DNA from: Nitrososphaerota archaeon | GTDB lineage: Archaea; Thermoproteota; Nitrososphaeria_A; Caldarchaeales; JAVZCJ01 | Direction: 5' to 3' | DNA length: 64,000 nucleotides | Assembly: GCA_038874475.1 (NCBI GenBank) | Contig: JAVZCJ010000003.1 | Coordinates: 59,463 to 123,462, forward strand | Part shown: positions 1-64,000 of the stretch, in pieces | Position numbering within the stretch: position 1 is the stretch's first letter | Layout: every line of letters begins with the position of its first letter | The notes under the pieces: model-generated | Seen by the model: only the letters and a program-made list of their open reading frames with translations | The model's database searches: none | Told to the model about the DNA's origin: nothing | Position numbers and translations under genes: made by a program

Positions 1-1
1 T

Positions 2-169
2 TTAAGAAAAATTACAATAGGCTCTGATGCTCATTCACCTGAATATTTAACAATATTTCTTGAAAAAGGCATTGAAAAAATCAAAAATGTTGGTTATAAT
101 GAAATATGTATTTTTAATAAAAGGAAGCCCTCATGGGTTCCTATAGAAAGTATAGTTTCAGATCTTTAA
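2..169 (+). CDS. PHP-domain metal-dependent phosphoesterase, C-terminal end (5' part lies outside the window)
   Basis: Frame is open from the window edge to TAA at 167-169. The tail LRKITIGSDAHSPEYLTIFLEKGIEKIKNVGYNEICIFNKRKPSWVPIESIVSDL carries the GSDAHxP motif typical of the last metal-binding motif of PHP/histidinol-phosphatase-like domains. Confidence 0.5.
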   Translation, partial: LRKITIGSDAHSPEYLTIFLEKGIEKIKNVGYNEICIFNKRKPSWVPIESIVSDL

Positions 170-185
170 ATTCTATTCTAAAAAA

Positions 186-410
186 CTATTCTTTTATTTC
201 TTCTTTAAAATTATGTTTACATACTTTACATGTACAATAAACAGTAAAAGATGTTTCTCCTAAATTGCTTTTAATAGATAAAATTTTAACATTTCTTGAA
301 CCACAATTAGGACATCTAATAGAAATTCTATACTTAGCTCTATAAACTAGAAAATATGCTAATAAGATCGATAATAAAGAGATAGCAAGTGCATAAATTA
401 AGTCTAACAT
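186..410 (-). CDS. hypothetical membrane-anchored zinc-ribbon protein
   Basis: 74-aa ORF. An N-terminal hydrophobic helix (LIYALAISLLSILLAYFLVY) is followed by two CxxC pairs (CPNCGS ... CKVCKH). Confidence 0.45.
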   Translation of the reverse strand: MLDLIYALAISLLSILLAYFLVYRAKYRISIRCPNCGSRNVKILSIKSNLGETSFTVYCTCKVCKHNFKEEIKE

Positions 411-490
411 ATTTTTTACCTTAACTTATTTTCTCTTTTTAAATTGTTTTTTCTAAAATTTTTCTTTTAAATAAACTTTTTCTTTTATTT

Positions 491-1105
491 TCAAGGAACA
501 TATACTATAAAATTTCCATTTAAATTATAAAATATTAATCTAGCTTTACCTCTTCCTGACTCATATGGTGGAGGATAAGCAACAATTATTTTAAATGTTT
601 TTGCTCCATAATATAATTCTTTTTCGCTTCCTTTAAAAATTACTTGATGAATTTTACTCTCAATCTTCGTTATTTCATTTGGATAAACTTTTTCTTCAAT
701 ACTTGCTACTAACGCTCCTTCTCCTTCTGCTGTTTCATATTCATAAAAAATAACTGGATATGTATAATTTGTATTAGATTTAGCATATATTGTCCAATTT
801 AATAGTACTGTATAAGTTCCTGTTTCATTATTAAAATAAACATTTTCCACATTTATTTTAAAATCTATAATTGTAATATTATATCTAAATGTGAAACTTT
901 CAGTAGTATTAGTATTATTTTCTATTAATGTTTTTGAAGTATTAAGAAACGTTGTTTTATAATTAATAGTTTTACTTATATTTGTGATGGATGTTGTATA
1001 ATTAATAGTAATTTCATTATACTTATTTTTATTTATATAAAAAAAGATAGTGGCTGATAGTGCTACTACTATAATTAATAATATTGTCAAAAAATATTTT
1101 CTCAT
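491..1105 (-). CDS. hypothetical secreted or membrane-anchored Asn/Thr-rich protein
   Basis: 204-aa ORF with an N-terminal signal/anchor helix (FLTILLIIVVALSATIFFYI) and many N-x-S/T sequons. No catalytic motif recognised. Confidence 0.5.
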   Translation of the reverse strand: MRKYFLTILLIIVVALSATIFFYINKNKYNEITINYTTSITNISKTINYKTTFLNTSKTLIENNTNTTESFTFRYNITIIDFKINVENVYFNNETGTYTVLLNWTIYAKSNTNYTYPVIFYEYETAEGEGALVASIEEKVYPNEITKIESKIHQVIFKGSEKELYYGAKTFKIIVAYPPPYESGRGKARLIFYNLNGNFIVYVP

Positions 1106-1119
1106 TTATTTCACTTTTT

Positions 1120-2043
1120 TTAACTAACTTTTTCAGAAATTATCGATTCTAATTCATCCTTTATTTCTTTTAAAGATTTATATTTTTTATCACTTACTTT
1201 TTTAAATATATCAAAAATACTCATGTATAGAGAAGAAGTTACAAATACTTTCTTTTTACCATATTTTTCTATAATTTCTTTTTTAGAGATAGGAAATTTT
1301 ATAGAAGATAATTTTTCTATAATAGCATCTATTCCCCATAAAGTTTTTGGTAAAGTATTTTTCTCTAATAATTTTTTAAATCTAATAGAATCTTCATACA
1401 TATTAATATTATTAAATAAAACATATATTTCATTTGCTTTTTTAGAATAATTGAAAATTTTTTCTTTAAGAGAAAGAAGATCATTATCTGAAAATTTATA
1501 ATAATACATTTTTTTAGATAATCCATGAAGTCTATAATATGCTATTTCATTTATATAGCATGGTTTATTTATAAATGGATCAACAACATGTGTTATAGAA
1601 TATTTTTCTAATATTTTTGAAAGTTTATCATAAATTTCTAACCATTTCTCTCCTCTAGTTTCCCATACAATTTTTAATTCACTATATTTTATTTTTGAGA
1701 AAAATTTCTCAGCTTTATTTAAATATTCTGGAGTAAATGAAGCAGGTGTTTGAAATAAAAGAATTTTTGATTTAAGATTTTTACATAATTCAATCATTTG
1801 ATTTAAATAATCTAGGCATTCCTTTTTTATTTCCATTTTATAATCATGAGTTATTCCTTGATATGCTTTTAAAGCATATTCAAAATTTTCTGGTGCTTCA
1901 TTTCTCCATTTTTGAGCTAATTTTATTGAAGGAATTTTATAGAAAGTAGAATTTATTTCAACTAGATCAAATTCTTTATAATATTTTTCTTTAGCTATTG
2001 GAAAGCCACAACAACCTATTTTTATAATAGTCATAATTTTCAC
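1120..2043 (-). CDS. DUF72 (UPF0759) family protein
   Basis: The N-terminal IGCCGFPIAKEKYYKEFDLVEINSTFYKIPS...KWRNEAPENFEYALKAYQGITH matches the DUF72 signature as I recall it. It lies 4 nt downstream of the regulator gene on the same strand. Confidence 0.7.
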   Translation of the reverse strand: MKIMTIIKIGCCGFPIAKEKYYKEFDLVEINSTFYKIPSIKLAQKWRNEAPENFEYALKAYQGITHDYKMEIKKECLDYLNQMIELCKNLKSKILLFQTPASFTPEYLNKAEKFFSKIKYSELKIVWETRGEKWLEIYDKLSKILEKYSITHVVDPFINKPCYINEIAYYRLHGLSKKMYYYKFSDNDLLSLKEKIFNYSKKANEIYVLFNNINMYEDSIRFKKLLEKNTLPKTLWGIDAIIEKLSSIKFPISKKEIIEKYGKKKVFVTSSLYMSIFDIFKKVSDKKYKSLKEIKDELESIISEKVS

Positions 2044-2047
2044 TTTT

Positions 2048-2800
2048 TTATTTAATTATTTTTAATCTTTTTATTGAATCTATAAGTTCCTCTACATTGG
2101 GTTTAAGAGATAAAACAAGAGGTATATAATCTAATTCAGCTAATTCTATAGCAAGTTTATCTACATCATCTTGGCTTTTAGGACCATGTATTACAACCAT
2201 TTTTGGTTTTATTGGATAAATTCTTACAGCTACCATAGGAGACCTTCCTTTACTAACATCTATAAAAATTAATGCTCTCATAGAATTTATTCCAAATAAT
2301 TGAATAAATTCATTTCCTGTAAGTGTTTTTATTGCTTCAATGCTATTTATTATAGTATAACCATATATTGGTAAATTTATACTTTCTTTACAAGCTAATA
2401 TTACTCCATCAACTGCTTTAGCAATATCTTGAACAGTTCTTGGAATAATAAATTCAGCCATGTCTAAAATTACTTTACTTAAATCTTTAGGTATTAATGA
2501 ATATCTTTCAATATAATTTCCTCCTCTTTTTTCATCTATAGAAATAAGAGTTGAAACAAATTTTTTTATAAAAGAAGTACCAGGAGATTTCCTCCTACTT
2601 TTTTCATAATCACTTAAAACAGATGGTACAAAGCCAATTTCTTTTGCTAATTCACTTTTAGATATTTCAAACAATTCTCTCCATTTACGCATAGCAGCTC
2701 CTGGATCAGGAGACATTATTATTTCTCCAGCTATTCTATTCATTAAAGATTCTTTAGCTATTCTTAATGCTTTTTGATTTTCTTTAATCATATTTTTCAC
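2048..2800 (-). CDS. archaeal HTH (XRE-like) transcriptional regulator with C-terminal domain
   Basis: HTH segment MRKWRELFEISKSELAKEIGFVPSVLSDYEKSRRKSP is followed by a ~170-aa C-terminal domain. The architecture is that of the archaeal COG1395-type predicted regulators. Confidence 0.65.
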   Translation of the reverse strand: MKNMIKENQKALRIAKESLMNRIAGEIIMSPDPGAAMRKWRELFEISKSELAKEIGFVPSVLSDYEKSRRKSPGTSFIKKFVSTLISIDEKRGGNYIERYSLIPKDLSKVILDMAEFIIPRTVQDIAKAVDGVILACKESINLPIYGYTIINSIEAIKTLTGNEFIQLFGINSMRALIFIDVSKGRSPMVAVRIYPIKPKMVVIHGPKSQDDVDKLAIELAELDYIPLVLSLKPNVEELIDSIKRLKIIK

Positions 2801-2995
2801 TCTTTCTTATTAATTATCCATTATAGAAAATACTTCAAAATTATTTAAGCCTTTAAATATAAAATTTTATTTTTTTAAAATTGGAAAAAATATTTTACTA
2901 AATGAATTTAAATATAGTATTAAAAGATTGCCATATCTTAAAAAAGAATGATTAAAAATATATATTGCTTCTTATTAAATCAAAAATGATAAAAA

Positions 2996-3703
2996 ATGGT
3001 TGAGAAAAATTATAAACCTCCAGCCTCTATTGAAGTTGAAGATTTAAAAAATTTTGCTAGATTAACTATGGGATGGTCAAATGAATATAGACCTTTATTA
3101 TGGGGATTTAATTATAAGAGAAAAAATATTCTAGGATACCTTTCTTCTTTACCTTATTGGAAAGGAAATTTGCCGATATTTGCTTATACTATATTGGATA
3201 GCGAACCTAAAGGATATTTAGCTTATACAAATATTGAACGTGAAGAAGTTTTCTTTACAAATGATACAAATAATAATAAATTTTCTTATGCAGCTATAGT
3301 TGAAATAGATGAAGTTCCAGAGATTATATCTTATTCTCTTAAAAAAGGAAAAATATTCTATGAAAAACCTGTAAGTATTAAAGTTAAAAATATTAATTCT
3401 CTTTTAAGAGTTTTATTAATAATGTCTGAAGGTGGATTTTCTCCTCCTTTATGGCTATTTAATAATAAAGAGAAAAATGTTCTAGGTGCTATAACTCCAT
3501 TCTATGATTATTATGAAGCAAATGCTTTGCCAGTATTTTTCTATATTGAAAGCAATGAATCTTCAACAGGAGCATTCATAAAATATCTTCCATCTGAAGA
3601 AAAAGAAATTTTATCTTATACAGATTATATAAGTGATATGAAGTATTTTTATGCAAGAATAATAAAAGTTAAGAATATGCCATTTTATACAAAAAATAAA
3701 TAA
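2996..3703 (+). CDS. hypothetical protein made of two tandem ~105-aa repeats
   Basis: Repeat 1 reads ...LTMGWSNEYRPLLWGFNYKRKNILGYLSSLPYWKGNLPIFAYTILDSEPKGYLAY. Repeat 2 reads ...LIMSEGGFSPPLWLFNNKEKNVLGAITPFYDYYEANALPVFFYIESNESSTGAFIKY. No known family recognised. Confidence 0.5.
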   Translation: MVEKNYKPPASIEVEDLKNFARLTMGWSNEYRPLLWGFNYKRKNILGYLSSLPYWKGNLPIFAYTILDSEPKGYLAYTNIEREEVFFTNDTNNNKFSYAAIVEIDEVPEIISYSLKKGKIFYEKPVSIKVKNINSLLRVLLIMSEGGFSPPLWLFNNKEKNVLGAITPFYDYYEANALPVFFYIESNESSTGAFIKYLPSEEKEILSYTDYISDMKYFYARIIKVKNMPFYTKNK

Positions 3704-3723
3704 ATCTTTAATTTATAATTTAA

Positions 3724-3870
3724 GATAAAAAATATTTTAGCAAAATTCCTGAAGCATTAATAGAAGGAATGGATGAAGTAGTAAAAATTGGAATTTATCA
3801 AAGTAGAAGTGCAGTAATTAGAGCTGCAATAAGAGATTTATTGAAGAAGAAAGCTTTGAAAAAATATTAG
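3724..3870 (+). pseudogene. ribbon-helix-helix (CopG/NikR-like) remnant lacking a start codon
   Basis: Open frame DKKYFSKIPEALIEGMDEVVKIGIYQSRSAVIRAAIRDLLKKKALKKY has the RHH pattern (beta strand, then xSRSxxIRxAIRxLL). There is a TAA immediately upstream at 3721-3723, and no ATG/GTG/TTG before the beta strand. Confidence 0.35.
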
Positions 3871-4184
3871 TTAAATTTCTGAATATTTTAATTCATAAAG
3901 AACATTTCTTATAGATGTCTTTTTTTAAAGCAATTTCTATTAATAGTTCCTTAAACTTATCTTGCTTCTTGCTATTCACTTCCTGATAGAATTTTCTAAT
4001 TTCTTTTTCTAAGTCCTCGAGCTCTAATAAGGATTCGGTTTTTTTAATTTTTATTTTTTCTTGCTTTATGATTAAATATTTTTTGGAATGTTTCTAAAAT
4101 TTTTTCGTGTCAAATGTATACATAGTTTGCAGGTATAAGACTTAGAATTTTTTTAAATACTTTTTAAGAAAATTAAATATCTAA

Positions 4185-4694
4185 CTAATAAATTAGTGCC
4201 TTTTTTTCTATTGTTAGCCTTAGAAGAAAAATTAAATATAATGCTATTCCGATTAAAAATGAAAAAATGCAAAAAAGGTAAACTTGATTTGAAGAAAATA
4301 GTACAAAAAATGGATTGCCGAGAAAAGGATAGAAAGGATTCATTTCTTCATAGAAAAAAGCATCAAGTAAAATATGAAAATAAATACCGAAAAATGAAGT
4401 TGAGAAGATTTTTTTAAATGATGAATTTTGAGAAAGTTTGAAAATTTTCATTATTTCTTGTATTGGATTTTTTAGGAGATAGCAAATGATAGCTGTGAGA
4501 ATTGCTAATATTGAACTGCCTAAAAAAGTATGTAGAAAACCATGTAAAGGATAAGGCATATTAAGGAATAAAACAAAAAAAGGTTCGATATCAACTATAA
4601 CACTAGCAATAAGCAATGTTGAAAAATCTAATTTTTTAAATAGGAGCAAACCTATCCAAGAACTTGGTCCTAAATGAAAAGGTGTGAATGGCAT
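4185..4694 (-). CDS. polytopic membrane protein, DUF4184/YdjM-like putative metal-dependent hydrolase
   Basis: Starts MPFTPFHLGPSSW, has several hydrophobic helices, and has conserved His residues (PLHGFLHTFLGS, FHILLD). Confidence 0.45.
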   Translation of the reverse strand: MPFTPFHLGPSSWIGLLLFKKLDFSTLLIASVIVDIEPFFVLFLNMPYPLHGFLHTFLGSSILAILTAIICYLLKNPIQEIMKIFKLSQNSSFKKIFSTSFFGIYFHILLDAFFYEEMNPFYPFLGNPFFVLFSSNQVYLFCIFSFLIGIALYLIFLLRLTIEKKALIY

Positions 4695-4773
4695 GGATAT
4701 CTTTTTATGAAGAATGCAAAAGTATAAATGATATATGACTACCTAATTTTTCTTGAAATCTAATGAAATTATT

Positions 4774-5532
4774 TTATTTTGATGAAGCTTTCTTTTCTTC
4801 AAATGCTTTTTCTAGATATTTTTTTACTTCTTCTTGTGGCATTAATGAGTAAGTTTTTGTTTTTGTAGGAATATAAGCTATTTTAACAGTCCATTCTTCC
4901 TCGATTTTTTCAGTTGAGTATACTAATGATGATACTGCCAATTGAATAGCTTCTTCAAGCGTTAATTCTTTACTATATTTTTTCTCTAAATATTCTCTTA
5001 CTTTTTCAGCTCCTCTTCCAATGGACCATGCCAAATATTCTAGATACATTCCACTTGGATCTACAAGGAACAAGCTCGGACCTTTTTTATCAACTCCACC
5101 TATCAACAATCCTGCACCAAATGGTCTCACGCCGGCATGTTGAGTATACATTTGAGCCACGTCACCAATGTGCTTTGTGATTGCCTCAACAGCTGGATCT
5201 TCATCGTATGATAATCTTATAACTTGTGCTTGTATTCTTGCATTATCGACAAGTACTCTTGCATCCGAATTTAATCCAGAAGTAGCTGCACCTATGTGCT
5301 TATCTATTTGGAAAATTTTCCATGAAAAATTTGGATTCTGCAATTTCGTGTGTAATATTTCTTCAGCTGCCAAAACTACTCCTTCATTACAAGTAATTGC
5401 TAATGCAGTAGATCCAGACCTAACAGTCTCTAAGGCATATTCCACCTGGTAGAGACGACCTTGTGGAGAGAAAACTGTTATAGCTCTATCATAAGCCCCT
5501 GTTATTCCTAAAGCCAAATCCATCTCCTCCAT
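4774..5532 (-). CDS. psmA: proteasome subunit alpha
   Basis: The N-terminal YDRAITVFSPQGRLYQVEYA signature and the rest of the 252-aa sequence are typical of an archaeal 20S alpha subunit. Confidence 0.95.
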   Translation of the reverse strand: MEEMDLALGITGAYDRAITVFSPQGRLYQVEYALETVRSGSTALAITCNEGVVLAAEEILHTKLQNPNFSWKIFQIDKHIGAATSGLNSDARVLVDNARIQAQVIRLSYDEDPAVEAITKHIGDVAQMYTQHAGVRPFGAGLLIGGVDKKGPSLFLVDPSGMYLEYLAWSIGRGAEKVREYLEKKYSKELTLEEAIQLAVSSLVYSTEKIEEEWTVKIAYIPTKTKTYSLMPQEEVKKYLEKAFEEKKASSK

Positions 5533-5587
5533 TTATATCCTATTTTTCAATAATAATCCTTCTATTTAAAATTATATTTAAAAATTT

Positions 5588-5646
5588 GGGTCGGCAAAGC
5601 TCGTTTCTTCATCTTTTAATCAGTCTGGGACGGCCGCTTCATCCCC
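5588..5646 (-). ncRNA. candidate box C/D sRNA with variant boxes
   Basis: GC-rich island in AT-rich spacer. The minus-strand RNA is GGGG-AUGAAGC-GGCCGUCCCAGA-CUGA-UUAAAAG-AUGAAGA-AACGAGCUUUG-CCGA-CCC. The C-like box is at 5642-5636, D' CUGA at 5623-5620, C' at 5612-5606 and D-like CCGA at 5594-5591. Guide spacers are 12 and 11 nt, and there is a GGG/CCC terminal stem. The G-A dinucleotides needed for k-turns are present in all four boxes. Confidence 0.45.
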
Positions 5647-5816
5647 ATTATTCTATTTTCATATCCTAATTTAAATCTTTTTATACTAAAGTAAATCTTG
5701 GGATTTAAAATAATTGCTTCATTTCTTTTTACCTAATATTTTTGAAAATCCATTTTAAGTAAAAGTAATATAGAGTAAAAAACAAGATGAGAGCTCTAAA
5801 AAGTTTTCCTATATTT

Positions 5817-6140
5817 TCATTCTGTCTCTTTAACATATTTAATTACTCTACTTAATAATCCACTTGTTTTAATAGGGTCTATAACTATTTTATTATTTTC
5901 ATTTATAACCATTAAAGCTGCAAATAATTTATTTATTGAAAAATGATTGCATTGAATTATTCCTAATTTATTTGAAGAATCGTATAAAATATTTTTTGGA
6001 GAAACTTCTATTAAGCCTTTTAAACCAAATAAATTATAAATTGTTTTAGCAATTATTTTCTGTATATCATCTTTATTTATTTCTCCTTTTTCTGTTAACA
6101 CTTTATATAGTATATATCTTTTACGTATTTTCTTTAACAT
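5817..6140 (-). CDS. rnp2: RNase P protein component 2 (Pop5/Rpp14 family)
   Basis: 107-aa protein starting MLKKIRKRYILYKV and ending ...IKTSGLLSRVIKYV, which matches the size and pattern of archaeal Pop5. It sits next to psmA, as in the conserved archaeal neighbourhood. Confidence 0.7.
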   Translation of the reverse strand: MLKKIRKRYILYKVLTEKGEINKDDIQKIIAKTIYNLFGLKGLIEVSPKNILYDSSNKLGIIQCNHFSINKLFAALMVINENNKIVIDPIKTSGLLSRVIKYVKETE

Positions 6141-6487
6141 TTTTTAGCACTTATAAAATTAATATAAGCAATATTTCAACATTAATTGTCGATTAAATAT
6201 TAGAAAAACTAATATTTAATTATTCATCCAAACTAATTTTTAAAATGATAATTTTAATAAAATGAATAATTAAAAATAATTTATTAGATATGACTATATA
6301 TGGATTAAATGTGAGAATGGATATAATATTAATCTGAATATTTTAATGAAAATCATATGCATAAGAAGGATTAAATGGGCTTATCTGGTTTAGACGTTAG
6401 TCAATTATAACCAATTATGTATTATAAATTGAGAAGTTTTTTATTCATTTAAAAAAATATTTAAATATCTAATTTTAATTTTAAATT

Positions 6488-7117
6488 ATGCCATATAAAT
6501 TTAATTTTGACCTATCGCAAATTTCTCAACCACTTTTTAAAGAAATTGCTAGAATTTGTAATGAAAAGAATATACATATAAGAATTGGAGAAAAAGTAAG
6601 ATATTTAATTGAAAAATTTAGGATACCTGAAATAACTGGTTTAGGGATTTCTGATGCCATAACAATTATTGAAGATCTTATAGATATAAATATTAGAAAT
6701 CTTCTTGAAAAAGAAAAATTCTTAAAAACGAATAAAAGAGCTCTTTTCTTACCACATTGCTCAAGAAAATATATGGACAATAGATGCAAAGCATACTTTA
6801 ATCCAGAAGTCCCATCTTATTATTGTAATCATTGCTCTCCTGATTGTTTAATTAATCAAGCAACAATTCTTGCAAAAAAGTATGAGTATGATGTTTATGT
6901 TGTAGCAGGAGGTTCTTGTATTCCTAAAATATTAAAAGATAACCATTACGAGGGAATAGTAGGAGTTGCATGTTGCGAAGAACTTAAATTAGGAAGTAAT
7001 TATTTAAGAAATTTAAATATACCTGGACAAGGAGTGCCTCTCATTAAGAATGGTTGTGCCAATACAAAATTTAGTATTGAGAGTTTAGAAATAATTTTAA
7101 GAGAGAAAACAAATTAA
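6488..7117 (+). CDS. DUF116 family Cys-rich protein
   Basis: The Cys pattern LFLPHCSRKYMDNRC...CNHCSPDC...GGSCIPK...GVACCEEL is typical of DUF116 as I recall it. Confidence 0.6.
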   Translation: MPYKFNFDLSQISQPLFKEIARICNEKNIHIRIGEKVRYLIEKFRIPEITGLGISDAITIIEDLIDINIRNLLEKEKFLKTNKRALFLPHCSRKYMDNRCKAYFNPEVPSYYCNHCSPDCLINQATILAKKYEYDVYVVAGGSCIPKILKDNHYEGIVGVACCEELKLGSNYLRNLNIPGQGVPLIKNGCANTKFSIESLEIILREKTN

Positions 7118-7259
7118 ATGAATAAAACAAGATTCGCTAAAATTTTATTTTAATCATTCCTCTTTTATTTCACTTTCATTGATAGAGAATATTTTTAAAA
7201 GAATATAAAACTTTGCTAAATTAAAAATTTTTAAATTTTTATTCTATAATATTTATATA

Positions 7260-7321
7260 GCGATGATGAAAAATAGGAGCGGGGAATGAAAATAAATGAT
7301 TTAAACTCCTCTCAACTGAGC
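7260..7321 (+). ncRNA. candidate box C/D sRNA
   Basis: Perfect C box AUGAUGA at 7263-7269 and perfect D box CUGA at 7316-7319. Internal boxes are degenerate: D' GGGA at 7282-7285 and C' AUGAUUU at 7296-7302. Guide spacers are 12 and 13 nt, with a GC/GC terminal pairing. It is a local G+C island 55 nt upstream of the EamA gene. Confidence 0.5.
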
Positions 7322-7376
7322 AAAAATTTAAATTATTAATAGATTATTTTTTTATAAAAAAATAAGTGAATATTTC

Positions 7377-8246
7377 ATGGGAAAAAATATTAAAAATATT
7401 TATTTTCCATTATTAATTGCTGTGATAGCTGTATCTTTCTCTTCAATATTTATTAGATTAAGCAATGCTCCACCATTAATTATTGCAGCATATAGGCTTG
7501 GAATAGCTTCAATAATTCTTTTCCCATTCATGATTTATTATAATTCAAATATTTCTAAAAAATATTCCAGAAAAGATTTATTAAAAATATTTTTTATCAG
7601 CTTTTTTTTATCAATACACTTTGCATCATGGATAACATCTTTAAATTATACTTCTATTGCAAATTCTGTAATAATTGTTAATACCTCACCAATATTTGTT
7701 GCAATATTTTCATACTATATCTTAAAAGAAAAAATAAATTATAATACTATTATAGGAATTATAATAGCATTCATTGGAACAATAATTATAGCTATTGGAG
7801 ATTATGGAATTAATAGAAGCAATTTATTAGGAGATATTTATGCATTAATAGGAGCAATAGCTCTTTCAATATATATTATAGGTGGAAGAGAAATAAGGAA
7901 GAGAATGAATTTATATTTATATGTTACACCAGTTTATGCTATATCTGCAATATTTTTAATAATAGCTTGCATATTTTTAAAAATACGATTATATCCTTAT
8001 CCATTAAGAGAATATTTCATATTCCTTTTACTTGCAATAATTCCAACAATTTTTGGACATACAATTTATAATTGGATTTTAAAGAATGTTAAAGCAACAA
8101 CAGTAGCTATAAGTTTATTAGGCGAGCCGATTGGATCAACAATATTAGCAATAATAATATTTAATGAAATACCTGGATTTTTAACTTTTGTAGGTGGTCC
8201 AATAACTTTAATTGGAATATATATTGCTATGAGAAAAATTTATTAA
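7377..8246 (+). CDS. EamA/DMT-family transporter
   Basis: 289 aa with ten predicted helices arranged as two EamA-like halves. Confidence 0.85.
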   Translation: MGKNIKNIYFPLLIAVIAVSFSSIFIRLSNAPPLIIAAYRLGIASIILFPFMIYYNSNISKKYSRKDLLKIFFISFFLSIHFASWITSLNYTSIANSVIIVNTSPIFVAIFSYYILKEKINYNTIIGIIIAFIGTIIIAIGDYGINRSNLLGDIYALIGAIALSIYIIGGREIRKRMNLYLYVTPVYAISAIFLIIACIFLKIRLYPYPLREYFIFLLLAIIPTIFGHTIYNWILKNVKATTVAISLLGEPIGSTILAIIIFNEIPGFLTFVGGPITLIGIYIAMRKIY

Positions 8247-8276
8247 ATTTTAAATTGTAATATATGATGATTGAAA

Positions 8277-9133
8277 ATGATTGAAAGAATATGTGTAACA
8301 AATCTTGTTGACGATTCTGTTGATATGGGGCATCCAAATGTTTTAGCTAAACATGGACTAGCTTTATTCATAGAAATAGATTTTAATGAAAAAGAGAAAA
8401 TAAATATTTTAATGGATACTGGTCCTTCTCCAGATATAATTTTACATAATGCAAAAGAATTAAATATTGATTTGAGAGGAATAAATATGATCGTAATTAG
8501 TCATGCACATTATGATCATACTGGTGGATTAATAGGAGTTTTAAAACATATAAATAAAAAAGTATTGATTATAATGCATCCAAATTGTTTAAATTTAAAA
8601 TTTGCTGAAAAACCTTATCTAAGATATATAGGCATTCCATTTAAAATTTCAGAAATAGAAGAAGCAGGTGGAATACTATTGTTATCTTGCAAACCAGTAA
8701 AAATAACTCTGAAATAATCGTAAGTGATGAAATAGAAAGGATTAATGAATATGAAAAAGTAGAAGGTTTTTTAACATTGAAAGATTATGAAATTATTAAA
8801 GATAATCTTTTAGAAGACCAAGCACTTTTTCTTAAAATTAATGATAAAGGATTAGTAATTATTACAGGTTGTGCACATTCAGGAATAATTAATACAATTG
8901 AATATGCTAAAAAAATTACTGGTTTAAATAAAATACATGCAATTTTAGGGGGTTTTCATTTAATAAATGCTAATGAAGAAAAAATAAAAATAACAATGGA
9001 TGAAATGAAAAAAATAAATCCTGAAAAAATTTTTCCTTGTCATTGTACTGGGCAAAAAGCAATAATGGAATTCATTAAAAATTTTAAAGATAAATGTATT
9101 CCAATTCAAGCAGGAAAAAGTATTGAATTATAA
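8277..9133 (+). pseudogene. MBL-fold metallo-hydrolase (COG1237 / MJ0301-like family) interrupted by a frameshift
   Basis: ORF 8271..8717 carries HAHYDHTGG. ORF 8687..9133, in another frame, carries GCAHSGIINT, GGFHL and CHCTG. Together they make one ~285-aa MBL protein. The frames swap at an A5 run at 8699-8703. Confidence 0.7.
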
Positions 9134-9219
9134 AAAAGTAATAAATGATGAAAAATTGATTGAAAAGTTAATATTTTAATATTTTTAAAGAAAAGTGAAA
9201 AATAATTATGTGAAAATTC

Positions 9220-9918
9220 ATGCCTAAGGAAGGATATACTTTAGCTAGATTAAATAAAATGGGAGAAACCTTCGAAATCTTAGTCGATCCTGAAAAATCT
9301 TTAAAAGCTAAACTTGGAGAAAAAATAAGTATAAATAAAATACTTTTATATGATGAAATATATAAGGATGCAAAAAAAGGTATTAGAGCATCTGAAGCTT
9401 CATTAAAAAAAGCTTTTAATACTACTGATCCATTAAAAATAGCTGAAATAATATTAAATGAAGGGGAATTACAAATAACAGCTGATCAAAGAAAAAAATT
9501 AATAGAAGAGAAAAAGAAACAAATAATCGATTTTATTTCTAAAAATAGCGTAGACCCAAGAACAAATCTTCCTCATCCACCTACTAGAATTGAAAATGCA
9601 TTAAAAGAAATAGGGGTATCTATAGATCCATTTATAGATGCAAAAGAACAAGCTACAGCTATAATTGAAAAACTTAGAACAATATTACCAATAAAAGTTG
9701 GTTTAACAAAATTAGCTATTAGGCTTCCTGGAGATATAGTTGGAAAAGCTTATGGAACAATAAGAAATTATGGAAAAATAATTCAAGAAGAATGGCAAAA
9801 AGATGGTTCATGGATTTGCTTAGTTGAAATTACTGCTGGTTTACATATAGAATTAATAGAAAAATTAAATTCTTTAAGTTCTGGAAGAGTTGAAACAAAG
9901 ATTATTGAAAAGAAGTGA
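9220..9918 (+). CDS. SBDS-family ribosome maturation protein
   Basis: ARLNKMGETFEILVDPEKSLK...DPRTNLPHPPTRIENALKE is typical of archaeal SBDS. It is the first gene of the exosome superoperon. Confidence 0.9.
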   Translation: MPKEGYTLARLNKMGETFEILVDPEKSLKAKLGEKISINKILLYDEIYKDAKKGIRASEASLKKAFNTTDPLKIAEIILNEGELQITADQRKKLIEEKKKQIIDFISKNSVDPRTNLPHPPTRIENALKEIGVSIDPFIDAKEQATAIIEKLRTILPIKVGLTKLAIRLPGDIVGKAYGTIRNYGKIIQEEWQKDGSWICLVEITAGLHIELIEKLNSLSSGRVETKIIEKK

Positions 9919-10592
9919 AGAAAATTATGTGTCCATTATTTTTTAATGAAAAAGAAATTGTATTACCTGGCCAATTATTAGCTGAAGGTAAATTCATGAA
10001 TGGAGAAGGAACATATATGATAGGAGATAAAATATATTCTTCTCAAATAGGATTTGCAAAATATAAAGAGGGGGAAATTTCCGTAATACCTTTAAAAGGC
10101 CCATACATTCCTAAAAAGGATGACATAGTGATAGGAATAATTATCGATATTAAGCCTAATGCAATAGACATTGATTTAGGAAGTGGATTCAGAGCTGTAT
10201 TAAAAGTTTCAAAAAATTTAGAAATAAGAAATTTAAATATTGGAGATGTAATAATTGGTAAAATAATGTATAGTGGTTTAAAGGGAATAATTTTGAATCA
10301 TGAAGAAGGATTTAAAAAAATAGATAAAGGATTAATTATTAAAATAACACCTACAAAAATCCCAAGAATAATAGGTAGGAAAGGATCCATGATAAATTTA
10401 TTAAAAAAGGAAACTGAATGTGAAATATTTATAGGAAGAAATGGATTAATAGTTATAAATGGTCCATCTCCAAATAATGAATTTGCAGTTGCTTCAGCCA
10501 TACGTATGATAGAAAAAGAAGCGCATACAACAGGGCTTACAGATAGAATAAGCAATTTGCTTAAAAAATGGAGTGAAAAATATGGGAAATAA
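9915..10592 (+). CDS. rrp4: exosome complex RNA-binding protein Rrp4 (S1 + KH)
   Basis: Has an N-terminal IVLPGQLL, an S1-like core and a KH motif [11 protein letters not shown]. The GTG at 9915 overlaps the SBDS stop. An alternative ATG lies at 9927. Confidence 0.9.
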
Positions 10593-11316
10593 AGAAATAA
10601 AATTAATAAATGAAGATGGAAAAAGAATAGATGGAAGATTATTTAACGAATTAAGACCGATAAAAATGGAAGTTGGCGTGCTTGAAAAAAGCGACGGGTC
10701 TGCATATATTGAACAGGGTAAAACAAAAATTTTTGCAGCAGTTTTTGGACCAAAAGAATTGCATCCAAAACATTTAGCATTACCAGATAGAGCTGTTATA
10801 AATTGTAGATATCACATGGCTTCATTCTCAGTTGAAGAGAGAAAGCAACTTGGAATGACTAGAAGAGAAATAGAATTATCAAAAATTATAAGACATGCAT
10901 TAGAAACAGTAGTCTTTTTAGAAAAATTTCCAAGAGCAGGAATAGATGTATTCATAGAAGTTATACAAGCTGATGGAGGAACAAGAGTTGCAGGATTAAA
11001 TGCTGCTTCATTAGCATTAGCAGATGCAGGAATATATATGCGCGATTTAGTAGTTGGTTGTGCTGTTGGAAAAGTAGAAGGAAAAATTGTTCTAGATTTA
11101 TGTGACATTGAAGATAAAAATGGTGAAGCAGATATGCCTATTGCTTTTTCTCCAAGATTAGATTCAATACTTTTGCTTCAATTGAATGGAAAATTATCTA
11201 TAGAAGAATTTTATGAAGCAATCAAATTAGCTAAAGAAGGATGCATGAAGATATATGAATTAATGAAAGAAACATTAAAGAAGAAATACAGTTATGTAAT
11301 AATGGAGGAAGAATGA
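10582..11316 (+). CDS. rrp41: exosome complex exonuclease Rrp41 (RNase PH-like)
   Basis: [41 protein letters not shown] and ...[22 protein letters not shown] fit an RNase PH domain. Start is the ATG at 10582, or the GTG at 10573. Confidence 0.93.
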
Positions 11317-12147
11317 ATGTCTGAATATTTTATTGGAAAAACATACTCTTTTTCAATAAAAATACTACATGAAAAAATATATGAATTGCTTTCAATGGAT
11401 AAAAGGTTAGATGAAAGAGATGCTTTAAGCTTTAGGGAAATAGATATTAAAACAAAATTAATAGAAAAAGCAGATGGTTCTGCTATTGTTTCACTTGGAA
11501 AAACAAAAGTTATTGCTGGAATAAAACATGAAATTGAAAAACCTTTTCCAGATAGGCCAAATGAAGGAGTTTTTGTTGTTAATGCTGAATTGCTTCCACT
11601 TGCTTCAAAAAGTTTCGAGCCTGGACCCCCTGATGAAAGAGGGGTAGAACTTGCAAGAATTGTTGATAGATGCATAAGAGAATCAAAAGCTATAGACCTT
11701 CAAAAACTATGTTTAATAGAAGGAGAAAGCGTATATTCATTATTTATAGATTTATACATTTTAGATTATGATGGAAATTATTTTGATCCTTCAGTATTAG
11801 CTGCAGTTGCAGCTCTTTCAGTAACCGATATTCCAATATACAAAGTAGAGAATGGCAAGATTATTAAAACAGAAGAGCGTATGAAAATTCCTATGAAAGA
11901 TTTTCCAGTATCTGTCACTTTAGGAATAATAAAAGATAAAATATTAGTAGATCCAATTCTTTTAGAAGAAGATTCTTTAGATGCTATTTTAACAATAGGT
12001 TTTGATTCAAATTCAAATCTAGTTGCTATTCAAAAAAGTAGTTTGGGAATGATACCTGAAGATTTGATTGAGAAAATAATCCTTATAGCTAAGGAAAAAG
12101 CAGATTTTCTAAGAAAAAAATTGATGGAGAGTATTAAAAATGGTTAA
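11317..12147 (+). CDS. rrp42: exosome complex protein Rrp42
   Basis: RLDERDALSFREIDIKTKLIEKADGSAIVSLGKTKVIAG is RNase PH-like and lacks the catalytic motifs. It starts immediately after the rrp41 stop. Confidence 0.9.
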   Translation: MSEYFIGKTYSFSIKILHEKIYELLSMDKRLDERDALSFREIDIKTKLIEKADGSAIVSLGKTKVIAGIKHEIEKPFPDRPNEGVFVVNAELLPLASKSFEPGPPDERGVELARIVDRCIRESKAIDLQKLCLIEGESVYSLFIDLYILDYDGNYFDPSVLAAVAALSVTDIPIYKVENGKIIKTEERMKIPMKDFPVSVTLGIIKDKILVDPILLEEDSLDAILTIGFDSNSNLVAIQKSSLGMIPEDLIEKIILIAKEKADFLRKKLMESIKNG

Positions 12148-12379
12148 GAAAAGAACTGAAAAAACTGGACCAATAGCTAGATATGGAGCAAGATATGGTG
12201 CAACTTTACGTAAAAGATACCTCCAAATAGAGAAAAGTATTAGGGCTTCTTATCCATGTCCTAAATGCGGAGCTATAAAAGTTAAAAGAGTTAGTATTGG
12301 AATATGGAAATGTAAAAAATGTAATTATACTTTTGCAGGAGGAGCTTATACTCCACAAATAGCAATTAAAGAAGAATAA
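12140..12379 (+). CDS. rpl37ae: 50S ribosomal protein L37Ae (eL43)
   Basis: GPIARYGARYGATLRKR...CPKCG...WKCKKCNYTFAGGAYTP zinc ribbon. Confidence 0.93.
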   Translation: MVKKRTEKTGPIARYGARYGATLRKRYLQIEKSIRASYPCPKCGAIKVKRVSIGIWKCKKCNYTFAGGAYTPQIAIKEE

Positions 12380-12426
12380 TTTTCTAAAATATTTAAAAAT
12401 ATAAATTTAATTTTTATTTAAGAAAA

Positions 12427-12684
12427 ATGATAGAAAAAGCGAAAGCTAAAATTATTTTTAATATTTCAGAAAAAGATGCTTCAATTATTCTAAAATCTTT
12501 ATTACCTGAAATAAAAAATCCTGCTACAAATAGGTCAAAGATAGATTTATTAATTAGAGATGGAAAACTTTTGATGAATGTAGAGGCAAAAGACATGACT
12601 GCATTAAGAGCAGCATTAAATTCTTATGTTAGATGGATAAATATGATAATAGAAACTTTAGGAGTGATCGAGGAAAATGAGTGA
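12427..12684 (+). CDS. pcc1: KEOPS complex subunit Pcc1
   Basis: 85 aa. AKDMTALRAALNSYVRWINMIIETLGV closely resembles the C-terminal helix of archaeal Pcc1 (A.D..ALR...NSYLRWI). Confidence 0.75.
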   Translation: MIEKAKAKIIFNISEKDASIILKSLLPEIKNPATNRSKIDLLIRDGKLLMNVEAKDMTALRAALNSYVRWINMIIETLGVIEENE

Positions 12685-13045
12685 AGAAGAAAAAATACCT
12701 CCGCATATTAGACAACAAATATTAAGATTGCAACAATTACAGCAAACACTTGAAATAGTAGTATCTGAAAGACAAAGAATAGAAGCTGAATTAGTAGAAA
12801 TAAATAATGCAATAGAAGAACTTGGCAAAACAACAGAAGATTCTATTGTATATAAACTTGTTGGAAGAATAATGATTAAATCAAATAAAGAAAATTTAAA
12901 AAATGAATTAATGGAAAAGAAAGAAATAATGGAAACAAGGTCTAAAGTTCTTGAAAAACAAGAAGAAAGAACAAGAGCTCAATTAACAACTCTTCAAAAG
13001 GATTTACAAAAATCTTTATCAGAAGCAGGAATATCTACATCATAA
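12677..13045 (+). CDS. pfdB: prefoldin subunit beta
   Basis: 122-aa coiled coil - beta hairpin - coiled coil (QQILRLQQLQQTLE...YKLVGRIMIKSNKE...LQKDLQ). Confidence 0.85.
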   Translation: MSEEEKIPPHIRQQILRLQQLQQTLEIVVSERQRIEAELVEINNAIEELGKTTEDSIVYKLVGRIMIKSNKENLKNELMEKKEIMETRSKVLEKQEERTRAQLTTLQKDLQKSLSEAGISTS

Positions 13046-13050
13046 AATTT

Positions 13051-14052
13051 ATGTACGAATTATTTAAAAAACTTGATAATACTTTTAAGAAAATAAATAA
13101 AAATAAAATAGCTATTATAAATCATATTCATGGAGATCCAGATTCGATAGGAGCGTCATTTGTATTAAAAAATATTCTTGAAAAATTTTATAAAAACAAT
13201 AATTCAATAATAATTATTCCAGAAAATGCGAGTACAAATTCTATTAAATTGCTTGAATATTTTAATATTGAATATTTTAAAGATTTTGAAGAAAATATAA
13301 AAAATTATATTTTAATAGATGTAGGCTCTATTGCCCAAATCTCAAATCTCTATGAAAAAATTTTAAATAAAAAAGAGAATATAATAATAATTGACCATCA
13401 CGTATTTAATAAAGAGAATTATCCATTCGAAGCATTATTCATAATAAATGAAAAAACTTCATCTGCATCAGAAATAATATTAGATTTTTCAAATTATATT
13501 TCATATAATTTAAATAAATTGGAAGCTGAAGCTTTATTTGCTGGAATATATTTTGATACTGCTAGATTTTCGATTGCTTCTAAAGAAACATTTATGAAAT
13601 GTTGCAAATTAATAAAAATAGGAATAGAACCTAAAGAAATAATTTCGAAGCTTGAAGCCCCAATGGAATATTCTGAAAAAATTGCTAGATTAAAAGCTGG
13701 ACAAAGAGCTAAAATATATAAAATTAATGAATGGATTATAGCAATTTCTCATGTAAGTGCATTTCAATCTTCTGCTGCAAAATCTTTATTACAAACAGGA
13801 GCAGATATAGCAATCGTAGCAGGTAAAGAAAAAGATTCCATCATAGTTTCATTGAAATCTAAACAAGATTTCTATGAAAAAACAAAATTAGACCTTGTTA
13901 AAGACATTTCTATAAAAATTGCTAAAGAATTTTCTGGATATGCAGGAGGTCATTCTACTGCTGCTGGAATAAAATGCTTAGGAGAAGTAAATAATGTTTT
14001 AGAAAGGATAATTAAGGAGATGAAAAATAAATTGGAGAAAAGTATTGAGTGA
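13051..14052 (+). CDS. DHH/DHHA1 family phosphoesterase
   Basis: Motifs HGDPDSIGAS, IIIDHH and GGHSTAAG. Confidence 0.8.
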   Translation: MYELFKKLDNTFKKINKNKIAIINHIHGDPDSIGASFVLKNILEKFYKNNNSIIIIPENASTNSIKLLEYFNIEYFKDFEENIKNYILIDVGSIAQISNLYEKILNKKENIIIIDHHVFNKENYPFEALFIINEKTSSASEIILDFSNYISYNLNKLEAEALFAGIYFDTARFSIASKETFMKCCKLIKIGIEPKEIISKLEAPMEYSEKIARLKAGQRAKIYKINEWIIAISHVSAFQSSAAKSLLQTGADIAIVAGKEKDSIIVSLKSKQDFYEKTKLDLVKDISIKIAKEFSGYAGGHSTAAGIKCLGEVNNVLERIIKEMKNKLEKSIE

Positions 14053-14912
14053 GGAAAATGCATATAATAGAAATAGAGAATCTAAGTTTCAGATATACTA
14101 CATCCGATAGAAAAATTCTAGATAATATAAATATGGTAGTAAATGAAGGGGAATTTATTTTACTTATTGGCCCAAGTGGATGTGGAAAAACAACTTTATG
14201 TAAATGCTTAAATGGATTAATACCACATTTTCATCAAGGAATAATGGAAGGAAAAGTTATAGTAAATAATTATAATGTAGCTGAAACCCCTCCATATATT
14301 TTAGCTGGTTCTATTGGAATGGTTTTTCAAAATCCTGAAAATCAATTATTTTCATTAAGTGTAGAAAATGATATAGCATTTGCTTTAGAAAATTTAGGAT
14401 ATCCAAGAGATGGAATAAAAGAAAGAGTAGATTTTGCTTTAAAAGCTGTTGGAATAGAAGATTTAAGAAATAGGTCACCTTTTGAATTATCAGGAGGGCA
14501 GCAACAAAAAGTTGCTATTGCATCAATATTAGCTATGAGACCAAAAATAATGGTTTTGGATGAACCAACTTCTTTCCTAGATCCCTTATCAGCTAAGAAT
14601 ATAATAGATTTAATATCTGAATTAAGGAATAAACTAAATATAACGATTATACTTGTTGAACATAGGCTAGACCTTGCTGCAAGAAATGCTACAAGAATAA
14701 TTTTAATGGATAATGGAAAAATAGTTTTAGATGATGAGCCTAGAAAAATTTTTTCAAGAATTGAAACAGAAGTACTTGGAGTAGCAACACCTAAAATAAT
14801 TAGAATTGCAAAATCTATAAATAAAAAATATCAAATATTTAATGAATTGCCTTTAACTATTGAAGAATTCTCAAGCATTCTTAGGAGGAATTTTATTGAT
14901 AGAAGTAAATAA
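14049..14912 (+). CDS. ecfA: energy-coupling factor (ECF) transporter ATPase
   Basis: Walker A GPSGCGKTT, signature LSGGQQQKV and Walker B MVLDEPTS. Start is GTG 14049 or ATG 14058. Confidence 0.88.
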   Translation: MRKMHIIEIENLSFRYTTSDRKILDNINMVVNEGEFILLIGPSGCGKTTLCKCLNGLIPHFHQGIMEGKVIVNNYNVAETPPYILAGSIGMVFQNPENQLFSLSVENDIAFALENLGYPRDGIKERVDFALKAVGIEDLRNRSPFELSGGQQQKVAIASILAMRPKIMVLDEPTSFLDPLSAKNIIDLISELRNKLNITIILVEHRLDLAARNATRIILMDNGKIVLDDEPRKIFSRIETEVLGVATPKIIRIAKSINKKYQIFNELPLTIEEFSSILRRNFIDRSK

Positions 14913-15714
14913 TATAGAATATATTTATCCATCAGGAATTAAAGCTTTAGATGGAATTAATTTAAAAATTCAAAATGGAGAATATGTAGCATTAATGGGA
15001 GAAAATGGAGCAGGAAAAACAACATTAATAAAACATTTTAATGGATTACTTAAACCAACTAAAGGAGATGTTTATATAAATGGCATTAATACAAAGAATG
15101 AATCTATTGCTAAACTTTCAAGAATGGTTGGAATAGTATTCCAGAATCCAGACCATCAATTTTTCGAAGAAAATATAGAAAAGGAAGTTTCATTTGCTTT
15201 AAGAAATTTTGGATTTAAAGAAGAAGTTATAAAGAAAAGGATTGATTGGGCTTTAAATTTCATGAACTTAGAAAAGTATAGAAATCAACCCCCATTCTTA
15301 CTTAGTGGAGGGGAAAAGAAAAGATTGGCACTAGCTATAATTTTATCATGGGATCCAGAAATAATAGTTTTAGATGAACCAACAATTGGTCAAGATTATA
15401 TTCAAAAAGAAAAATTGATGCAATTAATAATTCAACTTAATACACAAGGAAAAACAGTTGTTATAGCTACTCATGATATAGAATTTGTTGCAGAATCTAA
15501 ACCACGTGTAATTTTATTATCAAAAGGGAAAATAATTGATGATGGACCAACAGAAGAAGTTTTAACAGATATTGAAAAAATAAAAAAATGCTCATTAATA
15601 CTTCCACAAGTCACACAATTAATGTACAGCCTTTCAGATTTAGGATTTCCAAGAAAAATTGTAAGCGTTGAAGATGCTGTAAAATTAATTTCAAATAAAT
15701 TGGAGGGAAAATAA
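14896..15714 (+). CDS. ecfA: energy-coupling factor (ECF) transporter ATPase, second copy
   Basis: GENGAGKTT, LSGGEKKRL, IVLDEPT. TTG at 14896 is preferred because AGGAGG lies 8 nt upstream. The track's longer ORF starts at 14860. Confidence 0.85.
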   Translation: MIEVNNIEYIYPSGIKALDGINLKIQNGEYVALMGENGAGKTTLIKHFNGLLKPTKGDVYINGINTKNESIAKLSRMVGIVFQNPDHQFFEENIEKEVSFALRNFGFKEEVIKKRIDWALNFMNLEKYRNQPPFLLSGGEKKRLALAIILSWDPEIIVLDEPTIGQDYIQKEKLMQLIIQLNTQGKTVVIATHDIEFVAESKPRVILLSKGKIIDDGPTEEVLTDIEKIKKCSLILPQVTQLMYSLSDLGFPRKIVSVEDAVKLISNKLEGK

Positions 15715-16485
15715 ATGAGTCTGTTTGAGGGATTTAAGTTTAAATCTATTAGTTCTCCAATACATGAACTTGACCCACGTGTAAAATTAGCAATGTCATT
15801 TTCAATATTTTTAATATCAATGATGTATATTGAGATACAAATTTCAATTTTATTATTAATTATTCAACTTCCAATAGCGTATATAGCTAAAATATTAAAA
15901 GAATGGATAAAATCTCTTTCAAGTTCATTATTTTTAGCAGCATTTGTTTTTTTCATGAATATTGGTGTAAGTTATTTTACTTCAGGATATATGCTTACAA
16001 TATTTGATGTGTATAATGCATTAGCATTATCTATTAGATTAATAACTCTTTTTACTGCTTTCTCAATATTTTTATTAACAACCACTCCGGATGAATTGGG
16101 ATTGGTTATGAATTCATTCCATATACCTTATGATTTTACTTTTGCTTTTATTATGGCAGTAAGATTTGTTCCAGTTTTAGTAGGAGAATTGCAAACTATT
16201 TTAGATGCACAAAAATCTCGTGGATTAGAAATTGAAAAAGGAAATTTAATTAAAAGAATAAGGAATTTAATACCTGTATTTATTCCACTTCTTGTAAATG
16301 TTTTTAGAAGAAGTATAGAACTTGCTGAAGCTCTTGAAGTAAAAGCATTTGGTGCTTCTAAGAAAAGGACTAATTTTAAAGAATTAAAAATGGATTTTAT
16401 TGATTATGCTTTATTATTTATAATTATAGTAATATCAATAATAGCTATTTATGCTAGATTTATAATAAAATCATCTATTTTTTAA
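15715..16485 (+). CDS. ecfT: ECF transporter transmembrane T component (CbiQ family)
   Basis: Starts ...SPIHELDPRVKL, is multi-pass, and follows the two ecfA genes without a gap. Confidence 0.8.
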   Translation: MSLFEGFKFKSISSPIHELDPRVKLAMSFSIFLISMMYIEIQISILLLIIQLPIAYIAKILKEWIKSLSSSLFLAAFVFFMNIGVSYFTSGYMLTIFDVYNALALSIRLITLFTAFSIFLLTTTPDELGLVMNSFHIPYDFTFAFIMAVRFVPVLVGELQTILDAQKSRGLEIEKGNLIKRIRNLIPVFIPLLVNVFRRSIELAEALEVKAFGASKKRTNFKELKMDFIDYALLFIIIVISIIAIYARFIIKSSIF

Positions 16486-16805
16486 AGTTTGATTGAAGAT
16501 GAATTTTCAAAAACTGAAGAAGATCTTTATTTAGCTACTATTGAAGTAAATACTATGGAATTAAAATCTAAAGAGAAAGGAGAAGTTAAAAAAGTTGGAA
16601 AAATAGAAGAATTGGAAGCAAAAATACCACTTTTAAGACAAAAATTGTTTCAAATCCTCGTTCCTTATTTCCAGTAAAATTGATTTACCTTCACAAGTTA
16701 TTTCATTATTTTTTAATTTAAATCTTATTAAATTATAATTTTTATAATTAAAAATTATATTAAATTTACGGCAAAATAATTCTTCAAATTTTTAACTTTT
16801 CTAAA

Positions 16806-16836
16806 AATAAATAAAAATTTTTAATTTTTATTTATT
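16806..16836. promoter_or_regulatory. perfect 14-3-14 inverted repeat upstream of the 16905 operon
   Basis: AATAAATAAAAATT-TTT-AATTTTTATTTATT. It lies ~70 nt upstream of the ATG and ~25 nt upstream of a TTTATATA box at 16859-16866. Confidence 0.3.
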
Positions 16837-16904
16837 ATAAAAAAAATTAAGCGTAAGATTTATATACTTTTTAATCAACATATATATACGGTGGAAAAGG
16901 GTTT

Positions 16905-18401
16905 ATGTCTAAACGTTCTATAGAATATTTTAAGAAAGCTGTCGATGAAACCCTTGGTGCTTTAAGTGCTGTAATTTCAGTAAATAAAGAAAAAAGAGGC
17001 GGACGATTCCATCTTGATGATTGTAAACCTTTTGTTGATGCTGTAAAGAAAATGAAACCAATTGATGGGCAATCTCCTGAGATTATTGCACTTCATAGAG
17101 AATCAGTTATTGCGCATTATGAAATATTAAAAGGATTAACCGATTATATTAGACCTGAAGATGACCCATTTGTTGAGCATTATCAAACTCCTCCAATTCT
17201 TGAGATCTTATACGATGAAGACCCAAAATTTAGAGATTCTGTTGAAAAATTTGTTAAAACTATTGAAAAGAATGAAGCATTTGTTGGGCAATATGTTGCT
17301 AGATGTTATGGTGGTTTTTGGGGCCCTACATGTGTAGTTGACTTTGCTTTCGTTCCTGGTAGTACAAGTAACTTTGTTAATCAAATACTTACAAAAGTTG
17401 ATATACCTGATGCTCATAAGAAAGCAATACTAGCTTCTAAATCATGGGGTATGAACACATCATATGGTATTGGTGCTGCTTTCAGAGAAGCTGTGGAAGC
17501 TGGAAAAACATTAACTGAAGCTGTTAAGGCAGAAATTGAACAATTGAAGAAAGTATATCTTACACCTACTGAAGCTCAAGCTGAGCTAATGGATAAAGCT
17601 GGTCACACTTCCTTTGATGTTAGAAAGTATATGTCTTCTTATAAGAGTAAAATTAAGCCTGTCATAAAAAAGGCAATGGATGCTGGAGTTCATTATGGTA
17701 ATCTTGTAGTAGTTCCAGCATATTGTGTTGGTGATATCGGGCATCATATTGCACAATCTTCTTATAATATGTTTAAGGATGATGTTACATTTGCAATTGC
17801 TGAAGCATCTTTCCAAGTCCTTGAAAGCACATTAAGAAAAGCTGTTTCTGAAGGTACTTTGAAAGATGAATGGCACTTAGCCAGAGTTGCTGGAGGTACC
17901 CTTGCAGCAGCTATCGAGTACATACTTGAGATGGATGGTTTTACTGCACCGATGATTATCGACTTGCTTTATAAGAGATTCTGGAGCTATAATAATATGT
18001 ATCCAAATAGAGGTGTTGCAGCAGAGTTGCATAATGTTGACTTTATGGATACGATATTCCGTGGATGGAAAATACTTTGGGAATCATATCCGAGAGGGGG
18101 GCCTAAAACTGCTGGTGTTCCTATAGACCTTACACCAATAAGGAAGCATGAAGTTTTAATGAATCCGCAGAGATATGCTTATCCAGGATGTGCAATTACT
18201 GTTAGGACGAGTTCATTATTAAGACTTGCAGACTTTCCATGCTTCTTAACAGCAGAACCAGTAACAGCTACGCTTTCAACAAATGCCATAGCATTTAGTC
18301 CAAATACGGTATTCTCACCATTACGTGCAAGAAAGAATTGTGCGGTTACATCAATGATGCCTTCAAGATGCACGTACTGCCAATGGTACAGGGCAGTATA
18401 A
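16905..18401 (+). CDS. large conserved hypothetical protein (possibly the archaeal DUF2193 family; unverified)
   Basis: Uninterrupted 498-aa ORF with non-repetitive, globular-looking sequence and visibly higher G+C than its neighbours. The C-terminal Cys motif is CAVTSMMPSRCTYC. The family suggestion rests only on size and recollection. Confidence 0.6.
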   Translation: MSKRSIEYFKKAVDETLGALSAVISVNKEKRGGRFHLDDCKPFVDAVKKMKPIDGQSPEIIALHRESVIAHYEILKGLTDYIRPEDDPFVEHYQTPPILEILYDEDPKFRDSVEKFVKTIEKNEAFVGQYVARCYGGFWGPTCVVDFAFVPGSTSNFVNQILTKVDIPDAHKKAILASKSWGMNTSYGIGAAFREAVEAGKTLTEAVKAEIEQLKKVYLTPTEAQAELMDKAGHTSFDVRKYMSSYKSKIKPVIKKAMDAGVHYGNLVVVPAYCVGDIGHHIAQSSYNMFKDDVTFAIAEASFQVLESTLRKAVSEGTLKDEWHLARVAGGTLAAAIEYILEMDGFTAPMIIDLLYKRFWSYNNMYPNRGVAAELHNVDFMDTIFRGWKILWESYPRGGPKTAGVPIDLTPIRKHEVLMNPQRYAYPGCAITVRTSSLLRLADFPCFLTAEPVTATLSTNAIAFSPNTVFSPLRARKNCAVTSMMPSRCTYCQWYRAV

Positions 18402-18430
18402 ACTCCCCTTTCTTTTTTTTGGTGATACAT

Positions 18431-19126
18431 ATGGTTAAAAGTTGGCAAAAATATCTTGCTGAACTTATTGGAACATATGCATTAGTATTTTTTGGAACAT
18501 TATCAGTAACTATATTTGCTGTTGTTTTAGGTATAACACAACCATACTATTTTGGCCCTGGTTTATTTGCTATTGGAATTACATTTGGCTTTATCGTTAT
18601 GATCATGATATATGCTCTAGGTCACATTTCTGGAACACATATAAATCCTGCAGTTACTATAAGCCTATTAGTTATAAGGAAGATGAATGTTAAAGATGCA
18701 GTAGCATATATTATAATGCAACTTATAGGCGCAGCTTTAGCTAGTTTTACTCATGCCGCCATATTACCTCAAGGTAAGGCGGTATCTTTTGGTTTGACTC
18801 TTCCAGGAGATGCCATAGGTAAAAGTGAAATTACAGCTCTTATTGTTGAAATAATCCTTACATTCTTCCTTTTACTTACAATTATGGGTGCTGCTGTTGA
18901 TAAGAGAGCCCCTCCAGGATTTGCGGGCATAATAATAGGGGCTGTTGTAGCTTCGGATATATTTGTTGGCGGACCACTTACTGGAGGATCTATGAATCCG
19001 GCTAGAACATTCGGGCCAGCAATAGCATCAGGGAATTGGACAGCACATTGGGTTTATTGGATAGGGCCAATAGCAGGTGGATTAATAGCTGCATTAATAT
19101 ATGAATATCTATTAGCCGAAAAATAA
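18431..19126 (+). CDS. aqpM: aquaporin / MIP-family channel
   Basis: Two NPA boxes (HINPAVT, SMNPART) and six helices. ATG at 18431 is preceded by GGTGAT at 18421-18426. Confidence 0.92.
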   Translation: MVKSWQKYLAELIGTYALVFFGTLSVTIFAVVLGITQPYYFGPGLFAIGITFGFIVMIMIYALGHISGTHINPAVTISLLVIRKMNVKDAVAYIIMQLIGAALASFTHAAILPQGKAVSFGLTLPGDAIGKSEITALIVEIILTFFLLLTIMGAAVDKRAPPGFAGIIIGAVVASDIFVGGPLTGGSMNPARTFGPAIASGNWTAHWVYWIGPIAGGLIAALIYEYLLAEK

Positions 19127-19150
19127 TTTAAACATATTTTTACCTCCTTC

Positions 19151-19157
19151 TTTTTTT
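19151..19157 (+). terminator. oligo-T tract downstream of the aquaporin gene
   Basis: T7 run 25 nt after the stop codon, preceded by CCTCCTTC. Archaeal termination commonly uses such T tracts. Confidence 0.35.
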
Positions 19158-19366
19158 ATGTAAGCATTATGAAGATATTGTAATGATAAAGATTTATATA
19201 TAAGTAAACTTATGCAGTATTTTAAAATATTTCAATAAATAATAAATTTTAAATGAAAATACAATATGAAAATATATCAAAGTATGAGTTAAGAAAATGA
19301 ATTTTTATCATGAAAAAATTTAAGAGTTAAATAGTAGTTTTTTATTATCTTGTTAGATATAATTAA

Positions 19367-20059
19367 ATGGTAGGAAAATTGATTTCAAATTATCCGATTA
19401 TTTTAGCTGATTATAGAGAAGAGAGGAGTGGAATAGATCAATTATTAAAAAAGCAAAACGTGATGGTAAAATTTCAACAACTTGCTGTAGGAGACTACAT
19501 AATTTCAGGAGAATATGTAATAGAAAGAAAGACCATTAAAGATTTTGTACAATCTACATTTGATGGGAGATTATTTGATCAAGCTAAAAGATTAACATCT
19601 GTATCAAGATTCCCAACTTTTATTATAGAAAATCCATTTTCAACAATTTTAAATGAAGTAAAAAATATAAATTCTATTTTTGGAGCATTAATAGCTTTAT
19701 CTTATTCTTATAGAATACATATATTTTATTCAGAAAATATAGAACAAACAGCAACAATATTAGCTGTAATAGCTAAGCATGGAAAATATGAATATCCATT
19801 AGAACCATCTTTTAAAATAAGAAAAAAAGCTGAAACACTTAAAGAAAAACAAGAATTAATTGTTTCTTCAATTCCTGGAATAGGACCTAAAACTGCTAAA
19901 AGACTATTAGAAAATTTTGGAAGTATAAAAGCAATTTTTACAGCTTCTCCAGCTCAACTTTCAAAAATAAATGGTTTAAGTATAGGAAAAGCAATAAAAA
20001 TATATCGTTTAATAAATGCTGAATATCCTTATTCAAAAAAGAAAATCAAGGAAATGTAA
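19367..20059 (+). CDS. xpf: XPF/ERCC4-type structure-specific endonuclease, short form with C-terminal (HhH)2
   Basis: The ERCC4 signature is GDYIISGEYVIERKTIKDFVQSTFDGRLFDQ. The C-terminal IPGIGPKTAKRLLENFGSIKAIFTAS...LSKINGLSIGKA is a tandem HhH. There is no helicase domain. Confidence 0.85.
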   Translation: MVGKLISNYPIILADYREERSGIDQLLKKQNVMVKFQQLAVGDYIISGEYVIERKTIKDFVQSTFDGRLFDQAKRLTSVSRFPTFIIENPFSTILNEVKNINSIFGALIALSYSYRIHIFYSENIEQTATILAVIAKHGKYEYPLEPSFKIRKKAETLKEKQELIVSSIPGIGPKTAKRLLENFGSIKAIFTASPAQLSKINGLSIGKAIKIYRLINAEYPYSKKKIKEM

Positions 20060-20143
20060 AAAATTCATTAAATAAAAAATTGCTTTTACCAAAATATTGA
20101 TAGAAAAAAATATATTTATTCATTTTTTAAATAATATAAAAAT

Positions 20144-20746
20144 GTGAGACCAGAATTTAATGAAGTGGTAGAAGAAATCTTATCTCAAATAAAAGATTCA
20201 TTAAGTAAAATAGATAAAGAGCAAATAGAAAAATTTATTGATATGTTAGTTAATGCTAGAGGAAGGAAAATACTTATTAGTGGAGCTGGCAGAACTGGTC
20301 TTGTTGCAAGAGCTTTTGCAATGCGTTTAATGCATTTAGGATATCTTGTATACGTTGTTGGGGAAACAATTACTCCATCTCTTGAAAAAGATGATATATT
20401 AATAGCTATTTCAGGATCAGGAACTACAACTCTAGTAGTTGAGGCAGCTAAAGCAGCAAAAATAATTGGCTCTAAAGTTATTGCAATTACATCTTTTCCA
20501 GAATCACCTTTAGTTCAATTAGCAGATCATACAATTATTCTTCCAGGAAGAACAAAAACTTCATCTAAAACAGATTATTTCTCAAGGCAAATTTTAGGAT
20601 TCCATGAACCTCTTTTGCCACTAGGAACATTGTTTGAAACAAATTGTTTAATATTTTTGGATATTATTATAGTTGAACTTATGAAAGAATTAAATATAAC
20701 AGAAGAAGAAATAAAGAAAAGACATGCAAATATAGAAGGTTTATAA
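20144..20746 (+). CDS. hxlB: 6-phospho-3-hexuloisomerase (SIS domain)
   Basis: GAGRTGLVARAFAMRLMHLGYLVYVVGETITPSLEKDDILIAISGSGTT closely matches PHI proteins. GTG start. Confidence 0.75.
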   Translation: MRPEFNEVVEEILSQIKDSLSKIDKEQIEKFIDMLVNARGRKILISGAGRTGLVARAFAMRLMHLGYLVYVVGETITPSLEKDDILIAISGSGTTTLVVEAAKAAKIIGSKVIAITSFPESPLVQLADHTIILPGRTKTSSKTDYFSRQILGFHEPLLPLGTLFETNCLIFLDIIIVELMKELNITEEEIKKRHANIEGL

Positions 20747-20809
20747 ATACTTAAATGGTATTCATTTAATTTAAAAAGCTTATATATTGCTTATATATTT
20801 AAATTAAAT

Positions 20810-21163
20810 ATGAGAATAATAATACCAATATTAGAAAATAAAGGAATAGATTCAAAAGTATCTTCACATTTTGGTAGAGCTCCTTTTTTCGCTTTATATA
20901 ATTCTGAAAAGAATGAGTTAGAAATAATTGAAAATAAGAGTGAACATTTTGGTGGCATAGGTAGACCAACAGATATTTTATTAAAATACAAACCAGATGT
21001 TATATTTGCGATTGGAATAGGACCTAGAGCAGTTGAGTTATTGAAATCAAATAATATAAGAATAGAAACAGGAGATTTTCAAACTGTTAGAGAAATTATT
21101 GAAAATAAAGACAGATTAAAAAAATTAGAAGAAGTTTGTAAACATAGTAGAAGACAAATTTAA
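20810..21163 (+). CDS. NifX/NifB-C-terminal-like (dinitrogenase FeMo-cofactor-binding fold) protein
   Basis: 117 aa. SSHFGRAPFFALYN...DVIFAIGIGPRAVELL has the pattern of the Nitro_FeMo-Co domain family. Confidence 0.7.
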   Translation: MRIIIPILENKGIDSKVSSHFGRAPFFALYNSEKNELEIIENKSEHFGGIGRPTDILLKYKPDVIFAIGIGPRAVELLKSNNIRIETGDFQTVREIIENKDRLKKLEEVCKHSRRQI

Positions 21164-21196
21164 TATAGAGGCGAAAGCTTTTTCCTATTCTATAAG

Positions 21197-21880
21197 ATGC
21201 CTGAAGTTATTTTAAAAGTAAAAAATTTAAATGTAGAATTAAATGGAGAAAAAATTTTAGAAAATTTATCTTTTGAAGTAAAAGAAGGAGAAGTTTTAAC
21301 AATCTTAGGACCAAATGGAGCAGGAAAAACAGTATTACTTAAAACCTTATTAAAACTCTTTCCTTATAAAGGAGAAATTGAATGGAAATCAGGAATTAAA
21401 ATTGGCTATGTTCCTCAAAGATTACCTTTTATAAAAGATATCCCAATGAGCGTTAAAGAATTTTTTAAATTGAAAAATGCTTCTGAAAATGAAGCTAAAA
21501 ATATTTTAAATTTAATAGGTTTAGAAGAAAAAATATTAGAAAAGAAAATTGGAGACTTATCTTCAGGTCAATTTCAAAGAATTTTAGTTGGTTGGGCATT
21601 AGTTTTAAGTCCTCAAGTTTTGCTTTTTGACGAACCAATGGCTGGTATTGATATTGGTGGACAAGAATCAATATATAATCTTTTAGAAAAATTAAGAAAA
21701 GAAAAAAATTTAACAATTTTATTAGTTACTCATGATTTAAGCCTTGTTTATACTTTTGCTAATAATTGTCTTTGTTTAAATAAAAAAATATTATGTTATG
21801 GTGCTCCTAAGAAATTAACTCCTGAACTTCTTTCTCAACTTTATGGTGGAGAAATAAAAATTTATCAACACTTCCATTAA
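21197..21880 (+). CDS. znuC: metal (Zn/Mn-type) ABC transporter ATPase
   Basis: GPNGAGKTV, LSSGQFQRI, LLFDEPMAGID. ZnuC-like length (227 aa). Confidence 0.8.
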   Translation: MPEVILKVKNLNVELNGEKILENLSFEVKEGEVLTILGPNGAGKTVLLKTLLKLFPYKGEIEWKSGIKIGYVPQRLPFIKDIPMSVKEFFKLKNASENEAKNILNLIGLEEKILEKKIGDLSSGQFQRILVGWALVLSPQVLLFDEPMAGIDIGGQESIYNLLEKLRKEKNLTILLVTHDLSLVYTFANNCLCLNKKILCYGAPKKLTPELLSQLYGGEIKIYQHFH

Positions 21881-21892
21881 ACCAAAAGAGGA

Positions 21893-22663
21893 ATGAATAT
21901 GGAAACCCAATTTTTCTTAAGTTTAATTTGTGGAATATTCATTGGAGGAGTAGCAGGATATTTAGGTTCTTTAATGCTTTCAAAAAGAATGGCTTTAGTT
22001 GCTGGCCCTCTTGGTCATTTAACTTTACCAGGAATTGCTTTAGCTTTAATTTATGGCTTTGATATATCTTTAGGAGCTTTTCCTTTTGTTATTTTAGGAA
22101 TATTCTTAATATGGATTTTTGAAATAAAAACAAAACTGCCAATGGAAGCTTTAACTGCAATTGTTTTTGCATCTGGAGTTTCAACTGCTTTTTTATTTTT
22201 ACCAATCGAACAAGCAGAAGAAGCTTTAATTGGTGATATTTCTAAAGTAAGTTTTGAAGATACAATTATTTTAGTTTTATCTTGTCTTTTTATCTTTTTA
22301 ATAATTAAAAAAATTTATTCAAAAATGATTTTGATTAATATTTCTGAAGATTTAGCTAAAGTTCAAGGAATAGATATTAAAAAATACAATTTCGTTTATC
22401 TTTTTTTAATAGCTATTATAGTTGCTTTAGGAGTAAAACTTGTTGGTGGACTTTTAACCGCTGCTTTAGTAGCTATACCAGCTTGCACAGCTAGAAATTT
22501 AAGTAAAAACCTTTCTCAATATCGTTTTAATGCTTTGTTCTTTGGTTCAATAAGTTGCTTTTTTGGAATTTTGTTTTTTGAAATAACAAAATTTCCAGCC
22601 GGTCCATTAATTATTTTAATATCAACTTTCTTTTTCTTAATTTCTTTAATTTTTAAAATATAA
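21893..22663 (+). CDS. znuB: metal ABC transporter permease (ABC-3 family)
   Basis: 256-aa multi-pass protein directly downstream of the ATPase, with a ZnuB/MntB-like helix pattern. Confidence 0.78.
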   Translation: MNMETQFFLSLICGIFIGGVAGYLGSLMLSKRMALVAGPLGHLTLPGIALALIYGFDISLGAFPFVILGIFLIWIFEIKTKLPMEALTAIVFASGVSTAFLFLPIEQAEEALIGDISKVSFEDTIILVLSCLFIFLIIKKIYSKMILINISEDLAKVQGIDIKKYNFVYLFLIAIIVALGVKLVGGLLTAALVAIPACTARNLSKNLSQYRFNALFFGSISCFFGILFFEITKFPAGPLIILISTFFFLISLIFKI

Positions 22664-22870
22664 TATAAAGCATCGCAAATCTCTCTTATTTTAACATAAT
22701 TTTCTTTTAAGCTTAATGAATATTTATTTATTAAGGATAGTACCTGATAAATAAAATATTTAAAGTCTGTAATTTTCTTTTTTTATTAGGATAAAGCAAA
22801 CTTAATCTCTATTTATTTTAAATATGAACTCACCTCCAAACTATTTAAATCTTTGTAGAGATTTTTTCTT

Positions 22871-23034
22871 ATGGAGTTCCATGAGATTTCTGATGAAGAG
22901 TGGTCTTTAATTGAACTTTTTTTACTCCAAAAGCTAAGGTTGGCAGGCCTAGAGCTAATGATAGACTTATCATTAATGGAATCCTTTATGTCTTGACTAC
23001 TAGATGGATATGGAATATTAAAGAAAATCAATAA
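22871..23034 (+). pseudogene. IS5-family (DUF4096-type N-terminus) transposase fragment, frameshifted
   Basis: MEFHEISDEEWSLIELF is followed, in another frame after a T7 run (22917-22923), by PKAKVGRPRANDRLIINGILYVLTTRWIW. This reproduces the conserved L(T/S)DE(Q/E)W..IEPLLP....GRPR.DDR...NGILYVLRTG N-terminus. There is a stop at 23032-23034 and no DDE domain follows. Confidence 0.55.
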
Positions 23035-23042
23035 AACTAATA

Positions 23043-23661
23043 AAAGCAAGATTTTTACAAGGAATTAAAAGCCATCAATTTCAAGAAATTGTAAAACAAA
23101 AATTACAAGAAATTCATGGAAATTCAGTAAAGCAATGAACTTTTTCAAAGAATAAATGCGAGAATAAGAAGACAAAACAAAGATTGGATAGAGAAAACTT
23201 CAAAGAAGCTTATTGATATTGCATTAGAAAGTATTGAAAAATACAATTGTAATGTTGCGATAGTTTCTTTTGAAGATCTTAAAGAATATAAAGCTGGAAA
23301 TAATAGCAAGAAAACAAACAAGAAAAATGCTGAATGGTTAAGGAAAATAATTCAAAGAACATTTGAAAAATCTTTGTGGAATTATCCTACAAAGGTATTA
23401 ACTTATTTGCCAACATTCAATAAAAATCAAAGAAATATAAAACAAATCTTAGTTAATGCTGACTATACTTCAAGAATATACAGTAAATGTGGAAATGAAG
23501 GAAAATTAATAAAATATATAGCAAAAGGAAAAATAAAGAGATACTTTAAATGCAATAATTGTGGATATAAAGACGATAAACATTTCAATGCTTCAAGCAA
23601 TATTGCAAAAAGAGCAATTGAATATCTTAAAAAGGTTGCTTTTCCCGAACCCATGTGCTAA
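23043..23661 (+). pseudogene. tnpB: IS200/IS605-type tnpB remnant (C-terminal RuvC/zinc-ribbon half only, frameshifted)
   Basis: The two frames read ...KQKLQEIHGNSVKQ* then NELFQRINARIRRQNKDWIEKTSKKLIDIALESIEKYNCNVAIVSFEDL...NADYTSRIYSKCGNEG...FKCNNCGYKDDKHFNASSNIAKRA. The RuvC-II E, the YTS motif, the CxxC..CxxC ribbon and the NA..NIA motif are recognisable. The N-terminal ~200 aa (including the RuvC-I Asp) are missing. Confidence 0.7.
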
Positions 23662-23671
23662 GGGAAAGGCA

Positions 23672-23910
23672 GCCAGAACCAAGCTTCCTATTTAATAGGA
23701 AAACAGCATTCTGCTAAGGAAAGGAAGGCCTCCCCCTGAAGCAGAAGCCTCGAGCTAATTTTCAACAAATTAGCAATGAAAGGGGTTAAACAGTTTAAAA
23801 CTGCTCTGCTGTTGTCTCCCAAGGGGAGGAGAAGCCATCTATGTTCTTTCAACAAGAGTATAGGTGGCTTCCAGAGAGGAGAGGCTAAACTATGGTAGGA
23901 AGATTCTGGC
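23672..23910 (+). ncRNA. GC-rich, highly structured RNA candidate immediately 3' of the tnpB remnant (omega-RNA/reRNA-like position)
   Basis: A closing helix joins 23672-23678 to 23904-23910 and 23684-23688 to 23898-23902. There is an 8-bp hairpin at 23754-23774 and an 18-bp hairpin at 23831-23871. Both hairpin loops are UCAAC. The G-U pairs are only valid on the + strand. G+C is far above the surrounding spacer. Confidence 0.55.
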
Positions 23911-23982
23911 AATAAACTTAAATTACTGCAATTTTTGAAATTTTTAAAAGAAAACACTATAAACTGAGAATTTAATTTTTAA

Positions 23983-24399
23983 TTAGAGTTTTCTAGGATC
24001 TATTCTTATTAATCCCGGTATAGTATCATATACATCATCTGTTGAGATTATTTTATGATCTTCAACTTGATTTAAAGCGGTAGCAGCATAATATGCATCA
24101 AATATTGATTTTAAATTGTATTGTCTCATTAATGTTAAAGCTAAAAGGTCTATTTCATATGTTGTTTCTAAGAATTTCAAATTTTCTATAGCTGTTATCG
24201 ATGCAGCTCTAGCAATGTACTCATCTAAGCTAACTCCCTCTTCCTTTGAAATATAATAAAGTTCATGTAAACACTCTCTTGAGGTATAAACTATTCCAAA
24301 TTCTCCTACAACAATTCTTTTTATAATATTCTCAGCAGTAGCTTTTAACCAATCTTCTTTTTTAATAAATGCATATAGTATATCTGTTTCAATCATCAA
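23983..24399 (-). CDS. vapC: PIN-domain ribonuclease toxin VapC
   Basis: 138 aa with acidic PIN residues (IETDIL, ..HELYY.., IFDAYYAATAL, ISTDD). It overlaps the upstream antitoxin gene by 11 nt. Confidence 0.85.
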   Translation of the reverse strand: MMIETDILYAFIKKEDWLKATAENIIKRIVVGEFGIVYTSRECLHELYYISKEEGVSLDEYIARAASITAIENLKFLETTYEIDLLALTLMRQYNLKSIFDAYYAATALNQVEDHKIISTDDVYDTIPGLIRIDPRKL

Positions 24400-24643
24400 T
24401 TTGTTTTCTTCTCCTTGCTCTTTTTATAGCATCTTCTGATGCTAATTTCTCAGCTAATTCCTTTAACTCTTTTCTTTCATGTTTTGATGAAAGCCAAGAA
24501 CTTGCATATTCATGCGGCTTTACCGGTAATGGAATTGTAATGAAGAATGTTCCAGCTGGTATGATTACTGCTTTTCCTCCTCCAACACTTATTTCTTTTG
24601 GAATAGTTATTCTTCTTCTCTCATCGATCTTAACTATAGCCAT
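24389..24643 (-). CDS. vapB: AbrB/SpoVT-type antitoxin VapB
   Basis: MAIVKIDERRRITIPKEI is a swapped-hairpin AbrB-type N-terminus. 84 aa, directly upstream of vapC. Confidence 0.8.
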   Translation of the reverse strand: MAIVKIDERRRITIPKEISVGGGKAVIIPAGTFFITIPLPVKPHEYASSWLSSKHERKELKELAEKLASEDAIKRARRRKQIDD

Positions 24644-24783
24644 ATTATTCCCCTAATTTATAATATTACCCATAAATATAAATTTTACCCATATTTTTAC
24701 TTAATTCCCCTTTTTTTAAAAAACAATTTTAAAAATTAAAAAAGAAAAAAATATTTTATAAAGATGAGAGATAAATTCTTCAT

Positions 24784-25581
24784 ATGAAAATTGGCTATAT
24801 TCAATTCAAACCAATTTTTGGAGAAAAAGAAAAAAATTTAGAAAAAATAGAAAAATTTGTAAAAATAGGAAGCAAAAAAGAAGCTGATTTACTTGTATTA
24901 CCCGAACTTTCAACAACAGGTTATGCATTTAAAAATAAAAATGAGGCAAAGAAATTAGCTGATGAAGAAACAAATGGAATATCTTTTAAGAAACTTACAA
25001 TGATTTCAAGAAAATATAATGTAGCATTAGTAGCAGGTTTTTGTGAAAAAAATAAAGATAAATTATTCAATTCAGCATTAATAGTAAATACAAATGGAGA
25101 ATATTTCATATATAGAAAAATTCATTTATTTTATAAAGAGAAGAAAATTTTTAATCCAGGAAATAAAGAATTTGAAGTATATAAATTGCTTAATAGTAAA
25201 ATTGGAGTTATGATATGTTTTGATTGGATATTTCCTGAGTCTATTAGAGTTTTAACATTAAAAGGTGCTGAAATAATATGCCACCCCTCAAATCTTGTTT
25301 TACCATATTGCCAAACAGCTATGCTTGGAGCTGCTATACAGAACAAAGTGTATATAGTAACAGCAAATAGGATTGGAAAAGAAAGAGAATACAAATTCAC
25401 TGGAAGAAGCCAAATAGTCGATCCAATGATGAAAATATTAGCAAAAAGTAAAGAAAATATTGAGGAAGTTAAAGTTGTTGAAATAGATATTAAAAAAGCT
25501 AGAAATAAAAAATTGAATAAATATAATGATATTATTAAAGATAGAAAACCAAAATTTTATAAAAGAATAATTAATCCTTAA
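24784..25581 (+). CDS. carbon-nitrogen hydrolase (nitrilase superfamily)
   Basis: Glu-Lys-Cys triad contexts LVLPELSTTGY, YRKIHLF and GVMICFD. Confidence 0.88.
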   Translation: MKIGYIQFKPIFGEKEKNLEKIEKFVKIGSKKEADLLVLPELSTTGYAFKNKNEAKKLADEETNGISFKKLTMISRKYNVALVAGFCEKNKDKLFNSALIVNTNGEYFIYRKIHLFYKEKKIFNPGNKEFEVYKLLNSKIGVMICFDWIFPESIRVLTLKGAEIICHPSNLVLPYCQTAMLGAAIQNKVYIVTANRIGKEREYKFTGRSQIVDPMMKILAKSKENIEEVKVVEIDIKKARNKKLNKYNDIIKDRKPKFYKRIINP

Positions 25582-25595
25582 TTTTTTTATCTTTT

Positions 25596-26129
25596 TTATA
25601 TTTTAATAGGTTGTAATATTTTTTCTAACTTACTAATATTAACATAAGGACAATCTTTCAAATCTTTTTTTCCAGAAAAAAGTTTTACACTAAAAGCATA
25701 GCAACTTTCTTCTCCACATTTTTTACAATTAGTCTTTGGCAATATTTTATAGATTTGTATAGGATTTGTTTGCTTTTTTAAATCAAGTAATTTTTCATCA
25801 GGCTTTCCATAATTTTTAAGATATGTTATTGCTCTATTTATCAAATTCTTTACTTCATTCATCAATTGTTCTGCTTCTTTATTATCTTTAACATATGTCA
25901 TGCTTATTTTTCCATTAGAGAAAATTGTTATTAAATGCATTCGATAAGTATATGTTAAGCATCCAAGTTTTTCAGAATAATTTGCATTAGGAATATAAAG
26001 ATAAAGGATTGGAAGTACATCTCCTAAATTTTTATCTGCTTGAGCAATAAATTTTATTCTCTTTGAGTCTGCTGTGCAAGCAGATATCTTCTTTATTTCA
26101 ATTTTTTCTACAAAACCTGAAAATATCAC
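25596..26129 (-). CDS. Fe-S-binding protein with C-terminal RnfB/AcsC-type Cys4 domain
   Basis: The C-terminus LPKTNCKKCGEESCYAFSVKLFSGKKDLKDCP fits the LPxxNCxxCGxxxCxxFAxxL..G.....CP pattern of the small Fe-S domain at the N-terminus of RnfB and CODH/ACS gamma. The N-terminal ~125 aa are unassigned. Confidence 0.55.
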   Translation of the reverse strand: MIFSGFVEKIEIKKISACTADSKRIKFIAQADKNLGDVLPILYLYIPNANYSEKLGCLTYTYRMHLITIFSNGKISMTYVKDNKEAEQLMNEVKNLINRAITYLKNYGKPDEKLLDLKKQTNPIQIYKILPKTNCKKCGEESCYAFSVKLFSGKKDLKDCPYVNISKLEKILQPIKI

Positions 26130-26177
26130 GCTCGATCTACATTGTATTATTTTTGTTAAATATATATTTTTCCATTA

Positions 26178-26342
26178 TTATCCACAACAACCACTACCAG
26201 AGCTACTAGAGCTAGTAACTAAACGATTTTTAGTATATAGTTCTTGCCAACAATTTTGACAAACTTTAATCATACCTAAATCTTTGTGATTAGCATATAG
26301 GAGAGTAAAACTTTCTTTTTTACAAATTTCACATTTTCCCAT
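26178..26342 (-). CDS. unannotated 54-aa zinc-ribbon protein with Ser-rich linker and C-terminal CCG
   Basis: My hand translation is MGKCEICKKESFTLLYANHKDLGMIKVCQNCWQELYTKNRLVTSSSSSGSGCCG, running from ATG 26342-26340 to TAA 26180-26178. It sits 14 nt downstream of the ferredoxin gene and 48 nt upstream of the next gene, on the same strand. It is below the 60-aa cutoff of the ORF track. Confidence 0.45.
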   Translation of the reverse strand: MGKCEICKKESFTLLYANHKDLGMIKVCQNCWQELYTKNRLVTSSSSSGSGCCG

Positions 26343-26356
26343 TTAAATCATCTTTT

Positions 26357-26644
26357 TCATATATAACCATACTTTTTATATAATGACCTAAGCATCTCAT
26401 TTAATTCTTTTCTCGACGGAAATATTATTGCTTCAGCTGGACAATTAAGAGCACATGCACTACATCCAACAACACAATTATATGGTTGAATAACAATAAC
26501 TTTTTTCTCCCCTTCTTCTGCATAAACACCATTTGGACAAAACCTTAAGCAAGTTTTACAATTAATGCATTTATTATAATCTATTTTAGGATACCATTTT
26601 ATTTCTTCTCTAGGTATTCCAAAAAATGTCATTTTAAATCCCAA
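26357..26644 (-). CDS. 2x[4Fe-4S] ferredoxin-domain protein
   Basis: Two cluster motifs: CINCKTCLRFCP and CVVGCSACALNCP. Confidence 0.8.
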   Translation of the reverse strand: MGFKMTFFGIPREEIKWYPKIDYNKCINCKTCLRFCPNGVYAEEGEKKVIVIQPYNCVVGCSACALNCPAEAIIFPSRKELNEMLRSLYKKYGYI

Positions 26645-26648
26645 AAAA

Positions 26649-27029
26649 CTATGTGGATTTTCCTATTTTTCCAATAACTTCAGCAACTTTTTCTATTGCT
26701 TCTTTTGTTGTCATATTTCTAAGGTCTAATGAAATTAATTGTTTATCTATATCTAAACCTTTTTCATTAAATGCGTCTTTAAACATCTTTTTTTGCATTC
26801 TGGGATCGCAAGCACCAATAATATAAATGATATTTTTATCTCCTTCCTTAAGATAGTCCTTGAAAAATCTTTCACCATCATCAACACAAAGCTGTGGATG
26901 AATAATAGCATATTCCACGTTAAGCTCATTTCTAACATAATTTATGAATTTCCATAATTCCAATTTTGCAAAACCAGGGCATTCACCTGTGCAAAAACAC
27001 ATTATAAATCTTGGTTTTTCATTCATCAA
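26649..27029 (-). CDS. small Cys-containing redox protein resembling the N-terminal Fe-S domain of HdrA (tentative)
   Basis: FIMCFCTGECPGF...HPQLC...IIGACDPRMQKKMFKDAFNEKGLD...LDLRN parallels the HdrA N-terminal pattern (V.C.CG.N......C....VVA.CSPR.HE.TFR......G.NPY....NIR) as I recall it. Confidence 0.45.
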   Translation of the reverse strand: MMNEKPRFIMCFCTGECPGFAKLELWKFINYVRNELNVEYAIIHPQLCVDDGERFFKDYLKEGDKNIIYIIGACDPRMQKKMFKDAFNEKGLDIDKQLISLDLRNMTTKEAIEKVAEVIGKIGKST

Positions 27030-27078
27030 TATCGCCTCTATAAATTTTAAATATTTTATTTAACTAATATATAAAGTT

Positions 27079-27104
27079 TATAACAATATTTAAATATTGT
27101 TATA
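27079..27104. promoter_or_regulatory. 26-bp perfect palindrome, candidate ArsR operator overlapping the divergent promoters
   Basis: TATAACAATATTT/AAATATTGTTATA ends 15 nt before the arsR ATG. It lies within the 89-bp spacer shared with the divergent Fe-S operon. Confidence 0.5.
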
Positions 27105-27118
27105 TATTACTTTATATT

Positions 27119-27439
27119 ATGAATCAAGAGATCGATATAAATAAGTTTCGAGCAAAAATTTTTAAAGCATTATCAGATCCTATTAGACTTGAAATAATTA
27201 GTCTTTTACGTAAAAAAGAATGGTGTGCTTGCGACTTAATTCCATATCTTAATATAGTTCAACCTTTAGTTTCTAGGCACTTAAAAATTTTAAAAGATTG
27301 TGGAATAGTAGTTTATAGAAAAGAAGGAAATAAAAGGATATACTCGATTACAGATAAAAGGATACTTAAAGTAATCGATACTCTATCACCAGAACTAATT
27401 GAAAGCATTTCAAAACATGTGATTAAGCAAATAATTTAG
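27119..27439 (+). CDS. arsR: ArsR/SmtB-family metalloregulator
   Basis: Winged HTH FKALSDPIRLEIISLLRKKEWCACDLIPYLNIVQPLVSRHLKILKDCGIV. WCACDL occupies the position of the As(III)-binding ELCVCDL motif. Confidence 0.85.
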   Translation: MNQEIDINKFRAKIFKALSDPIRLEIISLLRKKEWCACDLIPYLNIVQPLVSRHLKILKDCGIVVYRKEGNKRIYSITDKRILKVIDTLSPELIESISKHVIKQII

Positions 27440-27475
27440 ATTTTTAAAAAATGATGTATTTGTATTTTGAAACTT

Positions 27476-28123
27476 TTATTTCTTACTTAATTCTTTACTT
27501 TTATTTAATATATTAATTACTTCTTCATCTTCTATTTGCTCAAATCTTTCATAAAATTGCCCTATAGCAAAAAATGGTTCAGGAGTTTGCAAACAAACAA
27601 TTTCATCAGCATATTTTTTAATTTTTTCTAAGCTTTCAAGCGGAGCTATAGGAATAGCAACAATAATTTTTAAAGATTTCTTTTTTCGAATAGAAACTAT
27701 TGCAGCAATCATTGTTGCCCCAGTAGCTATGCCATCATCAACTATAATAACAATTTTATTTTCTACATTTGGTTCAATAGCACTTCCTCTATATTTTATA
27801 AGCCTCCTTTCAATTTCTTTTTTCTGTCTTTCAGCTTCAGCTTTTATATAATTTTCAGGAATAGGTAAATAGCTTACTATATCTTCATTTAAAATAATTG
27901 TTCCATCTTGTGTAACAGCCCCTATAGCAAGTTCAGGTTGATAAGGTGCACCTATTTTACGTGGTATTATTAAATCTAATGGAGCATTTAATTCTTTTGC
28001 TATTTCATAAGCAACTACAACTCCTCCTCTTGGAATAGCTAGTATTATTACATCTTTATCTTTATATTTTAACAATTTTTTAGCAAGTTCTTGTCCTGCT
28101 TGAATTCTATCTTTAAATAACAT
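27476..28123 (-). CDS. phosphoribosyltransferase family protein
   Basis: PRPP-binding loop VIIVDDGIATGATM. 215 aa. Confidence 0.8.
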   Translation of the reverse strand: MLFKDRIQAGQELAKKLLKYKDKDVIILAIPRGGVVVAYEIAKELNAPLDLIIPRKIGAPYQPELAIGAVTQDGTIILNEDIVSYLPIPENYIKAEAERQKKEIERRLIKYRGSAIEPNVENKIVIIVDDGIATGATMIAAIVSIRKKKSLKIIVAIPIAPLESLEKIKKYADEIVCLQTPEPFFAIGQFYERFEQIEDEEVINILNKSKELSKK

Positions 28124-28539
28124 TAAAGAAAACCTCTCTTATCATGAATTATCTTTGGAAGACTGTTTATATCCATTAAACTAAGCATGAAAATATTCAT
28201 TCCTCCAAATAGACGCTTAACAAACTATAAAAAGATAATATTTTAATAAATATAAACTTTCATTAGAAATTAAATTCTCCTTTTTCATATTTTATTTACT
28301 ATTAAGATAATACTTATTTTCTTATTTATCCACAAAAATCTTTAATCTAAAAAAAAGAGAAGCTTAATTTCTTTTTAAAAATCATAGAAATAGCTGGTTA
28401 ATATTAACTTCACTAAAATAAGTAATAAAACTATTTTTGAAATATAACTTTTACATTGATTATTTTCACTTTATTATTCAATTACCTTTTTAGTTACTGA
28501 ATTATTTCTTTTTACCATCCTTATTCAATTTCGTTCTTT

Positions 28540-28842
28540 CTAGAACATTCGTTCTAAAGCTTCTTTGCCTAACATTCCTACATTAATGCCTAATGCTTTG
28601 GCACGCGATGTAACAGATACAACCTTCAATTGCAGAGCATCTTCAATTTTCGTTAATCCTACTACTTTAGCTGCTGTTAAGCCACGTTTATCCAATTCAT
28701 TAATATCAAAGTTGCCGCAAACAAGTAAACCTTTCTTGGCTATTAGCACTATAATTGCTGGTTTTTCTGGTGCTTCTGGATTTCCAATACGAATTCCTAA
28801 TACTGTGCCCAACTTAACATTAAGAAGTTTAATTTCAATCAT
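28540..28842 (-). CDS. DUF1805 (YunC-like) protein
   Basis: 100 aa. LIAKKGLLVCGNFDINELDKRGLTAAKVVGLTKIEDALQ...AKALGINVGMLGKEAL has the pattern of DUF1805. It overlaps the acr3 stop. Confidence 0.55.
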   Translation of the reverse strand: MIEIKLLNVKLGTVLGIRIGNPEAPEKPAIIVLIAKKGLLVCGNFDINELDKRGLTAAKVVGLTKIEDALQLKVVSVTSRAKALGINVGMLGKEALERMF

Positions 28843-29857
28843 TATGTTTACCCTCCTGTTTCGAAAATGATGTTAAATTAGATATATTACGTAAATTTCT
28901 CTGAAACACTCTATAGAATCCTACAGCTGTTAGCATCTGAAATGCAAAACCTATAGCAATTACTGATGCTGTAAGCATTCCAAAAGAAAGGATTGCAATA
29001 CCTAAACCTATTGGTAAGTTTTTCATTCCCGAGGAATAAGTGATCGCTATAGTCTTTTTATAAGGGAATTTCTTGCTAGTGAGATAAGCAACGCTAAACA
29101 TGGAGGGAAATGTGATGGCGATAGAGATAAGAAGAGATGGAAGCACACTAACATTTTTCATCAGAAGCGGCATTGAAGTATTAACAGCTATGAACATCAA
29201 AAGGATGGCACAAAGGCTCGAGATTGCAGGACAGAGAGGAAGATAATGTTTAACGTCAGCTTTCTTCTCGAGAACTTCACGTAAACCAATTCCAATAAAA
29301 ATTGGGATTAAAATTGTGCAAATTAGATTTAGAAACATATCTATAATGTTAATCTTTACATAACTACCAGCAAAATAAAACATTATAACTGGAATGAGGA
29401 AAGGCGCCACTATCATAGTTCCTGTATTAATTACAGTTGCAAGAGGCACATCTCCTTCAAGCAAACCAGTCCAGACAATTGCCATTCCTGCACATGGAAT
29501 TGCACCTATTAAAATTATTCCTGTAGCAATCTTTGGATTAGGAATGAGAAGAGAAACCACATAACATAAAATTGGTGAGAAAATAAAATTGAGAATTATT
29601 CCAATACTAAACCCCCTAATATCTTTTAATGCTAAAAGAAAATTTTTGAACTTTATTGTAAAGCCCATGGATGCTATCATCAAAATTGTAAGCGGAATGC
29701 TGAAAATCTTAAGCAATTCTCCAAGATATGATGTGTAGAAGCCTATGATTATTGAAATAATGAGCGTTGCTACTATTATGTACGAATAATTCTTCCTCAT
29801 AAATTCAGCAAATTCAATAATCATTTTCCTCACTTCTCTTATGTTCTTATTTTTCAT
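28835..29857 (-). CDS. acr3: arsenite efflux permease, ACR3 family
   Basis: Ten-helix BART-superfamily protein carrying GAIPCAGMAIVWTGLLEGD. This corresponds to the ACR3 hallmark (A)PC(T)AMV.VW..LA.GD with the essential Cys. Confidence 0.75.
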   Translation of the reverse strand: MKNKNIREVRKMIIEFAEFMRKNYSYIIVATLIISIIIGFYTSYLGELLKIFSIPLTILMIASMGFTIKFKNFLLALKDIRGFSIGIILNFIFSPILCYVVSLLIPNPKIATGIILIGAIPCAGMAIVWTGLLEGDVPLATVINTGTMIVAPFLIPVIMFYFAGSYVKINIIDMFLNLICTILIPIFIGIGLREVLEKKADVKHYLPLCPAISSLCAILLMFIAVNTSMPLLMKNVSVLPSLLISIAITFPSMFSVAYLTSKKFPYKKTIAITYSSGMKNLPIGLGIAILSFGMLTASVIAIGFAFQMLTAVGFYRVFQRNLRNISNLTSFSKQEGKHND

Positions 29858-29863
29858 CTATCG

Positions 29864-30244
29864 TTACTGTTCTTTAAACTCTTTTAACGCAGGCAATGAG
29901 CGAGAAAAGGTGCTCGAAGCCAATTCAAACCTTGCAATTAATATAGCTTCAAGTACCTCATCTTTACTTATTCCGCTCCTTTTGGCTATTTTTGCATAAG
30001 TATCAACGCATGATTCGTTTCCAATAGCTACACTACAAGCTAATGCTATCAATAGTTTATACTTAGACGGAATTTTCCCTTCTTTCATTGCAAATTTTTG
30101 GCTTCTTGCATGCTCAACAATAATGTCTGGAGCTAATTCTGCGAGAATTTTCATAGGCTCTGTGACTTGCCCCGCCTTTTTCTTCATTGTTTCCAAGAAA
30201 TCGTTTACAATATCATGTTCACTATTAATTTTTATATTTGTCAT
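29864..30244 (-). CDS. carboxymuconolactone decarboxylase (AhpD-like) family protein
   Basis: 126-aa all-helical protein. KYKLLIALACSVAIGNESCVDTYAKIAKRSGISKDEVLEAI resembles the CMD-domain core. Confidence 0.5.
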   Translation of the reverse strand: MTNIKINSEHDIVNDFLETMKKKAGQVTEPMKILAELAPDIIVEHARSQKFAMKEGKIPSKYKLLIALACSVAIGNESCVDTYAKIAKRSGISKDEVLEAILIARFELASSTFSRSLPALKEFKEQ

Positions 30245-30248
30245 TATT

Positions 30249-30692
30249 TTACACCTCTTTATGTAATGCTTCTTTTCTTATTTTATCTACGATAAGCTTA
30301 ACATCTTCATTATTGATATCGAATGTAGGAATTTTCTTTATAGTATCTGCTACAACTAAATTATAGTCTATCTTATTAATTCCAGCTTGCTCCACTACTT
30401 TTTTAGCACATTGATTTTGACATCCATTTATAATTATTAATTTTTTAGCTCTTTTCATAATATCCACATAATAAGGCGTTTTAGCGCCTACAGGTGTAAC
30501 ACAACACATTCTTGCTTCTCCACTTTTCGTTAATTCAACAGCGGCTAAATATCCAATTAATCCAACATTTGCTGCTCCTCCACATGCTAAGATTATATTA
30601 AGATTTTCAGCTTCTTTATGACAAATAGGTAGCATTCTAGGTTTATTCTCACTCACTGAGCTATTCTCTTTGTTTATTTTCATATTTCTCAC
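30249..30692 (-). CDS. DGC-domain putative metal-chelating protein
   Basis: ILACGGAANVGLIGYLAAVEL...ARMCC...IINGCQNQCAKK fits the four-Cys DGC domain, here with NGC in place of DGC. Confidence 0.6.
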   Translation of the reverse strand: MRNMKINKENSSVSENKPRMLPICHKEAENLNIILACGGAANVGLIGYLAAVELTKSGEARMCCVTPVGAKTPYYVDIMKRAKKLIIINGCQNQCAKKVVEQAGINKIDYNLVVADTIKKIPTFDINNEDVKLIVDKIRKEALHKEV

Positions 30693-30813
30693 TTTTTATT
30701 CTTTTTATATTTTAAGCTATATTTAAAGATTTAGTTTAAAAAATAAACTAATTACAAGAATAGGCATAATAAACTCTTAAGTTGAGAATATCTAATAATA
30801 AAACTTAAAAAAA

Positions 30814-31893
30814 TTATTTAAAACATTTCCAATATTTTTTAAAAGTATTCTTAACTTCTTTAATAACATTTTTTGTTTCTTCAATTTTTAAAATAGATTT
30901 TTCATAAACCCATTTTGGAATTTCCAAAGGTTCTTCAAGAGGAATTTCTATTTTAGATAATCCAAGTATTATTGAAAGCCATGCATATGGTAAAACTTTT
31001 GGATTATAACCACTTCCACATAAATCTACTATTTTACCATTACAAACTTTCTCAGAAACTTCTCTAATAGTTTCGCCAATCATTCTAAAACCTTTAAGAG
31101 TTAAACATAAATTAGTTAATTGATCTGCCCAATGCGGGTCTGAGCCACCATTACGAATTATTATTTCTGGATGATATTCTTCAACAATAGGTTTAAAAAT
31201 TTCTTCAAGAACAATTTTATAGCATTCATCTCCTGCATATGGAGGTAGAGGAACATTTATTTTATATCCTTCTCCTTCTCCAATTCCAAATTCATAAATA
31301 AAACCTCTTCCCGGATAAAGAGTTCTAGGGTCTTGATGGATTGAAATTAATAAAACTTTTGGATCATCATAAAAAATATCCATTGTTCCATCAGCTGCAT
31401 GAGCATCAGTATCTATTATTAAAATTTTCTTCAATCCATATTTTTTGATAAGCATTTTTGCGCATATTGCTACATCATTAAAAATACAAAATCCTCCTCC
31501 TCTATCAGCTGCTGCATGATGCAATCCTCCTCCTATTCCTTCAGCAATTTTTATTTCAGGATTTTCCATTATAATTTTTCCAGCAAGTATTGAGGAACCA
31601 ACTATTGCTTTTGCACCTTCAATTATATCCATGTTTATTGGCGTATCAGGTGTTAAAAAGCTTCTATGTTTTGCAAGAATATTTACTTCATCTATATATT
31701 CTTTATTGTGAACTAAAAGAATATCTTCATCAGAAGCGTCTATTCCTTCAATAATAGTAAATTTTGGATCTTTATGCAATCCTAAACTTTTAAAAAGATT
31801 TATAAAATTTATAAATCTATCTCCTCTAAATGGATGACCTTCTCCAAAATCATATTTTATAATTTTCTCATTAAAAATTATCGCAATAGACAT
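30814..31893 (-). CDS. histone deacetylase-family amidohydrolase (AcuC / acetylpolyamine amidohydrolase-like)
   Basis: GGGLHHAAADRGGGFCIFNDVA and DTDAHAADGT zinc and active-site motifs. Confidence 0.88.
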   Translation of the reverse strand: MSIAIIFNEKIIKYDFGEGHPFRGDRFINFINLFKSLGLHKDPKFTIIEGIDASDEDILLVHNKEYIDEVNILAKHRSFLTPDTPINMDIIEGAKAIVGSSILAGKIIMENPEIKIAEGIGGGLHHAAADRGGGFCIFNDVAICAKMLIKKYGLKKILIIDTDAHAADGTMDIFYDDPKVLLISIHQDPRTLYPGRGFIYEFGIGEGEGYKINVPLPPYAGDECYKIVLEEIFKPIVEEYHPEIIIRNGGSDPHWADQLTNLCLTLKGFRMIGETIREVSEKVCNGKIVDLCGSGYNPKVLPYAWLSIILGLSKIEIPLEEPLEIPKWVYEKSILKIEETKNVIKEVKNTFKKYWKCFK

Positions 31894-31939
31894 AATAAAA
31901 TATATTAAAATTAAAATAAATAAATATTTCTTTAAAAAT

Positions 31940-33268
31940 TTAGAAAAAAGCTGAAAGTCTAGGAATAATTAATTGCATTAAAATAAGAATTAAAAATGTT
32001 ATAGAAACAATATAAGAAATCATTTTAACATAATATTCTCTTTTTTCAATAGTGATATTCTTAAAGAATTTAGTTATTAGAAAATCTAAACTATCTTTAA
32101 ATATGTATCCTCCATCTAAAGGTATTGCTGGCAATACATTCGATAATCCAAACATTAAATTTATCCAAAAAAGCCAATAAATTATATTAGCTAAAATCCA
32201 AAATAAATTGCTTGGAAGTGGAGTATTATAAAATTCTGTAATTGGAAATTCTATTGGTGACATTCTTAATAAAGGAAGACTAATAAAAATCATTAATGAA
32301 TTAGGAATATTTGACAATGGTTTCTTTAAAATATTTAAAAAAGATTCAGTATCTCTTACTCCTACGCCTAAAAATCCTTTTCCAAAATCTTCAATATTTT
32401 TAGTAAAAAAATATTTATTTTCTAAAATTATTTCAAAAATTTCTCCATTTGATGTGTATACAAATATTTTTTCATAAGCATTTCTTTTTGATAAAAAATT
32501 TTGAAAATAATTTATATTAATAATTTTTTCATCATTAATCATCGTAATAATCATTCCAGGTTTTAAACCAACTAAAGAAGCAGGAGAACCATCCATAACA
32601 TATTCTATTCCAACACCTTCTGAAGCAGGACTTACAAAAAACATTAATCCATAAGAAAATAATAACAGAAAAATAATAGCTAAACAAATATTCGCTATAG
32701 GCCCGGCTGCAAATATTCTAGCTCTTTTAATTCTTGAAGTATTCTTTAATTCTTCCTCATTAGGTTCGACAAAAGCACCTAAAGGAAGAATGAAATAAAC
32801 TATTCCAAGAGAATTAATATTAATATCGTTTACTCTAGATTCTATTCCATGGCATAATTCATGAATAATTATTGCAATTGGAACGCTTATAATTCCATAC
32901 CAAAATGGTATAAGAGGATTAATTCCAGGCAAGCCTATCATCATTTCAGGTTTAATAGCAGCTTCTGGAGGAATACTAAAGGAAATTATTGTAGACCTAA
33001 TGATCATAAAAGTAACTATTAAAGTTGATATAAAAGATAATGCTATAGCAGTATTTCCATACGATAACCAGAATTTTCTATGTTTAGCAATATATTCTAT
33101 AAAATTTCTTCCACTTTTTGTGCGAAACAATAAAGCTGGACCATAAAGAGATATGTTTTTATTACTTTTAAGAAACTTTTTTTTCCATAAAATTAAATAA
33201 AGCAAAAGATAAAAAATAGATAATATTATAAGAGTTATTATTAGAATATCCATTTCTTCTTCAACCAT
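31940..33268 (-). CDS. site-2 protease (peptidase M50) with PDZ domain
   Basis: HELCHGI lies in a membrane helix. There is a central PDZ-like segment (GSPASLVGLKPGMIITMINDEKI) and a C-terminal LPAIPLDGG motif. Confidence 0.8.
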   Translation of the reverse strand: MVEEEMDILIITLIILSIFYLLLYLILWKKKFLKSNKNISLYGPALLFRTKSGRNFIEYIAKHRKFWLSYGNTAIALSFISTLIVTFMIIRSTIISFSIPPEAAIKPEMMIGLPGINPLIPFWYGIISVPIAIIIHELCHGIESRVNDININSLGIVYFILPLGAFVEPNEEELKNTSRIKRARIFAAGPIANICLAIIFLLLFSYGLMFFVSPASEGVGIEYVMDGSPASLVGLKPGMIITMINDEKIININYFQNFLSKRNAYEKIFVYTSNGEIFEIILENKYFFTKNIEDFGKGFLGVGVRDTESFLNILKKPLSNIPNSLMIFISLPLLRMSPIEFPITEFYNTPLPSNLFWILANIIYWLFWINLMFGLSNVLPAIPLDGGYIFKDSLDFLITKFFKNITIEKREYYVKMISYIVSITFLILILMQLIIPRLSAFF

Positions 33269-33458
33269 CCATTCATTTCTTTTTCTAAATTTTTAGATAC
33301 TTAAACTTATACTTTTCATAATTTGACACAATTTATTTTTTTCTTTATACTATTCTTTATGAAGGGGTAAATTCTAATTGTTTGTAGCTCATCTGAACTG
33401 TTTTAGAATAGTAAGATTTAAATCTTAGTATTTAAATTTTTTATTAGAAAAAAATAAG

Positions 33459-34532
33459 ATGGGAAAAGAAGATTATATTAATATTGTAAATCTAAGTAAA
33501 AACTTTGGGAATATCAAGGCACTTGATAACATCAATTTATCGATCAATAATGGAGAACTTCTAACGATTCTTGGACCAAGTGGATGTGGAAAAACAACTT
33601 TATTGAAAATAATTGCTGGTCTTGAGAAACCAGATATTGGAGACATCTTTATAGATGGAAATAGAATTAATGATGTACCTCCTTACAAACGAAATATTGG
33701 AATGGTTTTTCAAGATTTAGCTCTTTTTCCACATTTAAATGTAATAGAAAATATTGCATTTGGGCTTAGAATTAAGAAACTTCAAGAAAATGAAATTCAA
33801 GAAAAAGTTTCTAAAATTCTTGAATTAGTAAAACTTCCAATTGAAGAATATGGAAATAGAAAAGTCACGCAACTTAGTGGAGGGCAACAACAAAGAGTTG
33901 CTTTAGCAAGAGCATTAGTATTAGAGCCAAAGGTCCTTCTATTAGATGAGCCATTCAGTCATTTAGATTATAAAATAAGGCAAGAACTTATGGTTGAGCT
34001 TAAAAGAATTCAAAGAAGCTTAAATATTACAACTATATACGTAACCCATGATCAAACTGAAGCTATGTTTATGTCTGATAGAGTAGCTATAATGTATAAT
34101 GGAAAAGTTTTTCAAGTTGGAAAACCAAGCGAAGTTTATGATAATCCAATAAATTCTTTTGTTGCAACATTTTTTGGAGAAGTAAACATAATAGAGGGAA
34201 AATTAAACAATGGTTTTATAGTAGTTGATGGATGGAGACCAATTAGACTTAGAAATATTAAAATAGATAACAATGGCTCAGATCACGTACATATTATTTT
34301 AAGGCCTGAAAAAATAAAAGTTGGAAATGCTAATAAAAACAATTGCATTGCAAAAGGAAAAATCGAGGATATGATTTTCTTAGGACCGTTTGTAAAAATA
34401 GATATTAAAATAAATGATAAGCAATACATTAAAACATTAATTCCTCGCAATTTATGCAAAGAAATTATGATTGGAAATGAAGTTAGCATTAATTGGTCTT
34501 TAAATGATATGAAAATATTTCCGGGAGACTAG
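33459..34532 (+). CDS. potA: spermidine/putrescine-type ABC transporter ATPase
   Basis: GPSGCGKTT, LSGGQQQRVALARAL, LLLDEPFS, plus a C-terminal TOBE-like domain. Confidence 0.85.
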   Translation: MGKEDYINIVNLSKNFGNIKALDNINLSINNGELLTILGPSGCGKTTLLKIIAGLEKPDIGDIFIDGNRINDVPPYKRNIGMVFQDLALFPHLNVIENIAFGLRIKKLQENEIQEKVSKILELVKLPIEEYGNRKVTQLSGGQQQRVALARALVLEPKVLLLDEPFSHLDYKIRQELMVELKRIQRSLNITTIYVTHDQTEAMFMSDRVAIMYNGKVFQVGKPSEVYDNPINSFVATFFGEVNIIEGKLNNGFIVVDGWRPIRLRNIKIDNNGSDHVHIILRPEKIKVGNANKNNCIAKGKIEDMIFLGPFVKIDIKINDKQYIKTLIPRNLCKEIMIGNEVSINWSLNDMKIFPGD

Positions 34533-34539
34533 AACAAAA

Positions 34540-35301
34540 TTGCTTTCTTCATTAAAAATACTTGTTATAATATCTGTTATTTTCTTATTTGTTTTTTTCT
34601 ATATTCCATTAATTGAAATGTTCATTTATAGTTTAAAAAGCGAAAACCCAATAGAAAATTATGTAAGCATTTTAAAAAACCCTCTCTATATTAGAATAAT
34701 AGGATATTCTTTATTAATATCCTTTTTAACAACTATAATAAGCTTAATAATTTCTTATCCTATAGCATATTATTTAGCTTTTATTATAAATGAAAAATTT
34801 AAATCAATAATTTTAATAGCTTTTATTGCTCCATTTTGGGTTAATTTCCTTCTTAGAACTTATGCATTATATAATGTTCTATATATGATTGGCATTATAA
34901 ACAATTTTATAGCATTATTAATAGGAATGGTTTATGATTATTATCCATACATGCTATTATCAATATATGCTGCATTATCAAAAATTAGTAAATCTATTCT
35001 TGATGCTTCTTTCCTTTTTGGAGCATCTCCATTTCAAAGATTTACTAAAATTATTTTGCCATTAAGCATGCCTGGAATAATTGCAGGTTCAATATTTGTT
35101 TCTCTTACAACAATGACCGAATTCGTTGTTCCATCAATGCTTGGAGGAGTTGAAGGATATACTGTAGGATATTTAATATGGGATTTATTCTTAAAATATA
35201 GAAATTGGTTTAAAGGATCTGCTTTATCTATTATTATAATTTCTATAGCTTTAATAATTTCATTATTTTATTCTAGAAAAGCTAAAGTGGTTTTAATATG
35301 A
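34540..35301 (+). CDS. potB: polyamine ABC transporter permease
   Basis: Six-helix binding-protein-dependent permease with an EAA-like loop (LDASFLFGASPFQRFTKIILPLSMPG). TTG start. Confidence 0.78.
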   Translation: MLSSLKILVIISVIFLFVFFYIPLIEMFIYSLKSENPIENYVSILKNPLYIRIIGYSLLISFLTTIISLIISYPIAYYLAFIINEKFKSIILIAFIAPFWVNFLLRTYALYNVLYMIGIINNFIALLIGMVYDYYPYMLLSIYAALSKISKSILDASFLFGASPFQRFTKIILPLSMPGIIAGSIFVSLTTMTEFVVPSMLGGVEGYTVGYLIWDLFLKYRNWFKGSALSIIIISIALIISLFYSRKAKVVLI

Positions 35302-36071
35302 AAACAAGAATAATTTGGATAATTTATACAATTGCTTTACTTTCTTTTTTATATATTCCAATTTTTATGATGGTAATACAATCTTTTAATGATTCAAAAT
35401 ATTTAACAGAATGGCAAGGATTTACACTAAAATGGTATTCAAAATTGTTTGAAAGTAATGAAGTATGGACTTCCTTTATGAATAGTTTCTCAATAGCTTT
35501 AGCATCAGCTTTAACTTCAACTTTTTTAGGAATTACATTAGCTTATACTTATATTAGAAGCAAAAGTAAAGCATATGATTTTTTAGATATTGCAATGTAT
35601 ACTCCAATAATCATTCCTGAAATAGCTGAAGCAGTTTCATTAGCTTTATTTTTCTATCTTTCAAATATTAGTTTTGGATGGTATACAGTTTTTATAGGAC
35701 ATACAGCATTTAATATTGCTTTTGCATATTTTACTTTAAAAGCTCAATTATCATTAATAAGTAAAAATGTTGAAGATGCTGCATTAATTTTAGGAGCTAA
35801 ACCATTGAGAGTCTTATTCTCAGTATTGCTTCCAATTGCAATGCCGGCAATATTTGCTTCAATGATAATAACATTTACTCTATCCTTTGATGATTTTATT
35901 AAAAGTGTTTTTACTACTGAGCCTGGCTTTCCATTGCTTCCAATACTTATATGGACAAGAGCTGCACGTGCACGTGCAACTCCAGACTTAAATGCTTTAG
36001 CAACAATAATGATAACTATATCTCTATGTTTAGCATCACTGTATACATATTATATGTATAGGCGTTCATAA
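35298..36071 (+). CDS. potC: polyamine ABC transporter permease
   Basis: EAA loop VEDAALILGAKPLRVLFSVLLPIAMPA. It overlaps potB by 4 nt. Confidence 0.78.
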   Translation: MKTRIIWIIYTIALLSFLYIPIFMMVIQSFNDSKYLTEWQGFTLKWYSKLFESNEVWTSFMNSFSIALASALTSTFLGITLAYTYIRSKSKAYDFLDIAMYTPIIIPEIAEAVSLALFFYLSNISFGWYTVFIGHTAFNIAFAYFTLKAQLSLISKNVEDAALILGAKPLRVLFSVLLPIAMPAIFASMIITFTLSFDDFIKSVFTTEPGFPLLPILIWTRAARARATPDLNALATIMITISLCLASLYTYYMYRRS

Positions 36072-36119
36072 AGAAATTCAGCAGATATGAAAATATAAAA
36101 AAATAAAAAATAGAAGGAA

Positions 36120-37187
36120 TTAAGCACCTTTCACTTCAATTGTAATTTCTTCAATTATTTTAATTTCATTCTCAGTTAGTATTGGTTCAAATTGAAGCTT
36201 TTTCATTAATTCTTCACTTGGATATAGTGCACTTTCTTGTAATAAATCTTCAGACATTAATTCTCTTTTTAAAGAATTTGTGTAATATACTGCTCTGCTA
36301 TTTCTTTCAGCCACACTTGGTTCCAGTAAAAAGTTTATCCATTCATATGCTAAATCGATATTTTTTGATTCTTTAGGTATTACTATGAAGTCTATGAATC
36401 TTACAGTCCCTTCTTCAGGAAAAACATATTCTATAGCTTCTTCATCTTCTTTTGCAATAAGAATATCTCCACTCCAAGCTTGTGCAATATATACTTCACC
36501 TTTAGCAAGTCCCGGAATATATTGACTTGCTCCCCAATATCCTGTAAGATATTCTCTTTGTTTCTTTAATAATTCTTTAATTTTTTCAACACTCTCGCTA
36601 CTCCAATCATTCAATGGAATTTTTAAATAGAATTTTGCAGCATTAATTGTATCTACAAAATCGTCAAGCATTGAAATTTTTCCATCATATTTTCTTAAAA
36701 AATCTTCATTAAATAACTGTTCCCAACCTTTAATTTCATCTTTTACATATTTAGTATTTACACCTATTCCTACGCTTCCCCACATATATGGTATACTATA
36801 GCTTAAACCATTATCGTATGGATTATTAACAAGTCCTCCATCAATATTTTTAAAATTGGGTATTTTACTATGGTCAAGTTTTTGAACATATCCTTCTTTT
36901 ATTGCTTGTTGCAAGAATGAATCTGAAATGTATACAACATCGTATCCTCCACCACCAATCTTAAGTTTAGCAAATGCTTCTCCAGATTCTTCATATGTAT
37001 CATAAACAACTTTTACACCATATTTTTCTTCAAATTCTTCTATTACACTCTCATCAATATAATAGCTCCAGTTATAGATTTTAAGAGTTCTTTCTTTTTT
37101 TATGAGTATATTATAGCTTAAAAATATGCCAACACCGAGAGCAATGATAATCAATGACACTATTAATAACTTATACGATTTTTTCAT
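36120..37187 (-). CDS. potD: spermidine/putrescine-binding lipoprotein-like substrate-binding protein
   Basis: Signal/anchor helix followed by LKIYNWSYYIDESVIEEFEEKYGVKVVYDTYE, a PotD/PotF-type N-terminus. It is convergent with potABC. Confidence 0.78.
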   Translation of the reverse strand: MKKSYKLLIVSLIIIALGVGIFLSYNILIKKERTLKIYNWSYYIDESVIEEFEEKYGVKVVYDTYEESGEAFAKLKIGGGGYDVVYISDSFLQQAIKEGYVQKLDHSKIPNFKNIDGGLVNNPYDNGLSYSIPYMWGSVGIGVNTKYVKDEIKGWEQLFNEDFLRKYDGKISMLDDFVDTINAAKFYLKIPLNDWSSESVEKIKELLKKQREYLTGYWGASQYIPGLAKGEVYIAQAWSGDILIAKEDEEAIEYVFPEEGTVRFIDFIVIPKESKNIDLAYEWINFLLEPSVAERNSRAVYYTNSLKRELMSEDLLQESALYPSEELMKKLQFEPILTENEIKIIEEITIEVKGA

Positions 37188-37236
37188 TCTTTTTTCTTGA
37201 GATAGTTTTAAAAATAAACCAATATATAAACTTTAT

Positions 37237-37746
37237 TTATAATTTATGCACATTGAATATTTGATCATTTTTAATTATCGAAATTCCAGCGTATTTACCA
37301 ATAATTTCAATAAGAATTATTTTATCAGGATTTTCTAAATTAACTTTTCTATTTACTAAAGCTGCAACAGCTTTAATTATATCCATGCTTGAAATATTTG
37401 TTCTCCTTTTCTCAACAGTAATTCTAAATGTTTCATTTTCTTTTATAGAATTTATTAAAGGTAAAGTTGCTTTTACTATTTTTTCAATATTTGTTTCAGT
37501 CAAAACTTGTATTGGAATAACTCTTTTTAAATAAAAAATTTTATCAGGATTTTCAATGTATATTTTCTTAAGGTCTTCAATTATTTTAAATGGATCTAAA
37601 GAAGTTTCTGCAATTATTAATCCTAAAATATTTGTAGCATTAACAATAGCATTGCTATCTCCTAAATCTTTTAATAAAGATTTAAGTTCATTACATGCTT
37701 GAATTTCTAATCCTCTATCAGTTGTAGCTATTATATTAAATTTCAT
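37237..37746 (-). CDS. THUMP-domain protein
   Basis: MKFNIIATTDRGLEIQACNELKSLL... ~169 aa with a ferredoxin-like plus THUMP fold pattern. I prefer the internal ATG at 37746 to the track start at 37782. Confidence 0.55.
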   Translation of the reverse strand: MKFNIIATTDRGLEIQACNELKSLLKDLGDSNAIVNATNILGLIIAETSLDPFKIIEDLKKIYIENPDKIFYLKRVIPIQVLTETNIEKIVKATLPLINSIKENETFRITVEKRRTNISSMDIIKAVAALVNRKVNLENPDKIILIEIIGKYAGISIIKNDQIFNVHKL

Positions 37747-37822
37747 ATAAAAATAATAAGAAATTACCAATATATAAATCATTAATTTAAAGTATATAAG
37801 TTAGAATAACATTGTTATATAT

Positions 37823-38143
37823 ATGAAAACACCATGCGAAGAAGTAATTAAGGAAGTAATTCCAACTATAAGAGCGTTGATAGCTAAAGAGTTATGTCTT
37901 AAATATGGTTTTACACAAATCGAAGCTGCTAAAAAATTGGGTATTACACAAGCAGCTATAAGTCAATATATTTCTTTAAAAAGAGGTGGAAAAAAATTAA
38001 AGAAGTTAAAAGCATTACCAGAAGTTAAATCATTAATAAAAGAAACATCAAAAAATATTGTTGAAGGAAAAGCTTCAAAGAAAGAATTAAGTAGTAAAAT
38101 ATGCACGATTTGTAAAGCTATGAGAAAAGAATTTATTAAATAA
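37823..38143 (+). CDS. small HTH transcriptional regulator (archaeal COG2522-like)
   Basis: HTH segment YGFTQIEAAKKLGITQAAISQYISLKRG with a C-terminal CTICK. A 6-1-6 palindrome ATAACA-T-TGTTAT at 37806-37818 lies just upstream. Confidence 0.6.
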   Translation: MKTPCEEVIKEVIPTIRALIAKELCLKYGFTQIEAAKKLGITQAAISQYISLKRGGKKLKKLKALPEVKSLIKETSKNIVEGKASKKELSSKICTICKAMRKEFIK

Positions 38144-38155
38144 AAATAAAGAAGA

Positions 38156-39373
38156 TTATATTTTTAATATTTCTTTAAAAATTTCTTCATTATTTGAGCC
38201 AATTAAAAGAACTTCATTTTTTAAAAATTTTAAAGATAAAAATCTATTTTTATTCTTCCAAACATCTTTAATAATTTCTATAGAATTAGTTTTATTCATC
38301 ATTTCTCTAAAACAATTATAAAATTCTAATGCATCTTCTTCTCTATCCCAAACAATTTTCCAAAAGAAAACATAATTACTTACATTATTTTCTCTTATAT
38401 AAAATGTAAAATTATCTCCACCCCATCCTTCAGCTGCTTTTTCTGATAAATCTTCACCAATCCAATTTGATAGCATAATTCTTAAAAAATATTCTCCATA
38501 TGTTTCTGTTTTAGCAATAGACCATTCTGAAATATTTAATCTTATTCCATCAACTTTTATTGGTTCTTCATATATCAAATATTTTTCTGGATGTAATATT
38601 TGCTCAGTTGATTTTGGAATATTTTCATATGCTTGATTAACTTTATTCCATCCTCCTAAATTATATAAAAATAAAATGAAGTTTTCACCATATTTATAAG
38701 GGAAAAATAATATTTCATCTAATGCATTTTTACTATTATAAGATTTGAAAAACAATAAACTTAAACCAATTTTGTTCTCTTTTATTCTTTCAATAAATTT
38801 TTTAGAAGTTAATCCAGCATCACCTTCAATAAGTGCAGACCATGCTTGTATTTCATCGTGAGTTTTAAGAGATGGAGTTTTAAAATATTTACCTTGAATA
38901 ATATGAGTAATTTCATGAGATAAAATTTCATAAGCTTTCTCTAAATCGTAAGGATTAAAATATTCTCTAACTATGTATATTACTCCACCACTTGTAGCAG
39001 CTAAAACATATCCTGATTGTTTAATCGTAGTTTCTTTTAAACTAACATTTTCAGAAATTAAAAAAAGAGCTTTATATATTTCTTCTTTAATTTCAATTTC
39101 TTTCAAAGAAATTTCAACTTGTCTTTTACCCCAATTTTCTTTAACCCAATCTATTGTGACTATTTCAATTCTAGAATCATTTGGTGGCTCTAAACCTCTA
39201 ACTTCTTTAATATTAGATAAAACATTATGGAAAATTTTTTCAGATTCTTTTCTATATTCGTCTGGAAAAATAATTTCAATTAAGAGATTTTTTATTTCAT
39301 AATAATAAAAGCTAAATATGAAACCAATTAATATGGATAGTATTATTGTTAATACTAATATTCTTTTTCTCAT
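38156..39373 (-). CDS. membrane-anchored zinc metallopeptidase (peptidase MA clan, HExxH + EGxA)
   Basis: N-terminal TM helix. SHEITHIIQG is followed 24 aa later by ALIEGDAG, a gluzincin arrangement. Confidence 0.6.
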   Translation of the reverse strand: MRKRILVLTIILSILIGFIFSFYYYEIKNLLIEIIFPDEYRKESEKIFHNVLSNIKEVRGLEPPNDSRIEIVTIDWVKENWGKRQVEISLKEIEIKEEIYKALFLISENVSLKETTIKQSGYVLAATSGGVIYIVREYFNPYDLEKAYEILSHEITHIIQGKYFKTPSLKTHDEIQAWSALIEGDAGLTSKKFIERIKENKIGLSLLFFKSYNSKNALDEILFFPYKYGENFILFLYNLGGWNKVNQAYENIPKSTEQILHPEKYLIYEEPIKVDGIRLNISEWSIAKTETYGEYFLRIMLSNWIGEDLSEKAAEGWGGDNFTFYIRENNVSNYVFFWKIVWDREEDALEFYNCFREMMNKTNSIEIIKDVWKNKNRFLSLKFLKNEVLLIGSNNEEIFKEILKI

Positions 39374-39458
39374 TTCTTATCAAATCAAAGATTAATTTGA
39401 ATAAAAATTTTTTAAAAAAAAAAAGAAGAGAAATTTTAAATTTTTTATACTATTATTT

Positions 39459-40454
39459 TTATCGACGTTTTCGCATAACAAGATAAAGGACCATTATAAT
39501 AACAACTACAATAACGGCTATAATTCCCAAAGTCATTACATCAAAACCAGCTGGTGCTGTGGTTGTAGGAGTTATTGTAGTTGGAGTTGTTATAGTTATT
39601 GGGGTTTTAGTAGGTGTGGTTACTTCTGTAGTTGTAGGAGTTGTTAAAGGTGGAGGTGTAGCAGGTGTTTTTGTTGTAGTAATTACAATAGTTTCTGTTA
39701 TAGTAGTCCCTGGTTTTATGATTACGCTTGTGAGTGTAGTCCCTTTAACTACGCTTGATATATACTCAGTTGTTCCCGGAAAACTTATAGTAGTCTTATA
39801 AGTAGTGCCTTTTAAAGTTTCAGTTTGTATAACAGTCGTTTCAATGGGCATCGGTAAAGTCATAGTAATTCCAGGAACAGTATAAGTTGCTCCAGGCATA
39901 GCTACAAAAATAGTTGCAGGTACTTTTTCTGCTACATAAATCATTACTTCCTTGATGGTTATTTTATTACAGGATTTGATAATTTCACCATAAATTGGAA
40001 AAGGCATTGTTATGGTAGTAATTCCAGGAATTTCTGTTTCAAATTCTACTGTAGCAAAACCAGTCGTAGTTACAACTGTGCCACCAATTGTTTCTATAAA
40101 AGTAGTAGCATATGTAGGAATTGAAATAATTGTACTATAAGTTGCTCCAGGAACAGTAATAGTAGTTCCTGGAATAGAAATGACTTCGTCCGGTAAAGCT
40201 TTAATCGTTGCAACACATACTTGATCAGGATGTTCTTCTTCCATAATAATTTTATAACCTGGCATAATCATAGTTGCTATAATAGTAGTATCAGGTTGTT
40301 GAATTGTAGTAGTAATAGTGGTTCCAGGAATTGTAGTAACTTTAGTTGTTGTAATCGTAACAACTTGTTGGCCAATCACTATTTTTGTAAACCATATAGA
40401 AATAATTACAATAATAGTCAAATGCAAAATTTTTTTAATAATATTTTTATTCAA
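39459..40454 (-). CDS. Thr/Pro-rich repeat surface protein with C-terminal membrane anchor
   Basis: N-terminal signal peptide and recurring PG(T/A/I)T(I/Y)T units. A Pro/Thr linker TPATPPPLTTPTTTEVTTPTKTP... leads to a C-terminal TM helix plus an RKRR tail. Confidence 0.6.
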   Translation of the reverse strand: MNKNIIKKILHLTIIVIISIWFTKIVIGQQVVTITTTKVTTIPGTTITTTIQQPDTTIIATMIMPGYKIIMEEEHPDQVCVATIKALPDEVISIPGTTITVPGATYSTIISIPTYATTFIETIGGTVVTTTGFATVEFETEIPGITTITMPFPIYGEIIKSCNKITIKEVMIYVAEKVPATIFVAMPGATYTVPGITMTLPMPIETTVIQTETLKGTTYKTTISFPGTTEYISSVVKGTTLTSVIIKPGTTITETIVITTTKTPATPPPLTTPTTTEVTTPTKTPITITTPTTITPTTTAPAGFDVMTLGIIAVIVVVIIMVLYLVMRKRR

Positions 40455-40632
40455 TTTATCCCTCTCTTTGTTATCATAATTTTTTTAGGGGACTATTTAT
40501 ACTTTTAGATAAAAATTCTTAATATAATTCTTAAGATAAAAGTTAAAGTATTTGTTGAAAATTTTTTAAAATAGAAATAAATTATTTTTAATTAATTAAG
40601 ACCTTAAAGAAAATTAATAGGTAGAAAGATAA

Positions 40633-42000
40633 ATGAAAATTAAATATTTTGGTACTTCAGGTATTAGAGGAATTGTTAATGAAGATCTTACACCTGAATT
40701 TGCTGTAAAAATAGGGCTTTCATATGCTAGATTTTTAGGAAATAAAGGAAATATTGCTTTAGGAAGTGATCAAAGATTCGGTTCAAGAGTTATTAAACAT
40801 TCAATTATCTCTGGATTAATTGCAGGAGGAATAAATATTATTGATTTAGGAATTATTCCAACTCCAGCTTTATGTCATTATATTAAAGAATTTGAATTAG
40901 ATGGGGGAATAATGATTACAGGAAGCCATACTCCTCCAGAAATAACTGGAATAATGTTTTTCCAAAATGATACAGGAGAATTAAGACCAAAGAATGAAGA
41001 AAGAATAGAAGAAATAATTATCAAAGAAAAATATGTAAGAGTTCCTTGGAATGAAATAGGAAAAATAGAAAAAGATGATAATGCAATAGAAATATATATT
41101 AAAAATGTTTTAAGAAATTTTGGAAAAAAAATTTCATTGAATGAAAAAATTGCTATCGATTGTTGCAACGGCCCTCAATCCTATGCTTTACCTAAAATAA
41201 TTGAAGAAATGAATTGTATACCAATAATTTTAAATGGAGAAATAGATGGAAGATTTCCAGGTAGAGACCCTTATCCAAGACCTGAAAATTTAGGAGAATT
41301 ATGCAATACAGTAAAAAAAGGGAAAGCTATTTTAGGACTTGCTTGTGATGGAGATGGAGACAGAGCAATATTTATTGATGAAAATGGAAATGTTCTATGG
41401 GGAGATATTACAGGAGCAATTTTTTCTGAAGAAGAATTAAAAAAACATTATGGAGGAATAATTGTTTGTCCAATAAATACTTCAAAAATTATAGAAGATG
41501 TAGCTCATAAGTTTAATGGAAAAATTATTTTTACAAAAGTTGGTCCACCTGCAATAATAGAACAAGTTGTAAAAAATATTGATAAAGTTGTTTTTGCATT
41601 TGAAGAAACAGGCAAATATATATGGAAAGGAAATATTTTGTATGGTGATCCATGTTATTCTCTTTTAAAAATTATTGAAATAATTAATTCTAGAGGATGT
41701 TTAAGTAAAATAACTCAATCATACATAAAATATTATCGTAAAAAAATTGCACTACCTACAAAGAAAAAAGATAAAAAAAGAATTTTAAATGAAATCGAGA
41801 AAAAGATAATTAAGAAATCAAAATATTTAAAGATTGATAGATTAGATGGATTTAAGATCTATTTAGATGAAGATACATGGATTCTCCTAAGACCTTCAGG
41901 TACTGAACCAGTTTTTAGAATATATATTGAAGGAAAAGAGAAAGAAAAAATTGAAAAAATATTAGAAGAATATGTGAGAAAAATTAAAGAAATTATTTAA
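40633..42000 (+). CDS. phosphoglucosamine/phosphomanno-mutase (alpha-D-phosphohexomutase family)
   Basis: Active-site loop TGSHTPPEITG, metal loop ACDGDGDRAIFID, C-terminal RPSGTEP. Confidence 0.88.
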   Translation: MKIKYFGTSGIRGIVNEDLTPEFAVKIGLSYARFLGNKGNIALGSDQRFGSRVIKHSIISGLIAGGINIIDLGIIPTPALCHYIKEFELDGGIMITGSHTPPEITGIMFFQNDTGELRPKNEERIEEIIIKEKYVRVPWNEIGKIEKDDNAIEIYIKNVLRNFGKKISLNEKIAIDCCNGPQSYALPKIIEEMNCIPIILNGEIDGRFPGRDPYPRPENLGELCNTVKKGKAILGLACDGDGDRAIFIDENGNVLWGDITGAIFSEEELKKHYGGIIVCPINTSKIIEDVAHKFNGKIIFTKVGPPAIIEQVVKNIDKVVFAFEETGKYIWKGNILYGDPCYSLLKIIEIINSRGCLSKITQSYIKYYRKKIALPTKKKDKKRILNEIEKKIIKKSKYLKIDRLDGFKIYLDEDTWILLRPSGTEPVFRIYIEGKEKEKIEKILEEYVRKIKEII

Positions 42001-42063
42001 AAATTCTTTAATTAATAAAAAATTATAGCAATTATTAAAGCAGATAGTACATCTATATTGACA

Positions 42064-43545
42064 TTATGCTGGAATGTATCTATACTCTTTATAATACATC
42101 CAAAACTCTATATAAGCATCTGGATCATCACTAGTAAAATGGCAATATGCATAAATCCAGACTGCATATTGATTTGGACCAGAATTTTTATCTCCCCACC
42201 ATGCATTACCATTACCATGTGTATCATATTTATAGCTTACTATTTCGATCCACCATCCAGAATCTGCAAGTTTAATTAATATATTTTGTTGATTTTTCTC
42301 ATCTTTCCTTACAGCTTTCCAATACACATATCCAGTTCTTTCTTCACGACTATAAGAAGTGGTAGTTTGAGTGATCGTATAAGTTATAGTTGTGGTAGGA
42401 GGATTATAAGGAGATGTAGAATATCCGAAATATCTTTTTAATTTATAATTTCCAAACATTGCAAATGATATTGAATTTGAAGTTGTTTCCAATATCTTTC
42501 TTACCTCATTTCCAAATTGATCCAATTCCCAAAGTTCCATTTTTGTTACATACATATATAATTTTCCATATGGTCCTATATAATTATAACCATTAGTTAC
42601 ATAAATTTTATCCCATTTCCAAGAACAAGGGAATGACCTAAATGAATGAGATATTGTTAATAATATTCCTGCAGGATAAACATATTCTCCATCATCATAT
42701 CTTCTTCCATAAGGATCGCTATTCGGTTGTATGCCATCTCCCCATACATCATGATAATGTTCATCATTACTTTGATCATCATACTCATGTATTTTATACC
42801 ATTTTGGATTATCATCTCTTGGAGAAATTTGAAATGGACCATGAGATTCTATTTTTAAAGTATAACTTCCATAAAAAGTAGTAGCAAATGTTTGATTTAT
42901 AGTTTCTATAAGAGTAGTGTAATAATATGATACTATTTCTCTTTCAGCAGTTTTAGTGATTTTTCTAACAGGATAATAAGCAGAACCAAATGTATTTCCA
43001 AGTATTGTATGTAGAGTTATGCATCTTATTTTATTTTTGAAAAACCAGAAATCTTCTGCATATTTAGAATCGTTTAATTTAAATGTACTTAGTATATCAT
43101 TCCCTTTTAATACTATTTCTTCTCCTGCTTCTAAAACTATATTTAATCTTCCTTTAGAAATTATTTCTCCATTCCAATCTTCTATTACAAAATAATCTAT
43201 TACACTTGTTTTTCCCCATTGATTTGTAATAGTTATTCTTGTTTCATATTTTTTATTTATAGTTGACGTGTTTGTAGTTATTATAGAAGTAGTTGTATTT
43301 AAAATTGTAGTATACGTTGTTACAATATTAGAATTTTCATATTTTTCATCTATGCTTATGTATATTCTTATTAATTCATTCCCAGCTTCAGCTTCAATTT
43401 TAATAGCTTCTTTTGAAGTAATAGATATTCTACCAATTGTCACTATTCCTGTTATAAAACTTAAAATAATCATTAGTATTATCAATGCTGTTATTAATGG
43501 ATTAAAAATAGACGCTCTAACTTTCTTTTTATTTATTTTATTCAT
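42064..43545 (-). CDS. pilin-like protein (class III signal peptide) with a large Trp/Tyr/Asp-rich C-terminal domain of unknown family
   Basis: The N-terminus KKKVRA/SIFNPLITALIILMIILS is archaeal prepilin-like. Residues ~40-190 are paralogous to the 167-aa neighbour (VIDYF..., ...LHT..GN.F). The C-terminal ~300 aa were not recognised. Confidence 0.6.
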   Translation of the reverse strand: MNKINKKKVRASIFNPLITALIILMIILSFITGIVTIGRISITSKEAIKIEAEAGNELIRIYISIDEKYENSNIVTTYTTILNTTTSIITTNTSTINKKYETRITITNQWGKTSVIDYFVIEDWNGEIISKGRLNIVLEAGEEIVLKGNDILSTFKLNDSKYAEDFWFFKNKIRCITLHTILGNTFGSAYYPVRKITKTAEREIVSYYYTTLIETINQTFATTFYGSYTLKIESHGPFQISPRDDNPKWYKIHEYDDQSNDEHYHDVWGDGIQPNSDPYGRRYDDGEYVYPAGILLTISHSFRSFPCSWKWDKIYVTNGYNYIGPYGKLYMYVTKMELWELDQFGNEVRKILETTSNSISFAMFGNYKLKRYFGYSTSPYNPPTTTITYTITQTTTSYSREERTGYVYWKAVRKDEKNQQNILIKLADSGWWIEIVSYKYDTHGNGNAWWGDKNSGPNQYAVWIYAYCHFTSDDPDAYIEFWMYYKEYRYIPA

Positions 43546-43586
43546 TTTCCCTTTCTTTCTTTAAGTATCCAACTTAAAGAAAGGAT

Positions 43587-44090
43587 TTAATTAAATTCTA
43601 AATGAGGTATTTCATATTTTGAAATGAATAAATTTCCATTTGTAGTGTGTAATACTATGAATTCGATATATTTTTTAAAAATATTCCAATCATTCATATA
43701 TTCAGGCAAACCAATTTTTTTAATGTCAATATTCTTTTTATCTCCTTTCTCTATTTTTAAATTCATTGATCCTTTAACTAGTAATTTTCCATCTTTTGAA
43801 ATAATATAGAAATAATCTATTACAACATCACATCCAGAAAGATTTACTATTAAAATGTTTGTGTTGCTTGAATTTTTCCATTCATCTTTTGTTATACTTC
43901 CATTATAAATGTAAATTTCTAAATTTTCTTTTGTTCTTTCATTCTTCATCATATGTTGTATTATTTCTGCTTTTTCTTGGATTTTAGAAAATCCAATTCC
44001 AATAGATAAAAATGACATTAAAAACATTGTAACTACTATTAAAATCATTGGAACAAAAATTATGCTTATTCCATATTCTTTTTTATTCAT
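43587..44090 (-). CDS. pilin-like protein (class III signal peptide)
   Basis: MNKKEYG/ISIIFVPMILIVV. The beta-rich body is paralogous to the N-terminal part of 42064..43545. Confidence 0.6.
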   Translation of the reverse strand: MNKKEYGISIIFVPMILIVVTMFLMSFLSIGIGFSKIQEKAEIIQHMMKNERTKENLEIYIYNGSITKDEWKNSSNTNILIVNLSGCDVVIDYFYIISKDGKLLVKGSMNLKIEKGDKKNIDIKKIGLPEYMNDWNIFKKYIEFIVLHTTNGNLFISKYEIPHLEFN

Positions 44091-44775
44091 ACAAAAACCT
44101 CTTTAGGAAAATTTCCATATGTTTTTTATTCTTTATTTTAAATTTTAAGGAAAAATTTGTAAAACATAATGCTATTAAGAAAGTATTTTTAATGAATTCT
44201 AAATGAATTAAACTAATGGTTGTACCTTTTTCTATTTTTTGAGTATAAGTATAATTCATTGTAGTTGTAACATAGGAAGTAATTGTTTTGGTTACTGTAT
44301 AAATAGAGGTTAAAATAGTAGAAATATAAGAAGTAAATGTTATTTCGCTAGGTAAATTTTCAATCCAAGTTTCTTCAATCATAGTGAATTCTTTCTTAGT
44401 AAATTTAAATAGGCTTCCAGATAGAGTTTCGATCATTAAATTTCTTCCATATGGTATTAATATCTCCTTTTTATCATGAGGATTAATAATTATTAAATCA
44501 TTTGATTTATCTATGGTATTATTATCTATATATATTTTCTTTATAATTACTTTTATTTCTCCATCATTGGATAAAATACAATAATTTGGTCCCCAATAAA
44601 TTAATGATATTTTCTCTAATATTTTTCCTTCTTCTTTTTCTAATTCACTTGTTATAACTTTACTTGTTATCTTTGTTTGATAAATGAAAAAGTAAGTTAT
44701 AAAACTTCCAATGGATAGAATAACTATTGTTAAAGCAATATATGATAACACATTACTTATTCCTTTTTTATTCAT
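44083..44775 (-). CDS. pilin-like protein (class III signal peptide) with Thr-rich segment
   Basis: MNKKG/ISNVLSYIALTIVILSI, a beta-rich body, a T-x-T-x-T stretch and a hydrophobic C-terminus. It overlaps both neighbours. Confidence 0.6.
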   Translation of the reverse strand: MNKKGISNVLSYIALTIVILSIGSFITYFFIYQTKITSKVITSELEKEEGKILEKISLIYWGPNYCILSNDGEIKVIIKKIYIDNNTIDKSNDLIIINPHDKKEILIPYGRNLMIETLSGSLFKFTKKEFTMIEETWIENLPSEITFTSYISTILTSIYTVTKTITSYVTTTMNYTYTQKIEKGTTISLIHLEFIKNTFLIALCFTNFSLKFKIKNKKHMEIFLKRFLYE

Positions 44776-45197
44776 GGCATTACCACCGTGCTTGCAATTG
44801 TCTCCATTGTTCTTCCATCTTGATCTATCGAACCAACAATTATTGTAAGCTTTTTTCCAATTTCTTGATAAGGAATAATTGCTTCAATTTCATAATTTTC
44901 TGATGGTTCAAGATTTTTCGAGCCAATCCAAATATTTCCAATTCCCTTAACGCTTATTGCGCATAATGTAATTTTTGTATTTCCAATATTTGCAATATTC
45001 ATTTTTATTAATGTTTTTTCATTCCATTGAATTGCTCTTACTTCAATTATCTCAATTTTAGGATTGTAAGAAAGATTTTTAGAATATGTTATTGAAAATA
45101 ATCCTGTTAATGAAATAATTGAAAATAAAATAATCACTAATAATATTTCTGAAAATATTCTTGATATTGCTTTATTTAAAAATTTTACTTTATACAT
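44772..45197 (-). CDS. small pilin-like protein (class III signal peptide)
   Basis: KFLNKA/ISRIFSEILLVIILFSII followed by a ~100-aa beta-sandwich-like domain. It is the first gene of the four-gene operon. Confidence 0.6.
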   Translation of the reverse strand: MYKVKFLNKAISRIFSEILLVIILFSIISLTGLFSITYSKNLSYNPKIEIIEVRAIQWNEKTLIKMNIANIGNTKITLCAISVKGIGNIWIGSKNLEPSENYEIEAIIPYQEIGKKLTIIVGSIDQDGRTMETIASTVVMP

Positions 45198-45361
45198 ATC
45201 ATTATACCAATAGAAAATTTTTTATTATAAAAATAGAAATAATTGTAATTACTTTAAATTTGTTAAATACGTGGAATATTAAAAATGGGAATATACATGT
45301 TTCAATTTTTTCCATTTACATTTCAATATTTTAAAGAAAAACAAAATTTATAAGCACCACT

Positions 45362-46504
45362 TTATTTTTCTAATATTACAATGCTTTCCCTTGCTTTACC
45401 AATTTTTATCGTTCTTTCACGCGTAGCAACCCTTTCATTTACAACTATTATTTTTTCGATATCAAAACCTATGTCTTTAGCAATTTTAGCTAAAAGCATA
45501 TCTGATTCAACAATCCTATTTGGAAATACTCCTTCTGCAACTACTATAGCTGCTTTACAATTATTTTTTAAAACTCTATACATTTCATTTAAAACCATTT
45601 TCATATCATAAAAATATGCCTTTGCAATATCTGGTAAATTTAATTCAGGAAAAATATCTTTAACATTTTTAAGATTTAAACCTATGTATGATCTTATAGG
45701 ATCAACTTTTACATGCCCAAAAAACAATTCATATTCTATTCTATACATTTTTGTATATTCGATCTTATTCAAATAGGGTGGAGAAGTAATTATTGCATTA
45801 AAAAAATTATCTTCTAAAAAATCTAATTTTCTAGCATCTCCAAGTTTAATATTCATTTCACATTTTTTAAAATTAATTTTCTCAATATCTTTAATCATTC
45901 TTTTTACTATTCTTTTAAAATATTTTCTAAAAGGCGGAACAGGTTTTTTAAAAATTTTTATTACTGCTCCATTTTTAAAAGCATAAGAAACATCCATTGC
46001 AGATTTCATTAATGCAAGAGTAAAGAAATTTTTAATTTTAATATTTTCGATTTTTCTAATTATTTCACGAAAGAAAATTATATCTTCAAGAGAATATTTT
46101 GAAAATGCTTTTCTTATAAATGGATTTATAGAAGCTAAGCTAGGTTTTTTAAATTTTTCACTAAATATTTTTTTAGCATATTCTTTTAATTCATTTATTT
46201 CATAATCAGCAATTTTTACTTGAGAAACAAAAATTGCAAGAGGAGCTGCATCTATACCTACTCCATTTATACCTTTTTCTTTAGCTGCTAAAAGAGTTGT
46301 TCCAACTCCTAAAAATGGGTCTAAAATCCAATCTCCTTCTTTTAATTTAAAATAATCCATAAATTTTATTACAAAATCTCTTGAAAACCCTTCTTTAAAA
46401 TAAAACCAATTATATATTGGCAATTTTTCATTAGGAATAAAAGTAACGTATTTACCTAAATCATAATTTTTCTCTATCTTAAAAATATAATTTTCCTCGA
46501 ACAT
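45362..46504 (-). CDS. SAM-dependent (probably DNA N6-A/N4-C) methyltransferase, orphan
   Basis: Motif I DPFLGVGTTLLAA lies near residue 65 and motif IV ITSPPYLN near residue 240. There is no nuclease-like neighbour. Confidence 0.65.
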   Translation of the reverse strand: MFEENYIFKIEKNYDLGKYVTFIPNEKLPIYNWFYFKEGFSRDFVIKFMDYFKLKEGDWILDPFLGVGTTLLAAKEKGINGVGIDAAPLAIFVSQVKIADYEINELKEYAKKIFSEKFKKPSLASINPFIRKAFSKYSLEDIIFFREIIRKIENIKIKNFFTLALMKSAMDVSYAFKNGAVIKIFKKPVPPFRKYFKRIVKRMIKDIEKINFKKCEMNIKLGDARKLDFLEDNFFNAIITSPPYLNKIEYTKMYRIEYELFFGHVKVDPIRSYIGLNLKNVKDIFPELNLPDIAKAYFYDMKMVLNEMYRVLKNNCKAAIVVAEGVFPNRIVESDMLLAKIAKDIGFDIEKIIVVNERVATRERTIKIGKARESIVILEK

Positions 46505-46773
46505 AAAATATGGTTTATAATATTAATTATTAAATTTTTAAGTTTTTAAATATTTCTCGATAGATTTATTAAAAAATTTTCAATATTTACATATTTATTA
46601 GGATAAATATTGAAAAAATTACATATTCTAATTGAAAAATTTATAAAATATTATTTTTCAAAATCAGAAGTAAAGTGAAAAATATGAAAAACTCCTTAAT
46701 CAATACAATAATATGCATTAAATCTATGAAATCCAGCATTCGAGGATATTTTATAATTTAAGAGGAAAAAAGA

Positions 46774-48669
46774 ATGCAAAAAATAAGTTCATATCTTGAA
46801 ATCCTACAACCAAAAATGGATAAAATTAATTATAGAAAACTTCTTACAATAGCTGACCCTAGAATTCATAAATTTATTGCTGAAGCTATTGAACTTTGTA
46901 ATCCTGATAATATTTTCATTTGCAATGATTCTGAAGAAGATAGAGCATATGTTAGACATCAAGCAATTATTACTGGTGAAGAAAGAGCCTTAGCAATTCC
47001 TGGTCATACTGTTCATTTTGATGGACCATATGATCAAGGAAGGGATCGTGAAGTTACAAAATACCTTGTACCAAAATGGGATTATTTAAGTAAAAATATT
47101 AACCAAATTGATCGTGATGAGGGTTTAGCAGAAATAAAAAGTTTACTTAAAAATTCAATGAAAGGACGTACGATGATTGTTTGTCTTGTTTCATTAGGAC
47201 CTACTAATTCTATATTCAGTATCCCTTGCATAGAATGTACAGATTCCTGGTATGTGGCTCACTCTATCAATTTACTTTATCGCTCAGCTTATGAAATGTT
47301 TAAACAAAAAGAAATTCAAAAAAATGAAGTATTTCGCGTACTACATTCAGCAGGAAAAATGGATGAAAATATGACAAGCATGGAATCAGAAAAGAAGAGA
47401 ATCTACATTGATTATATTGAAAATACTATTTATAGTGTTAATACTCAATATGCTGGCAATACTGTTGGATTTAAAAAATTATCTCTTCGTCTCGCTATAC
47501 GTAAAGCTGATCGAGAAGGATGGTTAGCAGAACATATGATGATAACAGGAGTGTATGGCCCAAATAGTCGTAAGACTTATTTTGCTGGAGCTTTTCCAAG
47601 TGCATGTGGTAAAACTTCTACTGCTATGATACCAGGTAATACTATCATGGGTGATGATATCGCCTTCCTTCGTAATATTGATGGTATTTGTCGAATAGCA
47701 AATGCTGAATCTGGAATTTTCGGAATTCTTCAAGATATTAATCCTATTGATGACCCATTAATTTGGGAAGTACTTACAAATCCTGGTGAGGTTATTTTCT
47801 CAAATGTATTAGTAAAAGATGGAAAACCTTATTGGTTAGGCATGGGTTGTGAAATTCCTAATGAAGGAATAAACTATAGTGGATATTGGTGGAAAGGTAA
47901 AATTAATGGAAAAGGTGAAGAAATTTTACCTGCTCATAAAAATGCTCGATATACAGTATCTCTTAAGACATTGAAAAATTGCGATTCTGAATTGAATAAT
48001 CCATTTGGAGTAGAATTGGGAGGTGTAATTTATGGCTGTCGTGATGCTAGAGCTTATGTTCCAGTACAACAAAGCTTTGATTGGGATCATGGTATTATTG
48101 CTTATGGAGCATCACTAGAAACAGAAACAACTTTTGCTATTGTAGAAGAAGAGGGCAAATATGAAATAAACTTAATGAGTATTCAAGATTTTATCTCTAT
48201 TCCTTTAGGCAAGTATATACTTAATAATCTTGAATTTGGTAAAAAACTTAAGAAAAAACCTCTCATATTTGGAGTTAATTATTTTCTTAGAGATAAAGAA
48301 ACAGGCGAATTTGTAAATGATAAAAGAGATAAACAAGTATGGATAAAATGGATGGAACTTAGAGTACATAAAGAAGTTAGTGCTATAAAATCTCCTACTG
48401 GTTTAATTCCTAAATATGAAGATTTACGTCAACTTTTCTATCAAGTACGTAATATAGAATATAAGAAAGAAGATTATATTAAACAATTTACTATTCGTGT
48501 TAATGAGAATTTAGCTAAAATTAAGCGAGTAGAAGATTTTTATCGAAATAATATTCCTGATGCACCGTATGAGCTATTTCAAATATTAAATCAACAACGT
48601 GAACGTTTACTTAAAGCTAAAGAAGATTTTGGAGATTATATTTCTCCTATGGAATTTGAAGAAGAATAA
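46774..48669 (+). CDS. pckG: phosphoenolpyruvate carboxykinase (GTP)
   Basis: 631 aa. The kinase-1a loop is FPSACGKTS and the overall sequence is GTP-PEPCK-like. Confidence 0.93.
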   Translation: MQKISSYLEILQPKMDKINYRKLLTIADPRIHKFIAEAIELCNPDNIFICNDSEEDRAYVRHQAIITGEERALAIPGHTVHFDGPYDQGRDREVTKYLVPKWDYLSKNINQIDRDEGLAEIKSLLKNSMKGRTMIVCLVSLGPTNSIFSIPCIECTDSWYVAHSINLLYRSAYEMFKQKEIQKNEVFRVLHSAGKMDENMTSMESEKKRIYIDYIENTIYSVNTQYAGNTVGFKKLSLRLAIRKADREGWLAEHMMITGVYGPNSRKTYFAGAFPSACGKTSTAMIPGNTIMGDDIAFLRNIDGICRIANAESGIFGILQDINPIDDPLIWEVLTNPGEVIFSNVLVKDGKPYWLGMGCEIPNEGINYSGYWWKGKINGKGEEILPAHKNARYTVSLKTLKNCDSELNNPFGVELGGVIYGCRDARAYVPVQQSFDWDHGIIAYGASLETETTFAIVEEEGKYEINLMSIQDFISIPLGKYILNNLEFGKKLKKKPLIFGVNYFLRDKETGEFVNDKRDKQVWIKWMELRVHKEVSAIKSPTGLIPKYEDLRQLFYQVRNIEYKKEDYIKQFTIRVNENLAKIKRVEDFYRNNIPDAPYELFQILNQQRERLLKAKEDFGDYISPMEFEEE

Positions 48670-48784
48670 AATGAATTTATAAAAATTTTTAATAATAAAA
48701 GTAGTTTTATTTTACTAAAATCATTATTTAGAAAAAGATTTTTTAAAAATTTAAAAGAGTCAATTTAATATTTTTTATGAGATT

Positions 48785-49915
48785 ATGGAGGAAAATTTTT
48801 CAGAAAGAAAATTTTTATTATTATTAAGACCAGATAGTTATACTGTATGGAAGAATGAAGAAGTAAGAAAGAGACTTAATTGGTATTATCAAGTAATGAA
48901 GAATGAGAAACCAGCAAAATTTTTAATATGTAAAAAAATTCCAATAGAAATAGATTTAAAAGAAAATAATGAAGAATTATGGAAAGAACATGAAAATGCA
49001 TCTAAAATTTTTAATCAAATATACAATAAAATAAGAAATAATGAATTAAAATTAGAAGAATTGGAAAATCCAAAACATAATTTTTTAGAATTAAAAATAG
49101 AATTAGTAAAAAGAATTTTAAGGAATTGCTGCTATTGTGAAAGAAGATGTGAAAAAAATAGAGAAGAGGGAGAGAAAGGATTTTGTAAATTAAATGAGAA
49201 AACAAGAGTAGCAACATATTTTCTACATACAGGAGAAGAAGCCCCACTTGTTCCAAGTGGAACAATATTTTTTACAAGTTGCAACTTTCGTTGTATAGGT
49301 TGCCAAAATTGGGATATTTCAACAGATCCATTAAATGGAATTGAAGTAAACTCTCGTAAATTAGCATTAATATCAAAAGAATTAAGAATGAAAGGTGCAT
49401 TGAACATTAATTATGTTGGAGGAGAACCAACCCCAAATTTACATACAATTACAGAATCATTAAATTTTCTTAATATAAACGTTCCATTGTTATGGAATAG
49501 CAATATGTATTGTAGTTTAGAGGCAATGAAAATATTAGTAGAATTAATAGACATATGGCTTCCAGATTTCAAATATGGTAATGATGAATGTGCATGGAGA
49601 ATTTCTCAAGTTAAAAATTATACTGAAATAGTTAAGAGAAATCATTTAATAGCTCATGATAATGGAGATATAATTATAAGACATTTAGTTCTTCCAAACC
49701 ATATAGAATGTTGTACTCGTCCAATTTTAGAATGGATATCTAAAAATTTACCCAATGCTCTTGTAAATGTAATGCAACAATGGCGTCCTGAACATTATGT
49801 TGCTCAATATCCTGAAAAATTTCCAGATATTGCTAGAAGATTAACAAAAGAAGAAATATTAAAAGCATATAAAATTGCTAAAGAATTAAATATTGTTTTC
49901 GAACCAGTATCATAG
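48785..49915 (+). CDS. radical SAM protein, PflX-like (COG1313)
   Basis: CNFRCIGCQNWDIS radical-SAM cluster motif, preceded by CCYCERRCEKNREEGEKGFCK. Confidence 0.8.
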   Translation: MEENFSERKFLLLLRPDSYTVWKNEEVRKRLNWYYQVMKNEKPAKFLICKKIPIEIDLKENNEELWKEHENASKIFNQIYNKIRNNELKLEELENPKHNFLELKIELVKRILRNCCYCERRCEKNREEGEKGFCKLNEKTRVATYFLHTGEEAPLVPSGTIFFTSCNFRCIGCQNWDISTDPLNGIEVNSRKLALISKELRMKGALNINYVGGEPTPNLHTITESLNFLNINVPLLWNSNMYCSLEAMKILVELIDIWLPDFKYGNDECAWRISQVKNYTEIVKRNHLIAHDNGDIIIRHLVLPNHIECCTRPILEWISKNLPNALVNVMQQWRPEHYVAQYPEKFPDIARRLTKEEILKAYKIAKELNIVFEPVS

Positions 49916-49982
49916 TTTTTATAAAAATTAAGCATAAATTTTAAATATTTTAGCATTCTTATTTTGAAATAGATATTGAAAG

Positions 49983-51260
49983 GTGATTATTTTGAAAGAA
50001 AAACTTGGAATAGGTTATATTGGAGCAGGATTTGTTACAAATACTTATCATATACCATCTTGGAGAAATATAAGGAATGCTGAAATAAAAGCAATATGTG
50101 CAGCTCATGAAGAAACTGCGAAATATTCTGCAAATCTTTGCAAAGAAATTGGAGTTGGGAAACCAAAAGTTTATACAAATATTAGAGAAATGGTAAATGA
50201 TCCTAATGTAGATGCTATATGGATAACTACTCCACACTATCTTAGAATACCTATAATGGAAATAATTGCTGAAGAAGTATTGCAAGGTAAAAGCAATTTA
50301 ATAGGAGTTGCATGTGAAAAACCATTAGCAAGAAATGTAAAAGAAGCAAAAGAAATGTTAAATCTTGTGAAAAAATGTGGATTATTGCATGGATATTTAG
50401 AAAATTATGTATTTGCACCACCAATAATTAAAGGAAAAGAAGTTTTATGGAAAAGAGGAATTCCTATTGCTGGAAGACCATATCTTATAAGATGTGCAGA
50501 AGAGCATAGTGGTCCACATAAAGCTTGGTTTTGGGATGGAAAAAGGCAAGGTGGAGGAGTATTAATAGACATGGTATGTCATAGTCATGAATCTGCAAGG
50601 TCTTTAATAATAGGTCCAGAAGATGATAGAAAAGATTTAAAACCATTAACCGTTTCAGCTGAAATAGCTTGTCTTAAATGGACAAGACCAAAATATATTG
50701 AAGTTCTAAAAAATATGACAAAAGAGGAAATAGATTATTCTAAATCTCCCGCAGAGGATTATGCTGTTTCAATGGTTTTATATGAAGCACCAGATGGATC
50801 GTTATGCATGATTGAGGCAACAAGTTCATGGTGTTTTGTAGGACCAGGATTAAGAATGAGTGTAGAAGTTCTAGGTCCAGAATATTTTATGCAAGTTAAT
50901 ACATTAAATCCAGAGCTTTTTATATTCTTTAGTAGAGAAATAAAAGGTGAAGCAGGAAAGGATTTAATAGAAAAGCAAACTGCAGACCATGGATTAATGC
51001 CAGTTTTACCAGATGATTGTTATACTTATGGATTTGTAAATGAAAATAGACATATGGCTGAAAGTTTCTTAGCTGGAAAAATGCCTATGGAAAATTGGGA
51101 AGATGGATTATTTATTATAGAAATCCTTATGGCTAGTTATATGGCTGCTGAAAAAGGAAAAAAACTTAAGTTTCCACCAGAAGGATTAGAGGAATATACT
51201 CCAAAAGTTGCTAAGGGAGAATGGAATGCTAAAAGTGTTATAGAAGCACCATATGAATAG
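49983..51260 (+). CDS. Gfo/Idh/MocA-family NAD(P)-dependent oxidoreductase
   Basis: Rossmann start LGIGYIGAGF and the EKP motif (VACEKPLARN). The start may be TTG 49992, preceded by AGGTGAT. Confidence 0.85.
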   Translation: MIILKEKLGIGYIGAGFVTNTYHIPSWRNIRNAEIKAICAAHEETAKYSANLCKEIGVGKPKVYTNIREMVNDPNVDAIWITTPHYLRIPIMEIIAEEVLQGKSNLIGVACEKPLARNVKEAKEMLNLVKKCGLLHGYLENYVFAPPIIKGKEVLWKRGIPIAGRPYLIRCAEEHSGPHKAWFWDGKRQGGGVLIDMVCHSHESARSLIIGPEDDRKDLKPLTVSAEIACLKWTRPKYIEVLKNMTKEEIDYSKSPAEDYAVSMVLYEAPDGSLCMIEATSSWCFVGPGLRMSVEVLGPEYFMQVNTLNPELFIFFSREIKGEAGKDLIEKQTADHGLMPVLPDDCYTYGFVNENRHMAESFLAGKMPMENWEDGLFIIEILMASYMAAEKGKKLKFPPEGLEEYTPKVAKGEWNAKSVIEAPYE

Positions 51261-51294
51261 ATCCTGATTTCAATAAAATTTATGGGGATCATTA

Positions 51295-52650
51295 CTAATA
51301 ATTTTCAACTCCACACCAATCAAGAATGTTTAATGCAAGGATTTTAGTTGAATTTATAAGTGATTCTAATTCTAAGTATTCATCGACTCCATGAGCATTT
51401 CCTCCAATTCCACCTCCAAAAATAATACTTGGAGTTTTAGCATATTTAACTAAGCATCTTAAATCACTTCCACCACCACCTTTAAGTTTAGGAGTTATTC
51501 CTGTAACTTCACTACAATTTTTTTGAGTTATTTTAATTATTGGATGATCTAAGTCTGTTATACAGGATTCGAACCAAAGACCAAACCATTCAATTTTTGG
51601 AGGATTATTTCTTAACCAATAATCAATTTTAGATACTTGCATAATATATTCTTTAAATCTCTCCCTTACTTCCCTAATATCTTCTTCTGGTAAACATTCT
51701 AAGCTACCCTCTAATATACATTGTTCTGGAGTTGAAGAAGGCCATGTTCCTGCATGGATTTTGCATACACTTGTAGGTATAATATTTTGATTAATTATTT
51801 CTACCAATTCTTTATCTTTTATCCCAAATGGCATATATTTAATATCTTCTTCTTCAAAGATATAATATTTATATGATGGGAATTTTTTAGCTTCTACTTG
51901 GCGCATTAAGGAAAAATTATCTATAGCATTATAGAGATAAATAGCTTTTTCAATAGCATTTGGTGTTCCCCATTTAGCTTCAATTCCAGTAGCAATACCT
52001 GGTACTATTATTCTAAAGAATTGCGCTCCTCGATTAGAAATACCTATGATATACCCACTAGGTTCTGTATATATTCCTGCATCAGCAGTATATCCTTTTA
52101 CTGCACAAGCTAAAGCACCATTTCCACCAGCCTCTTCTTCAATAGTATTTTCTATTATTACACTACCCTTTAATGAAATACCTGCTTCTATAATGCTTTC
52201 TAATGCCATTATTTGTGCAGCCACTCCACCTTTTTGATCAAGAGTCCCGCGACCATATAATTTTCCATTTTCAATTTCACCACCAAATGGATCGTGTTTC
52301 CATAATAATCTATTCTCTACAGGAACTGTATCTACATGCCCCATTAAGATGAGGGATTTTCCATTGCCCTTTCCTTTTAGAGTACCCACTACATTTGGCC
52401 TATTTTTATAACTTTCACGATACTCTTCTAAAGGAATAAAGAATGGATGTTTAGATAATTCTTCTATATCGATTTCAAAAACATCTAGCTCAAGACCTAA
52501 ATTACTAAGTTTTTCAGCTATAAATTTCTGAATTTCACCTTCTTCTCCGGTTATGCTTGGTATTTGAACTAATTTCTGAGCAAAATTAATGATTTCTTTC
52601 CTCTTATTTTCTATAGTACTTAATATTTTTTCACGAATAACGTTTTTCAT
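51295..52650 (-). CDS. M20-family metallopeptidase/deacylase (ArgE/DapE-like)
   Basis: LILMGHVDTVP...GRGTLDQKGG...EEEAGGNG metal-binding motifs. Confidence 0.85.
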   Translation of the reverse strand: MKNVIREKILSTIENKRKEIINFAQKLVQIPSITGEEGEIQKFIAEKLSNLGLELDVFEIDIEELSKHPFFIPLEEYRESYKNRPNVVGTLKGKGNGKSLILMGHVDTVPVENRLLWKHDPFGGEIENGKLYGRGTLDQKGGVAAQIMALESIIEAGISLKGSVIIENTIEEEAGGNGALACAVKGYTADAGIYTEPSGYIIGISNRGAQFFRIIVPGIATGIEAKWGTPNAIEKAIYLYNAIDNFSLMRQVEAKKFPSYKYYIFEEEDIKYMPFGIKDKELVEIINQNIIPTSVCKIHAGTWPSSTPEQCILEGSLECLPEEDIREVRERFKEYIMQVSKIDYWLRNNPPKIEWFGLWFESCITDLDHPIIKITQKNCSEVTGITPKLKGGGGSDLRCLVKYAKTPSIIFGGGIGGNAHGVDEYLELESLINSTKILALNILDWCGVENY

Positions 52651-52864
52651 ACTTATGAGAAAATAATTGGCTATTTAAAAATTTTTTTAAGAAAAGGTGA
52701 TACCGACAAGATAAACTTATTATTCTAAAAATCCAGGTATTATTATTAAAATTAATATGAGAAAGTAGTTTCATTACGAATCCCAAGAGTTTTTAAAACC
52801 TTATCTTATTAGCATCGAAAAGTTTATAAACGAAACTAAGCTAAAATTAAAATGGTGAAAACAG

Positions 52865-54229
52865 ATGAAAAAAGGAGTACTTATTTCAGTTGCTGTAGTA
52901 ATTATCATAATAGCCATTTTAACAGCATATATCTTTTGGCCTCGTGTTGAAAAACCAAAAACAGAAGTTCAATATCCTGATGAAGTATATGAGTGGGCAA
53001 GGAAAATTAAAGAAAAATATGATGGTACAACACTTACTATTGCAGCTGTAGCTCATCCATCAACTGAAGCATTTAAGGTTCTAACGCCAGATTTTGAGTC
53101 ATTAACAGGCATAAAAGTCAAGTGGGTTGTTTATGAGGAAATAAGTTATTTTGATAAGATAATGCTAATAGTCACAGGTGAAGAAGTCCCATATGATTTA
53201 ATGTATACTTGTGCTGAAATAATACCAGGTTTTGCTAGAGAAGGATTGGTTATTCCAATAGATGATTATTTAGCAAATAAGGAATTAACTCCCGAATGGT
53301 TTGTTTTTAATGATCTTATACCGGCTTATGTTAATTATATGAAAGCTGATGAAAAACTTTATGGTATACCATTTGCGGGTGAAACAATTTTTGTAGCGTA
53401 TAGGAGCGACCTATTTGCAAAATATAATAAAGAGCCACCTAAAAACTGTGAGGAACTTCTTGAACTTGCAAAATTTTTCCATAAAAGAGAAGAAGGGCTT
53501 TACGGTGTATCAATTCGATGTGCTAAATCTTGGGAAGCTGCATGGAGTTTAATTTCATTCACATATGGTTTTGGTGGTAAATGGGTTGATTTGGAAACAT
53601 TAACCCCCAAATTTACATCTCCTGAAACAATTAATTCATTAAAGTATTTTGTTGAATTAACTAAATGCGGTCCACCAGGTATTGAAGCCTTCTCTTTTGA
53701 AGAAGCTTGGTCAGCATTTCAAACAGGAAAAGTAGCTATATTAGTAGAATCTACAGCAGCAGCTCCAGGTATAGAAGACCCTACAAAATCTTTAGTTGCA
53801 GGCAAAGTGGGATATGCTAAATTCCCTAAAGGACCTGCTGGAGAAGCTGCAGGAGTTTGGGGATGGGGACTTAGCATACCAAAGGGTGCACCAAAAGAAA
53901 AAAGAGAAGCTGCATGGAGTTTAATAGTATGGTTAACAAGTGAATTAAATGTAGATAGATATCTTGAAAATGGTGGAATAGTTACAAGGCTTTCGCCTTT
54001 AAAAAAGATGAAAAATCCTTATGATAAAGCTATTCTTGATACTCTTGAGGCTGCAAATTCTCCCTTATCTCAAGAATTACTCAAAGCATATACTTTGCCT
54101 ATTTCATTTGAAATGACTGGAATAGTTTCTGAATTAACATCACTTGCTATAACTGGAGAATTAACTCCTGAAGTAGCATGTGAAAAAATGCAAATTGCTA
54201 TAGAAGAATTATTAAAACCATATAAGTAA
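52865..54229 (+). CDS. ABC transporter sugar-binding protein (CUT1-type family 1 SBP)
   Basis: N-terminal anchor helix, 454 aa, with the typical family-1 SBP pattern. It is followed by two permease genes. Confidence 0.8.
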   Translation: MKKGVLISVAVVIIIIAILTAYIFWPRVEKPKTEVQYPDEVYEWARKIKEKYDGTTLTIAAVAHPSTEAFKVLTPDFESLTGIKVKWVVYEEISYFDKIMLIVTGEEVPYDLMYTCAEIIPGFAREGLVIPIDDYLANKELTPEWFVFNDLIPAYVNYMKADEKLYGIPFAGETIFVAYRSDLFAKYNKEPPKNCEELLELAKFFHKREEGLYGVSIRCAKSWEAAWSLISFTYGFGGKWVDLETLTPKFTSPETINSLKYFVELTKCGPPGIEAFSFEEAWSAFQTGKVAILVESTAAAPGIEDPTKSLVAGKVGYAKFPKGPAGEAAGVWGWGLSIPKGAPKEKREAAWSLIVWLTSELNVDRYLENGGIVTRLSPLKKMKNPYDKAILDTLEAANSPLSQELLKAYTLPISFEMTGIVSELTSLAITGELTPEVACEKMQIAIEELLKPYK

Positions 54230-54233
54230 AACT

Positions 54234-55130
54234 ATGTCTCTTAACTTTTTTTTAAAAAAATTCTCAAGAAAATACTATCCCATACTATTAATTCTCCCCT
54301 CTTTAATTACTGTATTAATCTTAGTGACTTACCCTCTTTTTATAAGTTTACAAACTAGTTTATATGAATGGACGTATGGCACCTCCTGGAGTCAAGCTAA
54401 ATATGTTGGATTAAAAAATTATTACTGGGTTTTCTTTGGAGGCGATTATCTTTTTTATACTTCTCTTCAATTAACAATAATATATGTTATAATCCAGGTT
54501 TTAGGAAGTTTTATAATAGGATTATTTTTCGCTTTACTATTAGATAAACTCCCACGTGGAGGAGCGATTATTACAACTTTCTTTATAATACCAATGGTAA
54601 TGATGCCTGCTGTTGTTGGATTAATGTGGCGCTTATATTTTTCATACGATGGTTTTGTTAATTATTTCTTAGAAACACTTTTTGGAATAAAAATTAATTG
54701 GTTTAGTTTAAAATATGCTTTAATAGCTTTATCACTTGCTACAATTTGGATGACAGCCCCATTTTTCATATTAGTTTTTTATGCTGCACTTAAAGCTATT
54801 CCACAAGAACCAATAGAAGCAGCTCAAATAGATGGTGCTTCAGAATGGATTATTTTAAAAGACATTAAATTACCAATGTTAAAACCAGTTATACTAATAA
54901 CACTTATTATAAGAACAATAGAAGCTTTTAGAAGCTTTGATGTCCCATATGTAATGTTTGGTGGGGGGCCTGGTTCTGCTACAGAAATACTAGCTATACA
55001 TATCAATAGAGTTGCTTTTTCTTTTAGACAACTAGGAGCTGGGAGCGTATTATCTTTATTTTTAATATTTTTAATAATCATTATGTGTAGTTTTCTAATA
55101 AAGCAATTAAGAGAAACTTGGAGGTTATAA
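54234..55130 (+). CDS. sugar ABC transporter permease
   Basis: EAA loop EAAQIDGASEWIILKDIKLPMLKP. Confidence 0.85.
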   Translation: MSLNFFLKKFSRKYYPILLILPSLITVLILVTYPLFISLQTSLYEWTYGTSWSQAKYVGLKNYYWVFFGGDYLFYTSLQLTIIYVIIQVLGSFIIGLFFALLLDKLPRGGAIITTFFIIPMVMMPAVVGLMWRLYFSYDGFVNYFLETLFGIKINWFSLKYALIALSLATIWMTAPFFILVFYAALKAIPQEPIEAAQIDGASEWIILKDIKLPMLKPVILITLIIRTIEAFRSFDVPYVMFGGGPGSATEILAIHINRVAFSFRQLGAGSVLSLFLIFLIIIMCSFLIKQLRETWRL

Positions 55131-55966
55131 TGGTGAAAATTAATATTTCCAGAAATATAAAAATCGCATTTTTATACTTAATTGTAATAATAATCCTAGT
55201 TATATGGTTACTTCCTTATATTTTTATGGCGTTATCTGCTTTTAAATCTAGATTACAAGTATATGCTTATCCAATCGTATGGATTTTTGAACCAACATTT
55301 GAAAATTTTATTGAAGTTATTTTTGGCCAGAATTTATTCTTTTATTTACAAAATACTTTACTTATAGCTATACCTAATACTATTTTAACATTATTAATAT
55401 CACTGCCTGCAGCTTATTCTTTTACAAGATTTAGATTTAAACATAAAGAGAAATACTTCTTATTATTCCTTATACTTCAACTTGTTCCTGGTATATCTGT
55501 AATAATAGCTTTTTATCATATAGCTATGAGTTTAGGTTTATTTGATACACATATACTCCTCATCATACTATACCTTTTATGGAACATTCCATACACCATA
55601 TGGATAGTTAGAGGGTTCTTTGAAGGAATACCAATAGAGTTAGAAGAGGCAGCATTAATAGATGGTTGCACTCGCCTTTCAGCACTTAGAAGAGTTGTTT
55701 TACCACTTGCTATTCCAGGAATTAGTGCTACAGCACTCCTTCTTTTCATACTTTCATGGAATGAATTTACATTACCATATTTCCTTACTTCTTTAAATGC
55801 CAGACCGTTATCAACAACTGTAGTATTCTATATGAGCCATACGGAGATTTTTTGGGGAAAAATATTTGCTCTAGGGTTTATATCAACATTACCAACAATA
55901 GTATTTTCATTAATTATAAGAAAATATTTTATTAGAACATTAGCTTTTGGAGCCTTAAAACAATAA
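55118..55966 (+). CDS. sugar ABC transporter permease
   Basis: EAA loop EEAALIDGCTRLSALRRVVLPLAIPG. An alternative ATG lies at 55130. Confidence 0.85.
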   Translation: MEVIMVKINISRNIKIAFLYLIVIIILVIWLLPYIFMALSAFKSRLQVYAYPIVWIFEPTFENFIEVIFGQNLFFYLQNTLLIAIPNTILTLLISLPAAYSFTRFRFKHKEKYFLLFLILQLVPGISVIIAFYHIAMSLGLFDTHILLIILYLLWNIPYTIWIVRGFFEGIPIELEEAALIDGCTRLSALRRVVLPLAIPGISATALLLFILSWNEFTLPYFLTSLNARPLSTTVVFYMSHTEIFWGKIFALGFISTLPTIVFSLIIRKYFIRTLAFGALKQ

Positions 55967-56017
55967 ATTTTTTAAATAGTAATATAAATATATTTTGAAT
56001 TATTGAGGTGAAAAACT

Positions 56018-58168
56018 TTGCAAAAATGGTGGGAAAAACCTTTATATGCTGTAACAATAGAATTGCCTGCTGCAAAGGATCTTGAAAATATAGATGTTAA
56101 AAGGATAGTAAGAAAATTAACAAAGAATGGAGTAAATGTAATCGTTGCTTTTGCAGTAGGGTATTGGCCTGGTGGAACAACTTTTTATCAAAGTAATATT
56201 GCCCCACATCATCCAAATTTAAAAGATAGAGATTTATTAAAAGAGATTATTGAAGAAGCACATAAAAATGGAGCTAGAGTAATCGGATATGTTAATGTTT
56301 TATGGGGGGATAAGAAGCTATATTTTGAACATCCTGAATGGGCTCAAAGAAGAATCGATGGCAAACCTACTACTTGGGAAGAAAATTATACTTCAGTAGC
56401 AATGTGTCCAAATACCCCTTATAAAGATTATATTATAAATGTTATAAAAGAAATTTCTGAAAAATATGATATTGATGGTTTTTATTTTGATGAACCTTCA
56501 TTTCAAAGTTGGTGTAATTGTTCATATTGTAGAGAATTATTCAAAAAACAATTTAATCAAGAATTACCTACTGAAGAAAAATGGGGTGATCCATTATGGC
56601 AAAAATTCATTCAATGGCGTTATGAAAAAATTACTGAATTTAAAAAGTTACTTTATAATTCTGTAAAAAAAGATGATGTTGCAATTTTCTTTCAACATCC
56701 ATTTCCATTAGCTTTCTGGCCAGAAGAAGCTATTTTGTTTCTTGAAAAAATTGGAGAGAAAGTAACAAGGTATGTTAAAGAAATGGTAACTTGGTATATA
56801 CCATTAGCATATGGTTCTGATCTTGAAGAAGTAAGTAAATTCGAAGATATAATACATATGGAACTATATAGAAAATCCGTTGAGAGACCGCTATGGTGGT
56901 ATGAAGTATGTATAAAACTTGCGAGAGCAATAAATGACAAAAAACCCATTTTAGTTCTCAATATGCAAGGAAATTCTCCATTCGATTTATCATCGTTACC
57001 AGATGATGAATTAAAATTGGCTATTGGAGAAATAGTTGCAAATGGTGGAAATTCACTTTTTGCATTATATTACCCAGATATAGCTGATCCAAATGGATGG
57101 AAAACAATATTTAATCAATTTAAAGAATTAAAAAAATATGAAGAATATTTAATTAATAGAGAAAGTGTAAAATTTGTTGCAATATTATATTCAAGAAAAA
57201 CTATAGATTTCTTTGATTCTTCAGAAGAAATAAAACATACAAATGAATTGCTCGGATTTTGTAAAGCATTATTGCAAGAGCATATTCCATTCGATATAGT
57301 TACCGAGGATAATTTAATGAATAAATTGAATGACTATAAAATTCTAATTCTTCCAAATGTGGTTTTTCTACCTAAAGAAAAAGTTGAAGTAATAAAAGAT
57401 TTTGTGAAGAGAGGAGGAGGAATAATCGTCTCTTATAGAACGTCAATTTATGATGATGATAAAAAAATGGATAACCTTGGATTAAGTGAAGTACTTGGAG
57501 TAAAATATCTTGGTTATGAAAAGCAAGTTTTTACAACAGATTCTTATATGAAAATAAATAATAAACATCCAATAATAAATAAAAGCTTATATAACCTTTT
57601 AATACCATCGTTCGGAAGTCAATTAGCAATTGAAGCTTTAAAAAATGCGCAAGTATTATCAACATTAATAGAGGAGTCTATCGTTCACTATGCTCCTCTC
57701 GGAGAAGATACTAATTTACCAACAATAGTAACAAATGAATATGATAAAGGGAGAACTGTATATTTTGCAGGGCCTGTAGGTTATAAATATTTAGAATATG
57801 CTATTCCGTATCATAGGAACCTAATAATTAATTCTATAAAATGGTTATCAAAGAATAAATTACCACTCATTGCAAAGAATTGCCCAGAGACGATAGCCAT
57901 TATTCCATGGTACCAAAAAGAGAAGGAAAGGTATGTTATACATTTAGTTAATAGTGTAAGAGATGATATTGAGTTTCCAATTACACATGTACCTACATTT
58001 TACAATATCGAGATAGAATTGTTGATAAATACAAAAGCTAAGTATAAAGCAGAGCAACTATTTCCTGAAAAGAAAAAGTTAAGCATCATCAAAAAGAAAG
58101 GAAGAATATTACTTAAAATACCTGAAGTAAAACATCATTGCATCATTTCTATTAAAAAACAATCATAA
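56018..58168 (+). CDS. putative glycoside hydrolase (GHL6-type TIM barrel + beta-galactosidase-trimerisation-like domain)
   Basis: No signal peptide. YFDEPSFQSWCNCSYC resembles the GH42-like Cys cluster. The central KILILPNVVFLPKEKVEVIKDFVKRGGGIIVSY is typical of the GATase-like middle domain of GH42. TTG start with GAGGTG upstream. Confidence 0.6.
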   Translation: MQKWWEKPLYAVTIELPAAKDLENIDVKRIVRKLTKNGVNVIVAFAVGYWPGGTTFYQSNIAPHHPNLKDRDLLKEIIEEAHKNGARVIGYVNVLWGDKKLYFEHPEWAQRRIDGKPTTWEENYTSVAMCPNTPYKDYIINVIKEISEKYDIDGFYFDEPSFQSWCNCSYCRELFKKQFNQELPTEEKWGDPLWQKFIQWRYEKITEFKKLLYNSVKKDDVAIFFQHPFPLAFWPEEAILFLEKIGEKVTRYVKEMVTWYIPLAYGSDLEEVSKFEDIIHMELYRKSVERPLWWYEVCIKLARAINDKKPILVLNMQGNSPFDLSSLPDDELKLAIGEIVANGGNSLFALYYPDIADPNGWKTIFNQFKELKKYEEYLINRESVKFVAILYSRKTIDFFDSSEEIKHTNELLGFCKALLQEHIPFDIVTEDNLMNKLNDYKILILPNVVFLPKEKVEVIKDFVKRGGGIIVSYRTSIYDDDKKMDNLGLSEVLGVKYLGYEKQVFTTDSYMKINNKHPIINKSLYNLLIPSFGSQLAIEALKNAQVLSTLIEESIVHYAPLGEDTNLPTIVTNEYDKGRTVYFAGPVGYKYLEYAIPYHRNLIINSIKWLSKNKLPLIAKNCPETIAIIPWYQKEKERYVIHLVNSVRDDIEFPITHVPTFYNIEIELLINTKAKYKAEQLFPEKKKLSIIKKKGRILLKIPEVKHHCIISIKKQS

Positions 58169-58183
58169 AAATTAAAGAAAAAA

Positions 58184-59188
58184 ATGAAAATAAAGAATTT
58201 ACCTCGAATAGAATTTTTAAATCTTAATAGGATAAAAGAAAAGAGAAAGAGTATTATTTTTACAGATAAGAAAGTATGGGAAATAGTTAATAAAGAAATA
58301 TCTTTTAATCAGAAAGATATAGTATATGTTGAGCGCCCTACGAAAGATTATTTATATAATTTAATTAATTCCTTAAAAGATTATGAAGTAGTTTACGGTA
58401 TAGGTGGCGGAGTTACTAGTGATATAGCTAAATTTATTGGTTTTAATAAAAAGATCGATACTATAGTTATTCCAACAATTCTTTCAACTGATGCTTTTCT
58501 TACAAGTGAAGTTGCTGTAAGGATTAATGGAGAAATAAAATATTTTCCAGCTAAACATCCTGATGTTCTATATATCGACCTAGATATTATTAGTAAAGCA
58601 CCAAAAAGGTTGAATATATGTGGGTGCGGAGATATATTATCAATTTATACAAGCTTATTTGATTGGAAATATGCTAACTTAATTGGAAAAGCTACTGAAG
58701 ATGAAAAAATATCTCAATATATCTATAATATTTCTGAAGCGATATTAAAAAGTGTAGAAATAGAAAAGGATAGTATTAGAGAATGTAATAAAAAAGGTTT
58801 AAGAGTCATTTTAGATTTACTATGTATGGAAACACAGCTTTGCTATATTTATGGCAATAGCAGACCTGAAGAAGGAAGTGAACATTATTTTGCGTATCTT
58901 ATGGAAAATATTATGAAAAGACACTTTCTTCACGGAGAAATGGTTGCTCTAGGAATATTATTAATGTCATACTTTCAAGGACAAAATTATGAATATATAA
59001 AAAATCTGATGGATTACATCGGTTTAAATTATTTAGGGACAGGTGCTACTAAAGAAGAAATAATGAAAGCTATTATTGAATTACCAAGCTATGTAAAAGA
59101 AAGAAACTTAAGATATAGTTATGCACATGATCTATTAGCTACTAATGATAAAATAAACTTTATTCTAGAGAAAATTGGAGTTGTATAA
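58184..59188 (+). CDS. glycerol-1-phosphate dehydrogenase / AraM-like member of the DHQS-iron-ADH superfamily
   Basis: GIGGGVTSDIAKF, IPTILSTDAF, CGCGDILS...DWK and HGEMVALG match the G1PDH-family NAD and Zn motifs. Whether this is the lipid egsA or a sugar-pathway paralogue cannot be told from sequence alone. Confidence 0.65.
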   Translation: MKIKNLPRIEFLNLNRIKEKRKSIIFTDKKVWEIVNKEISFNQKDIVYVERPTKDYLYNLINSLKDYEVVYGIGGGVTSDIAKFIGFNKKIDTIVIPTILSTDAFLTSEVAVRINGEIKYFPAKHPDVLYIDLDIISKAPKRLNICGCGDILSIYTSLFDWKYANLIGKATEDEKISQYIYNISEAILKSVEIEKDSIRECNKKGLRVILDLLCMETQLCYIYGNSRPEEGSEHYFAYLMENIMKRHFLHGEMVALGILLMSYFQGQNYEYIKNLMDYIGLNYLGTGATKEEIMKAIIELPSYVKERNLRYSYAHDLLATNDKINFILEKIGVV

Positions 59189-59250
59189 TTTTATCATTGC
59201 CATTTTTACTTAAAAAAGTTTAAATATTTCAAAAACTTTAAAAAATAAGT

Positions 59251-60522
59251 ATGAAAAAGGAAAAATTAGCTATTAAAGGTGGGAAACCTATAAGAAAAAA
59301 AGTTTTACCATTTGTTCCAATAGAAGCAGACGTTACTCAAAAAGAAATTAACGAAGTAATAAAAGTTTTAAAAAGTAAGAAACTTTCACAAATTGTTAGT
59401 GAAAAGGTAAGCGAATTTGAAGAAGCATTTGCAAAATATTATAAAGTAGAATATGCTATTGCTGTAAGTTCTGGAACTACCGCACTTCATGTTGCCTTAG
59501 CTGCTTCGGGTGTTGGTCCAAAGAATGATGTTATTCTTCCACCTTACACATTTATGGCTACAGCAAATGCTATATTGCATCAAGGTGCAGTACCAAATTT
59601 TGCGGATATAAATCCAGAAACTTATACTCTTGATCCAGAAGATTTTGAAAAAAGAATAACCCCGAAGACTAAAGCAGTTATTCCAGTTCATATGCTTGGA
59701 CATCCAGCTGATATGGATCCAATAATTGATATTGCAAGAAGGCATAATCTTATTGTGATTGAAGATTGTGCACAAGCAAATGGTGCAGAATATAAAGGGA
59801 AGAAAGTTGGAACATTTGGAGATTTTGGTTGCTTTAGTTTTTATTTGAATAAGCATATGACTACTGGAGGAGAGGGTGGGATGGTTATTACACATGATGA
59901 AAAATTAGCTAAGAAAGCAAGATCTATTGCAAATCATTGTCGTGTAGAAGTTTCTCCATATCCAAATGTTCCTGCTCATAATGTTTATTGGGGAATAGGG
60001 TATAATTATAGAATGACAGCTTTACAAGCAGCTATGGGAATTGTTCAACTTAAAAGACTTGATAAATTCATAGAAGTTAGAAGAAAAAATGCAGAATATT
60101 TAACAAAAAATTTGAAGGGAATTATAGGTGTTAAACCGCCATTTGTTTCAAAAGATGTTAAACATGTTTATTGGGCTTATGGAGCTTTAATAATTGAAGA
60201 AGAGCTTGGAATTTCAAGAGATAAATTTGCAGAAGCACTTTTAGCAGAAGGAATTAGAGCAGAAGGGTATTGTCCAATACCAGTTCATTTACAAGATGTA
60301 TTTAAAAATAAAGTTGGATATGGAAATACAACATTTCCATTTGAAAATCCATTATATGGAGAAGGTTTTTCATATCAAAAAGGTTTATGTCCAAAAGCAG
60401 AGAAATTATCTTCACAAGACTTGCTTTTACCAGTATATCATTCATTAACTAAAAGAGATTTAGATGATGTTATTAATGCTATAAGAAAAATTATAACCAA
60501 TATAGACGAATTAAAAGAATAA
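59251..60522 (+). CDS. DegT/DnrJ/EryC1/StrS-family PLP-dependent aminotransferase
   Basis: SSGTTALHVAL, VIPVHMLGHPADMD, FSFYLNKHMTTGGEGGM (catalytic Lys context). Confidence 0.9.
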   Translation: MKKEKLAIKGGKPIRKKVLPFVPIEADVTQKEINEVIKVLKSKKLSQIVSEKVSEFEEAFAKYYKVEYAIAVSSGTTALHVALAASGVGPKNDVILPPYTFMATANAILHQGAVPNFADINPETYTLDPEDFEKRITPKTKAVIPVHMLGHPADMDPIIDIARRHNLIVIEDCAQANGAEYKGKKVGTFGDFGCFSFYLNKHMTTGGEGGMVITHDEKLAKKARSIANHCRVEVSPYPNVPAHNVYWGIGYNYRMTALQAAMGIVQLKRLDKFIEVRRKNAEYLTKNLKGIIGVKPPFVSKDVKHVYWAYGALIIEEELGISRDKFAEALLAEGIRAEGYCPIPVHLQDVFKNKVGYGNTTFPFENPLYGEGFSYQKGLCPKAEKLSSQDLLLPVYHSLTKRDLDDVINAIRKIITNIDELKE

Positions 60523-60555
60523 AATTAGACTCTCATTATTATTTTTTAAATAGTT

Positions 60556-61440
60556 TTATTCCATAATTTCATCTATGGATTTATTAAGCAAAACTACGTC
60601 TCCAATAGTTTTAATTTCTGTCCAAGGAACAATTTTTGGATATTCTTGTTCTTCTTCTAAAGTTACTTCTTTCATAGGAATTTCAACTCCTGTTCTTTTA
60701 GCAAATTCTAAAATATTATTATCTCTTAAAGCTAAGTTTTTAGGTATTTTTAATAATGAAGAAATATTTTCTTCAAGATTTTCTTCTGAAGCATAAGTAA
60801 CTATTAAAAGTCTTTTCAATTCTTCTATATTAGGTAATAGATTTGAACCAACTCTTTTTTGAACAATTTTTATTCCAAGCCCATTTATACTATATAAAAC
60901 ATCTGCTACATGTCCTATTATTCTAGCATCTTTATCTATTATCATTTTTCCAATAATTTCATGCTCTGGAACATAATAAGAAGTTGCTTCTTTTTCTTTA
61001 AAGAATTCTTTTTTTAATAAAATGCATACTCCAAAAATGCTTTCATTAATATTTTCAATTTCTTCCCAAGAAACCTCACCCATATCAACTTCAATTTTTT
61101 CAATAATTTCTTTTTTAGGAATTTCAATATTTTTTGATTCAGCATATTTTATTAAAACTTGTTCAGAAATTTTTTCTTTCATTTCTTTCTCAATTTCTTC
61201 ATATAGGTCTTTTATTGTTTTTCTACCAAATTTCTTCTTAATTTTTTTAATAAGTAAAGAATGTAGTGCATCAAAATCTATAATTATTCTTGATTCTTCT
61301 TTTGTTTTATAAATTCTCAAACTTACTTTATTTGGAGGATTAATTATTATATCTTTTACATATCCAACTATAAAACCATTTGAATCTATTACTAATGAAT
61401 TAATTATTTCTTCCCTTTTCCAATATCTTAATTCGCTCAT
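60556..61440 (-). CDS. protein with two PRC-barrel-like modules (internal duplication)
   Basis: VIDSNGFIVGYVKDIII... and MIIDKDARIIGHVADVLY... are each followed by a similar (A)x(S/R)xx(I/V)EIPxKE....W.EI module. Confidence 0.5.
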   Translation of the reverse strand: MSELRYWKREEIINSLVIDSNGFIVGYVKDIIINPPNKVSLRIYKTKEESRIIIDFDALHSLLIKKIKKKFGRKTIKDLYEEIEKEMKEKISEQVLIKYAESKNIEIPKKEIIEKIEVDMGEVSWEEIENINESIFGVCILLKKEFFKEKEATSYYVPEHEIIGKMIIDKDARIIGHVADVLYSINGLGIKIVQKRVGSNLLPNIEELKRLLIVTYASEENLEENISSLLKIPKNLALRDNNILEFAKRTGVEIPMKEVTLEEEQEYPKIVPWTEIKTIGDVVLLNKSIDEIME

Positions 61441-61577
61441 TTTTCATTAATAATTATTTATTCTTTATTTTTAAATATTAAGTTATTTTTCCATTTTTAA
61501 GGATTATTTATTAAAGCCATTTTTATAAAAATAAATAAAAAAACTAATATATCATTTATTTATATAAATCATTATTG

Positions 61578-62723
61578 ATGAAGAGGAAAATTTCGCGTAG
61601 AGATTTTTTATTAATTATATTAAGTTTAGGTATAGGTGCAATTATTCCTTCCTTATTTTATTTTATAAAACAAAAAAGGGAGGGAATTATTTCAACTACT
61701 TATACAAAAACAATAAGTGAAAGTCAGACTGTAGTTTCTACCATTACAAAACCAATTACATATACAGTAACGCATACTATAACTAAAGCAAAAACGGAAA
61801 CAATTACTCAAACAGAAACTAAAACTATTATTTCTACTCCTTCAATAGCTCATTTAAGTATCGTACGCAAAGATAATATAGATGAAATGGTTCGTAGAGC
61901 AATAGAATTAGTAGGAGGATTGAAAAATCTTTCTCCTGGAAAAAATGTTTTAATCAAACCAAATGTTAATTCTAATGATCCTTATCCTGCTACAACCAAT
62001 CCTGAAGTAATTAGAAGTGTTATTAAAATAGTTAAAGAATATAAACCTAAGCGTATAATCGTAGCTGATTGTTCTAATGCAAGCTATAGGCCAACTATTG
62101 AAAGTATGAAGAATGTAGGAATTTATCAAGCTGCAATTCAAGAAGGCGCAGAAGTAATAGGATTAGAAGATATGGGATGGGAAAATATTAAGCCGGAAAA
62201 AGCAACCAATTGGGTTGGTGGAATTGAAACTACAAAAATATTAAAACAAATAGATTATTTAATAAGTGTTCCAGCAATAAAAACACATTATATTGCTACA
62301 TATTCGATGGCTATTAAGAATAGTGTTGGATTAATAAGCGATAAAAGTAGGTCATTATTGCATTCTTATGGAGAACCAAAGTTTGGAAGTATGTTAGCTG
62401 AAATAAATTTAATTCATCCACCAGATTTTATTATATTAGATGGAACAAAAGCATTTGTTACTGGAGGGCCATTTAAAGGAGAAGTAAAGCAACCAAATAT
62501 TATTATAGCCACTTCAGATCCTATAGCAGCAGATGCAATAGGGTTAGCTATTTTAAAATATCTTGGAACAACTAAAAATATTGAAGAAAAATCTGTATGG
62601 GAGCAACAACAAATTAAAAGAGCTATAGAAATTGGTTTAGGAATATCAAATGCAAATCAACTTATCATTAATGATGAGAATATAAATGAAATTTCTCAAA
62701 TAAAGAAATTCTTATTAGAATAG
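61578..62723 (+). CDS. DUF362-domain protein with Tat-type signal/anchor and Thr-rich linker
   Basis: A twin-arginine motif ISRRDFLL precedes a hydrophobic helix. A T-x-T linker follows, then VLIKPNVNSNDPYPATTNPEVIRSVI, which is typical of DUF362. I prefer the ATG at 61578 to the TTG at 61575. Confidence 0.65.
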   Translation: MKRKISRRDFLLIILSLGIGAIIPSLFYFIKQKREGIISTTYTKTISESQTVVSTITKPITYTVTHTITKAKTETITQTETKTIISTPSIAHLSIVRKDNIDEMVRRAIELVGGLKNLSPGKNVLIKPNVNSNDPYPATTNPEVIRSVIKIVKEYKPKRIIVADCSNASYRPTIESMKNVGIYQAAIQEGAEVIGLEDMGWENIKPEKATNWVGGIETTKILKQIDYLISVPAIKTHYIATYSMAIKNSVGLISDKSRSLLHSYGEPKFGSMLAEINLIHPPDFIILDGTKAFVTGGPFKGEVKQPNIIIATSDPIAADAIGLAILKYLGTTKNIEEKSVWEQQQIKRAIEIGLGISNANQLIINDENINEISQIKKFLLE

Positions 62724-62783
62724 AGAAAAAGTTAATAATAAGAATAAAAATATTATATTAAGAGTATATTCTAGGGATAAAAA

Positions 62784-63803
62784 TTGCAAATTGAAACTTA
62801 TAAGTATGAAAAACTTGAGGATAATAAAGTCCAATGCTTTATTTGTCCTCATAAATGTATAATATTTCCAGATAAACTCGGAATTTGTAGAACAAGGAAA
62901 AATATTGATGGAAAATTATTTAGTATAGCTTATGGAGAAATAACTTCAATAGCAATGGATCCGATTGAGAAAAAGCCATTATATCATTTTTGGCCTGGAA
63001 ACTATACTTTAAGTATATCCACTTTTGGTTGTAATTTTCGTTGTCCATGGTGTCAAAATTGGAGTATTTCTCAAGTTAATTTTGAAGAAGCTTATACTAG
63101 AAGTATGAAGCCTGAAGAAATTGTTTCAATCGCAAAAAGAGAAAGATCTAATATAATTTCATATACTTATAATGAGCCTCTTATATGGTTTGAATTTGTT
63201 ATGGATACTGCTAAGCTTGCAAAAAAGGAAGGAATGAAAAATGTTCTTGTTACAAATGGCTATACTTTAATAGATACTTTTAAAGATTTAGCACCATACA
63301 TAGATGCAGCTAATGTAGATATTAAAGGTTTTACTAAAGATTTCTATAAAAAATATTGTGGAGGAGAAATAGAGTATGTTTTAGAGGCAACTAAATATAT
63401 GAAAAAAAGAGGGATACATGTAGAAACAACATATTTAATAGTAACAACCGTGAATGATTCTCGTGAAGAAATTAAAAAAATGTGCGAATGGCATTTAAAT
63501 GAACTTGGACCAGATACACCTTTGCATTTTAGTAGATTTTTCCCAATGTATAAATTTACTGGAGTTGAGGCAACACCAATAAAAACTCTTGAAATGGCTG
63601 CAGAAATTGCTAAATCTCAAGGTATAAAATATGTTTATTTAGGAAATATTCTTGGAAGTGAGTTGGAAAACACTTTTTGTCCAAAATGCGGAAAAACTGT
63701 AATTGAAAGAGTTGGATATGATATAGTTAATTGGCGTTTAGATAAAGATAATAAATGTATGAATTGTGGTGAAAAAATACTTATAATTGGAGAAAAAGGG
63801 TAG
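62784..63803 (+). CDS. AmmeMemoRadiSam-system-type radical SAM enzyme (PflA-like, COG1180)
   Basis: CFICPHKC...GICRTRKN, FGCNFRCPWCQNWSISQ and a C-terminal CPKCG...CMNCG zinc ribbon. TTG start. Confidence 0.8.
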   Translation: MQIETYKYEKLEDNKVQCFICPHKCIIFPDKLGICRTRKNIDGKLFSIAYGEITSIAMDPIEKKPLYHFWPGNYTLSISTFGCNFRCPWCQNWSISQVNFEEAYTRSMKPEEIVSIAKRERSNIISYTYNEPLIWFEFVMDTAKLAKKEGMKNVLVTNGYTLIDTFKDLAPYIDAANVDIKGFTKDFYKKYCGGEIEYVLEATKYMKKRGIHVETTYLIVTTVNDSREEIKKMCEWHLNELGPDTPLHFSRFFPMYKFTGVEATPIKTLEMAAEIAKSQGIKYVYLGNILGSELENTFCPKCGKTVIERVGYDIVNWRLDKDNKCMNCGEKILIIGEKG

Positions 63804-63808
63804 AATTT

Positions 63809-64000
63809 ATGATTATTGTACCAGGGCCAGCATCTAAAAAATTAGCTGAAGAAGTTTCTAAAATAACTGGTTTAAAACTTGCTTTAATAGAACATAAACT
63901 ATTTCCAGATGGAGAATCATACTTTAGATACGTAGAAAAAATTCATGGAGAAGATATTGCTATAATTCAAACAACTTATCCAGAACAAGATAAAAGGTTT
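63809..64000 (+). CDS. prs: ribose-phosphate pyrophosphokinase, N-terminal part (runs off the window end)
   Basis: MIIVPGPASKKLAEEVSKITGLKLALIEHKLFPDGESYFRY is a typical archaeal Prs N-terminus. Confidence 0.85.
   Translation, partial: MIIVPGPASKKLAEEVSKITGLKLALIEHKLFPDGESYFRYVEKIHGEDIAIIQTTYPEQDKRF

Follow-up and report, generated by a model that had tools for sequence, protein, structure and literature searches.

Positions 23637-23912 on the plus strand of a 64,000-nt stretch of archaeal DNA (hereafter the window) very probably constitute the omega RNA (reRNA) scaffold of an undescribed archaeal TnpB family, present here most likely as a recent relic. We describe the location, strand, structure and covariation of this RNA, its right boundary and multi-copy mobility, and the TnpB/Cas12f fold of its partner protein. 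A first-pass annotation, made from the letters of the window, had suggested an omega RNA of the IS200/IS605 type, and we arrive at the same reading because the element is attached to the 3′ side of tnpB homologues, exhibits strong covariation and has a sharp boundary between scaffold and flank. It is well supported that the RNA forms a new family within a known kind, the omega RNAs, rather than a new kind. The position and processing of omega RNAs have been described (PMC10278001, PMC10691335).

GC content, folding and strand

The window has a GC content of 27.3%, compared to 45% in the segment 23700-23899 and up to 50% in 120-nt windows within 23611-23934, in agreement with the GC-rich island noticed initially. 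Because the remaining GC islands (5005-5537, 17788-19120 and 53661-53955) all lie inside long ORFs, 23637-23912 is the sole non-coding GC island in the window. Rfam 15, searched over the whole window at gathering score, yielded no match to RNase P, SRP, tmRNA, 6S, group I or II introns, HEARO or other families. A re-assignment to RNase P or SRP RNA, raised at the outset as the outcome to check for, found no match even at E up to 10, where a search of 23300-24200 returned chance-level matches only, all outside 23637-23912. At gathering score, 20 related loci returned nothing but one tRNA. None of the curated omega-RNA models gave a match, and the window is free of tRNA and tmRNA genes.

On the plus strand, the segment 23640-23930 folded with -95.4 kcal/mol versus -77.1 ± 5.7 kcal/mol for 200 dinucleotide shuffles (z = -3.2), none of which was as good, so that the proposed comparison with shuffled controls came out in favour of the fold. 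The minus strand of the same region folded equally strongly (z = -3.6); energy alone is therefore no guide to the strand. Counted across the family alignment, G·U cells outnumber A·C cells by 451 to 41 (~11:1), which identifies the plus strand as the RNA and, as far as aligned sequences can tell, points to selection on a plus-strand RNA and not on DNA. The plus strand had been proposed earlier from three G·U pairs in a single hairpin, T209-G235, G214-T230 and T215-G229 (index 1 corresponding to window position 23630), all of which are present; the family-wide count extends that argument.

Secondary structure of the RNA

Comparative sequence analysis supports a model of ten helices, comprising P0, two closing helices that act over a long range (P1 and P2), and the internal domains P3-P7 and P8-P9. 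Helices were defined on the window sequence, and 65 pairs in P2-P9 were tested in a MAFFT alignment (A2), with P0 and P1 analysed outside the alignment. For the 65 pairs, 94.0% of cells were paired, versus 35-55% with the partners slid by 1-3 columns. Compensatory changes in relatives, which the first-pass annotation had recommended looking for, were found as double-sided changes at 29 of the 65 pairs, versus 6-12 for the slid versions. With shuffled partners, 0 of 500 trials reached the observed value on any of five measures; this control ignores relatedness, and the sliding control together with the contrast between intact and decayed copies provides the stronger argument. When RNAalifold was applied to the unedited MAFFT alignment, no helices other than P2, P7, P8 and P9 emerged, because the variable helices and the 3′ strand of P1 are mis-registered in it. 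P1 was present in 54 and P2 in 59 of 61 single-sequence minimum free energy folds.

The 5′ end of the conserved RNA is formed by the P0 hairpin, TGCTTTTCCC / GGGAAAGGCA (23637-23671, plus strand), with the stop codon of tnpB (23659-61) in its loop. In relatives, P0 occurs in at least 12 sequence versions, all of which pair, as assessed without relying on the alignment. The element had initially been delimited as 23672-23910; it starts ~35 nt earlier, at ~23637, with a hairpin over the stop codon, and it ends at ~23912.

In the closing helix P1, the 5′ strand GCCAGAA (23672-23678) forms 7 of 7 pairs with TTCTGGC (23904-23910). The family possesses two versions of P1, GCCAGAR/TTCTGGC and GGCGTGG/ACACGCC, which differ at four of seven positions per strand and switch together. 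With P1 states assigned by alignment column, at least six of the seven pairs were found in 31 of 31 loci with a tnpB ORF of at least 385 aa, versus five or fewer in 8 of the 25 copies that have decayed (Fisher p = 0.0008 relative to the intact loci); the other 17 decayed copies keep P1. The 5′ strand of P2, CTTCCTATT (23684-23692), pairs with 23894-23902; 98.7% of its cells are paired and its changes are one-sided only (U-G/C-G/U-A). Both closing elements that had been read from the letters, GCCAGAA with TTCTGGC and CTTCC (23684-88) with GGAAG (23898-902), thus recur in P1 and P2. The right end of the RNA (23894-23912, plus strand) consists of the 3′ strand of P2, a 1-nt linker, the 3′ strand of P1 and the dinucleotide AA, and the last ~60 nt are the most invariant sequence of the element. 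A local alternative to P2 can be drawn, but seven copies (L009, L016, L044, L047, L062, L063 and L064) have uncompensated changes in this local stem, as judged by reading the alignment, and therefore the long-range P2 is favoured. The alignment columns at P2 are displaced by an additional nucleotide in the window copy, which makes a column-based count invalid for the local stem.

Within the first internal domain (23703-23812, plus strand), P3 (23703-08 / 23807-12) encloses P4 (23709-15 / 23740-46), P5 (23747-51 / 23782-86), P6 (23754-61 / 23767-74) and P7 (23791-94 / 23800-03), all five resting on covariation counts. P6 is identical to a hairpin noticed initially, GCTAATTT-TCAAC-AAATTAGC at 23754-74. 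The outer three base pairs of P7 contain two mismatches in the window copy, as judged in part by comparison with the related locus L083. In the second domain (23814-23885, plus strand), P8 (23814-18 / 23881-85) encloses an invariant AUGGGAGGA-type segment and P9. P8 is paired in 99% of cells, and its C variants are matched by G in four of five cases; the counts for an alternative local hairpin, 23815-20 / 23824-29, are nearly as good as those for the long-range P8. P9 is the 18-bp hairpin with the loop UCAAC that had been found previously (23831-23871, plus strand). It is supported by covariation, 12 of its 18 pairs being altered on both sides in relatives, and several compensated pairs are unique to the window copy. 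The loop context reported as common to P6 and P9 is a genuine one, as the main subtype keeps UUCAAC in the loops of both hairpins. The direct repeats listed in the first-pass annotation (23657-74 and 23713-30) are present in the window but are not conserved in relatives and are probably incidental, no feature of the family.

Related loci, boundaries and mobility

By blastn with 23630-23940, 70 of 75 related loci were found to carry the same ~275-nt element (~69-75% identity), directly 3′ of a tnpB homologue and in the orientation of that gene. It was likewise present in all six further loci with intact tnpB that were obtained by protein look-up (L076-L079, L082 and L083), and the arrangement of P0 across the stop codon is common to the 70 loci and these six. 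Copies next to an intact tnpB, which the first-pass annotation had suggested to search for by BLASTN, thus exist in related loci, e.g. in L083. Five extra blastn matches, mostly partial, were obtained at L008:21-176, L015:984-1209, L022:389-487, L044:2183-2282 and L069:19-171. The hosts of the copies are AT-rich archaea, in metagenome-assembled genomes labelled Nitrososphaerota.

The right boundary is sharp. Conservation ends 0-3 nt past P1, and the information content of the flank is at background by +3/+4. Beyond this boundary we counted 54 distinct unrelated flanks, 19 after TTCTGGC and 35 after ACACGCC. Several copies at many insertion sites and exchanges of flanks between genomes indicate mobility, and two copies each were found on the related contigs Ga0080004_1121795, Ga0209225_1000247 and Ga0080004_1145929. 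No TnpA transposase adjoined the roughly ten copies for which upstream regions or gene neighbourhoods were read, and a search for other genes upstream of tnpB was likewise negative. The left ends fall into at least three mosaic types with no clean boundary in upstream alignments, and no TAM was derived from them. Copies in some relatives, termed type B, bear on their left side the reverse complement of the invariant last part of the RNA. In these copies, tnpB is preceded by ~700 nt of structured sequence devoid of ORFs, which contains a CAGAGACUAAACGG motif and has 29 nt of complementarity to the core of the omega RNA. This structured 5′ region is absent from types A and C, and the complementarity of their left ends to the RNA is not significant.

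A search for an empty site via the neighbouring proteins of the window recovered only the same arrangement or a contig interrupted at the element. By self-BLAST, nhmmer and tblastn, no second copy of the RNA or of tnpB was found in the 64-kb window. Neither the viral contigs of IMG/VR nor plasmids contained the RNA core, and in phages the family protein matched IS605 OrfB genes only weakly and only over query residues 266-398, the C-terminal third.

The partner protein

Intact proteins of the family comprise ~390-405 aa and contain the TNB domain PF07282; Pfam annotation of the family covers a zinc-ribbon domain only. An AlphaFold2 model of a family protein was obtained with moderate confidence (pLDDT 70, pTM 0.62). 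Foldseek searches with this model returned Cas12f (8dzj, E = 8e-12) as well as the TnpB proteins of ISFba1 (8iaz) and ISDra2 (8h1j, 8exa), and the predicted structure places the partner in the TnpB/Cas12f fold. In the RuvC domain, D170 and E272 are invariant, and the third, RuvC-III, aspartate is replaced by an invariant histidine, His376, at the position that holds the D of the AsCas12f (7wju) motif NADYN in the alignment. The partner hence has Asp-Glu-His and not the canonical Asp-Glu-Asp triad, so that nuclease activity is not guaranteed. This weakens the claim of a typical TnpB, not that of membership in the TnpB family, and TnpB branches with a rearranged RuvC-III have been described as probably active (PMC10691335). 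The family represents a tight, separate group of 177 clusters, and each of the 120 best listed shares 60% or more identity with the query.

The copy in the window

In the window, a fragment of an IS4/IS5-family transposase, the frameshifted N-terminal DUF4096 part (22811-22988, plus strand; Pfam PF13340, 2e-10 for the reconstructed peptide), precedes the remains of tnpB. Its DNA is 74% similar to that of copies found in L002 and L035, and it ends 16 nt upstream of 23004, exactly where DNA homology to all family loci begins. As homology starts only there, just past the IS5-like fragment, tnpB has lost its 5′ portion. The tnpB remnant (23004-23661, plus strand) retains about the C-terminal 220 codons, identified by Pfam PF07282 (TNB, 2e-10) and by tblastn pieces in two frames, and is without about the first 180 residues, among them the RuvC-I aspartate. 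It contains two frameshifts (~23030 and ~23133), in line with the truncation and frameshifting recognized initially, while an open frame persists over the last 175 codons (23137-23661). The remnant shares 73% identity with family proteins, and a second assembly contains it unchanged.

The close relative L083 carries an intact 392-aa tnpB at an identical right junction, followed by 103 nt of 100% identical flank. Compared to the L083 RNA, that of the window is 19 kcal/mol less stable; it departs from the family at 17 of 117 near-invariant columns, and its P1, P2, P6 and P9 are fully paired. Among the three fates offered in the first-pass annotation, that of very recent debris is the best supported and the most likely one, because the remnant shows no lesions beyond the truncation and two frameshifts, and L083 has an intact tnpB at the identical junction. 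A domesticated or novel ncRNA received no support.

Proposed mode of action

The carrier appears to be a small, multi-copy, tnpB-only insertion element. By analogy with published TnpB systems, the RNA of intact copies would be transcribed as, and processed from, the 3′ end of the tnpB transcript, and the scaffold with its ten helices would bind the ~400-aa TnpB. Approximately 16-20 bases of host DNA past the right end, a length taken from published TnpB systems, would act as guide for cleavage of the matching empty site, and the element may then be copied back into the cleaved site by recombination. In the window copy, the position past the scaffold/flank boundary predicts TAAACTTAAATTACTGCAAT (23913-23932, plus strand) as guide segment. 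It is followed by T5 at 23932-36, and the same flank follows the intact element in L083.

Comparison with known systems

The omega RNAs of ISDra2 from Deinococcus radiodurans (8exa, 8h1j) and of ISFba1 (8iaz) are likewise structured over ~200-250 nt, lie on the tnpB strand, overlap the end of the ORF and extend to the right end of the element. In these systems, as proposed for the present one, a long-range helix holds the segment next to the guide, which is supplied by flanking DNA, and their TnpB proteins share the fold of the family protein (Foldseek E = 2e-6 to 5e-7). However, there is no detectable sequence similarity, and protein identity in the structural alignment is 11-14%. The family described here also differs in the His for Asp substitution in RuvC-III and in being tnpB-only in every copy examined. 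The P0-P9 layout was derived here, and its likeness to the ISDra2 and ISFba1 RNAs is general, not base by base.

Cas12f (AsCas12f, 8dzj/8j12) is the best structural match (E = 8e-12, TM ~0.43), and the Cas12f2/Cas14b model NF049972 of NCBIfam is the best sequence-profile match (1e-9), but at 37 bits versus a cutoff of 450. The P1/P2 stack beside the guide may be the positional analogue of the Cas12f repeat:anti-repeat duplex. Unlike the tracrRNA:crRNA pair of Cas12f, the RNA of the present family is one contiguous unit, and its elements are multi-copy and mobile. The window contains no CRISPR array, and no cas genes were seen among the listed neighbours, which are housekeeping genes. A type V-F Cas12f tracrRNA was rejected as a candidate, given that there is no array in the window and that the 54 unrelated 3′ flanks are unlike a shared repeat array.

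In the RIIIr TnpB groups of Altae-Tran et al. 2023 (PMC10691335), the catalytic Asp of NADxN is changed to His in a branch-conserved manner, as in the family reported here, and some branches with rearranged RuvC-III are nearly exclusive to archaea. The RHH/MazE-upstream arrangement of the RIIIr groups was not seen in our family. TnpB proteins of IS200/IS605 elements in the thermophilic archaeon Sulfolobus islandicus have been reported as active nucleases (PMC11043419, PMC11579290). The present system resembles them as an archaeal TnpB with a 3′ omega RNA and a predicted RNA-guided nuclease activity; a contrast to its Asp-Glu-His would be expected.

Alternative explanations

The intact helices next to a dead gene would also suit an orphan omega RNA still in use, which would be transcribed, e.g. 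by read-through from the upstream plus-strand ABC-transporter genes, and loaded in trans by the TnpB of intact copies, the nuclease-less remnant thereby keeping its homing-based maintenance. The complete pairing of P1, P2, P6 and P9 is in line with such a use, as are the retention of P1 in 17 of 25 decayed copies, the two copies on each of three related contigs, and the presence, in the close relatives L077-L079 and L083, of intact TnpBs that belong to this RNA subtype. We nevertheless regard it as rather unlikely, since intact structure is equally expected from mere recency of inactivation, the 64-kb window holds one tnpB remnant and one RNA copy only, no intact copy was placed in the assembly of the genome from which the window derives, and the deviations at 17 of 117 near-invariant columns, the two P7 mismatches and the 19 kcal/mol lower stability than the intact-linked counterpart speak against it. 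The narrower idea of the orphan as a guide-only parasite, for which the TnpB of a sister copy would load the RNA in trans, cut the empty site and allow the remnant to be copied back, is a speculative one that we consider unlikely. If it were true, the two incompatible P1 versions would constitute a built-in check, with recombinant RNAs of mismatched halves being dead; in all functional-looking copies the two halves of P1 do match, although copies have visibly recombined with one another.

It is improbable that the conserved block works as DNA instead, as a folded single-stranded right end for recognition by a transposase. The block forms the right end of a mobile element, DNA hairpins are used at the ends of IS200/IS605 elements (PMC6006769), invariance is highest in the last ~60 nt, and type B copies repeat this part in reverse complement on their left side; yet the 11:1 excess of G·U over A·C fits RNA and not DNA, ten helices over 275 nt, with helices of 7-9 bp bridging 230 nt, go far beyond known transposase-binding ends, and no transposase gene was found nearby. 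The last bases may have a dual role, as RNA and as DNA. In bacteria, IStrons are known in which a group I intron is joined to TnpB and an omega RNA (10.1101/2023.11.20.567912, PMC4227781), and the ~700-nt structured region of type B with its motif resembling the group I R element raised the prospect that our RNA is the 3′ part of such a self-splicing chimera, its structure serving splicing with or instead of guidance. We rate this as very improbable: types A and C are without the region, the window copy has lost its 5′ part, and Rfam returned no group I or II match, not even when E up to 1 was allowed for the type B region (L020:1600-2340). The helix topology is unlike that of group I, with the candidate 3′ strand of the group I P7 lying in a strong local helix. 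A group I intron in the type B 5′ region found no support in this Rfam result or in the topology. Finally, an independent or domesticated ncRNA (RNase P, SRP or a new regulatory RNA) lying next to the tnpB remnant by chance would account for a GC-rich island that keeps its structure beside a dead gene in an otherwise AT-rich genome. This is close to refuted by the failure to match Rfam at gathering score or at E up to 10, by the attachment of nearly every related copy to tnpB or a remnant (the five further, mostly partial matches standing outside that count), by the many unrelated genomic sites with different flanks and several copies per contig, and by the relative in which the same junction holds an intact element.

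Significance

An omega RNA scaffold, here most likely a recent relic, means for the annotation of the window that its sole non-coding GC island is a transposon RNA and not a housekeeping RNA. For a compact and divergent archaeal TnpB family, the RNA of which is absent from Rfam, the comparative model supplies ten helices, the guide boundary and the strand of the guide RNA. It provides a basis for testing whether these proteins act as small RNA-guided nucleases and whether a RuvC site with Asp-Glu-His cuts DNA. The intact and the decayed element at the same junction in close relatives form a natural pair, in which the rate of guide-RNA decay after loss of the nuclease, and the use of an orphan in trans, may be followed.

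Results

A GC-rich structured element follows a tnpB remnant

The GC content of the window is 27.3%, and 23611-23934, which reaches 45-50%, is its sole GC island outside long ORFs; the others, at 5005-5537, 17788-19120 and 53661-53955, fall in coding sequence. The pairings named in the first-pass annotation were all present in the sequence: the closing helix GCCAGAA (23672-78) with TTCTGGC (23904-10), CTTCC (23684-88) with GGAAG (23898-902), the 8-bp hairpin at 23754-74 and the 18-bp hairpin with three G-U pairs at 23831-71, as were its two direct repeats. For 23640-23930, the + strand has a folding energy of -95.4 kcal/mol, versus -77.1 ± 5.7 for dinucleotide shuffles (z = -3.2). The - strand is equally foldable (z = -3.6), hence thermodynamics supports a structured element and not the choice of strand. 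The Rfam comparison that the annotation had proposed assigned the element to no family: with curated thresholds Rfam 15 matched nothing in the window, and relaxing the limit to E up to 10 yielded only chance-level matches, all outside the element. The window also lacks tRNA genes, tmRNA genes and CRISPR-like arrays.

Frame analysis placed a tnpB remnant upstream of the RNA on the same strand. Its last 175 codons (23137-23661) are open and carry a Cas12f1-like TNB zinc-ribbon domain (PF07282, 2e-10). DNA-level homology to family members begins exactly at 23004, the frame changes at ~23030 and ~23133, and the first ~180 residues, the RuvC-I aspartate among them, are missing. An independent assembly (GCA_044343265.1) is identical over the whole element, so these lesions are not assembly errors of the one record. 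Just upstream of 23004, positions 22811-22988 hold an N-terminal piece of an IS4/IS5-family transposase gene, itself frameshifted (PF13340, 2e-10); relatives of this piece lie near or inside other tnpB copies (loci L002:1222-1405 and L035:415-543, and fusion protein P0060). An element of this family lands repeatedly in or beside tnpB copies; in P0060, which has 12 member sequences, an IS5 DDE fragment is joined in frame to TnpB from ~residue 43 onward. The 64 kb contain no second tnpB or RNA copy.

Directly downstream of the element, 23983-24643 (- strand) holds a gene for a PIN-domain protein, overlapped from upstream by a small ORF of 84 aa for which no Pfam family is recorded. The layout resembles that of a VapBC-type toxin-antitoxin pair. 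Being on the opposite strand and downstream, this pair differs from the published arrangement with RHH/MazE upstream of tnpB (PMC10691335).

The element recurs behind tnpB in related loci

The remnant has 51 close protein relatives. With a full-length member as query, the number was 177 (E up to 0.001); the best 120 of these share at least 60% identity with the query and come from metagenomes and MAGs labelled Nitrososphaerota, Nitrososphaeria or Aenigmatarchaeota. Among 75 loci fetched for comparison, 70 were matched by window 23630-23940 (blastn, ~69-75% identity). In each, the main match directly followed the tnpB homologue in the same orientation; five loci had a second, mostly partial, match elsewhere. 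All six further intact-tnpB loci, fetched via protein look-ups, likewise contain the element. Full-length tnpB genes encode ~390-405 aa; the ORF is intact in ~31 loci of the RNA alignment and at varying stages of decay in the remainder. Rfam returned nothing over 116 kb of related loci except a tRNA gene (L008:2010-2104, 57 bits), ~230 nt upstream of the tnpB start.

Covariation supports a + strand RNA

Counting window 23630 as index 1, the model comprises helices P0 (8-17/33-42, with the stop codon within its loop), the closing helix P1 (43-49/275-281), P2 (55-63/265-273), P3 (74-79/178-183), P4 (80-86/111-117), P5 (118-122/153-157), P6 (125-132/138-145), P7 (159-165/171-177), P8 (185-189/252-256) and P9 (202-219/225-242). 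For P2-P9, an unfitted MAFFT alignment of 62 sequences (59 distinct) held standard pairs in 94.0% of 3676 cells, dropping to 35-55% when the 3' partners were slid by 1-3 columns. Two-sided changes occurred at 29 pairs, against 6-12 in the slid versions, and none of 500 shuffles reached the observed value on any of five measures. Double changes affect 12 of the 18 pairs of P9 and six of the seven of P4. P0 and P1 were analysed directly because MAFFT mis-registers both. P0 exists in at least 12 sequence versions, all pairing (e.g. CCTTTCCC/GGGGAAGG, TAGCCTCTTC/GGAGAGGCTA and CCTTCCAGA/TCTGGAGGG; in the window TGCTTTTCCC/GGGAAAGGCA). Single-sequence MFE folds contained P1 in 54 and the long-range P2 in 59 of 61 cases.

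There are 451 G.U cells and 41 A.C cells. This excess identifies the + strand as the RNA, as the annotation had argued from the G-U pairs of the window copy, and counts against a structure at the DNA level alone. Both P2 and P8 show little variation, and for each a local hairpin is an alternative. At the local P2 stem, where a 1-nt insertion in the window copy shifts the alignment columns, seven copies read from the alignment carry uncompensated changes, a result in favour of the long-range helix. For P8, the C variants find a G partner in the long-range form and would disrupt the local hairpin, thin evidence that leans towards the former.

Within window 23634-23674, P0 can be extended by three pairs (GGT/GCC) in the lineage of the window and of L083, a related locus. 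The extension uses the first three bases of the P1 5' strand, so that the MFE fold of 23630-23915 picks the extended P0 over P1. Compared by eye, it is missing from one other family subtype.

Right end and predicted guide

Downstream information content was measured with the P1 3' strand as anchor. It fell to background by +3/+4 in 19 class-A flanks, which follow TTCTGGC with a conserved AA, and in 35 class-B flanks, which follow ACACGCC, all flanks being distinct; this sets the right end in the window at ~23912. The guide is predicted to be the next ~16-20 nt, TAAACTTAAATTACTGCAAT, a length taken from published TnpB systems.

The closing helix occurs in two versions

P1 reads either GCCAGAR/TTCTGGC or GGCGTGG/ACACGCC, with four differences per strand; single compensated variants also exist (GGTGTG/CACACC in locus L058). 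Each left-end type and each P0 type occurs with both versions, so the copies are mosaics. Where the tnpB ORF reaches 385 aa or more (31 loci), at least six of the seven pairs are kept without exception; in 8 of 25 decayed copies, five or fewer remain (Fisher p = 0.0008). Some of the P1-damaged decayed copies (L045, L062 and L049) are clear chimeras of both versions. The window P1 is a perfect 7/7. The P9 loop UUCAAC is flipped to its reverse complement GUUGAA (alignment columns 292-303) in four copies only (L057, L059, L062 and L075), all with decayed tnpB.

Upstream region of type B copies

Copies with a type B left end have a ~700-nt conserved, GC-rich, ORF-free region with many covarying hairpins upstream of tnpB (L020:1640-2332; also L004, L013, L017, L021, L025, L031, L037, L048 and L056), bounded on the left by the hairpin CCTAAAGRRGCTWAACCTTTAGG. 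Rfam gave no match to it at E up to 1. A CAGAGACUAAACGG motif in it is reminiscent of the R element of group I introns, but the helix topology is at odds with group I. At L020:2176-2206, ~160 nt upstream of the tnpB start, the sequence AGTTTAGCCCC-TTTCTGGAA-AA-TCCTCCCAT, found in 15 of 15 type B/B2 loci, is the reverse complement of the omega-RNA core flanking P9, ATGGGAGGA [P9] TTCCAGAAAG(AG)GGGCTAAACT. This ~29-nt complementarity can equally be described as a subterminal inverted repeat, and is missing from left-end types A and C.

The partner protein has an Asp-Glu-His RuvC site

Pfam recognized the TNB domain alone in the full-length protein. NCBIfam gave a Cas12f2 match below threshold (1e-9, 37 bits versus a cutoff of 450), and PDB sequence search gave weak Cas12f matches (0.017). 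An AlphaFold2 model from 30 family members (pLDDT 70, pTM 0.62) matched AsCas12f (8dzj, 8e-12), ISFba1 TnpB (8iaz, 5e-7) and ISDra2 TnpB (8h1j, 2e-6; 8exa, 9e-5) in Foldseek, with many other Cas12 structures lower down. D170, E272 and four zinc-ribbon cysteines are invariant. So is His376 (H376 of family protein P0052; in the window the CAT codon at 23587-23589, in KDDKHFNAS), which aligns with the Asp of the AsCas12f NADYN motif, the catalytic residue. The published motif description also points to this role (PMC10691335). The RuvC site of the whole family is thus Asp-Glu-His instead of Asp-Glu-Asp, with the C4 zinc ribbon kept. RuvC-III Asp-to-His replacement is known in several TnpB branches thought to be still active (PMC10691335), so the His is notable but not new; RIIIr-4, the largest published branch of this kind, is without the zinc finger that the present family retains.

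A close relative shares the right junction

Locus L083 (GCA_038870775.1) has an intact 392-aa tnpB (P0144), the same RNA end ATTCTGGCAA and 103 nt past it that are 100% identical to window 23913-24015; the left flanks differ. Identity to the window is 82-90% in tnpB (23107-23636), 98.7% in the RNA 5' part (23637-23715), 76.5% in its middle (23716-23880) and 93.9% at its 3' end (23881-23912). The element interior is thus mosaic (ends 94-100%, middle 76%), and closely related MAGs combine the same element with differing left and right flanks (L077/L079 versus L078; L083 versus window 23004-24015). These comparisons indicate that copies have recombined or undergone gene conversion with one another and that the genome has been rearranged where they lie.

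Discussion

The multi-copy element has a conserved, covarying + strand structure that is fixed to the 3' side of a TnpB-fold gene and stops at the right end of the element. This is an omega RNA, as the first-pass annotation had proposed, a known kind of RNA and ordinary for a tnpB 3' region. The libraries searched contain no description of the family, its structure model or the two-version P1 with its link to tnpB integrity. By analogy with characterized systems, in which tnpB mRNA is processed into omega RNA (PMC10278001) that functions with TnpB (PMC10055086, PMC10691335), the RNA would be excised from the tnpB transcript and bind TnpB, which, with adjacent host sequence as guide, would cleave the empty site beside the TAM.

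The G.U bias speaks against a right-end structure acting as DNA, as do the size of the fold and the long range of its pairings. A housekeeping or domesticated RNA, the latter having been offered by the annotation along with a novel ncRNA, is excluded in practice by the tnpB linkage, the many insertion sites and the lack of an Rfam match. An IStron-like intron was not supported, no ribozyme signal having been found, and neither was a Cas12f tracrRNA: the window has no arrays and the flanks of related copies share no common sequence.

For the omega RNA of the window, the shared right junction means descent from an element that is intact there in a close relative. The window RNA departs at 17 of 117 near-invariant columns, several of them compensated pairs or alignment shift, has two mismatched pairs in outer P7 and folds 19 kcal/mol more weakly than that of L083 (-103.4 versus -122.5). 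Together with a remnant bearing only one truncation and two frameshifts, these data fit a recent inactivation, in keeping with the very recent debris that the annotation had considered. The cis TnpB partner is lost; the orphan RNA could be transcribed, since the upstream ABC-transporter genes share its strand, and used in trans.

Follow-up and report, generated by a model that had tools for sequence, protein, structure and literature searches.

What does a run of four small Fe-S and cysteine-rich proteins do when it is transcribed divergently from an ArsR-family regulator? We addressed this question for a locus in a 64-kb stretch (64,000 nucleotides) of DNA from a Nitrososphaerota archaeon, referred to below as the window. 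The initial annotation of the locus described four tightly spaced minus-strand genes divergent from an ArsR gene, and all four open reading frames (ORFs) were present as described, at 25596-27029 and on the same strand, with intergenic gaps of ~16, ~14 and ~48 nt (Table 1). The spacer between the ArsR gene and the first of the four, encoding a 126-aa protein, is 89 bp (92 bp counted from an ATG start at 27026) and contains the perfect 26-bp palindrome that had been reported there. The four domain assignments made at the outset also stood, namely an HdrA N-terminal-like protein, a 2x[4Fe-4S] ferredoxin, a zinc ribbon with a CC tail and an AcsC/RnfB-type Fe-S domain. An Rfam scan of the window gave no match, and the literature searched yielded neither a characterization of the cassette nor a description of the Fe-S module.

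Table 1. Features of the ArsR-linked locus and of the neighboring operon, in window positions
Feature	Position	Strand	Description
ArsR/SmtB-family repressor ("ArsR1" type), 106 aa	27119-27439	+	HTH_5, HTH_metalloreg
Perfect 26-bp palindrome (13+13)	27079-27104		Predicted ArsR1 operator; TATAACAATATTTAAATATTGTTATA
Free-standing HdrA N-terminal-domain protein, 125-126 aa	26649-27026	-	NCBIfam, PDB profile and Foldseek matches
2x[4Fe-4S] ferredoxin, 91 aa	26357-26632	-	Fer4 family matches
54-aa zinc-ribbon protein	26178-26342	-	CxxC...CxxCW, Ser/Gly linker, C-terminal vicinal dithiol GCCG
177-aa protein, two domains	25596-26129	-	GTG start
Neighboring operon	28540-30692	-	Pfam matches; candidate for ArsR control
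DGC	30249-30692	-	
AhpD/CMD-like	29864-30244	-	
SBF/BASS-type transporter	28835-29857	-	
DUF1805	28540-28842	-	

The ArsR regulator and its candidate operator

The regulator is a bona fide ArsR/SmtB protein; it scored well above the cut-offs of Pfam HTH_5 (PF01022; 59.2 bits versus 22) and NCBIfam HTH_metalloreg (NF033788; 90.8 bits versus 55), and its nearest solved structures were ArsR, SmtB and CadC. Its helix alpha3 carries the metalloid-site motif E34-W-C36-A-C38-D-L, whose Cys-x-Cys pair (C36-x-C38) is common to type-1 ArsR proteins (ELCVCDL); the protein lacks the additional, third Cys found in R773 ArsR. The two alpha3 cysteines do not prove arsenite specificity. Orthologues were found at the head or flank of the same gene island in more than 25 loci.

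The palindrome occurs once in the window, against an expectation of 0.01 matches in shuffled sequences. Related loci totaling 1.1 Mb contain 43 copies of its core (at most one mismatch allowed), far more than expected by chance; 31 of these immediately precede an ArsR-family start, and the spacing is identical in 25. Across ~25 loci the conserved form is TATA(A/G)CAATATTTAAATATTG(T/C)TATA and the distance from its center to the arsR start is fixed at ~28 nt, and the ArsR1 orthologues that have the operator are clearly diverged from the regulator in the window, with pairwise scores of ~55-60% of the self-score. In a sister genome with other cargo the palindrome is identical, and the sequences diverge ~20 nt past it, at the change of cargo. 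The same core lies ~36 nt upstream of the HdrA-N-like genes in two loci (L059 and L063), and the operator precedes HdrA-N-like genes that have no adjacent ArsR. ArsR/SmtB metalloregulators have an inverted-repeat operator over their own promoter, as the window palindrome appears to be, and we predict that it is a conserved ArsR1 operator. The earlier suggestion of ArsR control of the operon is supported by this phylogenetic conservation of the putative site. The palindrome centers on TTTAAATA (27089-27096), a sequence similar to an archaeal TATA box and located 27-28 nt before the arsR ATG, a placement which suggests that arsR is leaderless and that the palindrome is a bidirectional promoter.

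Composition of the four encoded proteins

The ORF of the 126-aa protein spans 26649-27029, and its true start is likely the ATG at 27026. The protein has five invariant cysteines (C10, C12, C16, C47 and C73) and probably binds a [4Fe-4S] cluster. NCBIfam HdrA matched residues 6-96, a PDB profile search aligned the Cys motifs with those of the HdrA N-terminus (E=9e-4), and the top seven Foldseek matches of its AF2 model (pLDDT 89) were all HdrA (TM ~0.6, probability 1.0). The fold and the four cluster-ligand Cys positions are thus common to HdrA (PDB 5odc, 7bkb, 9sfi). Unlike HdrA, the 126-aa protein stands free, has a fifth invariant Cys, is predicted to be under ArsR control and is without the FAD/thioredoxin-reductase domain, the inserted and C-terminal ferredoxin domains and the HdrB/C partners; its score against the full-length HdrA model NF041778 was 20 bits versus a cut-off of 1400. 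A total of 387 homologues were found at E <= 0.001, and among the matches listed (120 of 387) these were 65-91% identical and came from Bathyarchaeia, Odinarchaeia, Brockarchaeota and Chloroflexi.

The ferredoxin ORF comprises 95 aa (26357-26644), with the ATG at 26632 the likely true start; the resulting 91 aa agree with the 90-aa orthologue in locus L051. The protein belongs to a subfamily with the motif GIPRE-x-I-x-W-(Y/H)-P and is 43% identical to the ferredoxin encoded directly upstream of the gene for the 177-aa protein family in the archetypal island described below. Its best NCBIfam match was HgcB (47 bits versus a cut-off of 99), an identity that we rejected given the score, the lack of a terminal CC and the lack of an HgcA-like gene in the locus.

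No Pfam or NCBIfam family matched the 54-aa protein, and a protein-database search returned only the protein itself. A scan of metagenome DNA identified 95 relatives, representing at least 64 distinct sequences; a few relatives are truncated, and in all 64 complete unique sequences the ribbon cysteines and a terminal CC, CxC or CxxC pair are kept. Zinc ribbons of this type are mostly missed by gene callers. Matches of the protein to lanthipeptide and aMBF1 families (E ~0.06) were not significant, and modifying enzymes are absent nearby. Vicinal-dithiol tails are present in ArsD (CC pairs), HgcB and MerA (C-terminal CC in both) and, as GCUG/SCCS, in large thioredoxin reductases. All of these share with the 54-aa protein a flexible end with a Cys pair, and by analogy its tail would be suited to soft-metal(loid) chelation or dithiol/disulfide shuttling. 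However, its tail is on a 40-residue zinc ribbon, whereas tails of the ArsD, HgcB and MerA type are on a thioredoxin fold, a ferredoxin or a flavoenzyme, and Pfam and NCBIfam searches detected no sequence similarity to the ArsD, HgcB, MerA or thioredoxin reductase families.

For the 177-aa protein, the Fe-S domain had been considered the only recognizable part; that domain was confirmed, but the remainder proved to include a TBP-type domain, and we refer to it as the TBP/Fe-S protein. The C-terminal CFeSP/AcsC-type [4Fe-4S] domain has four invariant cysteines (C135-x2-C138-x4-C143-x16-C160) and matched PF04060 (51.2 bits versus a cut-off of 23), and the match to the CFeSP large subunit model NF003195 was limited to positions 2-54 of 450 (64 bits versus a cut-off of 306). 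The Cx2Cx4Cx16C motif is common to RnfB and to the N-terminal [4Fe-4S] domain of AcsC/CdhE, but the TBP/Fe-S protein is without the corrinoid-binding and TIM-barrel domains of AcsC/CdhE and is fused to a TBP repeat instead. That single repeat (residues ~25-107) follows a strand and an invariant Cys18 in the motif PCxAD. Pfam TBP matched with E=0.002. Of 26 members of the family, 18 matched it, with a best E of 1e-4, below the gathering score. A PDB profile search at E <= 0.1 returned only CFeSP (3e-10) and archaeal TBPs (2e-4 to 0.09, with MjTBP at 2e-4), and Foldseek matched the AF2 model (pLDDT 90, pTM 0.86) to archaeal TBPs with probability 1.0 at 21-23% identity and to CFeSP at 38-47% identity over ~50 residues. 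At the sequence level, the protein is truly homologous to TBP.

The S1-H1-S2-S5-H2 repeat and the motif (L/I)IFSxGK(I/V)xxT of TBP and single-TBP-domain proteins are found in the TBP/Fe-S protein, as are the Phe and Thr that typify the TBP DNA-contact face. Unlike TBP, whose two tandem repeats form a saddle, it has one repeat, an extra N-terminal strand with the invariant Cys, a C-terminal Fe-S domain and a Lys replacing the central DNA-contact Asn. The TBP-like domain has a pI of ~8.7, and its net charge is uninformative. The high pTM of 0.86 suggests that its two domains are packed against each other. In ferredoxin:thioredoxin reductase a cluster is beside a redox-active disulfide (CPC...CHC), whereas the TBP/Fe-S protein has one extra invariant Cys (C18), and no match to families of that reductase was found in Pfam or NCBIfam.

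Modular islands and their relation to ars operons

The initial annotation treated the four genes as one system, a view that was not sustained. They are a cassette of independently distributed modules, comprising the HdrA-N-like protein with its ferredoxin, the 54-aa zinc ribbon and the terminal TBP/Fe-S protein, and syntenic relatives have different content at this position, either TauE or one more DGC gene. The HdrA-N-like and ferredoxin genes form an independent pair that was always together, and usually ArsR-linked, in the loci examined: a "GIPRE"-type ferredoxin follows the HdrA-N-like gene in every one, ArsR adjoins in 5/6 loci seeded with the HdrA-N-like protein, and the minimal form is an ArsR gene divergent from the pair. 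The order HdrA-N-like, ferredoxin, zinc ribbon recurs in L051-55 and L101/103.

In Bathyarchaeia, the TBP/Fe-S gene consistently closes ArsR-led operons, whatever the cargo. Among 39-40 non-redundant loci, an ArsR gene was within 2.5 kb of it in 26 (15/20 of those with full flanks), a "GIPRE"-type ferredoxin in 24-25, small thioredoxin-like genes in ~19, an ArsP-type permease in 16 and DGC in 13. The archetypal operon consists of ArsR1, two thioredoxin-like genes, ferredoxin, TBP/Fe-S and ArsR2, divergent from ArsE-like and ArsP genes. The initial proposal would have been refuted had homologues never been linked to ars genes or ArsR regulators in other genomes; instead, relatives of both the 177-aa and the 126-aa protein repeatedly occur beside ArsR and beside genes of ars type (ArsP-type permease, ArsE-like thioredoxins, DGC proteins, ArsC-like LMW phosphatases and SBF transporters). 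The putative metalloid/thiol-stress island so delineated is found in Bathyarchaeia and related archaea, with versions in Chloroflexi and Odinarchaeia. Our analyses define a conserved putative ArsR operator with its regulon, a recurrent island architecture and three uncharacterized protein families: the free HdrA N-domain with ferredoxin, the dithiol-tailed zinc ribbon and the TBP-repeat/[4Fe-4S] protein.

The DGC, AhpD/CMD-like, SBF and DUF1805 families of the neighboring operon recur in related ArsR islands. Two sister genomes (L015 and L051) do not have the DGC-CMD-SBF operon at this position, and a search upstream of the operon in the window found no clear operator, the best candidate being a TATA-like match with three mismatches. 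Its SBF gene had been labeled Acr3, but it scored 52 bits against the Acr3 family cut-off of 283 (TIGR00832), compared with 73 bits for BASS, and its nearest solved structures were ASBT homologues; the Acr3 label was rejected as unproven. The gene also encodes a PCAGMAIVW motif that resembles the Acr3 Cys motif.

Classical and extended ars operons have an ArsR/SmtB repressor with alpha3 cysteines and a palindromic operator, as does, by prediction, the locus in the window, and the wider island family shares with them the ArsP-type permease, MTH895/ArsE-like thioredoxins, DGC and ArsC-like LMW phosphatases. An ArsR-ArsP-ArsE(PF13192)-DGC(PF08859) operon of P. mercurii ND132 is arsenic-induced (bioRxiv 10.1101/2022.10.17.512643). 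Classical and extended ars operons combine ArsR with ArsB/Acr3/ArsP, ArsC, ArsD and ArsE-like thioredoxins; the window has no ArsC, ArsA, ArsD or proven Acr3. As initially noted, no ArsC-type arsenate reductase was detected in the 64 kb, either with an LMW-phosphatase HMM from island homologues or by tblastn with ArsC queries of two types (R773 and pI258, sequences approximate). In the literature searched, we found no HdrA-N-like protein, dedicated ferredoxin, dithiol-tailed zinc ribbon or TBP/Fe-S protein as an ars component.

Possible functions of the cassette

We tentatively prefer to read the locus as a lineage-specific form of a widespread, uncharacterized ArsR-regulated metalloid/thiol-stress island, providing an ArsR-derepressed electron relay at the level of ferredoxin. 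An ArsR dimer on the outer half-sites of the palindrome would occlude the TATA-like center serving both divergent transcripts until As(III), Sb(III) or another thiol-reactive ligand at C36/C38 released the repressor. For the cassette itself we infer an electron-transfer function, in which a low-potential relay would run from a cellular reductant by way of the HdrA-N-like protein and the ferredoxin and on to the CFeSP-type cluster of the TBP/Fe-S protein. Through the relay, the island's carriers and enzymes that work with cysteines would stay reduced and fit to bind or process metalloid-thiol adducts; the relay's clients would include the dithiol tail of the zinc ribbon and, elsewhere, ArsE-like thioredoxins, DGC, CcdA and Trx-type ArsC. 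Such a relay would be the ferredoxin-driven counterpart of the NADPH-thioredoxin supply in classical ars systems, and potentially an alternative to it for metalloid detoxification in strict anaerobes. Bathyarchaeia are abundant, uncultured archaea of sediments and hot springs, whose ways of coping with arsenic and thiol stress are, to our knowledge, essentially unknown. Several observations run against a relay: winged-helix fusions of TBP/Fe-S relatives; fusions to cysteine desulfurase and Se/S carriers together with IscU/Mrp/NifX neighbors of one zinc-ribbon clade, which point to Fe-S or sulfur trafficking; the single extra invariant Cys of the TBP/Fe-S protein, as against the disulfide of ferredoxin:thioredoxin reductase; and a neighboring transporter that is not proven to be Acr3.

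A close rival to the relay, although on balance rather unlikely, is that the TBP/Fe-S protein, rather than acting as an enzyme, senses redox state or metalloids as a regulatory subunit alongside ArsR-type repressors, or itself binds DNA as a homodimer, and that the rest is regulated cargo. Together with ArsR it forms a constant "bookend" around variable cargo, three different cargos being present between the two in three syntenic genomes. Its gene occurs with a TauE transporter alone (L015) or with ArsE-ArsP alone (L005-7), with no local ferredoxin, which fits a regulator better than an enzyme, and in L005-7 it takes the divergent slot usual for ArsR, which is absent there. The next gene downstream is a second ArsR in 14/40 loci and a PadR in 5/40. 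In four proteins (P0252, P0259, P0278 and P0321) an ArsR/HTH_20-like winged helix is fused to TBP-like and Fe-S domains, although these HTH matches are weak (E ~0.01) and were found in 4/17 of the ~270-aa relatives examined, and the fusions of TBP/Fe-S relatives are mostly to Se/S-carrier-like domains (PF11823 Se_S_carrier, E=6e-15), with one (P0379) to a NifS-like cysteine desulfurase. The JGI label of the family, "ArsR family metal-binding transcriptional regulator", likewise sets a regulatory role in competition with electron transfer. The CFeSP-type domain is best known for electron transfer, and, if packed as modeled, it could cover the DNA-binding face of a TBP-like domain that has lost the central Asn; the sequence homology to TBP and the retained Phe and Thr argue for regulation. 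Precedents include a Methanosarcina protein with a TBP domain and a winged helix, listed by Brindefalk et al. 2013 (PMC3597702), and sigma-54 activators in which PF04060 has a sensory role (PMC6615313). A regulator of this kind would be the first TBP-domain protein that both carries an Fe-S domain and has a known target promoter, and would bear on the diversification of the TBP fold. A more specific and improbable form has the 177-aa protein, as a symmetric homodimer of single TBP repeats, acting with ArsR as an Fe-S-regulated TBP paralogue on the perfectly palindromic TATA-like center ATATTTAAATAT of the operator common to the ArsR1 regulon promoters, where the [4Fe-4S] cluster and Cys18 would gate promoter occupancy according to redox state or arsenite damage; this would be a dedicated, cofactor-sensing, basal-factor-like regulator of a stress regulon alongside ArsR. 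The small size of the proteins and the defined DNA site make the relay and regulator models directly testable.

Arsenite and other thiophiles damage Fe-S proteins, and the cassette might instead supply or repair Fe-S clusters or relay sulfur under stress, its four proteins being replacement carriers or cluster/persulfide donors. The desulfurase and Se_S_carrier fusions would suit this role, as would a large zinc-ribbon clade that adjoins IscU/NifU-like, MinD/Mrp-ferredoxin ATPase and NifX-like genes, a HesB/IscA-like ORF directly upstream of the zinc-ribbon gene in L068 (a weak match, E=4e-4), and the minimal ArsR-divergent HdrA-N-like/ferredoxin pair, which has no substrate-handling gene. We nevertheless judge it decidedly improbable, as none of the four window proteins matched known scaffold or carrier families, the CFeSP-type domain holds a stable redox cluster, and the neighbors are chiefly thioredoxin-like proteins, permeases and ArsC-like genes rather than Suf/Isc. 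The initial annotation had also hinted at a stand-in for the missing arsenate reductase, and a new Fe-S-dependent enzyme of this kind would agree with the non-detection of ArsC in the window, the predicted ArsR control and an invariant Cys adjoining a low-potential cluster domain. That hint is weakened, and we regard such an enzyme as very unlikely: 64 kb is a small fraction of a genome, so ArsC may lie elsewhere, and the 177-aa family adjoins both ArsC-like genes and non-arsenic cargo in other genomes. ArsC-like LMW phosphatases are within 5 kb of the TBP/Fe-S gene in 7/40 loci, and in L001 one is directly 3' of it, with arsenate reductases, below cut-off, as its best NCBIfam matches. In addition, the TBP/Fe-S protein follows TauE, CcdA or SBF cargo without an arsenate link, and the HdrA-N-like/ferredoxin pair occurs alone.

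The divergent cassette and its predicted operator

At 27% G+C the window is strongly AT-rich, and its nearest relatives are uncultured Bathyarchaeia/'Nitrososphaeria' MAGs. The initial annotation had placed four minus-strand ORFs divergent from an ArsR gene, and all four were present exactly at the coordinates it claimed, with intergenic gaps of ~16, 14, and 48 nt. The shorter ferredoxin start is the likely one, and its 91-residue product fits the 90-aa ortholog in the related locus L051. The CAC metalloid motif claimed for ArsR was found at the alpha3 position (C36-A-C38). An Rfam scan of the window found no RNA families.

Features of the cassette and nearby regions (window coordinates)
Feature	Position	Strand	Remarks
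NifX-like gene, ABC ATPase, ABC-3 permease	20810-22663	+	~3 kb from cassette
TnpB/Cas12f1-like fragment	23374-23661	+	TNB domain, E=3.6e-11
PIN-domain gene	23983-24399	-	
Small ORF	24389-24643	-	upstream of PIN-domain gene
TBP/Fe-S ORF, 177 aa	25596-26129	-	GTG start
Zn-ribbon ORF, 54 aa	26178-26342	-	
Ferredoxin ORF, 95 aa	26357-26644	-	ATG at 26632 gives 91 aa
HdrA-N-like ORF, 126 aa	26649-27029	-	likely start ATG at 27026
Perfect 13+13 palindrome TATAACAATATTTAAATATTGTTATA	27079-27104		ArsR/cassette spacer
ArsR	27119-27439	+	above both family thresholds (Pfam, NCBIfam)
DGC/AhpD-like/SBF/DUF1805 operon	28540-30692	-	

The 26-bp perfect palindrome reported for the shared spacer was confirmed, and occurs once in the window versus 0.01 matches expected. 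The ArsR-proximal 45 nt, which include the palindrome, are identical in a syntenic sister genome (L015-17), with divergence from the window starting ~20 nt further on, exactly at the start of a different downstream gene. The element TATA(A/G)CAATATTTAAATATTG(T/C)TATA was found again 14-16 nt ahead of the start codon of diverged ArsR orthologs, whose pairwise alignment scores are ~55-60% of the self-score and whose genomes are of quite different composition. Across 1.115 Mb of related loci, the 16-nt operator core (at most one mismatch) occurs 43 times, 31 of them 0-60 nt ahead of an ArsR-family start, and the centre-to-start distance is identical (28 nt) in 25 of those 31; two further cores lie ~36 nt upstream of HdrA-N-like genes without an adjacent ArsR. 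The palindrome is a conserved, predicted ArsR operator. Its centre, TTTAAATA, resembles an archaeal TATA box and lies 27-28 nt ahead of arsR, the expected TATA-box spacing for a leaderless arsR. On the usual pattern of archaeal promoters and of ArsR operators, a symmetric TATA-like centre with flanking ArsR half-sites would constitute one operator for both divergent transcripts. Upstream of genes for ArsR2, the longer second ArsR of related islands, AACATATTTAAATATTTT is found in L036, L037, and L040; its core ATATTTAAATAT is common with the operator of the window-type ArsR1, but the flanks differ.

The encoded Fe-S and zinc-ribbon proteins

Searches with the 126-aa protein returned 387 homologs at E <= 0.001, with identities of 65-91% among the best 120 of the 387 and sources that, among the matches listed, include Bathyarchaeia, Odinarchaeia, Brockarchaeota, and Chloroflexi. 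Five cysteines are invariant in this family, whose profile matches the first ~90 residues of HdrA (PDB sequences, E=9e-4) and brings the CxC, 'MC', and 'AC' motifs into register, and the best seven Foldseek matches to its AF2 model (pLDDT 89) are all HdrA chains. These matches bear out the proposed likeness to the HdrA N-terminus, and the protein is predicted to be a free-standing HdrA N-terminal [4Fe-4S] domain; identity as a full HdrA was rejected, as it stands as the N-terminal domain alone. A ~90-100-aa 2x[4Fe-4S] ferredoxin, whose N-terminus bears the motif 'GIPRE..W(Y/H)P', follows the HdrA-N-like gene in every locus examined, and the minimal form is a two-gene operon of this pair divergent from ArsR (L134-136). 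The suggested linkage of the 126-aa homologs to ars regulators was also upheld, with ArsR adjacent in five of six distinct contexts in a search seeded with this protein alone; none was found at the Brockarchaeota locus. In the Chloroflexi version of the island, the HdrA-N-like/ferredoxin pair and a distant homolog of the 177-aa protein enclose a gene (L009 6844-8760) for a 638-aa protein, in which several thioredoxin-like repeats are joined to a membrane domain of CcdA/DsbD type. Another small Zn-ribbon motif, C.KCGKVFWTN..LC.DC, distinct from that of the 54-aa protein, occurs both free-standing and fused to the C-terminus of an island ferredoxin (L001 1274-1447; L034 4754-5104).

The 54-aa protein matched no Pfam or NCBIfam family, and a protein-database search returned essentially only itself; six-frame searches of related loci and a metagenome scan recovered 95 relatives. 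Common to the 64 unique sequences, a few of which are truncated, is a CxxC...CxxCW zinc ribbon followed by a Ser/Gly-rich linker, and every complete sequence ends in a Cys pair (CC, CxC, or CxxC). The initial call of a zinc ribbon with a CC tail holds for the window protein. The gene order HdrA-N-like, ferredoxin, Zn ribbon was found again in five distinct loci, followed by DGC (a PF08859-type family) and TBP/Fe-S genes (L051-55) or by ArsE-like and ArsP genes (L101/103). A second Zn-ribbon clade adjoins generic ferredoxin, IscU/NifU-like, MinD/Mrp-ferredoxin ATPase, and NifX-like genes; in L085 (3888-8082; also L077-L100), FrhB-like is among the neighbors and no ArsR/ars-type genes are nearby. 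In L068, the HdrA-N-like operon is separated from the Zn-ribbon gene by a 107-aa ORF (5665-5988) with a weak HesB/IscA-like match (E=4e-4) and a DUF169 protein (4925-5650), a family seen again in L014.

The initial annotation regarded an Fe-S domain as the only recognizable part of the 177-aa protein. That domain stands (PF04060, 51 bits; invariant Cx2Cx4Cx16C motif; 38-47% identity to the CFeSP N-terminal domain), but it is not alone, as the N-terminal two-thirds of the protein is, by three independent lines from sequence and modeling, a predicted single TBP repeat. Pfam TBP matches the window protein at E=0.002; of 26 family members, 18 are matched, the best at 1e-4. The only PDB sequences matched by the family profile at E <= 0.1 are CFeSP and archaeal TBPs, with both repeats of M. 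jannaschii TBP matching (E=2e-4). Foldseek searches with the AF2 model (pLDDT 90, pTM 0.86) led to archaeal TBPs with probability 1.0 at 21-23% identity. The TBP hallmark segment 'IFSxGKIxxT' is kept, and an added strand at the N-terminus has an invariant Cys within the motif 'PCxAD..K.R..A', which is retained in remote relatives. The wider family comprises 281 representative clusters at E<1e-10 and is labeled 'ArsR family metal-binding transcriptional regulator' by JGI; no experimental work on it was found in the literature searched. Winged-helix (ArsR/HTH_20-like) fusions were detected as weak matches in four of the 17 ~270-aa members examined, and other fusions involve a Se/S-carrier domain (PF11823), a NifS-like cysteine desulfurase, or a ~200-aa unassigned domain. 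A Methanosarcina protein combining a TBP domain with a winged helix has been described (Brindefalk et al., PMC3597702). Diverged TBP-repeat/Fe-S paralogs occur as tandem pairs (L027 6809-7981; L040 7405-8558), which could form a heterodimer of two TBP repeats.

Modular islands and possible functions

Using HMMs built for neighboring families, we compared 39-40 non-redundant loci containing the TBP/Fe-S gene. The expected linkage of its homologs to ArsR was found, with ArsR within 2.5 kb in 26 loci, and in 15 of the 20 whose flanks extend 2.5 kb or more in each direction. Within the same distance were the cassette-type ferredoxin (24-25 loci), small thioredoxin-like genes (~19), ArsP-type permease (16), DGC (13), PadR (7), and SBF (5), and ArsC-like LMW phosphatases lay within 5 kb in seven loci. 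The archetypal island consists of ArsP and ArsE-like genes divergent from ArsR1, two Trx-like genes, ferredoxin, TBP/Fe-S, and ArsR2; in some loci Usp and SBF come next. The cargo between ArsR1 and the TBP/Fe-S gene varies: Trx-Trx-ferredoxin, one or two DGC genes, CcdA with Trx-like, SBF, TauE, or HdrA-N-like, ferredoxin, and Zn-ribbon genes. Three syntenic genomes share the flanks of the window (genes for histone deacetylase and phosphoribosyltransferase at one end and for nitrilase at the opposite end) and show three versions of the slot: that of the window, one with an additional DGC gene (L051-55, split in L051/52), and TauE alone (L015-17). The proposed four-gene unit is therefore an operon in the window, yet it is not an obligate four-part machine, because the slot between conserved flanks holds different cargo in syntenic genomes.

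Several features favor arsenic as the context: the CxC site of the window ArsR, the placement of the island permease in the ArsP Pfam family, the match of small island thioredoxins to the 'MTH895/ArsE' model (49 bits versus a cut-off of 62), and the LMW phosphatases, whose best matches are arsenate-reductase models (101-109 bits, below cut-off). Arsenic induces an ArsR-ArsP-ArsE-DGC operon in P. mercurii ND132 (bioRxiv 10.1101/2022.10.17.512643). TauE, CcdA, AhpD-like, and GcvH-like members indicate thiol/sulfur chemistry more broadly and call for caution on arsenic. As previously stated, ArsC is absent from the 64-kb window, which is only part of the genome. An ArsR-controlled detoxification island is an already known kind of regulatory frame; the Fe-S module, dithiol-tailed Zn ribbon, and TBP-repeat/[4Fe-4S] protein are uncharacterized, and no description of them as ars components was found in the searchable literature.

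The model we prefer, tentatively and as one that falls just short of probable, is an ArsR-released, ferredoxin-level relay that keeps the cysteine-based proteins of the island reduced. A thiophilic ligand would free ArsR from the palindrome, inducing the three Fe-S proteins, and the HdrA-N-like protein and ferredoxin would hand electrons on to the TBP/Fe-S protein at its CFeSP-type cluster. The relay would hold cysteine-based carriers or enzymes reduced, in the window the Zn-ribbon dithiol tail and in other genomes ArsE-like Trx, DGC, CcdA, or Trx-type ArsC. The archetypal operon, with its ferredoxin, Fe-S protein, and two thioredoxin-like proteins, is alike in logic to ferredoxin:thioredoxin reductase, although the island proteins had no sequence match to it and fell outside its family.

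The main rival, a sensor or co-regulator role for the TBP/Fe-S protein, is rather unlikely in our estimation. In its favor, the gene is constant while the adjoining cargo varies, adjoins second regulators, and in L005-7 sits where ArsR usually does; the weakly matched winged-helix fusions of relatives of the protein also favor this role. It is considerably more doubtful that an Fe-S-bearing half-TBP binds the symmetric TATA-like operator, which would be of high interest if true. A role of the cassette in Fe-S/sulfur trafficking, to which the desulfurase and Se/S-carrier fusions of TBP/Fe-S relatives and the IscU/Mrp neighbors of the Zn-ribbon clade point, is similarly improbable, or marginally more so. 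The least supported reading, that the cassette is a new arsenate reductase, we consider very improbable.

Other features near the cassette

The DGC/AhpD-like/SBF/DUF1805 operon sits between the phosphoribosyltransferase and histone-deacetylase genes, which are direct neighbors in two syntenic relatives (L015, L051); the operon is therefore an insertion/deletion difference. Its SBF transporter, 1.4 kb away and previously taken for Acr3 efflux, was rejected as an Acr3 equivalog (52 bits versus a cut-off of 283), and its nearest structures are ASBT. On the other side of the cassette, the ABC ATPase and ABC-3 permease genes belong to a metal-type transporter and come immediately after the NifX-like (Nitro_FeMo-Co) gene. 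The PIN-domain gene overlaps the small upstream ORF, for which there was no Pfam match, and the pair has the look of a VapBC-type toxin-antitoxin system. The TnpB/Cas12f1-like fragment lies in a region without long ORFs (22.7-24.0 kb) that is probably a decayed IS200/605-type element.

Follow-up and report, generated by a model that had tools for sequence, protein, structure and literature searches.

A four-gene operon of pilin-like proteins in an uncultured hot-spring archaeon, plausibly the accessory pilin set of a type IV pilus with motor genes elsewhere in the genome

The window analyzed here (the whole 64-kb stretch of DNA, from whose first letter all positions are counted) comes from an uncultured hot-spring archaeon of about 26% GC, related to Methanomethylicia (Thermoproteota). 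On its minus strand lie four intact ORFs of 141, 230, 167, and 493 aa, overlapping or abutting, called genes 1 through 4. The features of the locus are these:

45198..45361, minus strand: intergenic region upstream of gene 1, with an AT-rich, TATA-like stretch and an ORF remnant
44772..45197, minus strand: gene 1, 141 aa, apparent UpsA-like type IV pilin paralogue, putative cleavage site NKA/ISRIF
44083..44775, minus strand: gene 2, 230 aa, short form, with an apparently UpsB-like core (residues 1-~125; KKG/ISNVL) and then a Thr-rich tail
43587..44090, minus strand: gene 3, 167 aa, putative member of an undescribed pilin-like family, with motif LHTxxGNxFxSxY and N-terminus EYG/ISIIF
42064..43545, minus strand: gene 4, 493 aa, a large subunit of pilin-like type comprising signal and helix, Thr-rich linker, gene 3 module, and two predicted beta-sandwich domains
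43390..43545, minus strand: gene 4 residues 1-52, basic n-region MNKINKKKVRA/S and hydrophobic helix
42976..43245, minus strand: gene 4 residues 101-190, beta module common to gene 3 and to 150-670-aa proteins of GC-rich archaea
42415..42870, minus strand: gene 4 residues ~226-377, middle domain, a predicted beta-sandwich seen in a narrow family only
42067..42354, minus strand: gene 4 residues 398-493, C-terminal beta domain rich in W/Y, where the protein varies most

An earlier note on this DNA had described an operon of four overlapping or abutting minus-strand genes, and all four ORFs were found where it placed them. Gene 1 shares 4 nt (ATGA) with gene 2, which in turn shares 8 nt with gene 3, and a spacer of 41 nt separates gene 3 from gene 4. 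The four form a single, conserved operon. In more than 25 loci the series runs 149-type pilin, 141-type, 230-type, 167-type, 493-type. Upstream of gene 1, a putative TATA-like AT-rich stretch, TTTTTATAA, lies about 30 nt ahead of the start codon, and the remnant of a 37-aa ORF (45202..45315) was compared with a 65-aa ORF of locus L007.

All four proteins begin with a class-III-like signal, a K/R-rich start followed by a single hydrophobic segment (residues ~4-44) in the form of one helix. The N-termini KA/ISRIF, KG/ISNVL, YG/ISIIF, and RA/SIFNPL, and the other peptides that had been quoted from these proteins, are all present. Alignments of orthologues, including distant ones, show conservation of Gly or Ala at position -1 and of Ile/Val-Ser at positions +1/+2. 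For gene 4, the family consensus is KKKxG/IxS, with hydrophobic residues at 8-44 and a predicted helix at 16-52. The strict FlaFind-type motif is matched in part, and most of the four N-termini deviate from it, at +3 (R or N), at -2 (Y, gene 3), or at +1 (S, gene 4).

Resemblance to known pilins extends beyond the signal. A profile of the 149/158-type pilins (A6) matches solved archaeal pilus subunits, 8fk7 (E 4e-13) and 8q30 (E 5e-8) as well as 6w8u, 8fjs, and 9myg, and the profile of the 141 family (A5) aligns with it strongly (hhalign 99.7%, E 5.6e-27) and itself matches PDB 8fk7 (E 0.0017). Gene 1 matches the NCBIfam model of UpsA over its full length (E 1.6e-5), at 25 bits against a cut-off of 130; its sole Pfam match is a borderline one to DUF2393, a transmembrane-plus-beta-sandwich family. 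Gene 2 matches UpsB (E 5.9e-6), at 26.4 bits against a cut-off of 70. The profile of its N-terminal part (A7) aligns with the pilins of A6 (hhalign 97.7%) and with the N-terminal region of the family comprising the 167- and 493-aa proteins (95.1%, E 3e-8). In relatives, gene 2 also occurs in long forms, proteins of 535-705 aa. Judged by these matches, gene 1 is distantly UpsA-like and gene 2 distantly UpsB-like.

Genes 3 and 4 are clearly related to each other: BLASTP aligns them at 39% identity over 89 aa (E 2e-11), far beyond chance. The 230-, 167-, and 493-aa proteins had all been called paralogues on the strength of a shared beta-rich module. The claim stands for the latter two, while the 230-aa protein is linked to them at the level of profiles only, the module going undetected by BLASTP. 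Among the four genes, the 167/493 family has the weakest link to pilins: its profile (A3) aligns with A6 at 85.5% by hhalign, over the N-terminal ~90 columns, and hhalign found no match between it and the 141 family. (A3 is broad and has no conserved stretch; a metagenome scan was made with a narrower alignment, A4.) Gene 3 has no accepted match in Pfam, NCBIfam, or PHROGs. A weak match to ATV_ORF273 (E 0.027) was set aside, and with it the idea of a viral or plasmid origin, because neither PHROGs nor tblastn against phage and plasmid sequences gave support. Genes 3 and 4 appear to belong to an undescribed pilin-like family that is marked by the motif LHTxLGNxFxSxY and has no Pfam or NCBIfam model.

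With a class III signal layout at the N-terminus and homology to the subunits of archaeal type IV filaments whose structures are solved, the four gene products are pilin-like proteins of the archaeal type IV pilin kind, as the earlier note had proposed.

Gene 4 is the most unusual of the four. The AlphaFold2 model of the full-length protein (pLDDT 64.6) has a helix at 16-52 followed by beta structure, and in Foldseek its match to the archaeal pilin 8fk7 has a probability of 1.00 and a TM score of 0.44; matches to toxins and macroglobulin (TM about 0.1) are meaningless. The C-terminal domain (residues 398-493) has a pLDDT of ~85-94, and a model of the C-terminal part (pLDDT 82.5) is an all-beta sandwich. 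Foldseek found no confident match for this model in PDB and none in BFVD at E<=0.001, the best in PDB, the lectin discoidin II (E 0.012, TM 0.21), being too weak to use. Nor does gene 4 match any family in Pfam, NCBIfam, or PHROGs. The assertion that the domain could be assigned to no family has held up, and no characterized fold matches it. Its richness in W and Y is real: the C-terminus has 6.5% W and 13% Y, compared with a background of 1.4% and 4.6%.

Relatives of gene 4 are few, 16 among 5.8 billion proteins and 31 by exhaustive profile search, and as far as these searches reach, its two predicted beta-sandwich domains are confined to about 16 to 31 proteins. Within this small family the C-terminal domains are variable and mosaic. 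The middle domain of gene 4 is 97% identical to that of a paralogue (L055:3-461), and its C-terminal domain is recognizable (88% identity) in the closest relatives only and is replaced or divergent elsewhere. In several relatives of the large subunits, additional membrane segments occur internally or at the C-terminus, an odd feature for subunits of a filament. The Thr-rich linkers may be O-glycosylated, as had been suggested; the one pointer to this is a glycosyltransferase of the PMT_2 type, encoded within the distant relatives' cluster.

Where, then, is the machinery that would assemble such proteins? Among ORFs of at least 120 aa in the window there is no T2SSE, T2SSF, or Peptidase_A24 gene. 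Two ORFs matching no family (2996-3703 and 491-1105) were considered as a hidden prepilin peptidase, but neither is polytopic. In relatives, however, the same pilin series is contiguous with motor genes, those of a FlaI/UpsE-like ATPase and an UpsF-like platform: T2SSE lies downstream of it in L014, L036, and L044, accompanied in L044 by T2SSF, and both genes are present in the L049 cluster. There, a 144-aa pilin matches UpsA at 1.3e-19 and passes TIGR02537, and the platform matches UpsF at 1.2e-60.

The genome of the archaeon itself evidently has such genes as well. Two loci, L005 and L003, are 100% and 99.97% identical to the window, and the MAGs that hold these copies (GCA_038872755.1 and GCA_038870775.1) also hold L051 and L053, which encode a 138-aa UpsA-like pilin (7.8e-16), T2SSE (FlaI 2.6e-84), T2SSF (UpsF 1.2e-55), and a Flg_new_2 protein. 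The window operon and this locus, linked to one another through metagenomic binning, make up together the set of genes that L014, L044, and L049 carry contiguously. The earlier statement that ATPase, platform, and peptidase are lacking is therefore right for the window but not, as regards ATPase and platform, for the genome, where a search for them had been advised. Because the same MAGs carry a locus of pilin, ATPase, and platform on another contig, the system is split rather than without a machine: the missing machinery reflects a split gene cluster, not a new kind of system. The same population has a second, complete cluster (L055), and this makes the assignment of the cognate ATPase ambiguous.

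As to which known system these genes resemble, scores fall short of the Ups equivalog cut-offs for gene 1 (UpsA), gene 2 (UpsB), gene 4 (UpsC, no match at E<=1), and the L051 platform (UpsF, 189 bits against a cut-off of 400). An archaellum is not indicated either: the L051 ATPase scores 284 bits against FlaI, where the cut-off is 550; there are no matches to archaellin, ArlF, or ArlG; and a KaiC-like gene of the relatives is matched best as RadB (ArlH, E 5e-4).

We put the probability at roughly 0.55 that the operon supplies the accessory (minor) pilins for an archaeal type IV pilus that is Ups/Bas-like, with the motor genes elsewhere in the genome. According to this model, the four precursors would enter the membrane by way of their class-III-type N-termini and be cut after Gly or Ala (A10, G5, G7, and A11 in genes 1 to 4), presumably by a prepilin peptidase of the PibD type. 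The FlaI/UpsE-like ATPase and UpsF-like platform from the other contig would then assemble them into a filament, whose major subunit is likely to be the 138-aa pilin, the most UpsA-like, encoded beside the motor genes. Genes 1 and 2 would supply small UpsA-/UpsB-like subunits, and genes 3 and 4 a paralogous pair from the new pilin-like family. Gene 4, with a Thr-rich stalk that carries two beta-sandwich domains evolving fast and recombining, would most likely sit at the pilus's tip as its recognition or adhesion subunit, as has been proposed for UpsC and GspK.

The structure might instead be a bindosome-like pseudopilus, short, embedded in the envelope, and holding a large beta-sandwich protein and perhaps other surface proteins, as with Bas of Saccharolobus. 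For the ATPases and platforms, scores against BasE and BasF are nearly as good as those against FlaI and UpsF (L051: BasE 2.3e-82, BasF 3.1e-49; similarly L049), small pilins of L049 have weak matches to BasA and BasC (E 0.002-0.01), the window also encodes sugar ABC transporters with binding proteins, and the extra membrane segments of some large relatives would suit an embedded structure. Every Bas score is nevertheless far below its model cut-off (for L051, BasE 277 bits against 1000 and BasF 168 bits against 1300), and the best matches of the small pilins are to UpsA, UpsB, and the subunits of real filaments. A bindosome therefore seems to us a rather doubtful interpretation.

It is less likely still that the four products are ordinary type II anchored surface proteins, with an uncleaved signal anchor and no connection to type IV pilus machinery. 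One could point to the imperfect fit to the strict class III motif, to the lack of peptidase and ATPase genes in the window, and to DUF2393 as all that Pfam offers for gene 1. But it would be hard to see in simple anchors why the residues flanking the putative cleavage site should be conserved in distant orthologues, why profile homology to filament-forming pilins should extend over the globular part, or why the pilin series should be repeatedly linked to T2SSE and T2SSF genes.

There is little reason to regard the operon as a remnant, decaying or selfish, left by a mobile element that once carried a full pilus cluster, and as now serving no cellular function. True, neither the two upstream pilins nor the 238-type gene nor the machinery belongs to the set in the window, and the 37-aa ORF remnant lies upstream; an orphan N6/N4 DNA methyltransferase adjoins the operon; and full clusters in sibling bins lie among genes for Cdc6, ParB, TFIIB, TnpB, and ERCC4. 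However, about ten related contigs have all four ORFs intact and in synteny, with 71-84% identity at the amino-acid level, and dN/dS ratios of 0.25-0.55 over the four genes (0.28-0.37, 0.27-0.33, 0.25-0.28, and 0.38-0.55 for genes 1 to 4) indicate purifying selection. Comparison with known phage and plasmid records and with PHROGs families also yielded nothing similar. Contigs are covered in one run labeled as a metatranscriptome, in which RNA and DNA are inseparable.

The earlier note had left open whether gene 4 was a tip adhesin or an enzyme, and the second choice, a secreted or surface enzyme with H..WGD motifs in its active site, can practically be dismissed: despite an unusual W/Y/D-rich composition and two similar motifs (HYHDVWGDG and GNAWWGDK, both present), neither motif is a signature of the family, being lineage-specific and confined to the closest relatives, and the predicted all-beta sandwich matches no enzyme fold, its best match being the lectin. 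A role as tip adhesin is the best reading.

The closest analogue of gene 4 is UpsC (Saci_1302 / SiRe_1957) of Sulfolobales, a large minor pilin of their UV-inducible Ups pili whose gene lies outside the ups operon (PMC11823120, PMC11868833). Like gene 4, it combines an N-terminus of class III type with a large C-terminal part that has no assigned function, is encoded apart from the operon of ATPase and platform, and accompanies UpsA-/UpsB-like small pilins; a role at the tip or in recognition has been proposed for it. The two differ in their domain make-up and in lineage, gene 4 coming from a relative of Methanomethylicia rather than from Sulfolobales, and gene 4 shares an operon with three smaller pilins. 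More broadly, of the NCBIfam models UpsA, UpsB, and UpsF match the small pilins and platform here best, a ParB-domain protein is found near the relatives' cluster (L049), and CedB-/CedD-like ATPases adjoin L014. Unlike the Ups system proper, however, the genes considered here all score far below the equivalog cut-offs, and they include additional pilin families (the 167/493 type) and more pilin genes.

The minor-pilin tip complexes of bacteria, GspH-I-J-K of type II secretion and FimU-PilVWX-PilY1 of type IVa pili, are similar by analogy only. They too are encoded by operons of four to five genes for pilin-like proteins of growing size, the largest with an extra domain. Such operons often lie apart from the genes for the major pilin and the motor, and their products are believed to initiate assembly and to form the filament's cap. 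Apart from the generic pilin N-terminus, no homology in sequence or fold was detected between them and the genes in the window, whose signal is archaeal. Within archaea, stand-alone pilin sets served by shared ATPases have been described, as have type IV pilus loci with several fast-evolving proteins bearing class III signals, large all-beta "pilins" of 250-550 aa, and KaiC-like ATPase and TFIIB genes nearby (Makarova et al. 2016, PMC4858521). A difference is that the 167/493 family has no Pfam or NCBIfam model.

One may go further and suppose, quite tentatively, that the window operon and L051 together specify an Ups-like pilus for cell-to-cell recognition outside Sulfolobales, with specificity conferred by the modular 493-type pilins, as part of a chromosomal DNA-exchange apparatus or a conjugative element of Methanomethylicia-related archaea. 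In relatives the system is physically coupled to CedB- and CedD-like ATPases and to ParB-domain and RadB-like genes (the latter two found at L049 and L055); in this scenario the 493-type pilins would swap domains by recombination.

The subunits of archaeal type IV pili evolve fast, and most are still annotated as hypothetical. To our knowledge, archaeal minor and tip pilins have hardly been studied (the recognition of UpsC reportedly dates from as late as 2025), and we know of no report of Ups pili from outside the order Sulfolobales. The locus defines a conserved series of five pilin families, one of them with no database model, a series that is separable from its motor genes and whose large mosaic subunit is the probable recognition element. 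Four "hypothetical proteins" can now be labeled pilin-like. Ups-like systems would extend beyond Sulfolobales to an uncultured hot-spring lineage, and with the Ups-like system of L014 lying directly beside Ced-like ATPases, DNA exchange outside Sulfolobales becomes a testable question.

Four minus-strand ORFs lie exactly where the earlier note had put them, in archaeal DNA of ~26% GC that also carries proteasome, exosome, SBDS and prefoldin genes:

45197..44772, minus strand: gene 1, ORF for 141 aa
44775..44083, minus strand: gene 2, ORF for 230 aa
44090..43587, minus strand: gene 3, ORF for 167 aa
43545..42064, minus strand: gene 4, ORF for 493 aa

The first two genes share 4 nt, genes 2 and 3 share 8 nt, and a spacer of 41 nt lies before gene 4. 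Each product begins with a basic N-terminus, followed by Gly/Ala and a single hydrophobic segment (residues ~4-44), and every peptide and motif quoted in the note was found in the ORFs. Directly upstream of gene 1 is a 37-aa ORF (45202-45315, minus strand), what is left of a 65-aa ORF that, in three contigs with related operons (L007-L009), overlaps gene 1 at its start.

Curated libraries gave the four proteins only sub-threshold matches (gene 1 to UpsA over its full length, E 1.6e-5; gene 2 to UpsB, E 5.9e-6) and none for genes 3 and 4. More distant comparisons were informative. The profile of the 149/158-type pilins, small proteins from related clusters, matches solved subunits of archaeal type IV filaments (8fk7, E 4e-13; 8q30, E 5e-8; also 6w8u, 8fjs and 9myg), and profile-profile comparison by hhalign ties the families of the window to these pilins: the 141 family (99.7%, E 5.6e-27), the N-terminus of the 230 family (97.7%, E 1.6e-12) and the N-terminal ~90 columns of the 167/493 family (85.5%, E 5.7e-6). 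In its AF2 model, the 493-aa protein forms a long helix near the N-terminus (residues 16-52) and beta structure after it; the sole meaningful match of this model in PDB is the type IV pilin of Pyrobaculum calidifontis (8fk7, probability 1.00). In every family alignment, Gly/Ala precedes the hydrophobic stretch and Ile/Val-Ser follows. This pattern, with the profile and model matches, argues that all four proteins, judged by sequence and predicted fold, belong as divergent members to the superfamily of archaeal type IV pilins, as the class III-type N-termini had led the earlier note to propose. They cannot be classed as Ups, Bas or archaellum components, since every curated cut-off was missed. 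The paralogy claimed for three of them through a common module holds for the products of genes 3 and 4 (39% identity across 89 aa, E 2e-11) but not, by BLASTP, for the 230-aa protein, which shows no similarity to either and joins them only at the level of profiles (230 N-terminus against the 167/493 family, 95.1%, E 3.2e-8). Genes 3 and 4 represent a family without a model in Pfam or NCBIfam, with the signature motif LHTxLGNxFxSxY.

Related loci were gathered by exact-protein look-ups and by genome and metagenome scans. They share a conserved series of genes. It starts with one or two small pilins (158 type, 149 type) and a 141-type gene; then come 230-type genes, one or two in number and often 535-705 aa long, and a 167-type gene; it ends with one or two 493-type genes and Thr-rich proteins of 217-238 aa. 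In several relatives the series adjoins the pilus machinery. In one contig, L014, a T2SSE ATPase lies two genes past the 493-type gene. In two GC-rich contigs, L044 and L036, a PMT_2 glycosyltransferase and a SpoIIM-like protein come first, then the ATPase and then the T2SSF platform, followed in L044 by a Flg_new_2 protein. The PMT_2 and SpoIIM-like proteins, both membrane proteins, lie between the large pilin genes and the ATPase (L044:6001-8081, L036:2152-4202), a hint that a dedicated enzyme glycosylates the Thr-rich pilins. In the window, a 204-aa protein (491-1105, minus strand) with an N-terminal membrane helix, many N-x-T sequons and no family match is like the Thr-rich cluster proteins in style, with no detectable sequence similarity to them. 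In L049, a homologue of gene 4 is 72% identical and the series is followed by genes encoding an RHH protein, a RadB/KaiC-like ATPase, an M48-like peptidase, a ParB-domain protein, T2SSE, T2SSF and an HTH protein. Its first pilin matches UpsA (1.3e-19) and passes the TIGR02537 model of pilin N-termini, its platform matches UpsF (1.2e-60) and its ATPase FlaI (1.1e-79) and BasE (1.8e-76), the Ups, FlaI and BasE scores all falling under the equivalog cut-offs.

The ATPase, platform and prepilin peptidase had been reported as lacking. This is so within the window, where Pfam scans and precomputed annotations of ORFs of at least 120 aa gave no T2SSE, T2SSF or A24 peptidase and neither of two family-less ORFs is a polytopic membrane protein, but not for the genome, where T2SSE and T2SSF lie on another contig of the same MAGs. 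The L049 ATPase as query led to a protein (P0066, 56% identical) carried by contigs of GCA_038872755.1 and GCA_038870775.1, MAGs that also hold DNA 100% and 99.97% identical to the window. The locus encodes a 138-aa UpsA-like pilin of the 149 type (UpsA E 7.8e-16), the T2SSE ATPase (FlaI 2.6e-84, BasE 2.3e-82), a T2SSF platform (UpsF 1.2e-55) and a Flg_new_2 protein; taken together with the operon, it has precisely those gene families that stand side by side in other contigs. What seemed to be missing machinery is thus a cluster split in two, a link that rests on binning, two independent bins agreeing. The ATPase of this locus is one candidate for serving the operon and not the only one, because GCA_038850765.1, a sibling bin from the same population, has both a machinery locus 99.6% identical to that of the window's MAGs (L051) and a second, complete cluster (L055). 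One ORF, with domains for intein splicing and of the LAGLIDADG type (L051:17961-19544), is strain-variable: the 99.6%-identical sibling (L052) has a plain TPP_enzyme_C gene in its place.

Since Bas scores nearly equal the Ups and FlaI scores, the genes might instead build a bindosome-like pseudopilus, a reading we consider possible though improbable. That the hydrophobic segments are merely uncleaved signal anchors is less likely still, given the conserved pattern at the cleavage site and the association with pilus machinery genes.

Identical or nearly identical copies of the operon occur in several hot-spring MAGs and metagenome contigs, with constant flanks (upstream an N6/N4 DNA methyltransferase, downstream a divergent phosphoglucomutase). 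Against orthologues at 71-84% amino acid identity, dN/dS is 0.25-0.55 for genes 1-4 and 0.14-0.29 for neighbouring genes, so the four genes are under purifying selection, looser than that on housekeeping genes. Such relaxation is usual for surface proteins. In a run labelled metatranscriptome, read depth over the operon resembles that of its neighbours, a faint sign of expression, because contig data leave DNA carry-over possible. The operon might be the decaying remnant of a mobile element, but intact ORFs, kept synteny and the dN/dS values make this very unlikely. Nearby (38156-40454, minus strand), a 331-aa Thr-rich protein with a signal-like N-terminal segment and a C-terminal membrane anchor adjoins a 405-aa surface protein of the Hvo_1808 family (DUF8575, HExxH motif); every close relative keeps both genes in synteny with the operon, and the two proteins may have a functional link. 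Elsewhere, two overlapping 148-aa ORFs (8271-9133, plus strand), the first matching only the N-terminal half of a metallo-beta-lactamase fold, may reflect a frameshift or a mistake in the assembly. At ~23374-24399, a PIN-domain gene overlaps a small ORF upstream of it and lies next to a short fragment of TnpB-like type (Cas12f1-like_TNB), which looks like a toxin-antitoxin pair beside transposon debris.

The 493-aa protein is rare: 5.8 billion proteins yielded 16 homologues, and 1.84 billion representatives, searched exhaustively by profile, yielded 31. Its middle and C-terminal domains are confined to this narrow family; its N-terminal module is common to proteins of 150-670 aa in GC-rich archaea, with other C-terminal extensions. 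The C-terminal part is indeed rich in Trp and Tyr (6.5% and 13%, versus 1.4% and 4.6% in the window's other proteins). Residues 221-493 are modelled with confidence (pLDDT 82.5) as all-beta, with two sandwich-like domains, and as the earlier note had it, they can be assigned to no family, nothing confident being found in PDB or BFVD. The best PDB match is the lectin discoidin II (E 0.012, TM 0.21), and the best in BFVD, all weak, are uncharacterised phage proteins and sandwich domains of tail fibres or receptor-binding proteins. Of the two roles suggested earlier, tip adhesin or enzyme, the second is scarcely credible, since both H..WGD motifs are limited to the closest relatives, which makes an enzymatic site unlikely, and the predicted folds are sandwiches; adhesion or recognition is kept as a proposal.

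The protein is a mosaic. Compared with a paralogue in L055, it shows 97% identity in the middle domain but only 50% in the C-terminal domain (L055:3-791 compared with 42282-43486 of the window), and in the homologue from L049 the N-terminal part shows 61% identity. In a DNA run, 42282-43486 has 2-3x the flanking depth, which fits a mosaic, and together with the domain identities suggests gene conversion between paralogous large pilins. Gene 4 also has the highest dN/dS of the four (0.38-0.55). Such behaviour is what one would expect of an exposed recognition module.

Gene structure, homology, synteny and selection are established here, and beyond them we infer how a pilus might be built. The four precursors would insert through their N-terminal helices and be trimmed by a PibD-type peptidase. 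An ATPase and a platform, both encoded in trans, would then assemble them together with the 138-aa pilin, which is probably the major subunit. A priming or tip complex would consist of the products of genes 3 and 4, perhaps joined by those of genes 1 and 2; it would present the two beta-sandwich domains, for adhesion or for recognition between cells, on a stalk that is rich in Thr and probably glycosylated. Among analogues studied by experiment, the closest is UpsC of Sulfolobus, a 49-kDa minor pilin that has a class III signal cleaved by PibD, is encoded outside the ups operon and is required for aggregation, and for which a GspK-like tip position has been proposed (PMC11823120, PMC11868833). 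Stand-alone archaeal pilin sets, and ATPases serving several of them, were already inferred by Makarova et al. 2016, with KaiC-like ATPases and TFIIB among the genes associated with type IV pilus loci (PMC4858521).

The complete clusters of the AT-rich lineage (L010:1096-18623, L049:6229-14815, L055:2176-17995) are surrounded, all on one strand, by RHH, RadB/KaiC-like ATPase, M48-like peptidase, ParB-domain, HTH_45, TFIIB, ERCC4, NOV_C, Cdc6/Orc1 and TnpB-like genes, and one MAG (GCA_038845695.1) has two such clusters; they may be mobile or DNA-transfer islands. In L014 (2419-14309; ENA ERZ27275847, GC 54%), CedB-like (1.4e-18) and CedD-like (1.1e-16) ATPases of the HerA/VirB4 type stand directly ahead of the pilin series (UpsA/UpsB-like pilins, 167/493-type genes, T2SSE). 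This looks like a combined Ups-like and Ced-like locus, in a host that by GC and sequence distance is not one of the Sulfolobales.

We read the operon and its machinery as an Ups-like pilus system in a relative of Methanomethylicia, with its genes split between two loci and with a pilin family not described before, one of whose members is a large mosaic subunit. Perhaps, though we hold this only tentatively, on account of the Ced-like ATPases of L014 and the genes for ParB-domain and RadB-like proteins in the complete clusters, a recognition pilus is coupled to DNA transfer outside the Sulfolobales.
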